A stretch of 64,000 nt of DNA from Perna viridis (GCA_037379345.1 CM074514.1:6510001-6574000); one strand, 5' to 3'. Shown: positions 1 through 64,000, counted from the first letter of the stretch. Notes: generated from the letters alone by a model not told the origin. Numbers and translations are program-made.

Positions 1-770
1 CTGGGGATTTTTAATCTGTCGAAAAACATGGCCGTTGTTTCTAAAAATAGAACATAGGGGTCGAACAGTAGTTTTTCACATATATCCAACACTGTTAAAT
101 TAAGCCAAATTTTGATGTGGATAAAAGTGTTCAGCATGATGAGATCTATCTGTGGTCAAATTATCATTTTAATCTGAAGAGTCATGTTGGAATTACTGCC
201 CTTTTTTGACACTTTTTGCTGTTTTTAATGTTATTGATTTCAAAAATCTTATCCTCTGACACTACAGGATTAATTGGAACCAAACTTGGTATGAATGTTT
301 CTTATGGTATCCTACATAGAACTATAGTGGGGATTTTTGATCCGTTGAAAAACATGGCCACCATTACTAAAAATAGAAAGAGGGGCCAGACAGTAGTTTT
401 TCGCATATATCTCGTTAGATTTAGCAAAATTATTTCATTGCTGAAATGACCCTTATTATAAGGCCTTCAAAAGTCTTTAAGGATCAACGTTGTCAAGCGA
501 CTCCTTGTAAGAGTTATTGCCTTTGAAAGATGAAAAATGATGTTTTTTTTGGTTTTTTTTGTTTTTTGTTTTTTGTTTATAGTTTTCAGGCAATATCTTG
601 AAAAACTACAATAGATACAGAGAAACTTTCAATCACTGAAATGATCCTTATGATAAGTCCTACCAAAGTCTTCTTGAATCAAAATTGTTGGACAACTCCT
701 TGTTAAATTTATTGCCCTTGAAAGACAAACTTTAACCAGGTGAGTGATTCAGGCTCCTCGCAGCCTTTTA
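1..770 (+). mobile_element. Non-autonomous Helentron/HINE-like element, family A (5' truncated by the window)
   Basis: Internal repeat AAAACATGGCC...AAAAATAGAA; 3' AACCAGGTGAGTGATTCAGGCTC..AGCCT subterminal IR plus stem; homologous to 14331-14704, 28781-29873, 63436-63844. Confidence 0.75.
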
Positions 771-1222
771 CTTGAGTATATAGGGGCAACTCTTTTGCTG
801 TACCTGTGTATAATAATGTTTTTGGGCCAGCTGCAGACTGCCCTGTGGTGTGAGGGTTTCCTCATTGTTCATTGAAGTCCAATAGTTGGCCTAGGGATGA
901 CATTTTTATCCTGGTGGGGTTGTTGTCTCCTTTTCTCGTTGTATTCTAATCGATTAAAGTCAAAAGTTAGAATTATCCCTTCATCAAAGCCTTACTTTGT
1001 TTGGAATTATTTGAACTGCTGACTGATCATCGTTAATGACGTCACAGTACCAAGTAAGTTTATAGAAAATTACCTATTTTGCTGAGATGAACAATCAGGG
1101 GCTTAGGATAACAATAACACTGAAATGATAATGAAACTTATTTCTCTGTTTCATTCAGGGTCAGAACTAACTTTGAAATAGTTGGAAGATTAGCATAAAA
1201 TATCACTCTAGATAGCTGAAGA

Positions 1223-1930
1223 TTTTTACATGACCAAAAAAAATTATGGTTGCATATAGATAGTATCTCCCTGTTGATGTTGTCGGCGGCGTTGTTGGCA
1301 TCCATTACCTTTATATATGAAAACTTGAGTAAAATTTATTTTACATTTTTTTAAATTTTAACACATCGTTCCTAGGAACATGGCTGAGGACCATATAGTT
1401 TTTAGAGATTTTTGCCCAACCCCTTTTGGAAATAAGGGACTAGAAGAGAGAAAATAGGTACTATCATAAGAATTGATAGAAAAAGGTTATTGTTGATCCA
1501 TTTTTTATGGTTCAGATGCTGTTCTGTTCTTTTTAAAGTTCTGTTTTGAGGATTCTGGAGTTAAAAGGGTATCAAATTTGGTCATGCCCCAAAAAAAATT
1601 AACTTTTTAATTTTTGATCCGATTTCAAAAATATGTTTTTATTGGATTCCTTATGAAAACCCCTGCCTGCGTTTTTCAATCAGGTTTCTTATGGTTTTCA
1701 AGTTATAAGGAGCCAGAGGGGCCACAGCCTTAAAAATAGATATTATTATATTTGGTTCAATTTCGAAAATTTTAGTTTTTTTATTTTTTTAATTCCTTTT
1801 GAGAATCCCTCTCTGTGTTTTACAATCAGGTTTCAGATATTTTTTTGAGTAAATAGGGGTCAAGAGTACCACATCCCAAAATATTTACTTTTTTATTTCA
1901 GGTCTGATTTTTTTTCTTAATGTTCTTTAT
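1223..1930 (+). mobile_element. Interspersed repeat family B (probably Helentron-type)
   Basis: Shares GGATTCCTTATGAAA..CCTGC..TTTTCAATCAGGTTTC..GTTATAAGG units with 9137-9812; boundaries approximate. Confidence 0.55.
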
Positions 1931-4900
1931 TTTGATTGTAAAGTAACTAGCACTAAAGGGCAGACTGCACACAGAAATTTGATAGTAAAGATAGAAAATC
2001 ATTTTTGCATGATTTGAAGAATTATAATGTATTAAGACAAATACTAATGCATGTTTTCTGTGTCACTGCAATCCAGTGATCAAATTGCCAAGATCTGAAA
2101 TTAGATATCGTTTTATTATGCACATGTCTGCATTGGAAACATTCTTTGTAGGAATGTTCTTGTATAAATAGTTTTATGTGTTTTGTTTAATTGTCTGAAA
2201 GAAATTAATCAGTTCAGCAAATTTAGTTAACATTACAGTAGTTCTAAGGAATAGTGATATTGACATTGGGTGGTACTACATACAAAGTAATATGAATACC
2301 TAGGAAATCATTGTTTGGTAGCTAGAGTTGATCAGTAAGAGTAGAGAAACATTTATTCCTTTCCTACCTTCATGATACTATTAGGTTGTTCAGTCTGTAA
2401 AACTTATGAAGTTTTCGTAAACCAAGTACATGTATTCAAATAAATGTACCCAGTTTCATGAAGAATCTCAAATTAAGATTGTCCTCAAATAATTCCTCAG
2501 CTCAAATTTTGACCAATCAGATCAATTGAAGTTGAAGATTTGAGGAAATTCTGGACTTCGGAATTTTTATGAAACCCAGGCCAGGATGATTAACTGTATA
2601 ATATTAGATATTATTTGTGCCTTAATGTTTTCTGGACTCAAGAATTTTAAGCAAGACTTGCTGTCTTTCTAAGTAAATTACATGTCTACTTTTTACGATT
2701 AAATACATTGTAACTAATATTGTGTATTCTATCAAATGTCTCTAAAATCCACCCTTCATACAAAGGTTAACCTACATATCATTCTGTATTCTAGTACAAT
2801 TCCTAAGACCAAGGTATAGGTATTGCTTCTTCCACATACATGCCATTAGGAAGATAATTGAATCTCTTGAACACATTTTGAAATTAATCATTTACCAATT
2901 TGTATAAGTTCATTTTATGAATTTCAAAATTTCAATAATGTAATGCCTTTAAAACATAATTATATAGCCTCTTAACTTTTATAGGATATCTTAGTATGGT
3001 GCATTTACTGTGTAATGGTATTCAAATATTTTTTTTACATTTTTGAATATGGTTTTGAGAATTTTTTGCATTTGGTTGCTCTTTTAGAGATTTGTTAAAT
3101 CATATTTAATTGTTAAATTCATAGCTCAACCTGCCTTTGTGATTTGTTTGTTGATGTTTTTTTTTACTTAAAGGCCTTACTTGGATCTCATCATTTCCAT
3201 GCAAAAGTGTATCAAGAATTTTGTATGTAAATGGATTTTAGGAGCTTCATATAGTGTAGCATAAGCTGTAGGATGATAATAAAACTAATTTGAAAAAACA
3301 CACAATAATGAATTCACAATAATTTTGCTTTAAAAAATTAAAAGATGAAACCTGACAGTGTTTCATTGGATGAAAAATTGAATACATTTAGCAGTGAGGG
3401 TGCAGGGGTTGAAAGCCCTTTTTGTTGGAATATTTTTGGTTTCTTTCTATTTTTAGGTAAAAGCCTGAACCCCCTTTCTTCTTGAATCCCCTCTCTGGAT
3501 ATGTCATTATCACCTAGTAGTTGCCAAGGTGATATCCAGTGCCCTATAGTTCAGGCTGCCATATACTTTGATAAATAACATTATATTTGTGCTATTTATG
3601 CTATCCATTTACAAAAAAATTTTGAGAAATTAGAAATGACTTTATTTTAAGTGGTCAGTAAATTATATACTCCATTTCCTATTCATTGTTTAGGGGAAGT
3701 TAATGTCCATTTTAAATGGTCATCTAGCAATAGTGAAAATCATACAAACATGATTTACAATCCATTGAAACAGATAATCTAGTTATATCTATGGATAATA
3801 TACTGTTACTTGATCTGATAATTTAGACTCAGACTTTGTCAACCTGTCAACGAAAATCTGATACACATACTACTTGATAGTGGGACTTAATAATAATATG
3901 TTATAAATAAATGATTATATGGTACCCGTATGACTTGAAACAGAAGATGATGAATTAGATAAGTCAAAATTCAACAGGATATATTCATTTTAAGGTTTTC
4001 TGGGTTCATTTTGAAATACAGATTCAGAGTAAAAGTATATCAAGTTTTTATTGGGGTTTTATAGCCATAGTATAACATTCATTTGATGAATTCATCACCA
4101 TTTCTAATTTCCAGATTCACAATTAAGGACATATGTAACTTTACTGATATAATATTTTCTAGATTGGTTTAGGTAGTGATACCTTGGATAGGGTATTGAA
4201 TGAAATAATGTTCATCTTCTCATAAAATCCAGTATCATGCATTATATCTGGTATTAACCTTATAAGTCAAGACATAAAACTATAGTCATTGTCATCTGAA
4301 CTGACATATTGTCTTCAACCATTCACTGAGAGACTTTCATCTAATCATGTGACATATTTTCATTGTCCATTGTACAATACTTTTATCTGGTCATGTGTGA
4401 GTTTGTCACTTTAGGTAATTGTGTATGAGAACAGACATACAATTTGTCATGGCTATTTACCCTGGACATGTCAGGTGAAAAACTCAACGAAAATCTCCAA
4501 TTTTACTTGGTTTGTGAACTGCATATGAACTTTATATATTGACTTTTCCTTTTCTTATTAAACATGTGGGCTGAAATTATTGCTATGTTGCAAGTTCAAA
4601 GGTCATCCATTCAAACTGATTTTAAACCCTTAAGCAGAAAAAAAATTTATTGGTGCAAGTTTATTGTACTCCAACTAAATTCAAAAGGGCTCTCAACCTA
4701 AATTTGAACCAGGGTGTACTGCAAACAACTTAAAGGTTTAGGTTTTTTTAAAAATTAAAATTGGTGCATTTCAATACTTCTACATAAAGGTATACTGAAT
4801 ATATAACCAACAGTGTTAGTTTTCCTTACAAGGAATATTTAGTTTCCTAATATTGCTTTTGAATTTTACTTTAAAAGTTGAAAAGACCAAGAAAGGGCCT

Positions 4901-5937
4901 TTTCTGCTTGAGCTATAGAATTCAGTTATGCCAGAAATGAACTATTGGAGTGGTGACTTTAGTGGCAAATACAGTTTGAAGGCAATCACAAGAACCAAGA
5001 TGTAGAAAGAAAAGATAAAAACCTAGCTATAAGTAAATGAGTCAAGACTACACAAAAAATACTTTTATGTAAAATTGTATCAAAACTAAGAGAAACAAAG
5101 AACCAAAGACTCTGGCAACATTCACTAGTCAGTTACTCAGTCATCTGGTGGTCCTAAAAACTATGATAATGTTCTCATCCCATATTTTAGCTAACCACAG
5201 TATAGGTGATAATGAATAAGGAAAAAAACACCCAATTGTCAAAAGTCGACTATGCATACATAATGGTGATCTTTAAATACTATAATTACCTCATAATGTA
5301 AACACTTGAAAAATAGATGGAGAGATGATTTCTGTCAGTGCAAATAAACATCAAAGAGAACTCACCTTGACTGGAAGATGGTCTAGATTGGTATCTATCA
5401 AATTGATGCCAATCATATATAGAGATGTTATTGGAAAGTGACATAATCAGCATGGAATCAACATTCAGAGATATCCTCAAGTGTTGACATATACTGTATT
5501 ATACCACAACACCCATCTTATAATGGCTTTTTAATGTCATAGGAATTAAGTTCATGACATCAATGTGGAACTTGTCTAATCTAGGAATACTGAGTTTTTT
5601 TGGTCAATGCAGAATTTCAATTTTTATGTTCCTGTGACTTTCAGGGGCACCTTATTTTACCCCTGTTTGTCTGTGTTTTGTCCATTCATCCATCTATCTG
5701 TTTGTCCATCCAGATAGGGGTAAATTGTTTGTCTGCCTGTCTTCACCAACAGTTTTTGAGAAACAGTTTTGAAATGGCAAGGCCTAAGGATTTTGATTTG
5801 TGTAAAACATTGCTGAAATTAGAGATAGTTGAACAAAGCAGCATCATTCCATAGGGTTACATGGCATGTTTTATTTTAATATCACCTCATTACCTTTATA
5901 TGTTCATTTTTATAAAGAACATTGTCTTAAACATGTA

Positions 5938-6127
5938 CTGTAAACTTATTAATTTTCACAGATTCTGTCAATTGAGCATATTGGTGGGTATCAGTTTTCA
6001 CAGTTTCAAAAAATGATAAGCATTCTACACTGTTAAAACTCAATTTTGCTGGTACTGTTTTTCATGCTTTTCTGTCCACTGCGAAAATAGCAAAAATTAG
6101 TGCACCGTGAAATGAATACTTTTACAG
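5938..6127. mobile_element. Tc1/mariner-type MITE
   Basis: TA|CTGTAAA ... TTTACAG|TA. Confidence 0.65.
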
Positions 6128-6256
6128 TATGTGTAGGGGTATTATTCATGTCTTCCAGAACCAAATAAGTTTCTGAGGCCATCTAAAACTTCCATGTGGA
6201 ATGGGGGGGGACATCTTTATCTTTTTTTCCAGTTTTCATATTGTTATTCCAATAAC

Positions 6257-6596
6257 CTGTCTAAAGGAGGAGGAGCACTCACAAACGTGTTTAATCTTTC
6301 CATTTACATTATGTGCCTGTCCCAAGCCTGGAACCTGTAATTCAGTTGCTGTCATTTTTTTTTATGTTCCTTGTTATTTGTTTTGTATTTTTTTTACTAT
6401 GTAGATTAGAGCGGTTTTCATCTTTTATGAATTGCTTCACTTCATTCGTTTTTGGGCTTTTTACAGCTTGCTTTATGGTATGGTTTTTGCCCATCATTGA
6501 AGATCGTAGGGTGACCTGTTGAAGTTTAGTTGTTTGTCGCTTTGCATTTGGTGGATGACTGTGTCATTGGGAATCATACCACATCACCTATTTTTC
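6257..6596 (+). repeat. Abundant interspersed repeat recognised as Mytilus-like
   Basis: GTGCCTGTCCCAAG..CCTGTAATTCAG and 3' CATTGG.AATCATACCACATC motifs; from recall, not searched. Confidence 0.5.
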
Positions 6597-7364
6597 TTGT
6601 ACTAAGGTGTGTCATGTTAGAATGGTTACAATTTATTTTATATAATCAATGAACACATTTGTTGGATGTAAAAGAATCACAATTCTGTCTGCCATTCTGG
6701 CTAAATACTCCTAAAAAGTGGATTTCAAAAAGACATTTTGGACATAGGTTTTGCATTGTATGAATAGACCTTCTTATAAGGTGCTTGCTTAGGAGATAGC
6801 CAAACTGAAGAGCTGGTTCTATGTGTTTAACATAACAGTACAAGTAGTGTAGCATCTGACTCATATTGTTAATTGTAACATATATTCTTCTCTATTGTAA
6901 GATAGTTAAATCTATATTCCTATATATTGTAGGTTTTAATTTAGTCATCACATCTGTCACCACTTTGTCTATTGTATGGCTTAAGGAAACTGTGAAGGGC
7001 ACATCCGTTGGTGCTAGCAATCATGACTTAATAAGTTTAGTCAGATCAGTCAATTAAGATAGTTCACTCTATGATCTGCAAGTCCCTTTTTTTTTGTTTA
7101 AAAAATCTTGAGTATTTTAAGTAGTACGACTGTGCAGTCTAGTTGTATGATAAATAATTGGTATGACAAGTTTTTTCATACAACATGGATTTATATATAA
7201 AGATATTCAGAATGTCACCAGACTTCTATCACGACTGTATGACCACTGTGTACAGTATAAATGTTTGAAGTAATTAACCAAGCTATATATCCTGGTGTAA
7301 CATAACAGCTGTTAGATCTTAGAATGTACACTTGATAATTCTAAATCTAATTTCTTCTGCAATG

Positions 7365-7532
7365 CAGGGGTTTTATTAACTTTTTTTCAATGCAGGTACC
7401 TTTGGTTTTGTAGGCGGTACTTTTCATCATTTTCTTTAATAAAAATGTATGAAATTTTAAAATTCAGGAGGTACCTTTCGGTGGCTTAGGAGGGTAAAAG
7501 TACCTGTGTACCACCTCTTAATGAAAGGCCTG
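7365..7532. mobile_element. MITE with CAGG termini and 6-bp TSD
   Basis: GCAATG|CAGGGGTTTTATTAA ... TTAATGAAAGGCCTG|GCAATG. Confidence 0.7.
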
Positions 7533-9136
7533 GCAATGATAAGATACATTCATGAGACTTTTTTTATGCTCTCTTTACTTGATTTATATATAAGAATAGT
7601 TTTAAGTATCATCTCTGTGTATTGAAATTCGTTTCATATTTCAAAGAATCTAAACTACCATTTTACATTAATTTTTATTTGAAAGTCACCTGAGAGCTGT
7701 AAAGAAGGTAAAAGTGAATTGCATACCCATAGGCAGGGGGTTTGGGGTTATGATGAAGCCCCACTTGGAAGTGAAAGAGTGTTAAAAAGTGTTAAAAACA
7801 AGCTTCAAATAGAGTAATTTGTCCCCCTCTAACCCCCCTCCCCCCAGTTCTTGCTATAAGCCTGAATTAGATAGCTAGAATGTTGTTGAAAAAATAAGAG
7901 GTTCAACAATCTTCAAATTAGAACAAAACAAAATATTACTCATATCCCTTATTTCTTTCAATGGAAATATCTTCCATAATTTTGTCAACTGACAATAACT
8001 CTGCTAAAAGAAAAGTGACTTAAAAAATATGCTTGTGATAATTAGTATGGATGGATTTAGAAGATTGGAAAATTTAAATTAAAGAACTCTCCTTGTGTGG
8101 CCAAAATTGAACATAATTCTTTAGCAGTGGTAGCTCATTAATCAAATGTCCCCATTAGGGGTGGAGAGCCTCTCTCAGAGAAATTTAAATATTTGAGGAA
8201 TCTAGAATGGATTTCTTCAACTTGAGAACTTTTCACTTGAAAATTTTAAAACTTCTCCTCAAGGATCAGACTAAAGTAGTATAATGTCAAAGGATCAACA
8301 GTATTTCATGTATTAAATACAAACATTTGCAAGAACCTGGCAATTTCATTTAAACTTTGATAAGCATGAATGACAAAATTTAAGTATCTGGCAATGTATT
8401 ATGATTTGGTCTTAGAGTTGTCGCCTGTCTTCCATATTAAAAAAAAATAATGTCTGAAATAAAATAATTATTCTTTGAAGTTTTTACCTATCTGCTTCTG
8501 ATTTGTTCATTTTCAGTTTAATAAATTGATAAGGAAAGTTTTATGAATAGGGAACATGAAGTATAGTCTTCAATCAGATTGTCATATGTGATTTAGATAT
8601 ATGGGAACAAACCCTGTTCTACCTGACTCTTACAGAAGCCGGTAATCATTCCATTGTAACACATATTTTTAGAAGATATCACCAGGAATGTCTAAATTAT
8701 CTATGGATAAAAGTAGTAAAGTTGTGATCTGTTGAAAGGTTTGATTCTCTATGTAATCTTTTTATCTGTCTAATCATTACTTCATATAAATCTCGTCTGT
8801 ATAAGATTTTGGCTCTCAATTCCTGTCAGTAATGTGCTGTGGTTTCATCAGTAATTCAAAGTTCACATCTGAAATTCTTTATTGATGATTAACCAAGTGC
8901 TGGTGTACATCATTTACCTACAAACTTTAAGACATAGTAATACAACATCCAGGAACTGTGTGTAAAAGCGACACTGGGAATCCTTATGCAGTATTAACAA
9001 ACAGTATAGTACAGCTATATCTTAATACATGTATACTTCTTTCCTCAAAGTGTTTTGTTCTGAAGAATACATTTGCTTATGAAATCAAAGGAGGAAAATA
9101 TTACTGGTTAAGAATTTCTATGATTAGATCTTCTTC

Positions 9137-9812
9137 ATTTTTTTATACAACTGCAAAAAATGTGGTTGTATATTGGTATGGCGCTGTCTTCATCATTGTT
9201 TTATCCATGTTTGTGTCGTTGTCTGTAGACACTTAGTTTTTATGTGATAACTTGAGTATCGGTTGATCTTTATATAATTTTATAACAAGGTTCCAAACCA
9301 CAAAAGAAAGATTGGTAATAATTTTGGGGGTTATGGCCCCAACAGTCTTAGAATTAGGGGCAAAAAAGGGGCTAAACAAGCATTTCATTGAATTTAACTA
9401 TATAACTCCAATAAAATCATTGAGATATCTATGATATTATACCACAAAATTCTATACCACATTTTTCAGACTTGGATTTATTTTGGGGGTAAAAACGAAC
9501 TTTTCAGAAATTAGGAGCCAAAAAGGGGGCCAGAAACATGCATTTTTCTGATGTCCAGACAATAGCTTGACTATTAGAAAATGAATCTTTTTGAAATTGT
9601 ATTACAAGTTGCTAAACCACTTAAGGAAGACTGATTTTGATTAAAAAAAATTATTAGAATCCTTATGAAACTCTTTGCCTACATTTTTTAATCAGATTTC
9701 AGATATCTCTGACAGTTTTGGAGTTATAAGGGGCCAAAGGGGAACATTTTTTTTATTTTTGGTGTGGTTTTGGAAAATTTTTTATTAGATTCCTTGTATG
9801 AAAATCTCAGCC
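9137..9812 (+). mobile_element. Interspersed repeat family B copy
   Basis: Homologous to 1223-1930; internal ~150-bp degenerate repeats; boundaries approximate. Confidence 0.55.
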
Positions 9813-12800
9813 TAAATAGAGGAGCTTTAAGAAGTATACTTACCAAATTAACCCTATCATTTAATTTGTTTAGGAAATGATGTTTAAAGTGATCCATGAA
9901 TGCACCTTGAAATACTGAAATAGAATTTTAATATGTTGTTCAATATTGTGTTCAAATGAGCTGGAAAAGAGTTGTTGTGTCCATAAGTCCCTATGTTTAG
10001 TGTGTCAAAAACTAATATTGTATCACTCAAGTGAACAGAGTTTAACTAGCTGCAGTTGTAGCATGCTGTGCTCGGTGAGCTTTTTATTTACTGTTGCATC
10101 AAATAGGTCTCTATTTGTTCCATTTCTCAGGATATTTTTATATTTTGGGCAATTAAAAATACATTGAGAATTATGCTTTCAACTTTAGATTTACACACCT
10201 GTAGTTATTAGATGGGGTGATTTGATATTGTTCATTTTAATATTGCACTATACTCTCAAAATATTGTCTGTCTGTCTATCTGCTTTTTCATTAGCCTTTT
10301 ATCTTTTTATACTGAATACCATGTTGGCTCAATTCTCTATTTCATTGATAGATTTATGATAGGTTTATTGTCCATTCAGTGATTTAACAAAATCAGGAAT
10401 AAGTAAACAAATTATTTGATTAAGAGTAGGAAATTGACCTTACTTATGGTCTATAAGGATTATTAGTGCTTGGTGCCTTTTGGAATAATTGGTACTTAAA
10501 CCTCTTCTGCAGTGTGCCTAGGTTTGTTCTTCATTTATGGTGCTTAATTTATCTGGAAAATGTATTTAACAGAATGGATTGCAAGACTGGAACAATGGAC
10601 TGGATATATATTCATGATTTTAAATTGTTGAATGCATTAGTTCTTTTTTTTAAATACATGCACAAATCATAATATGTGTATTGTTTGTTATGAATACTTT
10701 ACTGGATCAGCGTACACTGATCACTTGGATGATTGGAAATCTCTTGCTTCTTGAATTGTATTATTGTTCTTATTCTGTAGAAAAAAGTGTTGATGTTTCC
10801 AACAACAACACAGACAAAACAAATCAATACACCACTCCACTCCAAGACTGCACTCCTTAGCATACAAAGTGCCATTGTATCTGATGTATTTGAAGCAGCT
10901 TTGTTATAACAACTGTTATTGACAGATATCATAAGTTTTAAACAAGTTATGCATTGTAGAGTACAATTAATAAAAAGATTACAAGATTTGTCCAGTTTTA
11001 TGCTATGTTTTATCAATAAATGTACTGTTTAAAAGTAGTTACAGAGAGTAATTTATCCTGTAAAGAATGTTCAAAATCTAGTTTGTCTGCCAGATAATGG
11101 GATATTGAAATCTGTATTTACAAAGGTGTTACTTGAAGTTTCAACAAAAAGGTAAAAGTTATCTTTTTAATGGCAAGTAAGATTTATTATAACATACTTT
11201 GGTGGTCTTTGTTAATTTAAGCCCAAAGTACATTTTAAGAAAGGTTTTCTCAATGCTGTAACCTGATAGCAGATTTACATATAAATCATGTGTGATAATG
11301 TACATGTTTTCTAATACAAAACTACCAAATCAACCATAAGTCTCCTGTACATGTCAGTTTACAACTTTATATCTTATGAATATAATGTTTTCTAATACTT
11401 TACATTTTCAATTATTTGTTACCTGCATAACATCCAGTGATTTTAAAATTTTAAAACTTAACATATTTGCTTTGAATTTTACAGTTATTTTTCTGCATGT
11501 AAAGGATTGGTTAAATTTTGCTTACAGTAAATATTTGCTATTAAATTCAATGCACTTTATATTAACTGCCCTAGATAGGAGCTTTATATAAATTGCAATA
11601 TTTTTGGTATCACTATTTCACTTGGCGCCTGTCTTTGTTTCTTGTGATAACATTTCCTTGAAAGCCTTAATCTAGTACTTGTGAAACAGATTAATGCTGA
11701 ACTTGGTAACAATTTTTTTGACATGTTTAACTATGTATTCATCCTCTTCTAAAAGTATTAGAAAACTATTTTATATTTCTTGATTAAAAGCAAACTGCAC
11801 CTTTTGCAAAATTATGGGGAATCATGTTTTAAATTAATTCACATTTTATAATATATATTGTGTTGCTATAATAAAAATTCAATTTAACAATTAAACTGAA
11901 GTGGACTTTGAATGATATTGCTTGGGAGATTGATGAATGAACAGAATTATAAGCTTACCAAATGATTTTGGCTACCTGTTATTTGGCAACTGGATATTGG
12001 CCATATGATTATTGTATATAAAATTGGTGATTTTATTAATTTTTATTGGCATTTTCCTTACTGCTCTTTTCATTTTTATTTTTTTTTTGTAATTTGTCAT
12101 TAGAAACATGTCTGTGGTTACCCAAGTAACAGCCAATAATTGGTTCTTAGTAATAGCTCCTGCTGAGCCATCATAGCTTATTCTTACCAACAGATATCAT
12201 GGATTTCTCTTTCATATATTGTAAGATTTTCTCACTAACTCACTTCAGTTGTCTGATCAAATGAGAAAATACAAATTGGTAAAAGCAAGTCAAGAAAATG
12301 GTTTATACATTTGTCACAATGCTGTAGTTTTGACAGGTGATTTCAATTCAGAGTTTTGGCATATAACAACAAATATGTCAACATGTGATTGTCATCTGAA
12401 GATTCTGCTTTTATGTTAAGGTAGTATATTGCGTTCCTTGTGTTCAAAATATGCCTTCATAATTTTTCTGAATAGACCAATTAGCAGAGTAACTGAACTG
12501 CTTGGTATAATCATTCAGAGCTATTGTAAAATGGTGGTAAATTGAATACAAAACACTTAAGTGGCATGTGACAGTTACATTCCCAAGATCTCTATCAAGG
12601 CTTGCCTATTTGGTAGACAAACCTTAAGCTTTGAAAAGACATTTTTGGTTCAACAAGTTTTTATCACATAATCTGATAAAAATCAACACTTTTCTGAGGT
12701 ATCAAATGAAATTTGCCTTGTAATTAGTGCTTGTTTCATTGGTAAACCTATAATCTGATGTATTGTTCAGTTTAAAGAAGCTGCAGATAATAGTGTTAAT

Positions 12801-14159
12801 GGATAAATGTTTGTTCAGGGTTTACTTCTTATGGTGTTATTATAGTACTCCTATCAGGGTAACACAGATTTATGGGTAGCAGGACCAAAACGAAAGATGT
12901 TGTGGATGTTTATAACACTATCCCCCAAATTGTTTTCAATTGAAATGATAAAGCAGCATTTAAAACATCCGTATACATTAAGACTGTTGTACTGAAGTGT
13001 CCTGCTATTGTTTTTGTTTTCTACCAGAAAGTGACAGGTATACTTATGTAAGTTTTTAGACTTAGTTTTTAATTTCCCTAGCCTCTGAGTTATTGAGTGT
13101 CCCCTATTGATAGTGATCAAATCGTAGTGAAACTTGGTATTTCTGTACATCATGATATGAGCTTTTTACAGTTACAGTGCTATTTTATTATGATTCTGTC
13201 AGCGTTAAAGAGGGCATTAGTATAGTGTCATGTTTAGAAGTTTTTGACCTTCTTTGATTAGACAGTACATTGCCATGTTGGTGTTCCACCACCCATAAAT
13301 ATTACCTATTTAAATGATTTGCTTCTGTTATTTTGTACAATTAGAAATAAACATTGGTAATATGAGAGTAATTAAGTTCTTTATCAGCATCATGTTATAA
13401 TTACTTTGAACTTAATTAAGCAATTTTTTATGAGGTTTTAAAAGTACAAAAAGATTGAATTGAGTTGACTTAAAACTAGGACCATGGCAGCACCTTGGTA
13501 CTGAATTGTATTATTCTTATTTTGACTTGATCGAAGTGTTTGACCTATCTAAATGCCAAACTTTGATTTTTTTGGTTAAAGGACTATGTGCCATGGGAAT
13601 ATTATCTTTCTCCTAGAATTTTTCTTTAGCTATATGATATGATGTTTGTAATGAGCTTGTACATGTATCCCCCATGATAACCAACCAATAATATGTTTCT
13701 TATGGAGAAGATACCTTCCCTATTGGTACATCCAACCAATGCTTCCTGAGTTTTGGTATTATCCAAGTTGTTCTCCTTATTAAGCCATTTCTGTTAGTTT
13801 ATTATCAATGATTGATTCTATCTCTGGTTTTGGACTCATGAAATCCAAGACATAGATATTGTTCTTGGCAATAAACAAGTGAAAAATAACCACATTTAAT
13901 CTTGATTTTAGCATACTAAACATAGGAAACCAAACATGTTCTTCAGTACAGATCCATTTAGGACTAGTACTACAATAAGGTTTAAAGTGGGACACAAAAA
14001 TATTTGTATAACTTAAATACATGTATATTACTAATACTTGTATGAAGAGACTGTTTTCTAGGGGTGTTCAGGGTAGTTAGCTGATAAAAAGTTCCTCAAG
14101 TATTTGTAGATTGTCACTACTTGCAAGATTGACATGTAGATAATAATTGTATTTTTCAG

Positions 14160-14267
14160 AGGAATACACTATGGTCACCTAACAGTTGCTCTATATGTAC
14201 ATGTGAAGATCCAGTGGTAATGTGTGAAGATGTACGATGTTCTAGTCCTAACTGTGACACAGACAAG
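14160..14267 (+). CDS. FRAS1: FRAS1 exon w1, VWC1
   Basis: tttttcag|...|gtatga; RNTLWSPNSCSICTCEDPVVMCEDVRCSSPNCDTDK; phase 0-0. Confidence 0.92.
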
Positions 14268-14330
14268 GTATGATACTAACCATTTGGTTTGCTACTCAAC
14301 ATTAGAATCAGGAATTGGGGGGAAAATACA

Positions 14331-14704
14331 AACATGCTAAAAATACAACATAGGGGTCAGACAGTAGTTTTTCATATATATCTCCAAAACTGTTAGGTTT
14401 AGCCAAATTCTTTCAATTGCCGAAACAATCCTTATTATAATGCCTACAAAGGTCTCCATGAGTTATGTTATGAATGGTGAAAAATTATGTTTTTTTTTTG
14501 TTTTTTTTATACAGTTTTCAACCAATATTTTGAACACTTAGATAGAAAGAAAAAAACTTTTAATGCTGAAATGATCCTTATGATAAGTCTTACCATAGTC
14601 TTCTTAAATCAAAATTGTTGGACAACTCCATGTTAAATTTATTGTGCTTGAAAGGCAAAATTTAACCAGATGAGCAATTAAGGCCCCTGGGAGCCTCTTG
14701 TTTT
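14331..14704 (+). mobile_element. Family A Helentron/HINE-like 3' fragment
   Basis: Aligns to 360-770; ends AACCAGATGAGC..AGGCCCCTGGGAGCCTCTTGTTTT. Confidence 0.75.
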
Positions 14705-15377
14705 ATGGACATATAATGGTGTTCCAGCTTGTCTGCCTGTCCTCTCTTAATATAAAACCCAAAAAATGGACAGATTTATAATGTTAAGGTCAATGTTTAT
14801 TATTATGGAAGGAATCTACCTTTCATTTATTTTATTTTTTTTGACATTTCAGAGCTTGAAGACTTACAACACACTGCATTTAATTTGCTTCAGTTGTATT
14901 TTTGTGTTTTATGTAAATTTGATTCAATTATAGAAAGTCGAGGTGATCAATAAACATTTTAATTAGGTGTCTTAGTATATGTTTATGTCCGACCACAAAA
15001 ACAACAGTTATTCCTCAGTTGCAAAAACAATTTACGTGTACCACTCATTTCATTGAAACTGCCTGATACCTATGTGGACCTTTAATAATTTACATACAGA
15101 TATCTATGATGTTGGTTTATTTTAGTTTAATTTCCACATCAGAAGAAATAAAGTTTTCTGTTAATTAGCATTTATAAAATTCAGATAGTTCTTACTTTTT
15201 TTTCAAGAACAGGAAATTCGTGATTTGTTAAAATTTAACTCATTTAAATATTATTCATATTTCTGCCTTATGTAAGTATAATATTCATAATATTTTGTTC
15301 TTAAATTCTCCAATATATGGAGTCAGAAAATAAAATATTGAATAAATATTATGACCTTATTAGGTTAGTTATGATAT

Positions 15378-15402
15378 GATTGATTGATTGATTGATTGAT
15401 TG
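15378..15402. repeat. (GATT)n microsatellite
   Basis: about 6 GATT units. Confidence 0.85.
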
Positions 15403-17619
15403 TGCTGGTTGTGGTTAAATGTTCATTGGCTGATATTTCATGCAATTGACACTTTTATGTTGACTGCAGGGTATTTATATGGAATGTTTAGTATGCTTCT
15501 GTGAGAACAATTCCTTTGTACTACCCCAATCTATTCAGTTAACAGTGCTATAATGTACTAGTTAGATGTTCACCTTCTGTAGGAAGACAGATCATTCATG
15601 ACAATGACAGTAGAATGACAAAATCAAATGTTTCATCAACTTATTCTATTGTAAAGCCTGCGAAATTTTTGAGTACAGAAAAACAGAAGATACTAACAAT
15701 AATGTATATTGTAGTAGGTTTTTTACCATCTTAATTGATGTGGTACCAAATTAGCGTTCATTCAAATAAATAAATTCTTAAATAACCAGGTATTCAACAG
15801 TCTGGAGTTATTCCTAAGTCAGAGAGTTTGTTGCTTTGAATTATATTAGATCTGACTTGATTTGTTTTGCAGATATATAAATCTTGTAGGCATGCAATAT
15901 TTCTCATTAAACAAAACAAAACTGAAGATTAACATGAAAAATGACTTAATGAGTTTAAGTAATATTAATCTGTCATAATTTGCCCAAAGGGATGTGAGCT
16001 TTACCTATCTTTTGTTTTCTGAAGGGCCTTTTGGTATGCAAAAGGTTTTTTTATTAATTTAATTAATGATACATTAGCAAGAAAATAATTTAATCTAAAG
16101 TATGTATGTCAAAACTAAGCTGAAAGCACTTTTATGTGGTAGAGAAATATCTCACTAAGGCAAGAGGGTGGTATGATATGCTATAAGGTTGGAAAAGAAA
16201 CATAAGTTTTATATAAAGAAGAAAGTTTCTTCTATAATATTGGAGAAGATATTTTGGTAGGAAAGAGGAGACAATAAAAGCCTGTAACATCCCTTATATT
16301 GAATTTTGTCATCAAAGATATTCATGAAACCAAACTCTGCCAAAACCTTAAAACATGGACTAGATACTCTGGAATGGTAGTCCGTCACAGGTGGCTCATA
16401 CAATCTTTGGTGAGGCTTGTATAAACAGAAATTTTAGTGGGCTGGCTAAGTTAGTTTGTTTAAGAACAATTTTTGGTCTATAATGTCGATCATAAAGTAA
16501 AGTAATCAGTTATCATAGGTTAATTAGGAGTTTTTCATTGATTTAAGTTTTCTCTGTATAATATTAACTTAATCTAAGTGTACAGACATAATCTTTACTG
16601 AGATTAGATGCTGCAAACAATTTTGACCTTAACATCACATTACTTGAATCAAATCTAAGATGTTTTAGAGTGCCACTTATCTGCAAGATGTAACAATGTC
16701 TTTAAAGGTCAATGGATACAGTATAACAGCTGTCTTTACATTTGTTTAAACCAGCAGATATAAACAACAGGTTCTATCACAAAGTTAATATGAAAGGATA
16801 TCTGTAAATGTTATCAATAATATACAACTCATTATAAGAATACTTCATGGGTGTACATTTGATGGTCTGAAAAAATTCTGATTTTTGAAGACATAGATTT
16901 CATTAGAAACATTGGTTTAATTGTTTTTTTACCAAACAACAAAACTATGAATTACTTTATCTTATAAACAGGTTTAGTTGTTCAGCTGTTGTAGTTGTTC
17001 TTCCACAGTCAATAAACAGTTGTAACTGTTCTTCCACAGTCAATAAATAGATGTAGTTGTTTTCCGATAGTCTTACTCTTAGTTTCTTTTTTTTTTTACA
17101 AAGCGTAGTCAGTTTGGGTATTTTAGTAAGTAGGTAATTTCATAAATGTAAATACAGGAGTCAGTTTTTAATAGTTATTATAGTTATTAAACTAATTTAA
17201 CTTCATCTTTCTTTCTGCCAGTTTGTTTGTCTTGTAACTATATATTTTCATAATTAAGATTAATAAAACAAGTTACATTCAATAAAGTTACACTTCCAAA
17301 TGTCTGTTAGTGCGCAAACAAAACTAACCTGAGATCCATTAAGAAAATATGTGAATTATAAAGCAGGCAGACTATTGGAACTAAAATTATTTACTAAACA
17401 AAATGTTGAAATTGTATTTATCTAGAATTTAGGAGTAAGATACACCAGTGAAAGTCTGTTGATCAAAGGAAACACAAGTCATATATTTTGTTTCTCATTC
17501 AGTGCATGATTAATCATATGTAATTATCATTGAAGTGTTCTGTATGATATACTTCTAAAATAGATAAATATTGTTAACAGTCAATAAATCTTGTATTTTA
17601 TAAAACATGTGTTTTACAG

Positions 17620-17709
17620 GGAGAATATCTACAGATTCCTGCTGAAGGCTGTTGTCCTGAGTGTGTCAGGAGAATGTCACCATGTCTACATGAATCAAAA
17701 ACTGTCCCA
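17620..17709 (+). CDS. FRAS1: FRAS1 exon w2, VWC1/2
   Basis: ttttacag|...|gtaagt; GEYLQIPAEGCCPECVRRMSPCLHESKTVP; phase 0-0. Confidence 0.93.
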
Positions 17710-17877
17710 GTAAGTTTATAATGTGTTTAACAGTGGAAGTAACCTTAGGAGGATTAAAAGTGGGATTGGATGGGGGTTCATAAGAATTGTAGACTGCTTA
17801 GTACAAATTAAGTGCTTAATTAAGAATATACCTGAACATAGATTGGTGTAAAAAAATTCCATTTTAAGTGTTTACAG

Positions 17878-18356
17878 AGGTACTAATTGTCTCAGTATCG
17901 TATTAATTTTCCCATAGACTTCTATAGTGAAGTGCATATTTTTAGGATTTAAAAAAAAAAATTGTAAATTGATTCAATAAAACTTTCACTTATGTAGCAT
18001 TTCTAAGGACATGTGAAAAAATAATTTTCCGCAAAGAAAACAGGGTGAGTCCACGAAGATCGGACAGAACAGAAGTCTTGACCTATAAATAGCCATTTTC
18101 TCTACTTTCACTTTCGTTTTGCACTCATTAAACCAACCTTTTCAGTGGAACATTTTTATGTTATTTTGTTAGATTTTCTTTTAAAAAAGTATGTCATCTT
18201 ATAGTTTGATGTTCGCTCTATTTTATAAGTCATTGTTCACATCTTTTGACAAAACATTAGTTTGTAGAGAGGCAAAAAGAAAATGTACTATATTTTGATA
18301 GCATCCATGTTTTGACGTAAACCCACTCAGGAATATGCAATGCGATACTGGTACCT
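17878..18356. mobile_element. Probable non-autonomous DNA transposon
   Basis: AGGTAC[9-nt insert]CAGTATCGTATT ... AATGCGATACTGGTACCT terminal inverted repeat. Confidence 0.5.
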
Positions 18357-18813
18357 AATCTTATGAATAAAACTATATTGCCATGTCAGTGTGAATGAAT
18401 CATGATTACTTCCAAGGGAGAAAATTCAACTTTCACACTGTAATAGTCATTGAAACTTTTTATATGCTCATTCACAGAAATGATTCCATACAAGTTACAG
18501 GCTATGATACTTTTCACCCTTCCGTCCGTCAGTCTGCCTGTCTGTCAAAACCTGTCACCGGGGTAGTGCCTCTTTTTTAATGATTTCATTTAAACTTTTG
18601 TGTAGCTATTATGATATACTTGAATGTGATTGATTTTCACAGAAATCTGTCAAGGGGGACAATGAACTTTTTGGAAGGGGAACTTAATAAGGTTCTTAAA
18701 CTCTAGTCTGTTTTCTTGAACCATTACATACTACATACTCAGAAATTCAAAAAGGCATTAATAAACTAAAAAATTACTCCTTACTATGTTTTTCTGAATA
18801 TGCTTACTTGCAG

Positions 18814-18973
18814 CACAACTCTGTATGGAGTCCTAGTCGTTGTAATTTTTGCCACTGTTTTGATGGAGAAATAACCTGTACACCTCAGACTTGCCCATTG
18901 CTACGATGTCGCCCAGGTGAAGTTCCTCAGGTGCTTGCTGATCAATGCTGTCCACAGTGTATTCCTACTGGAA
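18814..18973 (+). CDS. FRAS1: FRAS1 exon w3, VWC2
   Basis: ttgcag|...|gtaagt; HNSVWSPSRCNFCHC...DQCCPQCIPTG; phase 0-1. Confidence 0.94.
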
Positions 18974-20184
18974 GTAAGTACTATATATGAAGGGCTTTAT
19001 CCTATATAGGTTATGTTCATATTGGTAGAGTATAACTAATTGTGGCTGTCATTGCTCAGTGAAATAAGTGCTTTCCGAAAGGTTGCTTTGATGAGTTAGT
19101 GTGAGTTAGCATGTGTAATATCCAGCATGAAGGCTAGGATTAGTTTGAGTCCACTGGGTAAAATGTTCATATTGTGGAATGTGTATGAGATTTGCAAATA
19201 GATGTTCAATTCAGGTTTTTTTTTCATTTACACCCTAATTTAAAGTAACACACAACAGTGTAGTCTTGACTACAGTACGTCTGAGTTAGATTCTTTTTCT
19301 TTGATTTTTATAGATGGTTTTATGTTTTGTGACGTCTTGGTTGTGACACATGCAATCAATTAAATATTTCATTTTGCTTTTTTTGCTCTTTAACACCTTT
19401 TGATATCAGTAAGGACATGGAAACCTTTGCTACCCATACTGTTGTGTTAGTAGGTACAGCATCCTGTTGATTTGTGTCCAATATATCACTTTTCAGAATT
19501 ATTTTTAATGATGGCTATAAGTAGATGTTGATTGATAGGTGTTTGTTTTGTCTTCTCTTCAAATCATTTTCATAACAAATGGTAAGGTCTAATGGAAATC
19601 AACAAATTTGAAATTCTCTTGGGATAATTTCAGGCCCCCTAGGAAGTTTCTTTCAAAATATGTCTAGTGTGTTTGATTTGTTATTTATCATTATGTACAA
19701 AGTTAAAAGTAAAATTATTCATAAGTGGTAATTATCATAAAATGGTCCTTTGCTTGAAATATCAGTAATGATCATTCTGTCAGTTTACTATAGTTAGCTG
19801 TATGTGTTGTTATCAAAGCCATTTACTTATAGACATCTCTATGACAGGTTTGGTGTTGAATGACAGTTTTTCCCTTCCTTTTATGTTTGTTTAGGATTAT
19901 AATGATCCGATTACACTTCTACTATCAAACATTGTCAGACGGTATATTGTAAAACATGGGCTGCATTGTGTAGTTATAAAGTAAATTATACTTAGGAGAT
20001 GTGGGCAAATGTACCGGTAAATGAGACTACAATGTATGTAGTAGTGCAATATTAAAGGGACAGTCATATATTTGAGGTAAACACCAACAAAACATTGCTG
20101 ATACTGCATTTTCACCAATAAACAGTAATTTGGATGGCACAGGACAAGATTAACAACACAGATTTCTGACTTCGGAAGCATGCA

Positions 20185-20716
20185 ACTAAAGGCTCTTGAG
20201 AGCTTGATTTAGTCACCTGGTAAAAAATTTATTTTTACCTTTCATGGGCAATAACTCTGATAATGAATTGACATGCAAATCTTGGTGTCATTAGTAGCCC
20301 TTGATATATGGATCATTTCATCAATTGAAAGATTATTTCTATGTAATAAAATTTTCAAGTTGTAAGCTATACACCACAAAAAGGGCAATAACTTTTCTAA
20401 GGATTCATTAGGACCCTATTAGGATTTTTTTAGGCTTTGAAATAAGGATCATTTCAATATTTTTTTCATCTGTTATGGCTTTCAAATAATAAGTCAAAAA
20501 ACACACAAATTGATTTTTGACTTTCTAAGGGCAATAATTCCAATAAGGAGTCATTAAATAGATTCAACAAAATGTAGATTTTCAGAAACCCCATGGAAGC
20601 TAGTGATGAAATTAGGTAATACATGTAACCCAGTAGTTTCAGATGAGAAGATTTTTAATCAAAAGTTAATGACAGAAGCAAAGTAATGAACACAGTGTGA
20701 GGTAACAACAAAAAAA
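20185..20716 (-). mobile_element. Helentron/HINE-like element (family A-related), reverse orientation
   Basis: Reverse complement of 20185-20227 is ACCAGGTGAC..CAAGCTCTCAAGAGCCTTTAGTT; repeated GGGCAATAACT motifs. Confidence 0.6.
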
Positions 20717-21229
20717 CTGAGGTGTTATATGGATCCATTCTATGTAGAATTCTACTAAAAGCAATTTGAACCAAGGTACAAGTCTAGACAATGTTTTACA
20801 AGATGCCAAGTGGGACACTAGTGTTCAAGAAGATAATGGTTGAGAGTGTAAAGCTTATTGATGGTATTGTCATTGTAATGGTTTAAAGGAATATAGTGCT
20901 GTGTTATGGTGAAAGAAATCAATTTCATGCTGTGTCAGTAATTGTCATCCTTAACCATGAATTGAAATTATAAATACACAAACAGATTTAATGGTTATAG
21001 AAATCTTACTCTAGAATCATAATACTCTTTAAATAGAAAATAAATGTTCTTAAATATTTAAGTTAAGGATAACTGTCATATATATGTTATAAATTAAGTG
21101 AAGAAGTGCACATATATATTCTGAAATGCTTATATTCATTCATTGTGATTTGATCATTTCAGATCACATAAAGAGATTTCAGTTTCTTATTATTACAGAA
21201 AATCACTTTCAGTAATAAGGTATACTGCT

Positions 21230-21624
21230 GTCTGTCTGTCCAGTCTTCCTTTCAGCAAATACCACTAAACTTTGAAATATTTTTTGTATTCATGTTACAG
21301 TTTCCCTTTCATTTTCCTATAAAATTTTGATTCCATGTTTTAGATTTTTTGCACTTTATCATAAAAATGGGGTGTATTTTTTTTTGTTTTTGCACTCTAA
21401 CTGAAAAACTCTTTCAGAAAATGTGCACAACACCGATACATTCTTTGTATTAATTGTCATATGCTCCTTTTTATTTTCTATAAAATTTCCATTTCACCCT
21501 TTTGAATTTTGGCACTTTTTTTCATTAAAAAGCAGGGTGATTTTTCAGCTTTCATGCTCTTACTAACACAAGCAGCCAAGGCCACTAAACTTTGAGATAT
21601 TCTTTGTATCTATGGTCACATGCA

Positions 21625-21663
<39 letters not shown>

Positions 21664-21800
21664 TTTGATTTATGTTTGCAATTTTTTGGCACTTTTTCCA
21701 AAAAAGGGGGTTGTTTTTCTTTTTTTATACTCTATCTAAAAAATGTTGACAGCTGACAGCCTCACAGCCATATCATGCTCTCATGGTGCAGCTCTTTATT
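21230..21800 (+). mobile_element. Degenerate interspersed element with three ~150-bp internal units
   Basis: Repeated CCACTAAACTTTGA..TTCTTTGTAT..AAAATTTTGATT..GGCACTTT. Confidence 0.5.
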
Positions 21801-22452
21801 TTCAATGAAGTCCAAGAACTTGTTGATGAAATATATTTGGATATTCATCACTGAGTATTCAATAGCCAATGAGAAATGTTTTATGTGTTGATTTACTACA
21901 TAGATTTATAACTTACAGATTGGAAAGAACCATACTTAATGTGAAATTCTGATTAATTTATCATATAAATTTGCAGTTTTTGAAGTGTGACCTTAAAAGA
22001 AGTATTAGTAAACAAAAAAAAGTGTAAAAAACTTTACACTGAAAATGCATTTCAACTTATTATGTGTTCTGAATAATAAAGTAATCAATATTAAAAATCC
22101 ATTAATAATAGTACATTGTGATGGAAATAAGGGGTTATTGGAAACACTTCCACATTGTTTTAATTGTTGTAGGGATGTTCTATAAAGTGATATGAAAAGT
22201 CCAATGATTATTTTTCTGTAGTTTGATGTAGTCAAATTTACATAAATCATTGGCAGTAGTCCATTGCTCTGGGAAAATAATAGATGGTCATGTCATTATA
22301 TTTTAATGCAGATTGGCAAATATTTTATTTGGTAGTCACTACTTCCATATAGGAGATAGAATGACAACAGGCTGGCTCAGAGTCAGAGTGACATGCCTAC
22401 GATACCTTCAGACTGTTGCTTCTGGGAGGTGGCTCAATCCAAATCCAACTCA

Positions 22453-22608
22453 AAAGGTTCCCTGTTAGTTCATTGTTTGGTTTAGAAAGGTTCCCTGTTA
22501 ATTCAGTGTTTGGTTTAGAAAGGTTCCCTGTTAATTCAGTGCTTGGTTTAGAAAGGTTCCCTGTTAATTCAGTGTTTGGTGTAAAAAGGTTCTCTGTTAA
22601 TACATTGT
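22453..22608. repeat. Minisatellite, 33 bp x ~4.7
   Basis: AAAGGTTCCCTGTTAATTCAGTGTTTGGTTTAG. Confidence 0.93.
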
Positions 22609-23919
22609 TAAATTGAGCCAGGTTTTGTGTTAATTCAGGGTTTAGTTATGCTGGTTTTGTTGAATATTTTTCAATTTTAATGTCATAAATTAAAAAATAT
22701 AATATTTATATGAGGAATAATTTAAATCATGAAAAAAATCACTCCTTTTATACCATTGCTCTTCTTGACATGGAAATAAGTCAGAACTAACCGTAAACAC
22801 TGCGATATATTTCTGTATTAATGTTCAAATCTGATCAGAATTGGTTGTACAACAAAGTTTTTGAATTATAGAGGAAAAGTTTGAACAGTTTCGGCACAGA
22901 TTAGACTAAATCTAGGTAAGATGACTTAGTTAGGTCTGTTTAATGGAATGTCCTAAGATCAGCCAGTCAGTGGCTTGCCACGCCTAATTAGCACAATTTA
23001 CTTGAGTAATATAATTGTTATTAAAGATCATTTAAATAAAAACAGAGTAAAACTATACATGATTCATCAGATTTTGTATTTGTAGCCAAAACTTTTTGTG
23101 AAAATGATATTTATAAAAGAACAAAGAAATACTTATGATATTTCTAGATGCAACATTTTGATAAAGAGATAAAAATCTAGTCTTGAATTATGCTGAATAA
23201 AGTCATTTAGTGAAATATTTACTGTTTCATTGTAAATGTCAAACTAATATTGTGAACATACTATGTGATATTGAATGTAAAAATTTTTAAGCAGAGCAGT
23301 CCAAATATAGATTATCTGTGGAAAACTTGCAGCGAGTAAAATGCTAGTTCAGCTTTAATTCAATCCAATCCTTAATAACCCAACAAAATTTTACCATACA
23401 ATAAAAATTGCTATCCATGAGTTAAAATACTGTAATTTGATCAGTTTCACAATCACTGAAACTGAAAGAATGGTATATAATCAAAGGGTTTAGTATATCA
23501 AAATTGTCTGATCAAATGCAGAGTACTCCAGAACCCAGTTAAATACTAATCTTTTTGATGGTCCATTATTGTCTATTAACCTGTGTCTTATACAATACGT
23601 CTTAACCACATAATATTTTGGACCAAAGCTATACATGCATGTCTATAATAAGGCTGATATTCACTGTATTTTCTGAACCCCTATATGTCTTATTGAGAAG
23701 GTCTCACTATTTTGCCAAACATGTATCTTATCAGACAGGGTGTGCCATGGTAGGCATATTCCACTGAATATTCTGGACACAAGGGGTCATATTAGGCTGG
23801 ACCCAAAGTATTATATAAGGTAGGTTATATCATATTTTGTGGATCCAAGGTGCCATATCAGGCAGGTTTTATTATATTTTCTAGACCCCAGGTGTCACAT
23901 AAGGAAAGTTTATTTATAT

Positions 23920-24270
23920 TTGCCATATTAGGTCGGTTTAATTTTATTTTCTTGTCCCTGGTTGCCATTTTAGGTAGGTTTGAATATTTATTGTGGACTC
24001 CAGGCAGATTTCCTGGTTGCCGTTTTAGGGAGGTTTGAATATATATTGTGGACCTCAGGCAGGTTTAATTTTATTTTCATGTCTCTGGTTGTCATTTTAG
24101 GGAGGTATGAATATTGTGGACCCCAGGCAGGTTTCTTATTTGGCAGGTTCCGCTAATGAGTAAGCTAGGTTGTACCATATTTGGCAGGTTCCACTAATGA
24201 GTAAGCCAGGTTGTACCATACTTGGCAGGTTCCACTAATGAGTAAGCCAGGTTGTACCATATTTAGCAGG
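23920..24270. repeat. Composite degenerate repeats ending in 41 bp x ~3 (24137-24270)
   Basis: TATTTGGCAGGTTCCACTAATGAGTAAGCCAGGTTGTACCA; upstream repeated TGGTTGCCATTTTAGGGAGGTTTGAATAT..TTGTGGAC..CAGGCAG. Confidence 0.8.
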
Positions 24271-25331
24271 GTTCACGGTGTTTGCAATTTGGTCCTCAAC
24301 TGGTAAATTGAAATAGCGATTTGTTCATGTTAACTAAGTTGGTGTAAATTCTGCTATTGAAGTTATGCTTTAAAATGCTTAAGTTCTGTTTGAGTAAAAT
24401 TTTATTGAGTTGAATTATATATAGTTTGTATTGACATTATGGTCCTGTACTGTTACAGTTAGATTCTAATATTGATCTTGTGATCTTATACTGCTGTATA
24501 GTTTGACCAAACAGCTGCAGTTTTCCCATGGGGTACAAATATTTGTCAAAAGTTACATCAAACATGTTACAAGTATTAATTATTTCAAATGTGTCAAAGA
24601 TCGCTGATGATATACTACTTGTCAGGATAGGTGAGAAAACTAACGAGTGTCAATGACACAGTAGCTGTATATGATAAAACAATTTTACAAGAATACTTTC
24701 TAGTAATTTATCTAAGTACTAAAGATATTAGAATATAGTTCAGCAGGAAGCTATATAATTGATTGTCTTATCCCCTTCTATATTCTAACACTGGCCTTGT
24801 CTGTGATGCAACCATTTGACTATAAAAACATCCAGTGATTTATCTAATTATGAAGACTTCAGCTACAAGCTCAGTCACAGCAGCTCCTTGTAGCAAAACA
24901 ATAAAATTAAATTAATGATAGTATTGACCTCAGTCTTCCTTTATATTTAAATTTATGTGTATATTTCTAGCTGTAGGATAAATGGTATTTTTGACATGTA
25001 CGATAATGCTAACAATTACATTTTAATAAATATGTCATCATAGGGTAATGTAATATGAAAAATAGGAACTGAATTTCATAATTGTCATAGGATTGACAGT
25101 TTTCTGTTTGTCTTCAAGCAGCTGATAAAACAAGAATAAATTTAATTCATGGTGTTGTTTACTAGATTTCATTTTGAATCTGTTATGTAATAATATATAT
25201 GATATTATTGCCTTTAATATGCACATCAGAAGAAAAATAAATTGTGGTTTTATTTTGGTAAGGCCTTCAGTGTCCATAAAACCATGTATTGTATTGAGCT
25301 ACTATTAGGGGATGATGATGTCTATTTTCAG

Positions 25332-25465
25332 GGCCATGTGAATATGATCACCATGTATTCCCAGACGCTACAGAATGGTCACCAATACCATGTACTATGT
25401 GTGTATGTCGAGATGGTCAAACTATTTGCTACCCTATACAGTGTTCTTCATTTGCATGTCCACAG
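25332..25465 (+). CDS. FRAS1: FRAS1 exon w4, VWC3
   Basis: ttttcag|...|gtaaat; PCEYDHHVFPDATEWSPIPCTMCVCRDGQTICYPIQCSSFACPQ; phase 1-0. Confidence 0.93.
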
Positions 25466-25620
25466 GTAAATCTCCCTCTACCCCCTTTATAAATACCATA
25501 TGAAAAAAATGGTTACTCAATTACCACTTTTTATCTTTTTGCATCCCCCTTCAATATATGTGTTTGTCATACAGTCATAGAGACTTTTTGCTATGTTGTC
25601 CGATTGGTTGAAATTATTAA

Positions 25621-25890
25621 CTGATTATCACTGTTGGTTAGTGGTGACTGACTGATTATCTATCACTGTTTGTTAGTGGTGACTGACTTATTATCTATTA
25701 CTGTTGGTTAGTGGTGACTGACTGATTATCTATCACAGTTGGTTAATGGTGACTGACTTGTTGTCTATCACTGTTGGTTAGTGGTGACTGACTGATTATC
25801 TATCACTGTTGGTTAGTGGTGACTGACTGATTACCTATTACTGTTAGTGATGACTGACTGATTATCTTTTACTATTGGTTAGTGGTAACC
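25621..25890. repeat. Minisatellite, 35 bp x ~8
   Basis: CTGATTATCTATCACTGTTGGTTAGTGGTGACTGA. Confidence 0.93.
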
Positions 25891-27515
25891 AACAGATTGT
25901 AAGAAGATGTTCTGTATCTTATGCTAAAACCTATGACAGTTTAGCATCACTTTAAATATTTTCATTTTAATGATGACATATTTTTGAACATCAATTAAGT
26001 AATTACTTGCACTCCTTTATATAAATAGTCAGTTTATTTAATTATTACTCAGTTGATCAACCCTTCAACTTCAAATCCCATTGAAATAGAAATGTTGGTC
26101 AATTGAGTAGAAATGACGAAAACTGTCCTGGTTTTTAATCTATTGGTAAAAGTTAACATGGAGGGTAGCCAATGAATTGTCATTTAATGCAGTTTTTCTA
26201 GATTTGTCTGGATGATGGTATATAAGTACTAATGTGGGGGAATTGGCAGATAGAATTTTAGGATAATTTAAATGCCATTTAAGATAGAATTACAGCATTG
26301 CAGTGAAAAATATTATCTATGGTAGTTAACTTAGTTTTATTATTTGGGTTGAATTATTGCAGATTAACTTTTTGGAGATACTTTTGTTCTTCGTTATATG
26401 TTGTAAAATTATTATTGATATTAAATTCATTTGTTTTCCTTATTAAAGCAAAATTCACATATTGAAAACAATGATTATGAAACAATAACAAATCTTCCTT
26501 TATTTCCACTGTTTCTGACTAATTTTCATCTATTGTTATTCACCAAATTAAGTTTTTTTCCAGATAATAAATTTAAATACCAAATTCTGTTAAAAATGTG
26601 TTAAAATGTCATAAATAGTTACTCTTTTTCAATCCGGTAATAGGGAGGTTTTTATAAATGTACCTGAAATAATAACATTAGGATTTTCATATGACTTAAC
26701 ATCTTTTTAACAAGATTATTTCAGTGTTAAAATCATTCAAGTGTTAGAAATTTACTGGATAATGTTAAACTAATGAGTTTAGATGTGAGCAGCTAAGCCA
26801 ACCTTAGAATATTAAGTAGAAGTAAAGGTGACAGCAAATTAGTTTTATGTTATTCAGTGTAAGACCTTTGCAAGATACCTTTATTCTGTTTATTATTTTT
26901 TTTAATTATTTATATGGTATTTTTTTTCCTAATTTCAAATTAGTGTATAAATGGTACTGGTCAATAAGTATTCTTGCCAACAGTTTTTTCATCCTCTCCT
27001 GTGCAGCAATTTCATGCCCAAAATTGAAGTTCAACATTTGACAGATTGCCGATTAGCTCTAATACAACAGTTGTCATTTAGGAATAAAATTTTAGTGAGC
27101 CCATTGGAGAAAAGTACTTCTGTCTTGAAAATGGCACGATTCTCTGACCAATAGTTGTGAAGACCCAAATCACCCTAGAAACTAGAAAAATCAATTGTTA
27201 TAATATTTTGTCACATTTACTCATATTTTGACTTGAGAATCGAGTCATGTGAACTTAAGACTGACAAGACCTTATATCATACCAGCATGAAGAAATTATA
27301 GACTAGTGAGGTCACAGCTGTCCATAATCTCTATTATTTACACTAGAGATGAGGTCACATTAGAGAACTTGGTGAGAATATATATTGTTATATGCTATTA
27401 TTTGACCAATATACAAATGTTTGAGTGTAGAACAGGGCACTAGTGTCTCGTCTACACATTGTCTGTTTATTTTTTAATAAAAAAATCATGCAAGTTTGTG
27501 CTTGATATGTTTTAG

Positions 27516-27599
27516 GGGAAAGCATTAGAGAGACGTCCTGGTTCCTGTTGTCCAGTTTGTGTAAGCTCCTACTGTACTGATGGTTCCAGTATGTTTAAG
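27516..27599 (+). CDS. FRAS1: FRAS1 exon w5, VWC3/4
   Basis: ttttag|...|gtaaga; GKALERRPGSCCPVCVSSYCTDGSSMFK; phase 0-0. Confidence 0.92.
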
Positions 27600-27640
27600 G
27601 TAAGAGTTCACCAGTCTCCCACATAAAAGAAAAAAAACAT

Positions 27641-28360
27641 TATAGGATTCAACAGCTATTTTTGGTCGTTCATGCATGTATGAACTGATCTCGGAGCTCC
27701 CAAACTCAATGAACAGCCAAAGGCCGTACATGTAATGTTTTGGAGTGGAGAGATCTGTTCAAACATGCATGAATGGCAGAAAATAGCTGTCCAATCCTTA
27801 TAATTCTATCTGACAGTCAAAGTTAACCTCTGAGAGCCTCAGTCGGTTATATTGATACACTGTGTTTATGTTTATGCTTCAATACACACACACTCCTTTG
27901 CACACGTATGGGAACGTGGACAAATATTTACACATAGTCAGCTGCACAACGACAGTGAAGGCGGCATGGAAGAAGTGATAGATGGCATTGAAAAATACGA
28001 GATATAAACAATTCAAAACAGGATAAATTATTTAGGAAATACAACAAGGTGTTTCCAAGGGTTCAGTCAGACTCAGTTTTTAGTTTCTTTCCCAGATCTG
28101 AAAATTACTCTCTGTAAACAAACTTGACCAGTAAAATCAATGAGCATGTAATAAACTATTCTAACAGCTATATTATGCCATTCATTTCGTTGCCACACTC
28201 TTTCGAACTACACGGCCACCATATTGGTTTCAAGTTGACTGGCGTTCATGCATGTATGAACAATCTGGCAAAGTTCATGCATGTATGAGCTTTCTGGCAA
28301 CGATGTTCTCGACCAATCAAAAATGGCTATAAGCATGAAGAATCTCATGATTAGAATTAT
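27641..28360 (+). mobile_element. Non-autonomous element with terminal hairpin (Crypton-like)
   Basis: Inverted arms across 27641-27802 around a GCCAAAGGC loop; the arm motif GTTCATGCATGTATGA recurs twice at 28244-28290. Confidence 0.5.
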
Positions 28361-28780
28361 ACAACAGTAAATCCATACCAAATAAATACTTACATGGTAA
28401 AATGCCATATATTTTTTTTAATAATATGATAAAGAGTTGAGAAATGTCATGTGTTGAACCTGCATACATAAAACTAGCTGTTAAACATTCCTATAAGTAC
28501 TAAGGTGTTGTAGGATTTGGCTTGTGTATCGGCTCTCTTTGCATTAGGTCCTTTTTTATTTTTTCTTTGAAATTTTGGAAACATGCATATAGTAAATTTA
28601 CAAGAATTAAAAACTATTGATGCTATTCTGAATAGGACCGAAATAAAAATATTGTATATTTGCCGTAAGTCAAAAATTCACTTTTTTTTTGCCCCTTTTT
28701 TTCGACAATTTTGGTCCTCTGTGATGCATCACAAGGGGACATGGAAATGCCGAGCCTCCGTCTGTTTGCATTTTATGCAT

Positions 28781-29873
28781 TTTTTAGCTCACCTTGCCAA
28801 AGGCCATGTGAGCTAATGCCATCACTTGGCATCCGTCATCATTGTCGTCATCATCGTTGACAAATTTTAAAAAATCTTCTCCTCTGGAACTGCTAGACTG
28901 ACAGATTTTAAACTTGGCATGATTGTTATTTAGGGTGTTCTTCACATAATGACTGTTGGGATTTTTGATCCATGAAAAAGCATGGCCGCCATTACTAGAA
29001 ATAGAACATAGAAGTCAGATGGCAGTTTTTTGCAAATAACTCAAAAACTGTTGCCTTTAGCAAATTTCTGGCATGGCTGATATTATTCAGCATCATGAGA
29101 CGGGCCTATGCCGAAATTTTGACAACGATTCGTCAACTGATGTAGGAGTTACGGCCCCTGCAACAGTTTTTTTTTGCATTTTTTGCATATGCAACTTCAA
29201 AAATCTTCTCAAGATCCATTGCGCAGAATTCAATGAAAGTTGGCATATATGTTCCTTAGGGTAACCCACACAAAATGACCATTGGAATTTTTGTTCCATG
29301 AAAAAACATGGCCACCATTACTAAAAATAGAACATAGGGATCAGAAGGCAGTGTTTTGTAAATAACTCAAAAACCGTTGCCTTTAGCAAATTTCTGGCAT
29401 AGATAATATTGTTCAGCATTGTGAGATGGACCTATGCTGAAATTTTCAAAACGATTCATCAACTGATGTAGGAGTTATGGCCCCTTAAAGTTTTTTTTGT
29501 ATTTTTTTTTTCACATGTACAACTTTGAAAATCTTCACTAAAACCATTTAAGATCATTGAATGAAAATAAGCATAATAGTTCTTCAGTGTACTGTGCTCA
29601 AAATGACTGTTGTAATTTTTAATCCGTGAATAAATATGGGTGCCTATACTAAAAAAGGAACTTCGGGGTCTGAAAACAGGTTTTTGAAAATAATTCAAAA
29701 ATTGTTGCCTTTAGCAAAATTCTGGTTCAGGTCATGAAAAATGCTATTAAAAGCATTTCCTGTATTTGACAATTTAGTTGATTTTAACTTAGCCTGTCTC
29801 ATTCCTCAAGTTTTTCAAATAATCAAAGGTTAACCAGGTGAGTGATTCAGGCTCTCTTGAGCCTCTAGTTTTT
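28781..29873 (+). mobile_element. Complete family A Helentron/HINE-like element with ~330-bp internal tandem repeats
   Basis: 5' TTTTTAGCTCACCT..; (GTC/ATC)n tract; 3' CCAGGTGAGT IR plus AGGCTC-TCTT-GAGCCT stem; T-rich flanks. Confidence 0.8.
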
Positions 29874-32023
29874 GTTATGCTTTTACCAAATAAGTTTGTT
29901 TTTGGTATGTTCGACTTTGGTTAAAGTTGATTGATTTTTATGGAAGTTATGGCCTTGGAATTTCAGTGAATTTTAAGTTTTCCACATTTTTTTTGGGGGG
30001 GATACAAATTATGTTTGTATCGCTTCTATACTGGAAGTAAACAGCGAAAAAATCATTTGGTGCAAGTATCTGAAAGATATTGTGAGATGTCTTGATATCC
30101 TCAGTATTTATCATTTGATATGTTGAAAAGGCAATCACAGTTAACCTGTGATAATGGCAGACTGTTTTTTTTTTACTTTGTTGTCTGTTGAAGTCAAAAT
30201 TGACAACTAAGTGAAGCTGATTGTGCCAATTAGACTCAACCATATTAAGAACAAGAAAGCATGAAGCCATATTCGACGGGGTTACAGATCCAGATGAATT
30301 AACATGAGAAAGGCGGATGAAGTTGCTGTGACCATTTCTCTAACTTCCAATGCCCTTTCCTTCCAGATAAGCTAGCAGTTCAGCTTTTTTAGCCTGTCTG
30401 GAAAAAAAAGCCATTGGAAGTCAGAGCAATCTTGTACTACTGACAGAGTTGGGGTCCAAATTTTTAAGTCTGACATGAATTAGCCCATTCAAGGCAAACT
30501 TGATGACTACTGCTATTGCAAGGTGAAGGTAATTGGCAAGACAATGAGTTGAATAAGTAATGTTGAGTTGTTCTTCCATTGTGTCAAGTTCACCTGGATG
30601 GTCATAGACCAATATACTAAAAGAGTGATAATGTTTTACACAGTTAAGGATCTGATATCAATTAAGAGAGATTTTAAATATATTGTAACATTAAACTTTT
30701 GTATTCATATATACTCCATTCTCAGTGTTTTAGTCATTTGTCATTTAGTTCTATGCATGTAACAAGCTTTGATATTAAGACATATTTAGATATGTTGGAG
30801 ATGCATTGATTTATTACACATTTTCAAAAATCTCATAAAAAAAATTTTTCTTACCTACCTACCCATACCCGATATGATGAGTTGGGTTTGGACAAACTGA
30901 ATGATGGCCGAGGAGGTGATGATAGGGATGTCAGTATATTATCATATTTTCTTGTGATGTACATATTTTCTTTATTACTATTCCTATAGTTGTTGTATAA
31001 TGTAAATGTGAATTGATATGTTATGTAGGAGTGTGATTATCTTATAATCGTACTACTAAATATATTAAATACCCTTAATACCTGCATATATTATCATATA
31101 TTTGGGAAATTGACCTAATTTTCTGCCTCAGTTTGGTCAGGACTAATGTCAAATGACATACACCAGACAAGTTAGACTGACCCAGATTTCTAGCCTTGTT
31201 TTGGCTTAGAATTGCTATACCTATTTATTTCTAACTTTGGACTAAGAAGATGTGACATTTTATCTACAATCAGATTGACATCTCGGTGACTGATCTATAC
31301 TTGTATTAAACCTTTCTTCGTGGTATCAACCGTCTTTTTAATAAGATTCTTGTCTGGCCTTATAAAGGTAGTGTGGAACCTGATACTGCCGTCTGACAGT
31401 TTTTTTGTATGACTTTTTTTATAGTCTTATATATTTGTTGTGGCTAAATGTATTTGGTAACCTGAATTTGAATTTTAAATCTGCTCTACTTCCAAACAAA
31501 TATAAAATAAAAAGGTAATGAATCCAGTTATTTTGTGTAATGAAAACGAGTATAATATTCAATATAAGTTGGAATCTCATACAAGATGGACTTACCAGAT
31601 TCCCTGTTTTTGTGCATCATACTTAGTATTTATTTTCTATTCTAATCAATCAAAAGAATTTTTTTAAATGTCATAGTATTATTTAAATTTTACTGTGCTA
31701 CATTGGTAAATAAAACTTACAATTTTACAAAAGTTTGGATTTGCAGTACAAATTCAAACTGTAACATACCTTCTCAACTAATTGTTCTAGGTATGTAGTT
31801 ATGTATTAAGTGGATAAAAGTGCAATATTAACTTCAAAAGTTATCAGTTAATCAAATTCCCTCAGAAATCAAAGGCTTTTTATAGTTACTGATATTTTCA
31901 CAGGCGATTTTATAATGATTACTACTAATAGTATTTAAATATTTTAACACCTTGATCATTTTTTTGATAATGATTTTACAAAAAAGTGCTAGTAAAATAT
32001 CCCTCATAAAGGTCACTACATAA

Positions 32024-32167
32024 ATATGTTTTGTTGAGGGTACCCAAACATTACCGTTAGATATGTTTTGTTGAGGGTACCCAAACATTACCGTTAGATA
32101 TGTTTTGATGAGGGTACCCAAACATTACCGTTAGATATGTTTTGTTCAGGGTACCCAAACCGTTAGA
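32024..32167. repeat. Minisatellite, 37 bp x 4
   Basis: ATATGTTTTGTTGAGGGTACCCAAACATTACCGTTAG. Confidence 0.94.
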
Positions 32168-34048
32168 AGTATTAAAGAAAATAATGACCAAATTGTTATC
32201 TTTAATTTTAATGCTTCACTTTATTTTTGAGATAATTAGTTCCCTTCAGACAAAACCAAAAGTTTCATCCTTCAAGCAGTTTGTCTTCCATTAGATATCT
32301 TCAGTTGTTAGGACATTTTTTGAGTGATTCCAGATTTAAAATAATATTTTGATTATAGTTAAACCTACAATAGTTAAAGATTTCTTAAGATAATTCCTGG
32401 CAGAGGTATATGGCTTCTTTGTGTTGATTTTTGGCCCCAATAAGGGACAACTTGCAGTACACATTATCATTTTAAATGTTGGCCTGCATCAAGTTGTGTT
32501 TTTAGCACAATCCGATTTTTCTGACATTCCGGTTATATGACCGTAATTTTTTTGCAGAGTGATCCGTTTGGTTCGGTCAAATTTTCATCCTGTGTCATAT
32601 GTCCAATTGTAATCAAAATTCAAGAACTTTGTCAAGTTTGAATGGTGTGTCCATGTTTGCCCCCAATTGTTAAGGTTTCAACCTCTGCAGTTGTATCAAG
32701 CTGTGCCCTGTGGAGCATTTTCTTTATATTTGATGTGTATAATTATTGCCCAACAACTTGTCAGGGTATCACTAAATAAACCAGATAGAAATAACATTTA
32801 GATAAATTTGTCTTGTCTTATCTTTCTTTGCATTTGAAAAAAAAGCATTCTTAATGTTAAAAAGTAAGGTCATTATGAAACTGCACATAATGGAAAGAAA
32901 AATGTGGAAATATCAATCCACAATTATAATTTCATTAGAATAAACTATTGAAATCACATTGATTTAGAAATATTTGGGTCAAAAGATTAAAATCAGATGT
33001 CTTTGTATTGAGTACTGTGATTTCAAATTAATTCTTTTCAATTTAATAGTTAATTACTGGACAAACAATTGTTTCTTTAACATTAATTAAGATAAGCATT
33101 TATTGAAATATTCTGTATGATTTGTGTTTTTTATGACCTTTTTAAAAATTGCTTCTTTTGAAATGAAGACAATCAAATATACATTACAAAGACATGGTTT
33201 AATTTATGGGCAATTCACCATTTAGGTGTAGTCCACATTTAAAGGCTACACTTTTCACTGAAACTATACCGTTATGTTCACAAAGGAGAAGGTATGAAAT
33301 TCATACCTCTTATTGATATGTAAATCTATATAGTTCTCATGTATTCTAATAGAAATTCTTTGTTTACTTTTGCTGATAAGTGATCAGACATGATTTTCAT
33401 AATAAAAGAATGCCAAGTTTGATTTATGGGTTCAACAGGGTGACAGTCATTTTGACGTTAGGGATTGATTTGTAAAGGCGGATAGGTTTGATATGTCTGT
33501 TAATGGTTAACTTATACAGAGCATTGAACTAGGGTTGGGTTTCTATACTATAGAATAAGTTTAGAAGTTTCTTCTCAGACTTGCAATGTTTTGGTCTCAT
33601 AATAGTAATATACTTCTGTTAGATTACTATCAAAATGATAATAAGAAATTGTAGTCCATTAGATATCTATCTTCTCAAATTGAATTTGAGAATAGTTTGT
33701 TTTTTATTCACATTTTATCCTTAATTGTTTACTTTATAACTTTAAATTAATGTTATTGGTATTATGTGTAGAAAATTATGTAACTTGTAACTTGTTTTAA
33801 CATACCGATCTTTAATTGTATACTGCTATTTTCAGTCCGTCTAACTGTCTACACATGGCTAATATAAGTTATCTCCCTTTGAAAATTGAAATTTCTTGAG
33901 AAATTTTTGTAAGCACTATCATGCCTATATCTGTACATTTTCAAATTGACTTAATACTACTCCAACTTCTCTTGAACAACTTGAAAAAATCAGCAAATAT
34001 CAATTTGATTGCATTTATGACCTTTTTTTACTATCAAACCCTGGGTTG

Positions 34049-34236
34049 GACTTAGGACATGGAACACTGTTCTGTTATTGACTTAGGACATAGAACACTG
34101 TTCTGTTATTTTGACTTAGGACATGGAACACTGTTCTGTTATTGACTTTGGACATGGAACACTGTTGTGTTATTGACTTAGGACATGTAACACTATTCTG
34201 TAATTGACTTAGGACATGGAACACTGTTCTGTTATT
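34049..34236. repeat. Minisatellite, 31 bp x 6
   Basis: GACTTAGGACATGGAACACTGTTCTGTTATT. Confidence 0.94.
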
Positions 34237-34367
34237 TTAACTGCTTTTAAACTTTATGTTTCTTGACTATATGATTTTAAAACACAAAAAGAAGAAAGTG
34301 TATCATGTTTTAGCTGCTTAATTACCATAGTTTTCAATTTTAGCATGAAATAAATGTTTCTCTGCAG

Positions 34368-34472
34368 AATGGTGACCATTGGAATCGTGACAGTTGTACT
34401 ACATGTACATGTATCCAGGGAGAAGTTGTTTGTACTTCTAAGACTTGTATGGAGGATCTGGAATGTGGAGCA
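34368..34472 (+). CDS. FRAS1: FRAS1 exon w6, VWC4
   Basis: tctgcag|...|gtaaga; NGDHWNRDSCTTCTCIQGEVVCTSKTCMEDLECGA; phase 0-0. Confidence 0.93.
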
Positions 34473-34892
34473 GTAAGATTGTTATATGTTACTGCAAAAA
34501 AACATCACTGAGTTACAGTGTGGTCATCACATATATTTAATACTACAAAAATTAAAAGCATTAGACTTGATACACGTGAAATTTTGACTTAGAAATAAAG
34601 TATTTTTTAATTAAAAATAGTTGTAAAGATATTGTTTTGTAATTTTGATGAGGAAAACTAGTTAGAAATGTTCACATGGCAAATTTTGTATAATAGTATG
34701 CTGACATGAACAAGGCATGAGGACTGTGCATACACCATACCTCATACACTTGCTACCGATCAGTAAGTTCTTGTGTTTTCCTCCACATTGGTTTTAAATA
34801 CATTTGTACACGTAAAAAGTTTGGCAGTATTTCATGAATGATTATTTTTCTTTTTCTTATTATTTACAATTTATATATCTCTCTATTTATAG

Positions 34893-34950
34893 AGTGAACA
34901 AAACATTACGAGGGACAGTGAATGTTGTTCTGAATGTATCCGCCCTAAAG
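34893..34950 (+). CDS. FRAS1: FRAS1 exon w7, end of VWC4
   Basis: tttatag|...|gtaggt; SEQNITRDSECCSECIRPK; phase 0-1. Confidence 0.9.
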
Positions 34951-35207
34951 GTAGGTCATGTGTAATATTGATAACTATGGCTTGTTTCAATAGAAAATCT
35001 GAGAAAAAAACTTATCAATGTAACCTTATATGTGCACCGTAGCTTTATAATAATTTTCAGAAAAGAACCACTGCAATCCAAAATTGACTCTGAAAGTATA
35101 ATGTATTGTTGTTAAGTGTAATACAAAATTTCTTTATAGACTTAATTATAACCAGTCAGTATATGTGATAAGGACAAGCTCTTTAGTAATGATAAAATGT
35201 TTTTCAG

Positions 35208-35341
35208 ATGCATGTACATCTGAAACACCCATTCATTACCATGGAGATATTTGGAATGTTACTGACTGTGAATTTTGCACATGTCGTGGAGGAAATGTCC
35301 AGTGCTATACTGCTGTGTGTGAACCTGCAATTTGTCTTGAT
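35208..35341 (+). CDS. FRAS1: FRAS1 exon w8, VWC5
   Basis: tttttcag|...|gtaaga; ACTSETPIHYHGDIWNVTDCEFCTC...AICLD; phase 1-0. Confidence 0.94.
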
Positions 35342-36230
35342 GTAAGAACTATTATATTATGCCAGTGTTGTTATAATGTATTTTCTCTTAAATTGTATAA
35401 GAAACAGTTCGTAGCAGTTAAAATATGTACTAAAATGGTACAAGGGATTGAATCTAAATATAAAGCTCCAGACCAGGATTGATATGACTGAAATTTCTGT
35501 TACAATAGGTTAAAAGTGCACATTTTTTATGTTGCATCTCCTGATACACATGACGCTTTGGTCACTTTTATCTTAGTTAAAAAATCATTTGATAGGTGTA
35601 ATTGTCATGAAATCAATTCTAAGAGCCAGCATTTGAATCATAAAATTAAGTAACAAAATATTAGTTACTTTTTACACAGCTCTTAAATTCTTATGTACAT
35701 TTCAATAGATCTAACAATTAGTAGATCAATGGTCATTGTGTCAAGTGTAACATGTAAACTACATGTACATTTTCATGGTAGTGTTGGTTTACAGTATCAT
35801 GGCATCATGGTAAAAGAAGTACCAAGAAATTTTTCATGGCTTTCTCTCTTATATACCACAAAAGTTGTATTTTCAGTTTGTGTATCAAACAGTCAAAGGT
35901 CATCAGAAACTTAAAACAACTCTCACTAATCTCTTTAAAAGAATCTTATTTGCTGCTTGCTACTAGCATTGAGAGTGTAAATCATTACTGCAAAGTCATC
36001 TCAAGATTGTGAAGCTTTGTTAAAATAAGGAAAATAGAGTAAACCCTATGGGAAGAAAGGATTGGTCCTTTAAAAAATTGGAACTTAATGGTCTTAAACC
36101 CTGCAAGTGGGTGGTGTTGAACTAGAATATTCTAAATACATGTACAGGCTCATCTAAGTATCATGGAAATATAGAAAGAAATCAAGTAAAATTTGTTGTT
36201 AACTTCCTGAACAACTGTATTACTTTAGGT

Positions 36231-36261
36231 GCTCGGACGTTAAACCCCAACAAACAAACAA
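36231..36261 (+). mobile_element. 31-bp 5'-truncated retroposon tail with 12-bp TSD
   Basis: ATTACTTTAGGT|GCTCGGACGTTAAACCCCAACAAACAAACAA|ATTACTTTAGGT. Confidence 0.8.
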
Positions 36262-36444
36262 ATTACTTTAGGTTAAAGATACCAGTTTTATCTAAAAGTG
36301 GGAAAGTTCTAAAATTATCCAAGACAAATTAGTTGTTCCAATCATAAAGGCCTACTCACTGCATTCTTATTATCTAACTGTTATCTCTCATAGTCTCCCA
36401 AAAACAAAATGGAATCTTTAAATTAATTGAGCTCTATATTTCAG

Positions 36445-36531
36445 AATGAAATGTTAATCCATGAACCTGGGAAATGTTGTAAGGAGTGTGTAGAACGTCC
36501 TACATGTCACTATGGAGGACAAATGTACCAT
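36445..36531 (+). CDS. FRAS1: FRAS1 exon w9, VWC5/6
   Basis: tttcag|...|gtaagt; NEMLIHEPGKCCKECVERPTCHYGGQMYH; phase 0-0. Confidence 0.93.
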
Positions 36532-37302
36532 GTAAGTTGCTAGATGTAATGAATTATTAACAATTCACAGCTCATTTATCTTGTAATCACCAATTGATCA
36601 TCAATCTATACTGTTCATATTTGTTTTCATGCTACTTGGTTCATTTACTTTGTATCATTAGATAATTAAATATGTACTTATAGTTTTTGGGTTAAGATGA
36701 TTGATATTGTATTACTTAATGTAAGCCTGGTATTTGATCATTTTGTTTTTGCATGTTATATATTTTTGTAATTTCTGTTCATTTTCTTAAATGCATCCTT
36801 AGTGTAATGATAATGGGAATGTCAAAATCAATTGTAATGCAGATCTGTATTTTCTAATTTTAAAAAATAAAAACTTCTTAGTACATTAGTACCAGAAACT
36901 GATTTAAGGAAGTGTTATGCAAGGTGCTGTCATTTAATTGGAGGAAAAAGTTCTGGTAAAATCTTAATTTTTACTGAATATGACAAGTAGTTCTTTCAGC
37001 AATACTTGAAACTATGAATCTGCCCCTAAGGAGAGTTGTTATCTGTCAAATACAAAAGCTGTTCTCGTGTAATTCATGAAAATTTGACACTCATTTAATG
37101 AACATGATTTTCTTTTCACACGATTTCAAGGAAAAACTAACTTCAAATTATTTATTGGCTCTATTCACATAAACTTTACATATACTTTGTTATAAGTCTT
37201 GTTTCCTAATATTAGGTGAAGGTAATGTGAAGTTTAATGAAAGTCATATGAACAAATTTCGCTTGTGTGGGTTTGAAAACAACAAAAGTGTTTTTTTCTT
37301 AG

Positions 37303-37450
37303 ACTGGTGACAGTTGGCAGCCAGACAGCTGTACATTATGTCACTGTCGACATGGTGACATAGTATGCTACAGTGCAACATGTCCTGTTTGCCCAGTGGG
37401 TAGTATGGCAGTAAAACGGGCAGAAGAATGTTGTGGGCAATGCCAGACAG
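37303..37450 (+). CDS. FRAS1: FRAS1 exon w10, VWC6
   Basis: tttcttag|...|gtatat; TGDSWQPDSCTLCHC...CPVCPVGSMAVKRAEECCGQCQT; phase 0-1. Confidence 0.93.
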
Positions 37451-38156
37451 GTATATCAGGTTTAATGTCTGACATGGCATTTTAAGACTCAAAGAATCAA
37501 GTGAAAACAAACAGTCATCTCTAATCTATGATGAAAACAAACAAACAAAAAAAAAACACACACACACAGAAACTGTAATGTAAAAGTAAATGGCTAAGAC
37601 TAAGAACTGGCAGCTTGGAGCATGTTTATTGATAAAGAGTCCTCTGACTTTCTATAACACCTACCAAGTTGGTACTATAAGGTACGAAGGAACAAAACTA
37701 TCATAATGAGAAGAACATCTGTTCTCATGGTGGTGACACACTAGGCTGTGGTGGTTGCCATTGACTAGTAAAGTTTTTAAAGCATATACTGAATATATGA
37801 AAACTAAATTTACTAATACATGTACACTTCTTACATTGGCATGATTGGATAATCGAATTTCACTGAGAAAAAAATTCTTATATTCGAACTATCAAGATTG
37901 GAGAAATAAAATAATTCAAGAATCATGGTATAAGATGCTGTTTCTTTAATTTTCAAAACGCTTTAAGAAACTTGAATGTACTGATCAACATCAAAATACT
38001 TTTACAGAAATGACATCATTAGTATGCACTCCTCTTCTATTCATAATTTTACCCAGTCATTAATGAGAGTTTTCCAACACCAATCTAAAAATGGTTAAAT
38101 TGACATATTTAACTTTGTGTTTGTATGTAAAAAAAATTCTATGTGATATTTTTCAG

Positions 38157-38306
38157 TGACCTGTGGTTCTGACTGTCAGACATGTAAATATACAGACCCT
38201 AACTATTGTACAGCATGTAAACTGGAAAATCTTTACCTCCATGAAGGGAAGTGTATACAGAAGTGTCCAGATGGTTTCTATGGAAACATGAAAAATGAAT
38301 GCCATG
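38157..38306 (+). CDS. FRAS1: FRAS1 exon w11, furin-like repeat 1
   Basis: tttttcag|...|gtataa; TCGSDCQTC...GKCIQKCPDGFYGNMKNECH; phase 1-1. Confidence 0.93.
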
Positions 38307-38912
38307 GTATAAATGCTTTGAATTATCTATTTACATTTATGGAAATTGTTGCCTGTGTAATAATGACAGGTTGTGGGTATATAGATATCGACATATCCAT
38401 CTTTCTTTATTTATCAACTGTGTGTCTGTCTCTTTGTCACACTTCGAGTTTCAGGACTAGCTAAAAATGCTGAACAAAATCTTTTTACACTTTAACACAG
38501 TGAATTTGGAATTCAAGGAGTATCTGTGATTAGTGGATGAACTTCCTCTAGTTTATATGCATTATAATATTTATTATACCTCTTGAAAATGAACATGAGA
38601 ATCGGATATCGACACATTGAAAATTTAGGTACATTTGTAGCTCTCTTCATTTCAATCATCAGAAGTTATAATTACGTGATTCTTATTATAAATCGTTACA
38701 TATTTTTTATGTATATGGAAGTCAGCTAAGATATTTTTTTTTGTTGGAATGGACAATGATTTTTCATTTGGAGCTTTCTAGTAAGAGATTTAAAATACTG
38801 CTTGCAAAATTTGATTTACCTCCCCTTTTTCCCATATGTTATTGCATTTAAAATACAAAAAGTTACAATGGTTTTACCTGATTAGGCAAGAAATCTCTAA
38901 ACTTTTTTTCAG

Positions 38913-39053
38913 CTTGCCATGATAGTTGTAACACCTGTGTAGACCTAACAAGATACCACTGTCAGACCTGTAAACCAGGTCTTCTCTGGAAAGATGGAGA
39001 ATGTGTGTCCAGATGTGGAATGGGGTATTATCAGGAAGTCACACATTGTTACA
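38913..39053 (+). CDS. FRAS1: FRAS1 exon w12, furin-like repeat 2
   Basis: tttttcag|...|gtaggt; CHDSCNTCVDLTRYHCQTC...CVSRCGMGYYQEVTHCY; phase 1-1. Confidence 0.9.
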
Positions 39054-39070
39054 GTAGGTACACAAGGGGA

Positions 39071-39129
39071 GGAAAGAATGTGTGTTCAGGTGTGGGAAGG
39101 GGTATTATCACACATTGATACAATAGGTA
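39071..39129 (+). repeat. Single decayed copy of the exon w12 3' end plus donor
   Basis: GAATGTGTGTTCAGGTGTGGGAAGGGGTATTATCA-CACATTGATACAATAGGTA vs exon GAATGTGTGTCCAGATGTGGAATGGGGTATTATCAGGAAGTCACACATTGTTACA|GTAGGTA. Confidence 0.85.
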
Positions 39130-39196
39130 GAATAATTATCAACAAGGCTAGACAAAAGGATGGTTTGCTTCTTTCAGGATATTTTTTTTTCAATTT

Positions 39197-39590
39197 AGAA
39201 CATGGAAATCCTGGGCATCCCTCCACAGTTTCCTCACTTTTTTTTGTAATGCTTTTACCAAATAAGTTTGTTTTTGGTATGTGGCCTTATTATGAAGAAT
39301 TTCACATTAAGTTCAACCTTGGTTACGGTTGAATGATTAGTATGGAAGTTATGGCCATTGAACAGAAAATTTTCAGTGAATTTACAGATTTCCACACTTT
39401 CTTTGTAATGCTTTTACCAATTGATTTTATATTGTGTATGTAGTCTTACTATGAGAAGTTACAGATTAAGTATGACTTTGGTAACGGTTGAATGATTTTT
39501 ACAGAAGTTACGGCCCTTGGACTTAAAAAATTTCAGTGAATTTAAAGCTTTCCACACTTTTTTTTACATGGGCGACATTGGAACGCTGTT
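39197..39590 (+). mobile_element. Interspersed repeat family C with internal tandem units; also flanks 28781-29873
   Basis: ATGCTTTTACCAAATAAGTTTGTTTTTGGTATGT is shared with 29877-29910; ACATGGAAAT is shared with ~28739. Confidence 0.65.
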
Positions 39591-39692
39591 CTTTTATTTG
39601 CAGTTACAGTTTGAATCTCTCTGTTATCATGATTTTCCTTGATTTGACTCCCATTGCTATAATACACAATATCATCTGTTTGATATCACCAG

Positions 39693-39836
39693 GTTGTGAT
39701 AAAAGCTGTAGTCTGTGTATAGGACCCAGTACCCATCATTGTTTAGCATGTTCCCAGGAAGGACTTGTGATACAGTCTGGACAGTGTATAGAACAATGTT
39801 ACTCTAACTTCTATCTCCAGTATAGTGAATGTAATG
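39693..39836 (+). CDS. FRAS1: FRAS1 exon w13, furin-like repeat 3
   Basis: caccag|...|gtatgt; CDKSCSLCIGPSTHHCLAC...CYSNFYLQYSECN; phase 1-1. Confidence 0.92.
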
Positions 39837-40451
39837 GTATGTCTTCGTTCAGTTAGACGATGTAGAAATTATTCAACTAAAGATTACCATTTTGCCTATT
39901 ATTGAAAGTACATTTATTTTACTATTAAAATTTCAATAATTTTTCCTGTTCATCAGATCAACTTGTACTCTTTAAGTAAAAAATATACCTTGTAAGTTTT
40001 TGTCAGTCCTGATTTTTTTTGAAATGACAACAAAAAATCTGGTGAAAGATTTACCATCTACCAATAACCACTCTTTGACAGTATATAAAAAAGTTTTCAT
40101 TTCTGTGCAATTTTTACTTTATTTGCAGTATAGGTATTTTACATAAAAACAAACTTGAAACAGACACATTGCCATTCATATACACATTACCAATCAAATG
40201 CTATGAAACACCTAAATTGGATTTGTAAAGATTTATCCCAAGGCAGCCAAGATGATAAATATTATCTAATGTAATAAAGAAGTATTGATGTTTAAATTGC
40301 AGCAGGACTTCGATAATAGCAAAGTCCCTTTAAAGTATAGTTTCTTTTAATTTATAATTGAAGATTATAGATGGAATTTGTAATTCATAATGTTACTAGA
40401 TTTTGAGAAATAGATTTTTAACAAACAAATGTCTTTGGTCAACCTCTTTAG

Positions 40452-40736
40452 AATGTCCAGCGACCTGTGCCACATGTTCTAGTGATGGTCAGTCCTGTAC
40501 TAGTTGTTATGATGGACTAGTTCTACACCGTGGACAGTGTCTATCCCAGTGTCTCCAGCCTTACTTCCAGTCTGATGGTGTATGTAAAGAATGCTTCCCA
40601 GCTTGTAAGTCATGTTCTGGTCCTAAGGATACTGATTGTATGACTTGTGTTGAGGGATCCAGTCTTAGCAAGAGAGGGCGTTGTAAGATGTCATGTCAGG
40701 ATGGAAAATACATGAAGAAAGATGGAACTTGTAGAG
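40452..40736 (+). CDS. FRAS1: FRAS1 exon w14, furin-like repeats 4-5
   Basis: ctctttag|...|gtatga; CPATCATC...ECFPACKSCSGP...KKDGTCR; phase 1-1. Confidence 0.94.
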
Positions 40737-40852
40737 GTATGAATAGCTAATTCTCAATTATTCTAAAAAGAATTATTTTTTCTTTTGTCATTAAAATAAT
40801 GGATGCTTCAAGTTACATGCAAGTCACTTTAAGTGCACTAATTTTGTTTTAG

Positions 40853-41005
40853 ATTGTGGGTTTGGTTGTGCTAAGTGCCATATATCACGAGATGGGAGTA
40901 CATCAGTATGCTTGCAGTGTGAGAAGCCATCAATGCTGGCATTTGATGATATATGTATGAGAGCCTGCCCGGTTGGGAGATATGCTGATAATGGAATCTG
41001 TAGAG
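40853..41005 (+). CDS. FRAS1: FRAS1 exon w15, furin-like repeat 6
   Basis: gttttag|...|gtagtt; CGFGCAKCHISRDGSTSVCLQC...CPVGRYADNGICR; phase 1-1. Confidence 0.92.
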
Positions 41006-41697
41006 GTAGTTTTTACTTATTATATACTGTAAAAATACCTTAATTGATGAGTAGCAGTTTCAGTTGTCATGGTTTGTCAGAACTTGGTTATTTTATAGAT
41101 TTGCTGTATATATATTAATATTGTAATCACCTTCATTGTACAACTGTTCTGTACCAGATTTCTTTACTTCTATATGAAGGGAAGGATTAGATATTTACTA
41201 TAGTGCTTCAGCAAAATGATTTGTACTGTGCCTTCCCTTTTCAAGTTCCTCGCTCATCTACTTTGTTTTAATGTATGACTTAGTAAATGTTTAGTTGATG
41301 TGTAATGTAAATTTTTACCAAGGAGGGTATGCTTTGGTATATTGTCCTTCCCCCTTACAGGTTCCTCTCTTATATATTTGCTGTTTACCATACAACTTAA
41401 TTCAACAGAAATGATTGAATGGGGGAGGGGGGTACTCTTAGCACAATGTAGCGTGCAGCATCTTTTTTTTAAGATAGTATTAGACCATGAAAGTTTTCAA
41501 TTAATATTATATATTTCATTGAACTTTTGTTATGCAGAGGAATACTATTATTCCCTCTACACCACTGAACAGAATTCAATGACACTTTCATACAATCTTA
41601 GTTAAGTACTGAAAATGTGTGCACTTTTTATTTATTTGAACTTGAAGCATATGTTAGATCCTGTTCTTGCTAACATCAGTTGGCATTTAAATTTCAG

Positions 41698-41832
41698 TTT
41701 GTGGTAGTGGGTGTCTGAGATGTAGCTCCTATGATGTCTGTACCGTCTGTGGACCTAACCAGATTGTATCTGATGGTATCTGTGTCCGACATTGTAAACC
41801 ATCACAATATATAGCTGGCAAACAGTGTAAAG
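41698..41832 (+). CDS. FRAS1: FRAS1 exon w16, furin-like repeat 7
   Basis: atttcag|...|gtatgc; CGSGCLRCSSYDVCTVC...CKPSQYIAGKQCK; phase 1-1. Confidence 0.92.
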
Positions 41833-43137
41833 GTATGCATTAGTTTTCAGAAACAAAATCTGTCAGATTTGCCATAATTTTGAATGATTGAAAGATCATA
41901 GGCAAGCATTTTAAGGTTAATGAAATCTGCTAAAATTCTTAAAAGTGACAAGAAAATTGTGTGAAACTTGACGGGCTTGATGTACTATGCAGTAACTTCT
42001 TATGGTATCTTTTTTCTCAACTGTCTGTGGTATAAGTTAGATTTCGATACAGTTGCTAAAGTGTCTATTTTGTAATCAAGTACAGCCCTGAAAATGAACT
42101 TTGTGAAGTCAGTATAGATATTGCTTAATATTTAGTAAGAAATGTTTTATTTGACAATTTATTCAAAACTTGGAAACTTTTGTGCAATATGGAGCCAAAA
42201 TAAGTCATTTTTATAATATTGATGAATAACACTTGGCCACATGTGTCAATAACTTAAATATTCCAACTATAAAAGCCTTTTGTATCAAGACATATTTTTA
42301 CCAAATATTTTGTTAGTTGTAGCATGTCCCCAAAATGTCCATATAATTTTATTAGAAATTTTTGTTGCATAGAATCAATAATTTGTTATGTCATTCTGAC
42401 GTATTAATGTTGTAACAACTTGGAAAGATTTTTTTTTCTCTGGGTTAAGTCATCTTTTTAACACAATTATATGCTAATAAGTCTTTTTAGTTGGAAGCTA
42501 ATATTTTCACTAAATAACAGGGCCAGAATCTGGAATAAAACCATAAACCCTTTTTATCATCTGAAGAAAATAATAATTTAAACTACTCATTACTAAAGGG
42601 GGATCAATTTATCTGGAGTTTTAAAAAGAGGTTTAGTAGTATTTACTGTACATGTTTAATTACTGTTTTCTATACTGAATCACATACTAACTGTTAAAAA
42701 ACTGCAATATCAATAGGTGTTATTCATAAATCTAGCTTTATTAGGTGTTATTTATATATCTAGCTTTTTTTGGGGACCAACTGGCATCTGTTGATTCTAA
42801 GAAAAAAATATTTTCGGTACTTCTATGTAAACATGTCCTTCATGAATATTATATGAATTAATGAATGTTTCAGTTGGGATTGAACTATATGACAATGTTT
42901 AAAAAAATGCTTAAAATTAAAATGAATTTTGCTGAGCTGCATCCATATACAACACAGGGTATTATTTACTTTTTTTTTTCAAGAAAAATGTTTTGTTTTT
43001 GTTTTCTGTTTGTTTGTTTTTTTTTGTGTGTCAAAAATAATTTGCTTTCTCCCTCTAATGTAACAAACTGAATTAGAATATGACTGGTTAATTTAAGTTT
43101 TTTTTTAACTTGAATCTGATATAATGTTTTCCAACAG

Positions 43138-43278
43138 ACTGTCCTGCTCATTGTATGGAGTGTATGTCTAATGAAGATTGTTCCCAGTGTGATGGACGTA
43201 CCTACCTGTTAAACAGACAATGTATACCAACCTGTGGAGCTGGATATTACCAAGATAACAAGTCAAGAAGATGTGAAA
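43138..43278 (+). CDS. FRAS1: FRAS1 exon w17, furin-like repeat 8
   Basis: ccaacag|...|gtaagg; CPAHCMECMSNEDCSQC...CGAGYYQDNKSRRCE; phase 1-1. Confidence 0.93.
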
Positions 43279-43649
43279 GTAAGGTCTTTACTGTAATATC
43301 CTGAAAACAAAAAGCATCAGTAAATTTAGAAAAATTCCTACTGTTTTTTCCTGCCAAGAGAGATAATACAAATTATGTAATAAACACTTTACAAATTTAC
43401 TCACTTTCTACAAACCCTTCTTTTTGTAAGTTTTTTTTTCTTGTGAGGATTCAGCTATTTTGTTTAAAAAAGTAAAATGAACAATATACTTTGGTACAGT
43501 AATATGACTTGGTATAAAGTAAAATAAGGCTTTCCATCAAATAAATAATGGCAAACATGGAAGGTCATCAAGGACCAAGGTGATCAAGGACCCCTTACTA
43601 CTGCTCTACAACACATGACATAAGTTAGTATGGGTTTGTATGTTTCCAG

Positions 43650-43928
43650 GAAATCAGGAAGCACCAAGAGTACAGCTGACTGGTCACATGGAGGTTGAAA
43701 AAGGCAATATTGTCAGTATACCTGAGTCATTGTTTAACCTTAATGACCTTGACACATCCGTTGATAATATCGTCATAGTGATGACCTCACCTCCATCTGG
43801 TGGAAACAACATTGTCAAGGTCAACAAAGGGAATGATATTATCTTGGAGGCAGGAGATGTGATCTTACCACAGGAACTAAGAGAGGGGAAGATTAGATTT
43901 CTCCAGAATTCTCCTGTTACCTCAGATA
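43650..43928 (+). CDS. FRAS1: FRAS1 exon w18, first CSPG repeat
   Basis: tttccag|...|gtaaga; NQEAPRVQLTG...ELREGKIRFLQNSPVTSD; phase 1-1. Confidence 0.93.
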
Positions 43929-44291
43929 GTAAGAACTTAACATATTCCCCATATGCAGTTGTATGGAAATAAATCCATTGATTTTCATAGGGTCGGATAT
44001 GACTATGAACTTTAAAAATAATCAGGCAGAACAAGATTTCACAGTGAATGAATCTCGAATTACCTTTTGATCAGAATAGGATGGGGAGTAAAAAATTAAA
44101 TATGTCAGACAAAAAATTAAAAATTTAAAAAAGCATTACTCCATTACATAAATTTACTTCATTTTTTTCAAGAAAAGTATCTATTATGTCAAGTTTTACT
44201 CCTGTATTTGTGTTTTGAGAACTTTCAACCATTTTGTTTGTAAATAGTATTTAAGTTTTCTTTATCTTCAATTAAGTTATTCTTTTTACAG

Positions 44292-44495
44292 TTAAGATAT
44301 CGTTTAAAGCCTTTGACAGACAGTTGTACAGTGATGAGAGAGTATTATATGTTCAAGTCATTAATCACAATGCTCCGCAACTGGTCAGGAATGAACTTGT
44401 TCTAGCAACTGTAGGGGAGACCACTCAGTTTACTGATCAGATAATAGAACTCAGATCTTTAAATCCTGTCAATACTATGATGAGTATAATAGAAG
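44292..44495 (+). CDS. FRAS1: FRAS1 exon w19, CSPG
   Basis: tttttacag|...|gtaggg; KISFKAFDRQLYSD...APQLVRNE...SIIE; phase 1-1. Confidence 0.93.
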
Positions 44496-44961
44496 GTAGG
44501 GTTATCTATGGTTCCTTAGAGTATTGTGATAGTTGACCAATTTTTTTTTTTTTTCATTTTAGGTAAAAATATTATGGTTTAAAAAAAATAACATATGAAT
44601 TTACTAAATATGTTTATAGTGTGTGCTATTTGTAGAGGAATGATACAATAATTTGTACACCTATCAATAAAATGTCTCTAGAATCAGATGGTAAATTTAA
44701 TCTGTAATTTTATATACCACTACTACTCAAATTTGGATAAATTATGTTTTATCTATCTTTAAACATGTATATTCACCTTTTCCAATACCTAAATTGATTT
44801 TATTTCTCTTCTTGTTAAGTGGGTTTATTGCCCATGGCAGGGCACCCTCATATATGAATCCATAGTTCAATAAATCCATGGAATTGCTTATGAGAATCTA
44901 TTAGTCTAAATCCCACCAAATGACTAGGTCATGGTCTATAAATATGTATTGATTATTTCAG

Positions 44962-45158
44962 GTCCTCTTCATGGACAGATAAATCAGCATGGAGGACAAC
45001 ATCCTGTAACGTCATTCTCGGTCCAGGATCTACATACTGGATCTATAGGGTACCAATTGAACCCTCATGTCATTGCAGATACTGACATGTGTTTGGTACA
45101 AGTTACAGATGGATATCATATTCTCAGTTTCATTGTCAATTTCCAAATTAGACAGAAA
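44962..45158 (+). CDS. FRAS1: FRAS1 exon w20, CSPG
   Basis: atttcag|...|gtaagt; PLHGQ...VQVTDGYH...FQIRQK; phase 1-0. Confidence 0.93.
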
Positions 45159-45794
45159 GTAAGTAGGGCTATGGTTCAGGAGCTATGGATGTTAATATAC
45201 TTAAAACAATATTACAGCAAAGTAAAAAAAATATTTTCTATACTGGGTATGATACGATACTTTGCTAATTTAAAGTTCATAGTGAGCACTGTAAGCAACC
45301 CAAGTGAGCTTATCCTATATGTATGTGTGTGGAAATAACATTCTTGAGATGGCCTATGTCAAAGTTATTAGCCAAACTGGATACAGTTTTCTTCAATGCA
45401 TTCCTTTTATTTGTTGTTCAAGTTATGATCCACTTAAACTAAAAAGGATATAGCTGGACCTTTATGTAAGAGTAAAAATGAGAATTCAATACTATTGAAG
45501 AATTTAATGTTACATATTGGCTAACTGAAGGAAATGAAACAAAAACTGTTTACAGGGAAGCTTCTCTACACTGAAGCCACGTTTGGGATTTTATGTTCGG
45601 ATTTGACAGATATATAGGTATCACAGGTATTACACAGACAGAAGTAGTCTAGGAATTGAGTGCTTTAAACAAGCTTTTTGTATTTTTAGTTTGGTTTTAA
45701 AAAGTGTTTTTATCAACAATACATTATTTCCTCTCACAAGTTCAAAAAGAAGGTTTTGTACTGAATGAATGATGTTTTTTTTTCTCTTCCTCAG

Positions 45795-45951
45795 GAGAAC
45801 AGATCACCACTGATTGTAAACAATGAGGTGGGCCATGTTTATTCCAAAGACATGCTACAAATATCTCCGAACTTACTGATGACTAAATCATTGTCTGATA
45901 GCAAAGACATTATCTATACACTGAGCCCTACATCTAATAATCCTCAGCATG
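45795..45951 (+). CDS. FRAS1: FRAS1 exon w21, CSPG; its 3' end seeds the 76-bp array
   Basis: ttcctcag|...|gtaaga; ENRSPLIVNN...DIIYTLSPTSNNPQH; phase 0-1. Only the first donor avoids a stop codon. Confidence 0.92.
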
Positions 45952-48322
45952 GTAAGAATAAAATCATTGTCTGATAGCAAAGACATTATCTATACACTGA
46001 GCCCTACATCTGATAATCCTCAGCATGGTAAGAATAAAATCATTGTCTGATAGCAAAGACATTATCTATACACTGAGCCCTACATCTGATAATCCTCAGC
46101 ATGGTAAGAATAAAATCATTGTCTGATAGCAAAGACATTATCTATACACTGAGCCCTACATCTGATAATCCTCAGCATGGTAAGAATAAAATCATTGTCT
46201 GATAGCAAAGACATTATCTATACACTGAGCCCTACATCTAATAATCCTCAGCATGGTAAGAATAAAATCATTGTCTGATAGCAAAGACATTATCTATACA
46301 CTGAGCCCTACATCTAATAATCCTCAGCATGGTAAGAATAAAATCATTGTCTGATAGCAAAGACATTATCTATACACTGAGCCCTACATCTAATAATCCT
46401 CAGCATGGTAAGAATAAAATCATTGTCTGATAGCAAAGACATTATCTATACACTGAGCCCTACATCTAATAATCCTCAGCATGGTAAGAATAAAATCATT
46501 GTCTGATAGCAAAGACATTATCTATACACTGAGCCCTACATCTAATAATCCTCAGCATGGTAAGAATAAAATCATTGTCTGATAGCAAAGACATTATCTA
46601 TACACTGAGCCCTACATCTAATAATCCTCAGCATGGTAAGAATAAAATCATTGTCTGATAGCAAAGACATTATCTATACACTGAGCCCTACATCTAATAA
46701 TCCTCAGCATGGTAAGAATAAAATCATTGTCTGATAGCAAAGACATTATCTATACACTGAGCCCTACATCTAATAATCCTCAGCATGGTAAGAATAAAAT
46801 CATTGTCTGATAGCAAAGACATTATCTATACACTGAGCCCTACATCTAATAATCCTCAGCATGGTAAGAATAAAATCATTGTCTGATAGCAAAGACATTA
46901 TCTATACACTGAGCCCTACATCTAATAATCCTCAGCATGGTAAGAATAAAATCATTGTCTGATAGCAAAGACATTATCTATACACTGAGCCCTACATCTA
47001 ATAATCCTCAGCATGGTAAGAATAAAATCATTGTCTGATAGCAAAGACATTATCTATACACTGAGCCCTACATCTGATAATCCTCAGCATGGTAAGAATA
47101 AAATCATTGTCTGATAGCAAAGACATTATCTATACACTGAGCCCTACATCTAATAATCCTCAGCATGGTAAGAATAAAATCATTGTCTGATAGCAAAGAC
47201 ATTATCTATACACTGAGCCCTACATCTAATAATCCTCAGCATGGTAAGAATAAAATCATTGTCTGATAGCAAAGACATTATCTATACACTGAGCCCTACA
47301 TCTAATAATCCTCAGCATGGTAAGAATAAAATCATTGTCTGATAGCAAAGACATTATCTATACACTGAGCCCTACATCTGATAATCCTCAGCATGGTAAG
47401 AATAAAATCATTGTCTGATAGCAAAGACATTATCTATACACTGAGCCCTACATCTAATAATCCTCAGCATGGTAAGAATAAAATCATTGTCTGATAGCAA
47501 AGACATTATCTATACACTGAGCCCTACATCTAATAATCCTCAGCATGGTAAGAATAAAATCATTGTCTGATAGCAAAGACATTATCTATACACTGAGCCC
47601 TACATCTGATAATCCTCAGCATGGTAAGAATAAAATCATTGTCTGATAGCAAAGACATTATCTATACACTGAGCCCTACATCTAATAATCCTCAGCATGG
47701 TAAGAATAAAATCATTGTCTGATAGCAAAGACATTATCTATACACTGAGCCCTACATCTAATAATCCTCAGCATGGTAAGAATAAAATCATTGTCTGATA
47801 GCAAAGACATTATCTATACACTGAGCCCTACATCTAATAATCCTCAGCATGGTAAGAATAAAATCATTGTCTGATAGCAAAGACATTATCTATACACTGA
47901 GCCCTACATCTGATAATCCTCAGCATGGTAAGAATAAAATCATTGTCTGATAGCAAAGACATTATCTATACACTGAGCCCTACATCTAATAATCCTCAGC
48001 ATGGTAAGAATAAAATCATTGTCTGATAGCAAAGACATTATCTATACACTGAGCCCTACATCTAATAATCCTCAGCATGGTAAGAATAAAATCATTGTCT
48101 GATAGCAAAGACATTATCTATACACTGAGCCCTACATCTGATAATCCTCAGCATGGTAAGAATAAAATCATTGTCTGATAGCAAAGACATTATCTATACA
48201 CTGAGCCCTACATCTAATAATCCTCAGCATGGTAAGAATAAAATCATTGTCTGATAGCAAAGACATTATCTATACACTGAGCCCTACATCTAATAATCCT
48301 CAGCATGGTAAGAATAAAATCA
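45885..48322 (+). repeat. Tandem array, 32 x 76 bp, made of the exon w21 3' end (67 nt) plus donor (9 nt)
   Basis: Unit AAATCATTGTCTGATAGCAAAGACATTATCTATACACTGAGCCCTACATCTRATAATCCTCAGCATG|GTAAGAATA. Register recurs at 45961, 47101 and 48241 (15 x 76 apart). Confidence 0.98.
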
Positions 48323-48604
48323 AAATTTGATAAAGCTTCTGGGGGAAAACATATATTTATGATATGTGTACCTAACAGTAGAGATCATGCCATTTGGAGT
48401 ACAATGCTATCTGTTTAAATCAATTTTTTTTGCTGACTCGTAAGGTTAACATTTTAGCTATACCATTAATCTTCTAATGTGTATTTGAAGTATAAATGAA
48501 ATTCCTTATTCTAATTATGTGTGCATATAATATACATATATTAGGTGAAGATATCCTACATGTTTACTATGTATAAATGTTGACATGATGTTTTATCTTG
48601 ACAG

Positions 48605-48783
48605 GAGAAATTCTGATGCTTGTCCCAATACCTTCCAATGGTGTTGGGAAAGGTTGGCAGGATATGGGAGATGGTCAAATGGCCGCTAAAATGTTCCAGT
48701 TTCTACAGAGGGATGTCAATGAAGGTAGAATATGGTACCATCATACTGGGACCAAGACATCATCTGATATTATCACTTTTGAG
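48605..48783 (+). CDS. FRAS1: FRAS1 exon w22, CSPG
   Basis: cttgacag|...|gtgtgt; EILMLVPIP...FLQRDVNEGRIWYHHTG...ITFE; phase 1-0. Confidence 0.93.
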
Positions 48784-49147
48784 GTGTGTTGGATAAAAAA
48801 TGTTTATGATTTTAAGATTTGCACCATATTTTATGATTTTTTAGGTTTTTTAGGGGCTGTTGAACAATGTTCTTATTTCTTTTGTTAGTTCAAAAAGATA
48901 TATCACTAAACCTACATTCCAATACTCAAGCTTGAAGAATGTTTCTCCATACCTATGTTTGCTTACAAAAAGCCAAAAAAATATATTACTTTTTTTATAG
49001 AACACCATATAACTGTAAGTTTCGACCTATCAGAACTTAAATTCATCTATTGGATTTGTAACTATCTAAACATTGTAGTTCTGATTGGTCAAATCTTTTC
49101 AAAGTACAATATCACCTAATAAAATATCAATTACTCTGTATTTTCAG

Positions 49148-49270
49148 GTGAAAGATTCTCACAAGCCACCAAATATCCTGAAGGAGCAAAGTTTCCATAT
49201 CAATATTATGGAGCCTCCACTTGATCAAGCAAGGCCATCAGTAGCTCCTGGTGTAAGACTGGAAATGTCG
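49148..49270 (+). CDS. FRAS1: FRAS1 exon w23, CSPG
   Basis: ttttcag|...|gtaaga; VKDSHKPPN...VRLEMS; phase 0-0. Confidence 0.92.
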
Positions 49271-49683
49271 GTAAGAATATTTATTAATTAAGATGTTATT
49301 TAATGACCAGTTTATATGCACAATTGTAAGTAAGTCATGACATCATAATATATATCCTTTAGTGCACAACTAAAGACTGATTGTGCACTTTTATCTTTTT
49401 ATGAATACAATGCCAAGCTTGTATCAACATGACAGTCTTTGATAGTTCTTGACTATGTAATTCCTTGATTTCACAATAACAGTCCTGAAACAAGTGTAAA
49501 TTACAGCATATCTGATATTGTTTTGGTGGATCAAAGGTGCTTTGAGCTTGAAGCTGCTGTAACTTTTTGGTCTTTAATATTGTTGGTGTTAATTTGTACA
49601 ATTGCTGCTGTTGGCAGTCACCAGTTTATACAATAGCTATTACAATGCATGTTGGTTTTTACAAATCTGTCTCTATTCTGTAG

Positions 49684-49939
49684 GTATATGAAGACCAAGT
49701 TGTACCTATTGGTATCTCAGACCTGGCATTTCATGACCCAGACACTCCTGAGGAGGAAATCATCTACACCATTACTAAGGGACTTAAATCAGGGGAAGGA
49801 ACTCTGGAGAATAAAAACTTTCCATTACAACCATTCTCACACTTTACACAAGCAGATTTAAAACACAATAAAATTGTGTATCACCCACCTAAAGTTGATG
49901 TTGGAAATAAAGAAAAAGAGGTTTTCTTCATTTTTACAG
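49684..49939 (+). CDS. FRAS1: FRAS1 exon w24, CSPG
   Basis: ttctgtag|...|gtaaaa; VYEDQVVPIG...DPDTPEEEIIYTIT...FTQADLKHNKIVYHPP...FIFT; phase 0-1. Confidence 0.93.
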
Positions 49940-50318
49940 GTAAAAGGGCCCAAAATCAATTTTAACTGAGCTTGTATTCCATTGGTTTGTGCATGAACAT
50001 TGTTTTCTTCTAAAAATATGGTATTGAATTATTATTTATAATGGTACAAATGTGTTACAGAAGTGGCATCATGACACTGTTACAGTGAAAACTTCACACC
50101 TATGACATGAAATGAAATAAGCTTTTTGATTACCAGTACTTCTTATGCTCCTAGAAAGCATAAATTCAACACATGAAGCACAGCAAATTGTATAAGTCAA
50201 CTGTTCTCATTTAACACTGATATGCACTGGTAATTTTCAAATTGTTTACTGGAATTATTTGTAATAATTGAGTTTGATAGAAAGCGACCATAATGGAAGA
50301 TTTCTTTTTTCTTCACAG

Positions 50319-50585
50319 TTTCTGATGGACGGGACACAAATGATATGACAGAGTACCAGTTCCTTATTCACATCCTTCCTGTCAACAATCTCCCTCCATT
50401 TTTCTCATCTCCGTCTGCTGTCATTAAGGTACCAGAGGGTGGTGTAATTAATATAGACAGATCCAATGTCATCTTGAGTGATGCTGACACACCTGTGACT
50501 GACCTTGTCATGACCTTGACTAAAACTCCAGTAAGGGGAGTTTTTGAGAAGGTTATGAAAAATTCTAAAGTTATACTTAGGAAAG
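50319..50585 (+). CDS. FRAS1: FRAS1 exon w25, CSPG
   Basis: cttcacag|...|gtaagt; SDGRD...ILPVNNLPP...DADTP...VILRK; phase 1-1. Confidence 0.93.
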
Positions 50586-50821
50586 GTAAGTTATCTCTTT
50601 TACCTAAAATACAATATATTTGATCAAATTATAAATCAAGAGATGTGGGCAAATTGACCATGAAGAAACTACCTGAATAGTAAAACTCTTTACCTGAATA
50701 ATTTTCCCCATTGAATTCATTGCGTTGAGTGTCAATTTATGTTACTGATATTTTTCAGGAATATCAATAACTCTAAAATTTATGTTGAAATTTCTATATA
50801 AAATTTAATTATTTATTTCAG

Positions 50822-51031
50822 GAGAAACATTTACATACAAGGAATTTTTGGATGGAGGATTTCGATACAGTCATGACAAAATAAACACCATCCCTTATGA
50901 TGCAATTGTACTCTCAGCTACAGATGGAAAATTTGATTCTCAGATGATACTTAACATTACAGTGACACAGGTTGATAAATCAGCCCCAATTTTACTGTCG
51001 TCTGCAGTCTGTAGACTTTATGTTAAAGAAG
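50822..51031 (+). CDS. FRAS1: FRAS1 exon w26, CSPG; its 3' end seeds the 68-bp array
   Basis: atttcag|...|gtaaga; ETFTYKEFLDGGFRYSHD...VDKSAPILLSSAVCRLYVKE; phase 1-1. Confidence 0.93.
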
Positions 51032-51785
51032 GTAAGACACAGTTAGGTCAGCTCCCATCTTACTGTCGTCTGCTGTCTGTAGACTTTATGTTAATGATGA
51101 GACACAGTTAGGACAGCTCCCATCTTGCTGTTGTCTGCTGTCTGTAGATTTTATGTTACAGAAGATAAGACACAGTTAGGACAGCTCCCATCTTACTGTC
51201 ATCTGCTGTCTGTAGACTATATGTTACAGAAGATAAGACAGTTAAGACAGCTCCCATCTTACTGTCGTCTGCTGTCTGTAGACTATATATTACAGAAGAT
51301 AAGACACAGTTAGGACTGCTCCCATCTTACTGTTGTCTGCTGTCTGTAGACTATATGTTACAAAAGATAAAACACAGTTAGGACAGCTCCCATCTTACTG
51401 TCATCTGCTGTCTGTAGACTATATGTTACAGAAGATAAGACACAGTTAAGACAGCTCCCATCTTACTGTCGTCTGCTGTCTGTAGACTATATGTTACAGA
51501 AGATAAGACACAGTTAGGACCGCTCCCATCTTACTGTTGTCTGCTGTCTGTAGACTATATGTTACAAAAGATGAGACACAGTTAGGACAGCTCCCATCTT
51601 ACTATCGTCTGCTGTCTGTAGACTTTATGGTAATGATGAAAAGACACAGACAGGACAGCTCCCATCTTACTGTCATCTGCTGTCTGTAGAATTTATGTTA
51701 ATGAAGGTAAAACACAGTTAAGACATCTCCCATCTTACTGTCGTCTGCTGTCTGTAGACTTTATTGTAATGAAGATAAGACACAA
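50981..51785 (+). repeat. Tandem array, 12 x ~68 bp, made of the exon w26 3' end plus donor
   Basis: Units start at about 50981, 51049, 51114, 51182, 51248, 51316, 51384, 51452, 51520, 51588, 51656, 51724. Confidence 0.96.
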
Positions 51786-52075
51786 TAAAGTGTAGTCAGA
51801 CAGTGAGTAGGTGGTAAATTGGAATCACCTTATCCATCTGTTAGTCATTCTGTCCATCAAAATTTCATCCAATTATCTCAACTGCAAATGGATTGATTGA
51901 AATAAATATTTTTGTGTAGATTTATTTTGAATTGGTATAAGTTGTAAGGAGTTTAGGTTGCTATCCCATACCAACTGTGGTGCACCACAATGAGTTCAAC
52001 CAATGTTGTGAATGATTTGGTTAGGAATGACATTTCCATGGTGTTTGGTGCATGTATTTCATTCTTCCCTAATAG

Positions 52076-53016
52076 TTTATAATACATGTACTTCTTATCC
52101 CCTGCTGGGTATCAGTACTGAAATTTGATCGGTTAGCTACACGTCGCTCAAAATCCCATATCCCCGGACATTGCTAAGCCATATCCCCGGGGGTTGCTAG
52201 ACATTTCATTGGATGATGAATTCTGTACACTCCATATATCCCAAGTAATTGAATGTTGTACCTTTTAAACGATGCCATTAATTTGTCCTTTTTTTCAAAT
52301 TTTTTACGCACATGACTTTGCTTCATCGTCATCATCGTCAATGGAATTCCTGACAGGGTTTGACACTATTTTTTAGCTAGGTCACCCAAAGGACTTTCTG
52401 ATCAATAAATTAGGTAGTCCTCAAAATAATCTTGTGGTCCTGTGTTTAGGTATAGTAAGATTTTAAGAATAAATTTAGGTAGCCCAAAGGACTATCCATT
52501 AAAATTTCTAGGTAGTCCTCTCTCAAATTAGGATGGCACAGGACTAATGGACTACTGTTAAGTGTCGAACCCTGCCTGACTTAGTTTAGTTTCGACGTCA
52601 CATCTCTTACCCATGCACTTTTGACATCTGTGATGTAGTGCTCGAGACATTGACCGGCAAAGACAACATTGTCGATTTCAATTGTTATTGCAATAAAAAC
52701 ACCTTATAGTTGAGCACCTGTAGGGTTCTACCAAAGGTAGTACCCTCCATCCGATAGAAAACACTCAAAACTTGCATTTTTCACAAATTTTCAAAAATAC
52801 TTCAAAAACATCACATTTGTGTTAAATGTTGTGTTGAAAATCCCTAGAAAAACTCCAATTTAATTTATTTATCATCTATGTTTATATCCATAGGTATGGA
52901 GATTTTAAACCCTTCAGTACCACCATACACCCTTCGGCTTCAACTCAGGATGTACTAACGTACTTCAGGGATTTAAATCTCCATATCTATAGATACTAAC
53001 GTAGATAACTTATAAT
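52076..53016 (-). mobile_element. Non-autonomous element with terminal hairpin (Crypton-like), reverse orientation
   Basis: Inverted arms across 52874-53006 around a CCTTCGGC loop; TTATAA at both ends; left boundary tentative. Confidence 0.45.
52354..52574. mobile_element. MITE with 14-bp TIR and 5-bp TSD
   Basis: CCTGA|CAGGGTTTGACACT ... AGTGTCGAACCCTG|CCTGA. Confidence 0.8.
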
Positions 53017-53695
53017 ATTGGGTGATACAATTTATAAGATATAAATTGACTTACATTGTACTTGGGGTTGAAAAATGCTGAATTAAAATTATATGAGTTA
53101 TTACAATTTTATCAGAACAATAGATAAATGTTTAATTAGCAGTCTTCGTAAGAATCATGCACATTTTATGATATTTGATACACCCTTAAAAGTCTACATA
53201 ATATTATTTTTGTTATTAAGTTGAATTATAGGTCTGTATGATGAAATGAATAATTATTCATTCCAATTTGTCTGATCTTAGGAGATAATTCAATGAAAAC
53301 TCAATAGTTTCTATTGTATTTCAGTATTATTTACAGAGTTATTACCCTTTATTTTGAATTCTATTGTACATTCTTTGTAATTTATATCTCCTATGAACAA
53401 GGATTATATGAAAAGCCACATGTTAATTTTTGCTTACTATAAAATTTTAAACAAAATATTGAAAATAAAAATATGTTGTCTTTCCAACCATGAATCACAT
53501 TTTACATGATATTTAGCTGGACTACTACTTAATAAATATTGTTAATGCTCTATCTTGGAAATATGCAAAATGGCAAAAGGGCATAGCTTTAGTTTTGACA
53601 TTCATTGTGAGTAGAATATTATGGTTCTGTAACATGCTTTTGTCGCCTGATCATTGAAGAATGTGTTATATCTGAGAGCATTTTAATAACTTCAG

Positions 53696-53876
53696 GGAAG
53701 ACAGTTAGTATCAGTAGAGATGATTTTGGATTTATGGATGACGATGCTTCAGATGACAATATACAGATAATTTTGATGGAATCCCCTTTGTATGGACAGT
53801 TGGTTTATAAACAAGTTAATGTAGTTCTCAAAGATAATATTATCACTCAGGAAGATATCAATAACAATTTCATCAG
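53696..53876 (+). CDS. FRAS1: FRAS1 exon w27, CSPG
   Basis: acttcag|...|gtaaat; KTVSISRDDFGFMDDD...PLYGQL...TQEDINNNFI; phase 1-2. Confidence 0.92.
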
Positions 53877-54491
53877 GTAAATATAGCGGTAAGATAACAA
53901 ATTTAAATTTAAAAAAAAATGTGTGGCAGGACGGCCTACCTGTGCTGTAGTAAGTAGTAAGATTTTAATACCAGTTAATTGACTTAGCTAAAGGATTAAT
54001 TCTTTAGCCGAATCGGTTTGTCATTGGCTTGTCACCGAGCGGTCTAGGGTTTGAACCTTGGTGCCAGAGTATAATTTTGTGAGTCAAACATGCTCTTCCG
54101 TTACACGTGTATTGGTAATAATTTTTTTGACTGAAAATAATGAATCTAAGTCTGTTGAATTATTTGATGAAGTAGGAACCCAGTACAGAATGGCCTAATT
54201 ATGTTTGGCGTGGTAGTGTTTTCACAAACAAAAAAAAACAATTTTAACACTGCCAGTACTAAAAATAACACTATAATAACAGAAATGTTCAAATATACAA
54301 CTTAATTTGCAAATATAGGCCTCACATGCTAGCTGGGATTTATTAGGGAGAAAAGCTTCAAGTTCAGTACTGGAAAATGAGTAAACCCTCAAACCTTTGA
54401 CAGTTACTAGAACCTACAGTGATTTCAGGCCTAGTGGTTAATGTGAATGTTAATGTATAAGTTATTGATAAATGTTTCTGTTTTGTTTCAG

Positions 54492-54654
54492 TTACATGTC
54501 AGATAAAGAGATAGGCAGTGAACCAATCACAGAAGTTCTTACATTTAATGTTAGTGACAGCAACAAAAATATTCTACCCAATCAGATTCTCTCTATTGTC
54601 ATAGAACCAGTAGATAACAAGGCACCAGTTGTTAATGTTGGAACTGGTATACAG
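54492..54654 (+). CDS. FRAS1: FRAS1 exon w28, CSPG
   Basis: gtttcag|...|gtattt; YMSDKEIG...FNVSD...IEPVDNKAP...GIQ; phase 2-0. Confidence 0.93.
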
Positions 54655-54986
54655 GTATTTTTTTTAATCTTTTGATAATTTCCAGTATTTTTGTACCTTT
54701 AAGATGATTTTGTCAGCTGGGGTTATTCTGACTGATCATTCAACTTTAATACAAATTTTGGTAAAATTAGGGAATGTCACCTGCATGATAAAAATAAATG
54801 GCTATTGGTTGCTTAGTAGTAGTCATTTATTTTTGACTACAAGGTTAAGGTCATTTTTTGAAAAATGTATATGTTTTTTTATGTTGGATAAAAGCTCTAC
54901 AGAGCTTATGTTGTATTGTTATATGTAAAACTGACTTTGAATAAATCTTTTTTATTTTATTTTTTTTATTTTGTTATACAATTAAG

Positions 54987-55119
54987 ATTGAAGAGGGTAA
55001 AGAGAAACTTCTGGCATCAGATAATATCCGTGCAACAGACTTAGATACAACAATATCTAACTTGATGGTAGAAATACAGACACCTCCAAAGTTTGGGATG
55101 ATTCTGTCATACAAATCAG
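54987..55119 (+). CDS. FRAS1: FRAS1 exon w29, CSPG
   Basis: attaag| (AAG acceptor)...|gtatta; IEEGKEKLLASDNIRATDLDT...PPKFGMILSYKS; phase 0-1. Confidence 0.85.
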
Positions 55120-55701
55120 GTATTATAAAACTCAGACAGGGATTCATAGGTGATGGAAATTATCTGGGATTTTTTTCCCATGAAATCTTGGTTTTGCACA
55201 AGTCTACTCTCAAAATATTTCTTGCCTTGCTTTTCTTGGTCTTGTTGGACACAAAATAAGTTTTATTTTAACTATGCCTTTTCCAGTTAATTGCATGACA
55301 AAGAAATCAATGCAAATTAAGATTCACCATTATTGGAATAGGACTAATACCAAAGCTTATAGGATATTGGTAAAGCATACCTATGTTGCATAATGATAGT
55401 AGTGTTAGAGTAAGTGACAGATTTTAATGTTTAACTTTTTGGTTTATAGGTGAACAGATTTAGAAATATTGAACATTCTTACAAAACATTATTTTAATCT
55501 TTATGTTTGTTTTTATAGTGATTATTGTAACTAGTAATCAACTATAAGTGGTTTGAATTTGGAACATTGAATCTGAACCATCAAAAGGACAGATTTTTCT
55601 TGCAACTTAGAATGCATGCATCTATTTATTTACAAAAAGTTAAATGTAACATTATTTGTATTTGTTATTTGTGTTACTTTGATCATAATTTATTTTACTA
55701 G

Positions 55702-55892
55702 GCAACCCTGGATCAGAGAAGTCTGTTGGAGTACCTACATCACAGTTCTTCCTGCAAGATCTACTGGATGGTTTTATATACTACAGTCAGTCAGACCATC
55801 AGAACAAGGAACCAGTCATAGACAACTTCCTGTTTCATGTTACTGATGGAACGAATGTATCACCATTACACAGATTTGATGTCAGTATTGTG
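55702..55892 (+). CDS. FRAS1: FRAS1 exon w30, CSPG
   Basis: ttactag|...|gtaagt; NPGSEK...QDLLDGFIYYSQSDHQNKEPVIDNFLFHVTDG...VSIV; phase 1-0. Confidence 0.93.
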
Positions 55893-56214
55893 GTAAGTTG
55901 AGAGCCAGGGCTTTAACTTTTGAACAAGTTCCAATAATGCACTAAGGCAGTTTCAAAAGTGGTTATTTGCTCCATGACAAAGTTGAGATTGTGTCATTCT
56001 GTATCTCTGTAATTGGCCTGTCAGTTATTCTTAAACATATTCTTCATGACCAAGAATTAACAATATTTAATTTAGTTAACCAAACTTGCACCTTAATGAT
56101 TTCATGACATAAGTCAAATGTCACATGGCTGGAGATGCTTATGTAAGAACTGAATGTGGGTTTTGTTCAATTATTGCCATTATGCACATATATGTTCTTC
56201 TGAATTGATTTTAG

Positions 56215-56368
56215 TTGTTGAATGACGAAGAGCCAATATTAGTGACTGAACAGCTGTTTGTCAAGGAACATAGAACTGTTGTAGTGACCAACTCCTCTCT
56301 ATATGTCATGGATCTGGATACAAGGCCAGAATATCTGGTTTTAAAAGTAGAAGGTGCTCCACAGCATG
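56215..56368 (+). CDS. FRAS1: FRAS1 exon w31, CSPG
   Basis: attttag|...|gtcagt; LLNDEEP...TNSSLYVMDLDT...APQH; phase 0-1. Confidence 0.92.
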
Positions 56369-56428
56369 GTCAGTACACTTTAAAGATAAGCTTCAATAGC
56401 AAGTAATATCATAATGAAAATATTACAG

Positions 56429-56873
56429 GGAGATTTATCACAGGAAGCTTTGACCCCTGTTACAGTACTTGATGTTAGAGAGATATATCACAGGAAGCTT
56501 TGACCCCTGTTACAGTACTTGATGTCAGAGAGATATATCACAGGAAGCTTTGACCCCTGTTACAGTACTTGATGTCAGAGAGATATATCACAGAAAGCTT
56601 TGACCCCTGTTACAGTACTTGATGTTAGAGAGATATATCACAGGAAGCTTTGACCCCTGTTACAGTACTTGATGTCAGAGAGATATATCACAGGAAGCTT
56701 TGACCCCTGTTACAGTACTTGATGTCAGAGAGATATATCACAGGAAGCTTTGACGTTACAGTACTTGATGTCAGAGAGATATATCACAAGAAGCTTTGAC
56801 CCCTGTTACAGTACTTGATGTCAGAGAGATATATCACAGGAAGCTTTGACCCCTGTTACAGTACATGATGTCA
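56429..56873. repeat. Minisatellite, 50 bp x ~9
   Basis: AGAGATATATCACAGGAAGCTTTGACCCCTGTTACAGTACTTGATGTCAG. Confidence 0.96.
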
Positions 56874-57171
56874 ATTTTCACTTATTCTACAAAAAAAAAC
56901 CAAAAAACAATTACTCATTTTTGCTACTAGCTTGTTTGTCTTCCTGCTGTGAGTAACATTTGCACTAAACAGCAAAATCGCAGCAGTGCAATTAAAACAT
57001 GAACACAATTTTAATATTTTGAGCCACAACAACAAATATATAGAAAGAGAACTGTTACTGAACAAATTTCTTGCCTTAAGTTCACAGAGAAACATTATGG
57101 TCTGACAAATTTAATATTCTTTTCTTCAGTTTCTCTGTACTCTCCTCACTCCTCTCTTTCTCTTATTTAAG

Positions 57172-57254
57172 GAGTTATTGGTAGGAGAGATTTTGTCAGT
57201 GACCCACTTAGCAGGATCAGACCAATACAACAGGGAGGAAGCTTTACATACCAG
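57172..57254 (+). CDS. FRAS1: FRAS1 exon w32, CSPG
   Basis: long pyrimidine tract, tttaag| (AAG acceptor)...|gtaggg; VIGRRDFVSDPLSRIRPIQQGGSFTYQ; phase 1-0. Confidence 0.88.
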
Positions 57255-57967
57255 GTAGGGTCGCTAGGATATACATTCATAGGACAAAAATCTCTGCTTC
57301 GTTTTCATTGAAAGAGTGTCAATCTAATTAAATTGTGAAGTAACAATGTTCTGTACTGTAGTTATCTCATTTCTTATGACAAATAATACATTTGATTGTG
57401 ACATGGCATATACCAGTATTTCTAAATTTTTATGCAAAGGTTTTGTGGCAGAGACATGCAGTTTTCAATTAATCCATTTTTTAAGATGGTTTTTTTTTCT
57501 AGATTTAGATGTTACTCTTATTTTCAGTACGTGATTTTATCTTGATGGGTTGATTAAAGTTCAATGTTTACTGTTCCCACTTCACTGTGAGGAAAATACA
57601 GGCCTTGTACTTGAAAAATTCCATTGATATAATGCATTTCCAGGGGTTTTTTATATCTTTATCTGTGGTATTCAATACATTTTGATTGATTTTAAATTAT
57701 ATTATTGTACAATATTTGTCATTATGGTAGGTTTTAAGCTCCATATATTTTATCCAGCCTTTCATTTCTAATGCCTGAAATGATCACATTTTGTTAATTC
57801 AACATCTGATCAATCTTTTTCACCTCCTTGAATGTGAAACTTTCTCAACATTTCTTCTTAGTCACAGTAAGGTCCAGAATTATGTAAATTAAGGTTACAT
57901 ATTTACTTTTGATTGTAAATGGTAAAAAAAGTTTTAAATAATTAGTTGTAAAAAAGTATGGAAAAAA

Positions 57968-58634
57968 ACATGTACTCAGTTTGATAATTACCTTTTCTAG
58001 ATACATGTACTCAATTTGATGATTACACTTGCTAGAAACATGTACTCAGTTTGATGATTACAATTGCTAGATACATATACTCAGTTTGAATGATTATACT
58101 TTCAAGATACATGTACTCAGTTTGATGATTACACTTGCTAGATACATGTACTCAGTTTGATGATAACACTTGCTAGATACATGTACTCAGTTTGATGATT
58201 ACCTTTTATAGATACATGTTCTCAGTTTGATGATTACACTTGCTAGATACATGTACTCAGTTTGATGATTACAATTGCTAGATACATGTACTCAGTTTAA
58301 ATGATTACACTTTCCAGATACATGTACTCAGTTTGATGATAACACTTGCTAGATACTGATGATTACACTTGCTGGATACATGTACTCTGATGATTACCTT
58401 TTCTAGATGCATGTACTCAGTTTGATGATTGCACTTTCTAGATACATGTATTCAGTTTGATGATTACACTTGCTAGATACACGCACTCAGTTTGATGATT
58501 ACACTTGCTAGATACATGTGCTCAGTTTGATGATAACACTTGCTAGATACATGCACTCAGTTTGATGATTACACTTGCTAGATACATGTATTCAGTTTGA
58601 TGATTACACTTTCTAGATACATGCACTCTGTTTG
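57968..58634. repeat. Minisatellite, 35 bp x ~19
   Basis: GATACATGTACTCAGTTTGATGATTACACTTGCTA. Confidence 0.95.
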
Positions 58635-58729
58635 CATAATGCACTCTTAATTTTGAATGTTGAATGTTTCTGGAGGTAAGTAAAACTATGAAAAAATAGT
58701 TGTAGACTAAATGTAATACATAATTCTAG

Positions 58730-58910
58730 GAAATACTGGATGATTTGATAGTATATCAACACAATGGGAAGACAACCCTGGGTGATAGGGTGACTGTTAG
58801 TGTAAATGATGGAGACTTTACAGACACCAGTGCTCTTGATATCATTATAGGACTTGTAGATGATGAAACACCAAGAATGGCTATAAATAGAGGCTTGAGG
58901 CTCAAGTCAG
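58730..58910 (+). CDS. FRAS1: FRAS1 exon w33, CSPG
   Basis: attctag|...|gtatgg; EILDDLIVYQHNG...DETPRMAINRGLRLKS; phase 0-1. Confidence 0.93.
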
Positions 58911-59023
58911 GTATGGTTATTTTGAATTCATGATGTTTTAGGTGTCTCAAATTTATTTTACTACAAGTTATTTGAATACTATATGGAAAAGTTTTCCAAT
59001 AAACAAAATAACTACACTCTGCA

Positions 59024-59194
59024 TTTTTAGGTATTTATAAATGTGCTTGCTACTGTTTTTAGGTATTTATAAATGTGCTTGCTACCCTTTTTAGGTATTT
59101 ATAAATGTGCTTGCTACTGTTTTTAGGTATTTATAAATGTGCTTGCTACCCTTTTTAGGTATTTATAGATGTGCTTGCTACTCTTTTTAGGTAT
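59024..59194. repeat. Minisatellite, 32 bp x ~5
   Basis: TTTTTAGGTATTTATAAATGTGCTTGCTAC(TG/CC), with alternating variants. Confidence 0.95.
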
Positions 59195-59457
59195 CAGTGG
59201 AGGAAGGTCTTGTATAATTTAGATAAAAAATTGTTTAGGGATTTATCTGTTTGAATCATTTTCAGACAAATCAGACTGTCACACAATGAATAAAAATAAA
59301 AAAAACCTGTCTCACACTTTTAATTTTGAACCTTATATTCATGAATTTACTTTCAGCTGAAAAATGCTACATTAATGGTATCCTTTGAGATAAAAATAAC
59401 TTTAGGTGTATTTCTTTCCCTTTTGATATGTGTTTTACTTTTGTTTAAATCTTCCAG

Positions 59458-59766
59458 GATCAAGGCTTTCTATCAAATCTCTTGAGCTCAAAGCTACAGA
59501 CATAGATTCTGATGATTCCAAGCTTAAGTTCACACTGACCAGGGATCCAACAGGTGGACATTTATTGTTACATAGGGATGGTAGAATGATCACCTTGGCA
59601 ACCAGAGGGCCAGTTAACAGTTTTACCCAGTTTGACATTGACCAAGGTCATTTGGAGTTTGAACATCCTATAGGGGAGATAACTGGTGTATTGACATTTA
59701 AATTTGATGTTGCTGATCCTGAAGAGAATAAACTCATTGATCAGATTTTCTACATTACTGTTGAAG
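59458..59766 (+). CDS. FRAS1: FRAS1 exon w34, CSPG
   Basis: cttccag|...|gtgaga; LKATDIDSDD...GPVNSFTQFDIDQGH...FKFDVAD...ITVE; phase 1-1. Confidence 0.95.
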
Positions 59767-60035
59767 GTGAGAGAATGCATATATTTCATTTTTCATATTG
59801 AGGTAAGCATATTTTGTAAGATCTTTGTCACCAATGGAAGGTGTCAAATTCTCTGTAAACAGTATGAAAATTTGTAGTTGTTAAGGAACAAAACGTGTGC
59901 ATTACAGTAAAACAGCACATTAACCTGAAAATTTCAAATAATATTTAAGGCACCAAAATCTTATCGAGCAAACTTAGCAATATTATCAAGATGTGAAATA
60001 ATTTTTTTTATGTTGAAAGATTCTTTAAATTGTAG

Positions 60036-60215
60036 ATGACAGAATGCCTCCAAAAGTAATCAACAATAACATTCTGATAATACAAGAAGGTTCTCTGATA
60101 AAGATAACTACAGACAAGTTGTCCTTCACTGATGATGATTCTGAGCCTGGTTCTCTTCGTTACTCTCTAATATCAGCCCCTTCACTAGGACATCTTGAGC
60201 TGACAAGCAACCAAG
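60036..60215 (+). CDS. FRAS1: FRAS1 exon w35, CSPG
   Basis: attgtag|...|gtaagt; DRMPPKVINN...KITTDKLSFTDDDS...LGHLELTSNQ; phase 1-1. Confidence 0.94.
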
Positions 60216-60569
60216 GTAAGTTGTAATGAACGGTTCATAATACCCCAGCTAAACAAGTCATGAGTACATATTAATTATCTGTTCAGCTGTGCCCATCACA
60301 TTTATCTCTATGTATTATTTGAAGAACCATTGGACCAAATCTTTTTTTAACTTTTAACATCTATAAAAATCTTTTTGACTATACACTGTGTGTTATTACA
60401 GGTAACTTGCATCTTATTATTTAATTTGATGTCACTGAAGGATTGTAAATTCAAACGGCATTTAAAAAATCTGACAATTGATTAAGACAGTATAAAAAAG
60501 TGGTAAAATCTACATAATAAATCATGATAATAATGAAAATGATACTATGTTAGTGAAAAATCATGATAT

Positions 60570-60803
60570 AACATGTGCTGAGAAGTCTAGAATATCTTAC
60601 TTGTGGGACCATGTGCTGAGAAGTCTAGAATATCTTACTTGTGGGACCAACATGTGCTGAGAAGTCTTGAATATCTTACTTGTGGGACCATGTGCTGAGA
60701 AGTCTAGAATATCTTACTTGTGGGACCAACATGTGCTGAGAAGTCTAGAATATCTTACTTGTGGGACCATGTGCTGAGAAGTCTTGAATATCTTACTTGT
60801 GGA
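60570..60803. repeat. Minisatellite, alternating 38/41 bp x 6
   Basis: CATGTGCTGAGAAGTCTAGAATATCTTACTTGTGGGAC(CAA). Confidence 0.95.
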
Positions 60804-60820
60804 TACAATACATGTTCTTC

Positions 60821-60992
60821 TAGTTCTATGACATAAAACCACACATTTTACATTTATCTTTCATGTTTTCATCAGATATTTTCATTTTTTGTTAATAGTC
60901 AATATGCATTTTGACTATAAACAAAAAATGAAAATATCCAATGAAAACATGAAAGATAAACGTAAAATGTGTGGTTTTATATTATAGAACTA
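60821..60992. repeat. 172-bp spacer-less palindrome (possible MITE)
   Basis: 86-bp arms centred on ATG|CAT (60906/60907); 7 mismatches; TA at both ends. Confidence 0.93.
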
Positions 60993-61141
60993 ATGTTCTG
61001 CCACACTTTTAAAAATATTTTTGTTATTCACATTGTCCTATTTGAATATCTTGTTAATTTCAAACAGCTAATTTCACCAACAATTACAATGTTTTCTTCA
61101 CAAGCTTTGAATATATGGTACAATATCTTGTCATTGTTTAG

Positions 61142-61266
61142 GAGTACCTATATCAGAGTTTACTCAGTCAGATTTAGCTGCTAACAGTGTGTGTTATGTA
61201 CATACCAGCCAAGAAGAGATATATATGGACAGTTTCACATTCACTGTTACTGATGGTAAAAATGAG
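61142..61266 (+). CDS. FRAS1: FRAS1 exon w36, CSPG
   Basis: tgtttag|...|gtgaga; VPISEFTQSDLAANSVCYVHTSQEEIYMDSFTFTVTDGKNE; phase 1-0. Confidence 0.94.
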
Positions 61267-61587
61267 GTGAGATTATCTTCCTTTGATATTTTTTTAACTA
61301 AATATCTTGAAAATTTTACCACCAGCCTTTAAAGAAACAGTGTCTTACACAATGACACTTGGATTGTTTGAGTCCTCCTATCTCAGTAGTTTAATGCTGG
61401 GATCTCTTTTCAAGATCTAAGGTTGAACTACCCTGTTATTTAAGTGCCCAAGGAAAAAATCAAATAGTACTTCTGATGGCTTCTCACTGTTGACATGGGA
61501 CCTTTTCCAAATGTTGACCTGACATATTTATTGACAAAATTTTATAACAAGGTTCTTCATCAAAAGCAAATTTAGGATTAAGATGTT

Positions 61588-61877
61588 AAAGATACCGAAT
61601 AACTAATCAAAGATACCAAATAACCCATCAGAGATACCAAATAACCCATCAGAGATACCAAATAACTCATCAAAGATACCAAATAACCCATCAGAGATAC
61701 CAAATAACTCATCAAAGATACCAAAACACCATCAGAGATACCAAATAACTCATCAAAGATACCAAATAACCCATCAGAGATACCAAATAACTCATTAGGA
61801 TACCAAATAACTCATCAAGATACCAAATAACCCATCAAAGATACCAAATAAGTCATCAAAGATACCAAATAACTCAT
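61588..61877. repeat. Minisatellite, 21 bp x ~14
   Basis: ARAGATACCAAATAACYCATC. Confidence 0.93.
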
Positions 61878-61954
61878 AACTAAATAGTCTCTTATTATTT
61901 GCCAATTCTAAATCATCATTGAACAATGCTGCGGCTTGAGCTTGTTTATCTTTA

Positions 61955-62856
61955 CAGTAATGTTTGCTTATAACGTACAGGCTTATAACGAATTCAGGTT
62001 TATAACGAATAAGAACATATTTCCCAGTGCCAGTGTTTTAAAACTAATGCATTTTGTTATTGATATAACGAATTCGTTATAGCAAATTCAGGGATATAAC
62101 GAAGTATTTCTTAGGGCCCGGTGAAGTTTGCCTGGATAAAACAAAGGGTCAATTTAACTGTTATGTAAACATAGAACACCAGTTGTCTGCTACTCACGGT
62201 AATTGATCAATCAACAATTTCACAGTTGATGAACACACAGTTAGAAGATCAGCTAATCTTACCTGTATTTTTGTTTTATTACTCATTAAAATATCAATTA
62301 AATAATGACACCCAAGCCATTGAAAATTTAGCCCAAGAGGATCCCAGATTGTAAACTTTTATCACTTTTGATTTAATGATTACATTTGTTGGTAGTTCCA
62401 TCAAAACGGTAGTTTTTCACGCTTCAAGCGGTCGAACATGAATAAGATTCTTCACAAAATTGAAATTCCAATATGAGTAGAAAGGAAACTGTGCTTGATA
62501 GTATGTAACAATTTAACCACGTGATGCTTATCTTTGTTCAGGGTCTCACACGGGCACCCTACTAGATGGGCAAATTAGTACATGAATAAAAAAGAAAGTA
62601 CAGCTACAACAGTAACAAAAACAATGGTTTTTATTTTTATTCATCATTTATAATAAATACACATTACAAACAATTATTTAATTTACTGTTAGAAAAAACG
62701 CATAAAATATTGCTACGTCTTAAGCAATAATACCAATTTAAAAAAACAAAAGGGGAGATAATCCTAGTTTTGAAAAAAAGTTTCTGATATAACGAACGAT
62801 GCATATAACGAAGTAACTAAGACAGTCCCCTGAGATTCATTGTAAACAAACTACTG
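61955..62856. mobile_element. pogo/Tigger-like non-autonomous element
   Basis: TA|CAGTAATGTTTG ... CAAACTACTG|TA; multiple subterminal TATAACGAA motifs at both ends. Confidence 0.75.
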
Positions 62857-62876
62857 TATTTATTTTACATATTTAG

Positions 62877-63017
62877 GTTAGCCAGAAATTTCACATTACA
62901 ATAACTCCAGTTGATGATGAGATCCCTGTAGTGACTAACAATGGACTGAGAGTACAGGAAGGAGTCAGGAAAACAATCACAGAATTTGATCTGAAGGCAG
63001 TAGACCAAGATACACCA
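62877..63017 (+). CDS. FRAS1: FRAS1 exon w37, CSPG
   Basis: atttag|...|gtaaga; VSQKFHITITPVDDEIPVVTNNGLRVQEGVRKTITEFDLKAVDQDTP; phase 0-0. Confidence 0.95.
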
Positions 63018-63435
63018 GTAAGAATACACATTTTTTAACTGTCACAGAGTAGTTCTTGCCATTTGATTATTTCAAAACATGCAATGAAACTCTTGAAAAT
63101 TGTATACACACTTTAAACTAATGTATAAAGTATTTCACTGTCATTTTGATTTTTAAAAAAATTGCATCGCACTGTGAATGAGAAAATATGACAAGAAGAG
63201 TTCTGACCCATAGTTTTTATTTTTTGCTGAGTGGTTTTGGAATATAGGTGCTGAACCATTGTGTGATTATGAATTTGAACATTTGAATTGTGTACTATTA
63301 ATTGTCTTCTAGAAGTATAGCCCCTGGTCCCATCACCACAAAACTTCAGTTTGAATGTTTTTTTTAACTGTTTGTGATGCCATCCATTTCAGAGACTTTG
63401 ATTGGTAAAGAATACTCTCTGACTTCTGTTTTTTA

Positions 63436-63844
63436 TTTTTAGCTCACCTGGCTGAAGGTCATTTCAGCTACTGCCATTACTTGGCTTCCGTTGTTTATTG
63501 TGGTCTGTTAACAATTTTTCAAAAATCTACTGAGTGGAATAATATGAAACTTTGCACGAAAGTTGTGTTCAGATTTTTGATCTGTCCAAAAACATGGTGG
63601 CTGTTACTATAAATAGAACATATGGGTCAGACAATATTTTTTCTCATATATCTCCAAAACCGTTAGGTTTAGCCTATTCCGACTCGGGTAAGAGTGTTCA
63701 GCATGATTAGATCTATCTGTGGTGAAATTTACATTTCAATCTTTTAAGCCATGTTGGAGTTATTGGTCCTTGTTAAAATTATTTGCCTTGAAAGGCAAAA
63801 TTTAACCAGGTGTGCAATTCTGGCTCCTGGGAGCCTCTTTTTTT
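63436..63844 (+). mobile_element. Internally deleted family A element
   Basis: TTTTTAGCTCACCTGG ... AACCAGGTGTGC..GGCTCCTGGGAGCCTCTTT. Confidence 0.8.
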
Positions 63845-63951
63845 AAGTTTTATGGCACGACAGGACAATATGTGTACAGTCGTTTTAAAGTTTTCATGTA
63901 TTTGATTGATTCCAACACTTGAATTTATTGTATTTCTCCTGTTTGTTGTAG

Positions 63952-64000
63952 GAAAACTCCTTGATATTCCATGTTGTCAGTTCTCCTGTTCATGGAACTC
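63952..64000 (+). CDS. FRAS1: FRAS1 exon w38, runs off the window
   Basis: gttgtag|; ENSLIFHVVSSPVHGT..; phase 0. Confidence 0.88.

Follow-up and report, generated by a model that had tools for sequence, protein, structure and literature searches.

Donor-spanning minisatellites are an already documented phenomenon, to which the array described here adds another case. In human F7 intron 7, a 37-bp minisatellite has a first monomer that spans the exon 7 boundary and so presents 5-9 identical donors, of which the most upstream alone is used, by way of a 5'-to-3' oriented search worked out with 50 constructs (PMC1557585). The F7 pseudo-sites are functional but out-competed, and more exon skipping was seen when the first usable site was moved farther (PMC1557585). 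Reiterated donors in other genes are listed in the same source: the authentic donor and the two nearest pseudo-sites are given as used in IFI 6-16 intron 2 (25 pseudo-sites) and in CBS IVS13 (15-20 repeats), and the authentic donor alone in LMNB2 (10-15 copies of 100 bp) and PDGF intron 4 (16-18 copies of 81 bp) (PMC1557585). The amphioxus 'mirages' (Adh3, the globins BflGb6/9, TnC and PGBD5) are boundary repeats of unstable length that occur at both 5' and 3' boundaries, evolve in concert within arrays, and have been reported without disturbed splicing or aberrant mRNA (PMC3087553, PMC3902484). Mirages in amphioxus have so far been described gene by gene. Tandem duplication also adds splice signals in the Rogers model of intron gain, which invokes a tandem AGGT proto-splice site (PMC2891723, PMC4974935), whereas the duplication at the locus described here takes in an existing donor and lengthens an existing intron. 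Intron gain was rejected for this locus, as the array creates no new intron.

The array lies in a 64,000-nucleotide stretch of genomic DNA (the window), and positions are counted from the first nucleotide of that stretch. A slash marks a splice junction. The features around the array are as follows.

45795..45951, plus strand: exon w21, 157 nt, acceptor ttcctcag/GAGAAC, first half of a CSPG/Cadherin_3 repeat
45885..48322, plus strand: 76-nt minisatellite of 32 full copies and 6 nt, copy 1 being the real exon end and donor and copies 2-32 intronic
45885..45890, plus strand: left copy of an AAATCA microhomology, within the exon at the array start
45952..45957, plus strand: authentic donor ATG/GTAAGA, read from the sequence, with six contiguous U1-complementary positions (-1 to +5)
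46028..48313, plus strand: 31 decoy donors, whose GT dinucleotides lie at 46028 + 76n as far as 48308, each matching the authentic site over at least 12 nt
47025..48316, plus strand: higher-order 7-unit (532-nt) super-repeat, read from the variant string
48317..48322, plus strand: right copy of the AAATCA microhomology (the partial 33rd unit), followed by unique intron beginning AAATTTG
48323..48604, plus strand: unique 282-nt intron tail, acceptor ttgacag/
48605..48783, plus strand: exon w22, 179 nt, second half of the CSPG repeat begun in w21, starting (G)EILMLVPIP

Array structure, host gene and reading frames

Tandem Repeats Finder placed a single array at 45885-48322, with a period of 76, 32.1 copies at 99% matches, a score of 4820 and no indels, in which we counted 32.08 head-to-tail copies of the 76-nt unit. 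Each unit comprises the final 67 nt of exon w21 (45885-45951) and the opening 9 nt of the intron, and the array occupies 2371 nt of the 2653-nt intron that follows w21. This agrees with the sequence-only reading made earlier, which had described 32 head-to-tail copies of the exon end and donor across about 2.4 kb of a 2.65-kb intron. An array of this regularity cannot be chance. When the units were cut in register, 32 of 32 were identical save for unit position 52 (A/G), where copies 2, 3, 4, 16, 20, 23, 27 and 30 carry G rather than A, and the mean pairwise difference between copies was 0.51%, all of it at this single site. The 12-mer CATGGTAAGAAT occurred 32 times at an exact spacing of 76 nt, and the donor CATG/GTAAGAAT was identical in all 32 copies. 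That every copy keeps the same donor, as had been claimed, was therefore observed; the accompanying claim of an identical upstream exonic context fails in the 8 copies that have the A-to-G difference, 16 nt before the donor. Over copies 16-32 the variable column reads GAAAGAA GAAAGAA GAA, which is the 7-unit (532-nt) super-repeat. Every unit also contains an AATAAA hexamer. The window is free of any N, and no long open reading frame runs through the array on either strand.

The array shares with F7 a head-to-tail minisatellite inside an intron (76 nt, 32.1 copies), a first monomer that spans the boundary of a real coding exon (w21, validated against FRAS1 orthologs), and an authentic donor followed by identical pseudo-donors (32 occurrences of CATGGTAAGAAT), with most decoys breaking the frame in both. 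Judged by these features, it conforms in every structural respect to an F7-type donor minisatellite. Units in F7 are 37 bp long, include 4 exonic nt and number 5-9, whereas those in the window are 76 nt long, include 67 exonic nt and number 32, which gives each decoy the full exonic context. Donor choice in F7 was tested experimentally (the 50 constructs). It resembles IFI 6-16, CBS, LMNB2 and PDGF as a long reiterated-donor array of similar unit size and copy number, and its 31 decoys are slightly above the largest number in the PMC1557585 list, which concerns other genes and other organisms.

The host gene was identified from open frames on the plus strand, which encode VWC-type Cys repeats at ~14-37 kb, furin-like Cys repeats at 38-43 kb and CSPG repeats at 43.6-63 kb. 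Homology searches were run exon by exon; Pfam matched Cadherin_3 (PF16184) in 7 of 10 exon translations, including w22 at 27.7 bits, and a full HMMER search with the exon at 59427-59798 returned 931 relatives. In tblastn against the window, residues ~1-2336 of the best colinear relatives (P0092, P0022 and P0015; 3952-3970 residues, ~40% identity) lay in order across 18757-63035. This chain ends at about residue 2336 of ~3970, with the C-terminal Calx-beta repeats and transmembrane segment beyond the window. The relatives are named 'Extracellular matrix protein fras1' (the shrimp Halocaridina rubra) and 'FRAS1' (the wrasses Tautogolabrus and Labrus) in their sources, and further named relatives include an Oscarella pearsei transcript and FRAS1 of bat, lamprey and other sponges. 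The window thus presents the FRAS1 N-terminal order of VWC, furin-like and CSPG/Cadherin_3 domains, colinear with named orthologs, and as judged by this order and colinearity the host gene is a true FRAS1 ortholog, as the sequence-only reading had named it. Outside the array, 30 or more exons of the gene are intact.

Ortholog alignments also bear on which donor keeps the protein. Exon w21 aligned to residues 1317-1371 of P0092 (Halocaridina rubra fras1) and ends with ...NNPQH plus the first base of a Gly codon; its end, ...YTLSPTSNNPQHG, aligned to ...YTLLPMLQNPGHG and finished at P0092 residue 1371. The start of w22, GEILMLVPIP, aligned from that same residue (GKLTLMIPLP), and the exon as a whole covered P0092 residues 1371-1435 and P0022 residues 1344-1402. 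Joining donor 1 to w22 gives PQHG/EILML, which is uninterrupted in orthologs: the junction corresponds to contiguous NPGHGKLTLMIPLP in P0092 and to KHGEVV-LMSMP in the fish protein P0022, where the pieces KHGE and GEVV-LMSMP abut at 1344-1345. None of the aligned orthologs has room for an insertion at the w21-w22 junction. From these alignments, the donor 1-w22 junction restores the conserved, uninterrupted P-x-H-G-x-L core of the CSPG repeat. Translation continued past donor 1 runs G K N K I I V before reaching a stop, which donors 2-32 all bring in because 76 is not a multiple of 3; the earlier claim that any downstream donor leads to a premature stop after 7 codons was right. The reading frames show that only the first donor would lead in frame into w22 and so to FRAS1 protein. 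An exact-ORF look-up and protein-word searches with w21 and w22 matched genomic, unspliced contigs only.

Origin of the array and its presence in independent contigs

The AAATCA hexamers at the two ends of the array suggest how it may have arisen. Before the event, two such hexamers, the first exonic and the second 9 nt into the intron, would have lain at a distance of 76 nt, and slippage or microhomology-mediated repair between them could have copied the end of the exon along with the donor. Expansion to 32 copies, partly in 7-unit blocks, would then have come about by unequal exchange. The non-random A/G pattern with its 7-unit super-repeat fits expansion by unequal exchange and does not fit smoothing by an assembler. 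The flanks of the array differ by 0.25-0.36% between the window and two independent contigs, which is close to the 0.51% between copies, and the array is thus either young or constantly homogenised. When the unit was searched against the 723,115,551-base, 46-contig assembly, 15 of 15 matches lay inside the FRAS1 array and none elsewhere, and origin as a dispersed repeat or transposon-borne satellite was rejected on this ground.

Independent evidence for the array came from a protein-word search with the open frame of w22, which found one 90-residue genomic open frame on two Logan contigs from two runs. Both contigs (L029 and L030) consist of unspliced DNA, with 99.64% and 99.75% identity to the window, and their common start at 48293 precedes the first unique base (48323) by exactly 30 nt, or k-1. 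A start at this distance marks a branch in the de Bruijn graph, which indicates that both samples have at least two copies and the same right junction. Since the contigs of two independent runs break exactly at the right edge of the array, the array is not an invention of the assembly.

These observations bear on an artefactual explanation that we regard as unlikely, in which the array is real and the assembler or a polishing step made it longer or more uniform than it is, or, in the extreme version, the array does not exist. The copy number of 32 is provisional, coming from one assembly, and the short-read contigs break at the array; consensus polishing can yield near-perfect identity, and a draft amphioxus genome contained a mis-assembled BflGb6 mirage. 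Against this stand the right junction and the branch (at least two copies) found in contigs of both independent runs, the small size of the array (merely 2.4 kb within a 46-contig, 723-Mb assembly), and the ordered A/G pattern with its 7-unit super-repeat, which neither collapse nor smoothing would make. The array is a genuine feature of the FRAS1 gene. Arrays that span donors are likely to be length-polymorphic markers, and they can mislead gene prediction and RNA-seq mapping. Short reads had been said to be unable to distinguish the donors; this is incorrect for donor 1 against donors 2-32, which a read over CATG/GAGAAATT with more than 67 nt upstream would separate, and correct otherwise.

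Choice among identical donors and older echoes in FRAS1

Between the point 67 nt upstream of each donor and the array's end, the sequence is the same for all 32 donors, bar the one A/G site, so a preference among them can be by position only. The sequence-only reading had argued that copy 1 must be selected purely by its position, and the logic is sound given the near-identical context, with F7 as a precedent (PMC1557585). We consider it probable that the array is a young intronic minisatellite of the type whose first monomer spans the boundary, that its first donor is used, and that it is a neutral or slightly costly by-product and not a regulator of FRAS1. On this account the spliceosome would select donor 1 because it meets that donor first, 157 nt past the upstream 3' splice site, by exon definition or by a 5'-to-3' oriented search; the other 31 donors, all identical to it, would be spliced out with the intron. 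A small leak to the nearest decoys (2-3) would add 76 or 152 nt and run into the stop after 7 codons, and nonsense-mediated decay would eliminate such products. By analogy with F7 and the cases listed with it, donor 1 is expected to be the one used, with at most such a small leak to decoys 2-3. A point against the account is that its precedents are all vertebrate or amphioxus. The array, with 32 identical donors over 2.4 kb and 67 nt of exonic context for each, constitutes a large natural test of positional 5' splice-site choice, and it exceeds the F7 model from which 5'-to-3' scanning was argued.

Stepwise use of the repeats was also considered. A recursive splice site or zero-length exon was rejected, as the CAG of the unit ends 4 nt before the GT (CAG CATG GT). 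Recursive splicing or a 4-nt micro-exon via the CCTCAG of the unit was likewise rejected, as each step would leave 4 nt and shift the frame.

It is also conceivable, and in our judgement highly improbable, that splicing is dominated by copy 32, whose donor lies closest to the 3' splice site, or by a spread of decoys, a situation that would make the FRAS1 allele largely non-productive and the array a recent deleterious expansion in one individual. Older studies of duplicated donors, as cited in PMC1557585, disagreed, with opposite outcomes, over the copy that is chosen; selection may not yet have acted on so young an array; and donor 32 would leave a compact intron of 297 nt, measured from that last decoy. 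However, use of decoy 32 would need a 2.5-kb exon, the upstream site or sites were used in all natural donor-minisatellites studied according to the same source (PMC1557585), FRAS1 is otherwise intact over 30 or more exons, and the array is present in two further runs, all of which speak against this reading.

Two older repeats of the same kind were observed within the gene.

50981..51784, plus strand: sister array of 68 nt, 11.9 copies, 89% matches, containing an exon end and donor
38995..39130 (approximate), plus strand: oldest echo, in which the end of a furin-repeat exon recurs once in diverged form and the donor is weakened to GTAGAA, read from the sequence

The donor GT was lost in 10 of the 11 downstream copies of the 68-nt array, with 8 changed from GT to AT, one carrying a 3-nt deletion and one reading AAAAGA, and the remaining copy kept GT without the G at +5. 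Most of these losses represent a single G-to-A change that spread through the array. The donor core showed 8 state changes in 9 columns compared with 28 in the 59 other columns, a ~1.9-fold difference that is not significant. In the oldest FRAS1 copies, too, the copied donors were not preserved. That a single gene has donor-spanning repeats of three different ages indicates that the mutational process recurs. A chance estimate for the window (~17 arrays, ~33 donors and ~50-nt units) gave ~0.4 donor-spanning arrays expected against 2-3 seen, an arithmetic figure that is merely suggestive.

The sequence-only reading had offered as an alternative that copy number tunes FRAS1 output through nonsense-mediated decay, as a splice-donor VNTR. 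In such a model decoy use would grow with copy number, the resulting transcripts would be removed, and array length would set the output. Each decoy is indeed a full-strength copy of the real site, and each decoy product has an early stop. The two nearest pseudo-sites of IFI 6-16 and CBS are constitutively used according to PMC1557585, and thousands of human tandem repeats are linked to splicing variation (PMC10078293). On the other hand, pseudo-sites are silent in F7, LMNB2 and PDGF (PMC1557585), and because leakage in known examples reaches no further than the nearest one or two decoys, it would not increase in step with an array of 32 copies. The decay of donors in both older FRAS1 arrays would be unexpected were reiterated donors useful, and similar arrays are scattered across unrelated genes. 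We found the proposal unsupported in the face of the two older arrays and of the many arrays genome-wide, and we give such a role little probability. The decayed donors and the abundance of arrays in the genome instead indicate a mutational by-product, and nothing indicates an effect of the array on FRAS1 function. The array would then be one outcome, neutral or slightly costly, of a genome very rich in minisatellites that tend to carry donor sites.

Donor-bearing minisatellites across the genome

Arrays at other exon boundaries were observed in the host genome. A WD40-like open frame that ends in GTAAGT is repeated at 89-nt spacing on the same contig as FRAS1, 43.5 Mb away (L009, 7494-7845), and a second candidate exon-boundary array was found in L010 at 1518-1691. 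The genome, which has a GC content of ~32% (a value that speaks against Branchiostoma), was then surveyed without annotation, by counting triplets of a motif at 36-66-nt spacing and comparing them with a mirror-image control. The triplet match counts that follow are inflated by large arrays.

AGGTAAGT (donor consensus): 379 triplets against 149 for the control; 23,394 sites in all against 42,348; relative excess 4.6-fold
TTTTCAGG (acceptor-like): 191 triplets against 63 for the control; 58,311 sites in all against 37,327; ~1.9-fold, raised in part by a single dispersed family
GGTAAG (weaker donor motif): 3467 triplets against 2312 for the control; raw ratio 1.5

In non-array DNA, sampled over 246 kb, the background ratio of GGTAAG to its control came to 0.71. 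Distinct arrays were counted on contig C1, where 16 arrays with unrelated units carried AGGTAAGT compared with 2 control arrays, a split with a binomial probability of ~5e-6 given a background ratio of 0.55. A donor 5-mer test in a 264-kb sample (51 arrays), too small to have power, gave 9 arrays against ~8 expected and showed no enrichment. Donor-bearing minisatellites are a systematic feature of the host genome, with support at the level of motifs. Exon-intron boundary repeats were thus found to recur in many genes of one genome, which is the likeness of these arrays to the amphioxus mirages. The mirages lie at both 5' and 3' boundaries, whereas in the host genome the donor motif was in 4.6-fold excess and the acceptor-like motif in ~1.9-fold excess.

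The excess of donors cannot come from selection, which only removes arrays, so a bias in their birth or persistence is likely. Selection can account for the absence of acceptor-spanning or exon-internal arrays. A stronger proposal, which we hold only tentatively and think doubtful, is that the FRAS1 array is one visible outcome of a process acting across the genome, in which minisatellites arise preferentially at 5' splice sites through a mechanistic bias and not mere survival, in a host that may lie outside the cephalochordates. The donor-motif excess lies above random birth, and this also counts against the by-product account favoured above, since 'mere by-product' may hide a specific mechanism.

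The genome-wide donor bias, with its motif-level support, is a more interesting lead than the FRAS1 array. Given the excess of donor-bearing minisatellites, it seems possible to quantify the mirage phenomenon at genome scale, and the phenomenon may have a mechanistic cause relevant to the growth and turnover of introns. Examples of causes under a mechanistic reading include transcription, U1 binding and R-loops at donors.

Further exon-end echoes in FRAS1

The 76-nt array repeats the end and donor of exon w21. We also observed two other echoes of an exon end with its 5' splice site in the FRAS1 ortholog:

window 50981-51784: 68-nt unit, 11.9 copies, the end and donor of a different FRAS1 exon
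window 38995-39130: single diverged echo of about 70 nt, a copy of the end of one furin-repeat exon

Four differences from the exon copy were common to all 11 downstream copies of the 68-nt array, and the GT was gone in 10 of these 11, mostly by a single G-to-A change spread among the copies. The furin-repeat echo, its donor weakened to GTAGAA, is the oldest of the gene's three exon-end echoes.

AATAAA hexamers in the 76-nt array

AATAAA was observed on the sense strand at every 76-nt unit junction, 5 nt past the donor (window 45957-48322). The array intron thus accounts for 32 of the 115 plus-strand hexamers counted across the whole window. These 32 could act as cryptic poly(A) signals, each adjoining a U1-binding site.

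Donor-bearing arrays elsewhere in the genome

Three donor-bearing repeats were found at other positions in the P. viridis assembly (G000), two of them (in stretches L009 and L010) on contig C4, which also holds the window:

G000:C1:68673098-68676353: 58-nt unit, about 56 copies
G000:C4:50127494-50127845 (L009 7494-7845): 89-nt unit, 4 copies
G000:C4:1001518-1001691 (L010 1518-1691): 87-nt duplication, two copies, 97% identity

The 58-nt unit contains AG|GTAAGT, a polypyrimidine tract, CTGAC and CAG|G, and from this content it appears that an entire mini-intron plus a 14-nt exon-like piece is repeated. In the 89-nt array, copy 1 forms the end of a WD40-like open frame (...GHSENVSKIVFTPDNKNLLSVGEAVYMWDF...), with GTAAGT as the donor, and this donor recurs every 89 nt. 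The 87-nt duplication, from a randomly sampled stretch, closes a 62-codon open frame at GTAAGT and is possibly a newborn donor echo.

Minisatellite density and a dispersed family

Intronic minisatellites were very dense in the window, with about 17 arrays (period at least 20) per 64 kb, compared to about 34 in 200 kb sampled from other parts of the same contig. A minisatellite family with GGTTTTCAGGGTTCTGTTTAGACAGG-like units was dispersed over many loci on several contigs, e.g. C4:8012525-8013722, C2:69277510-69278118 and C5:16915407-16915555, and inflates the counts obtained for the acceptor-like motif.
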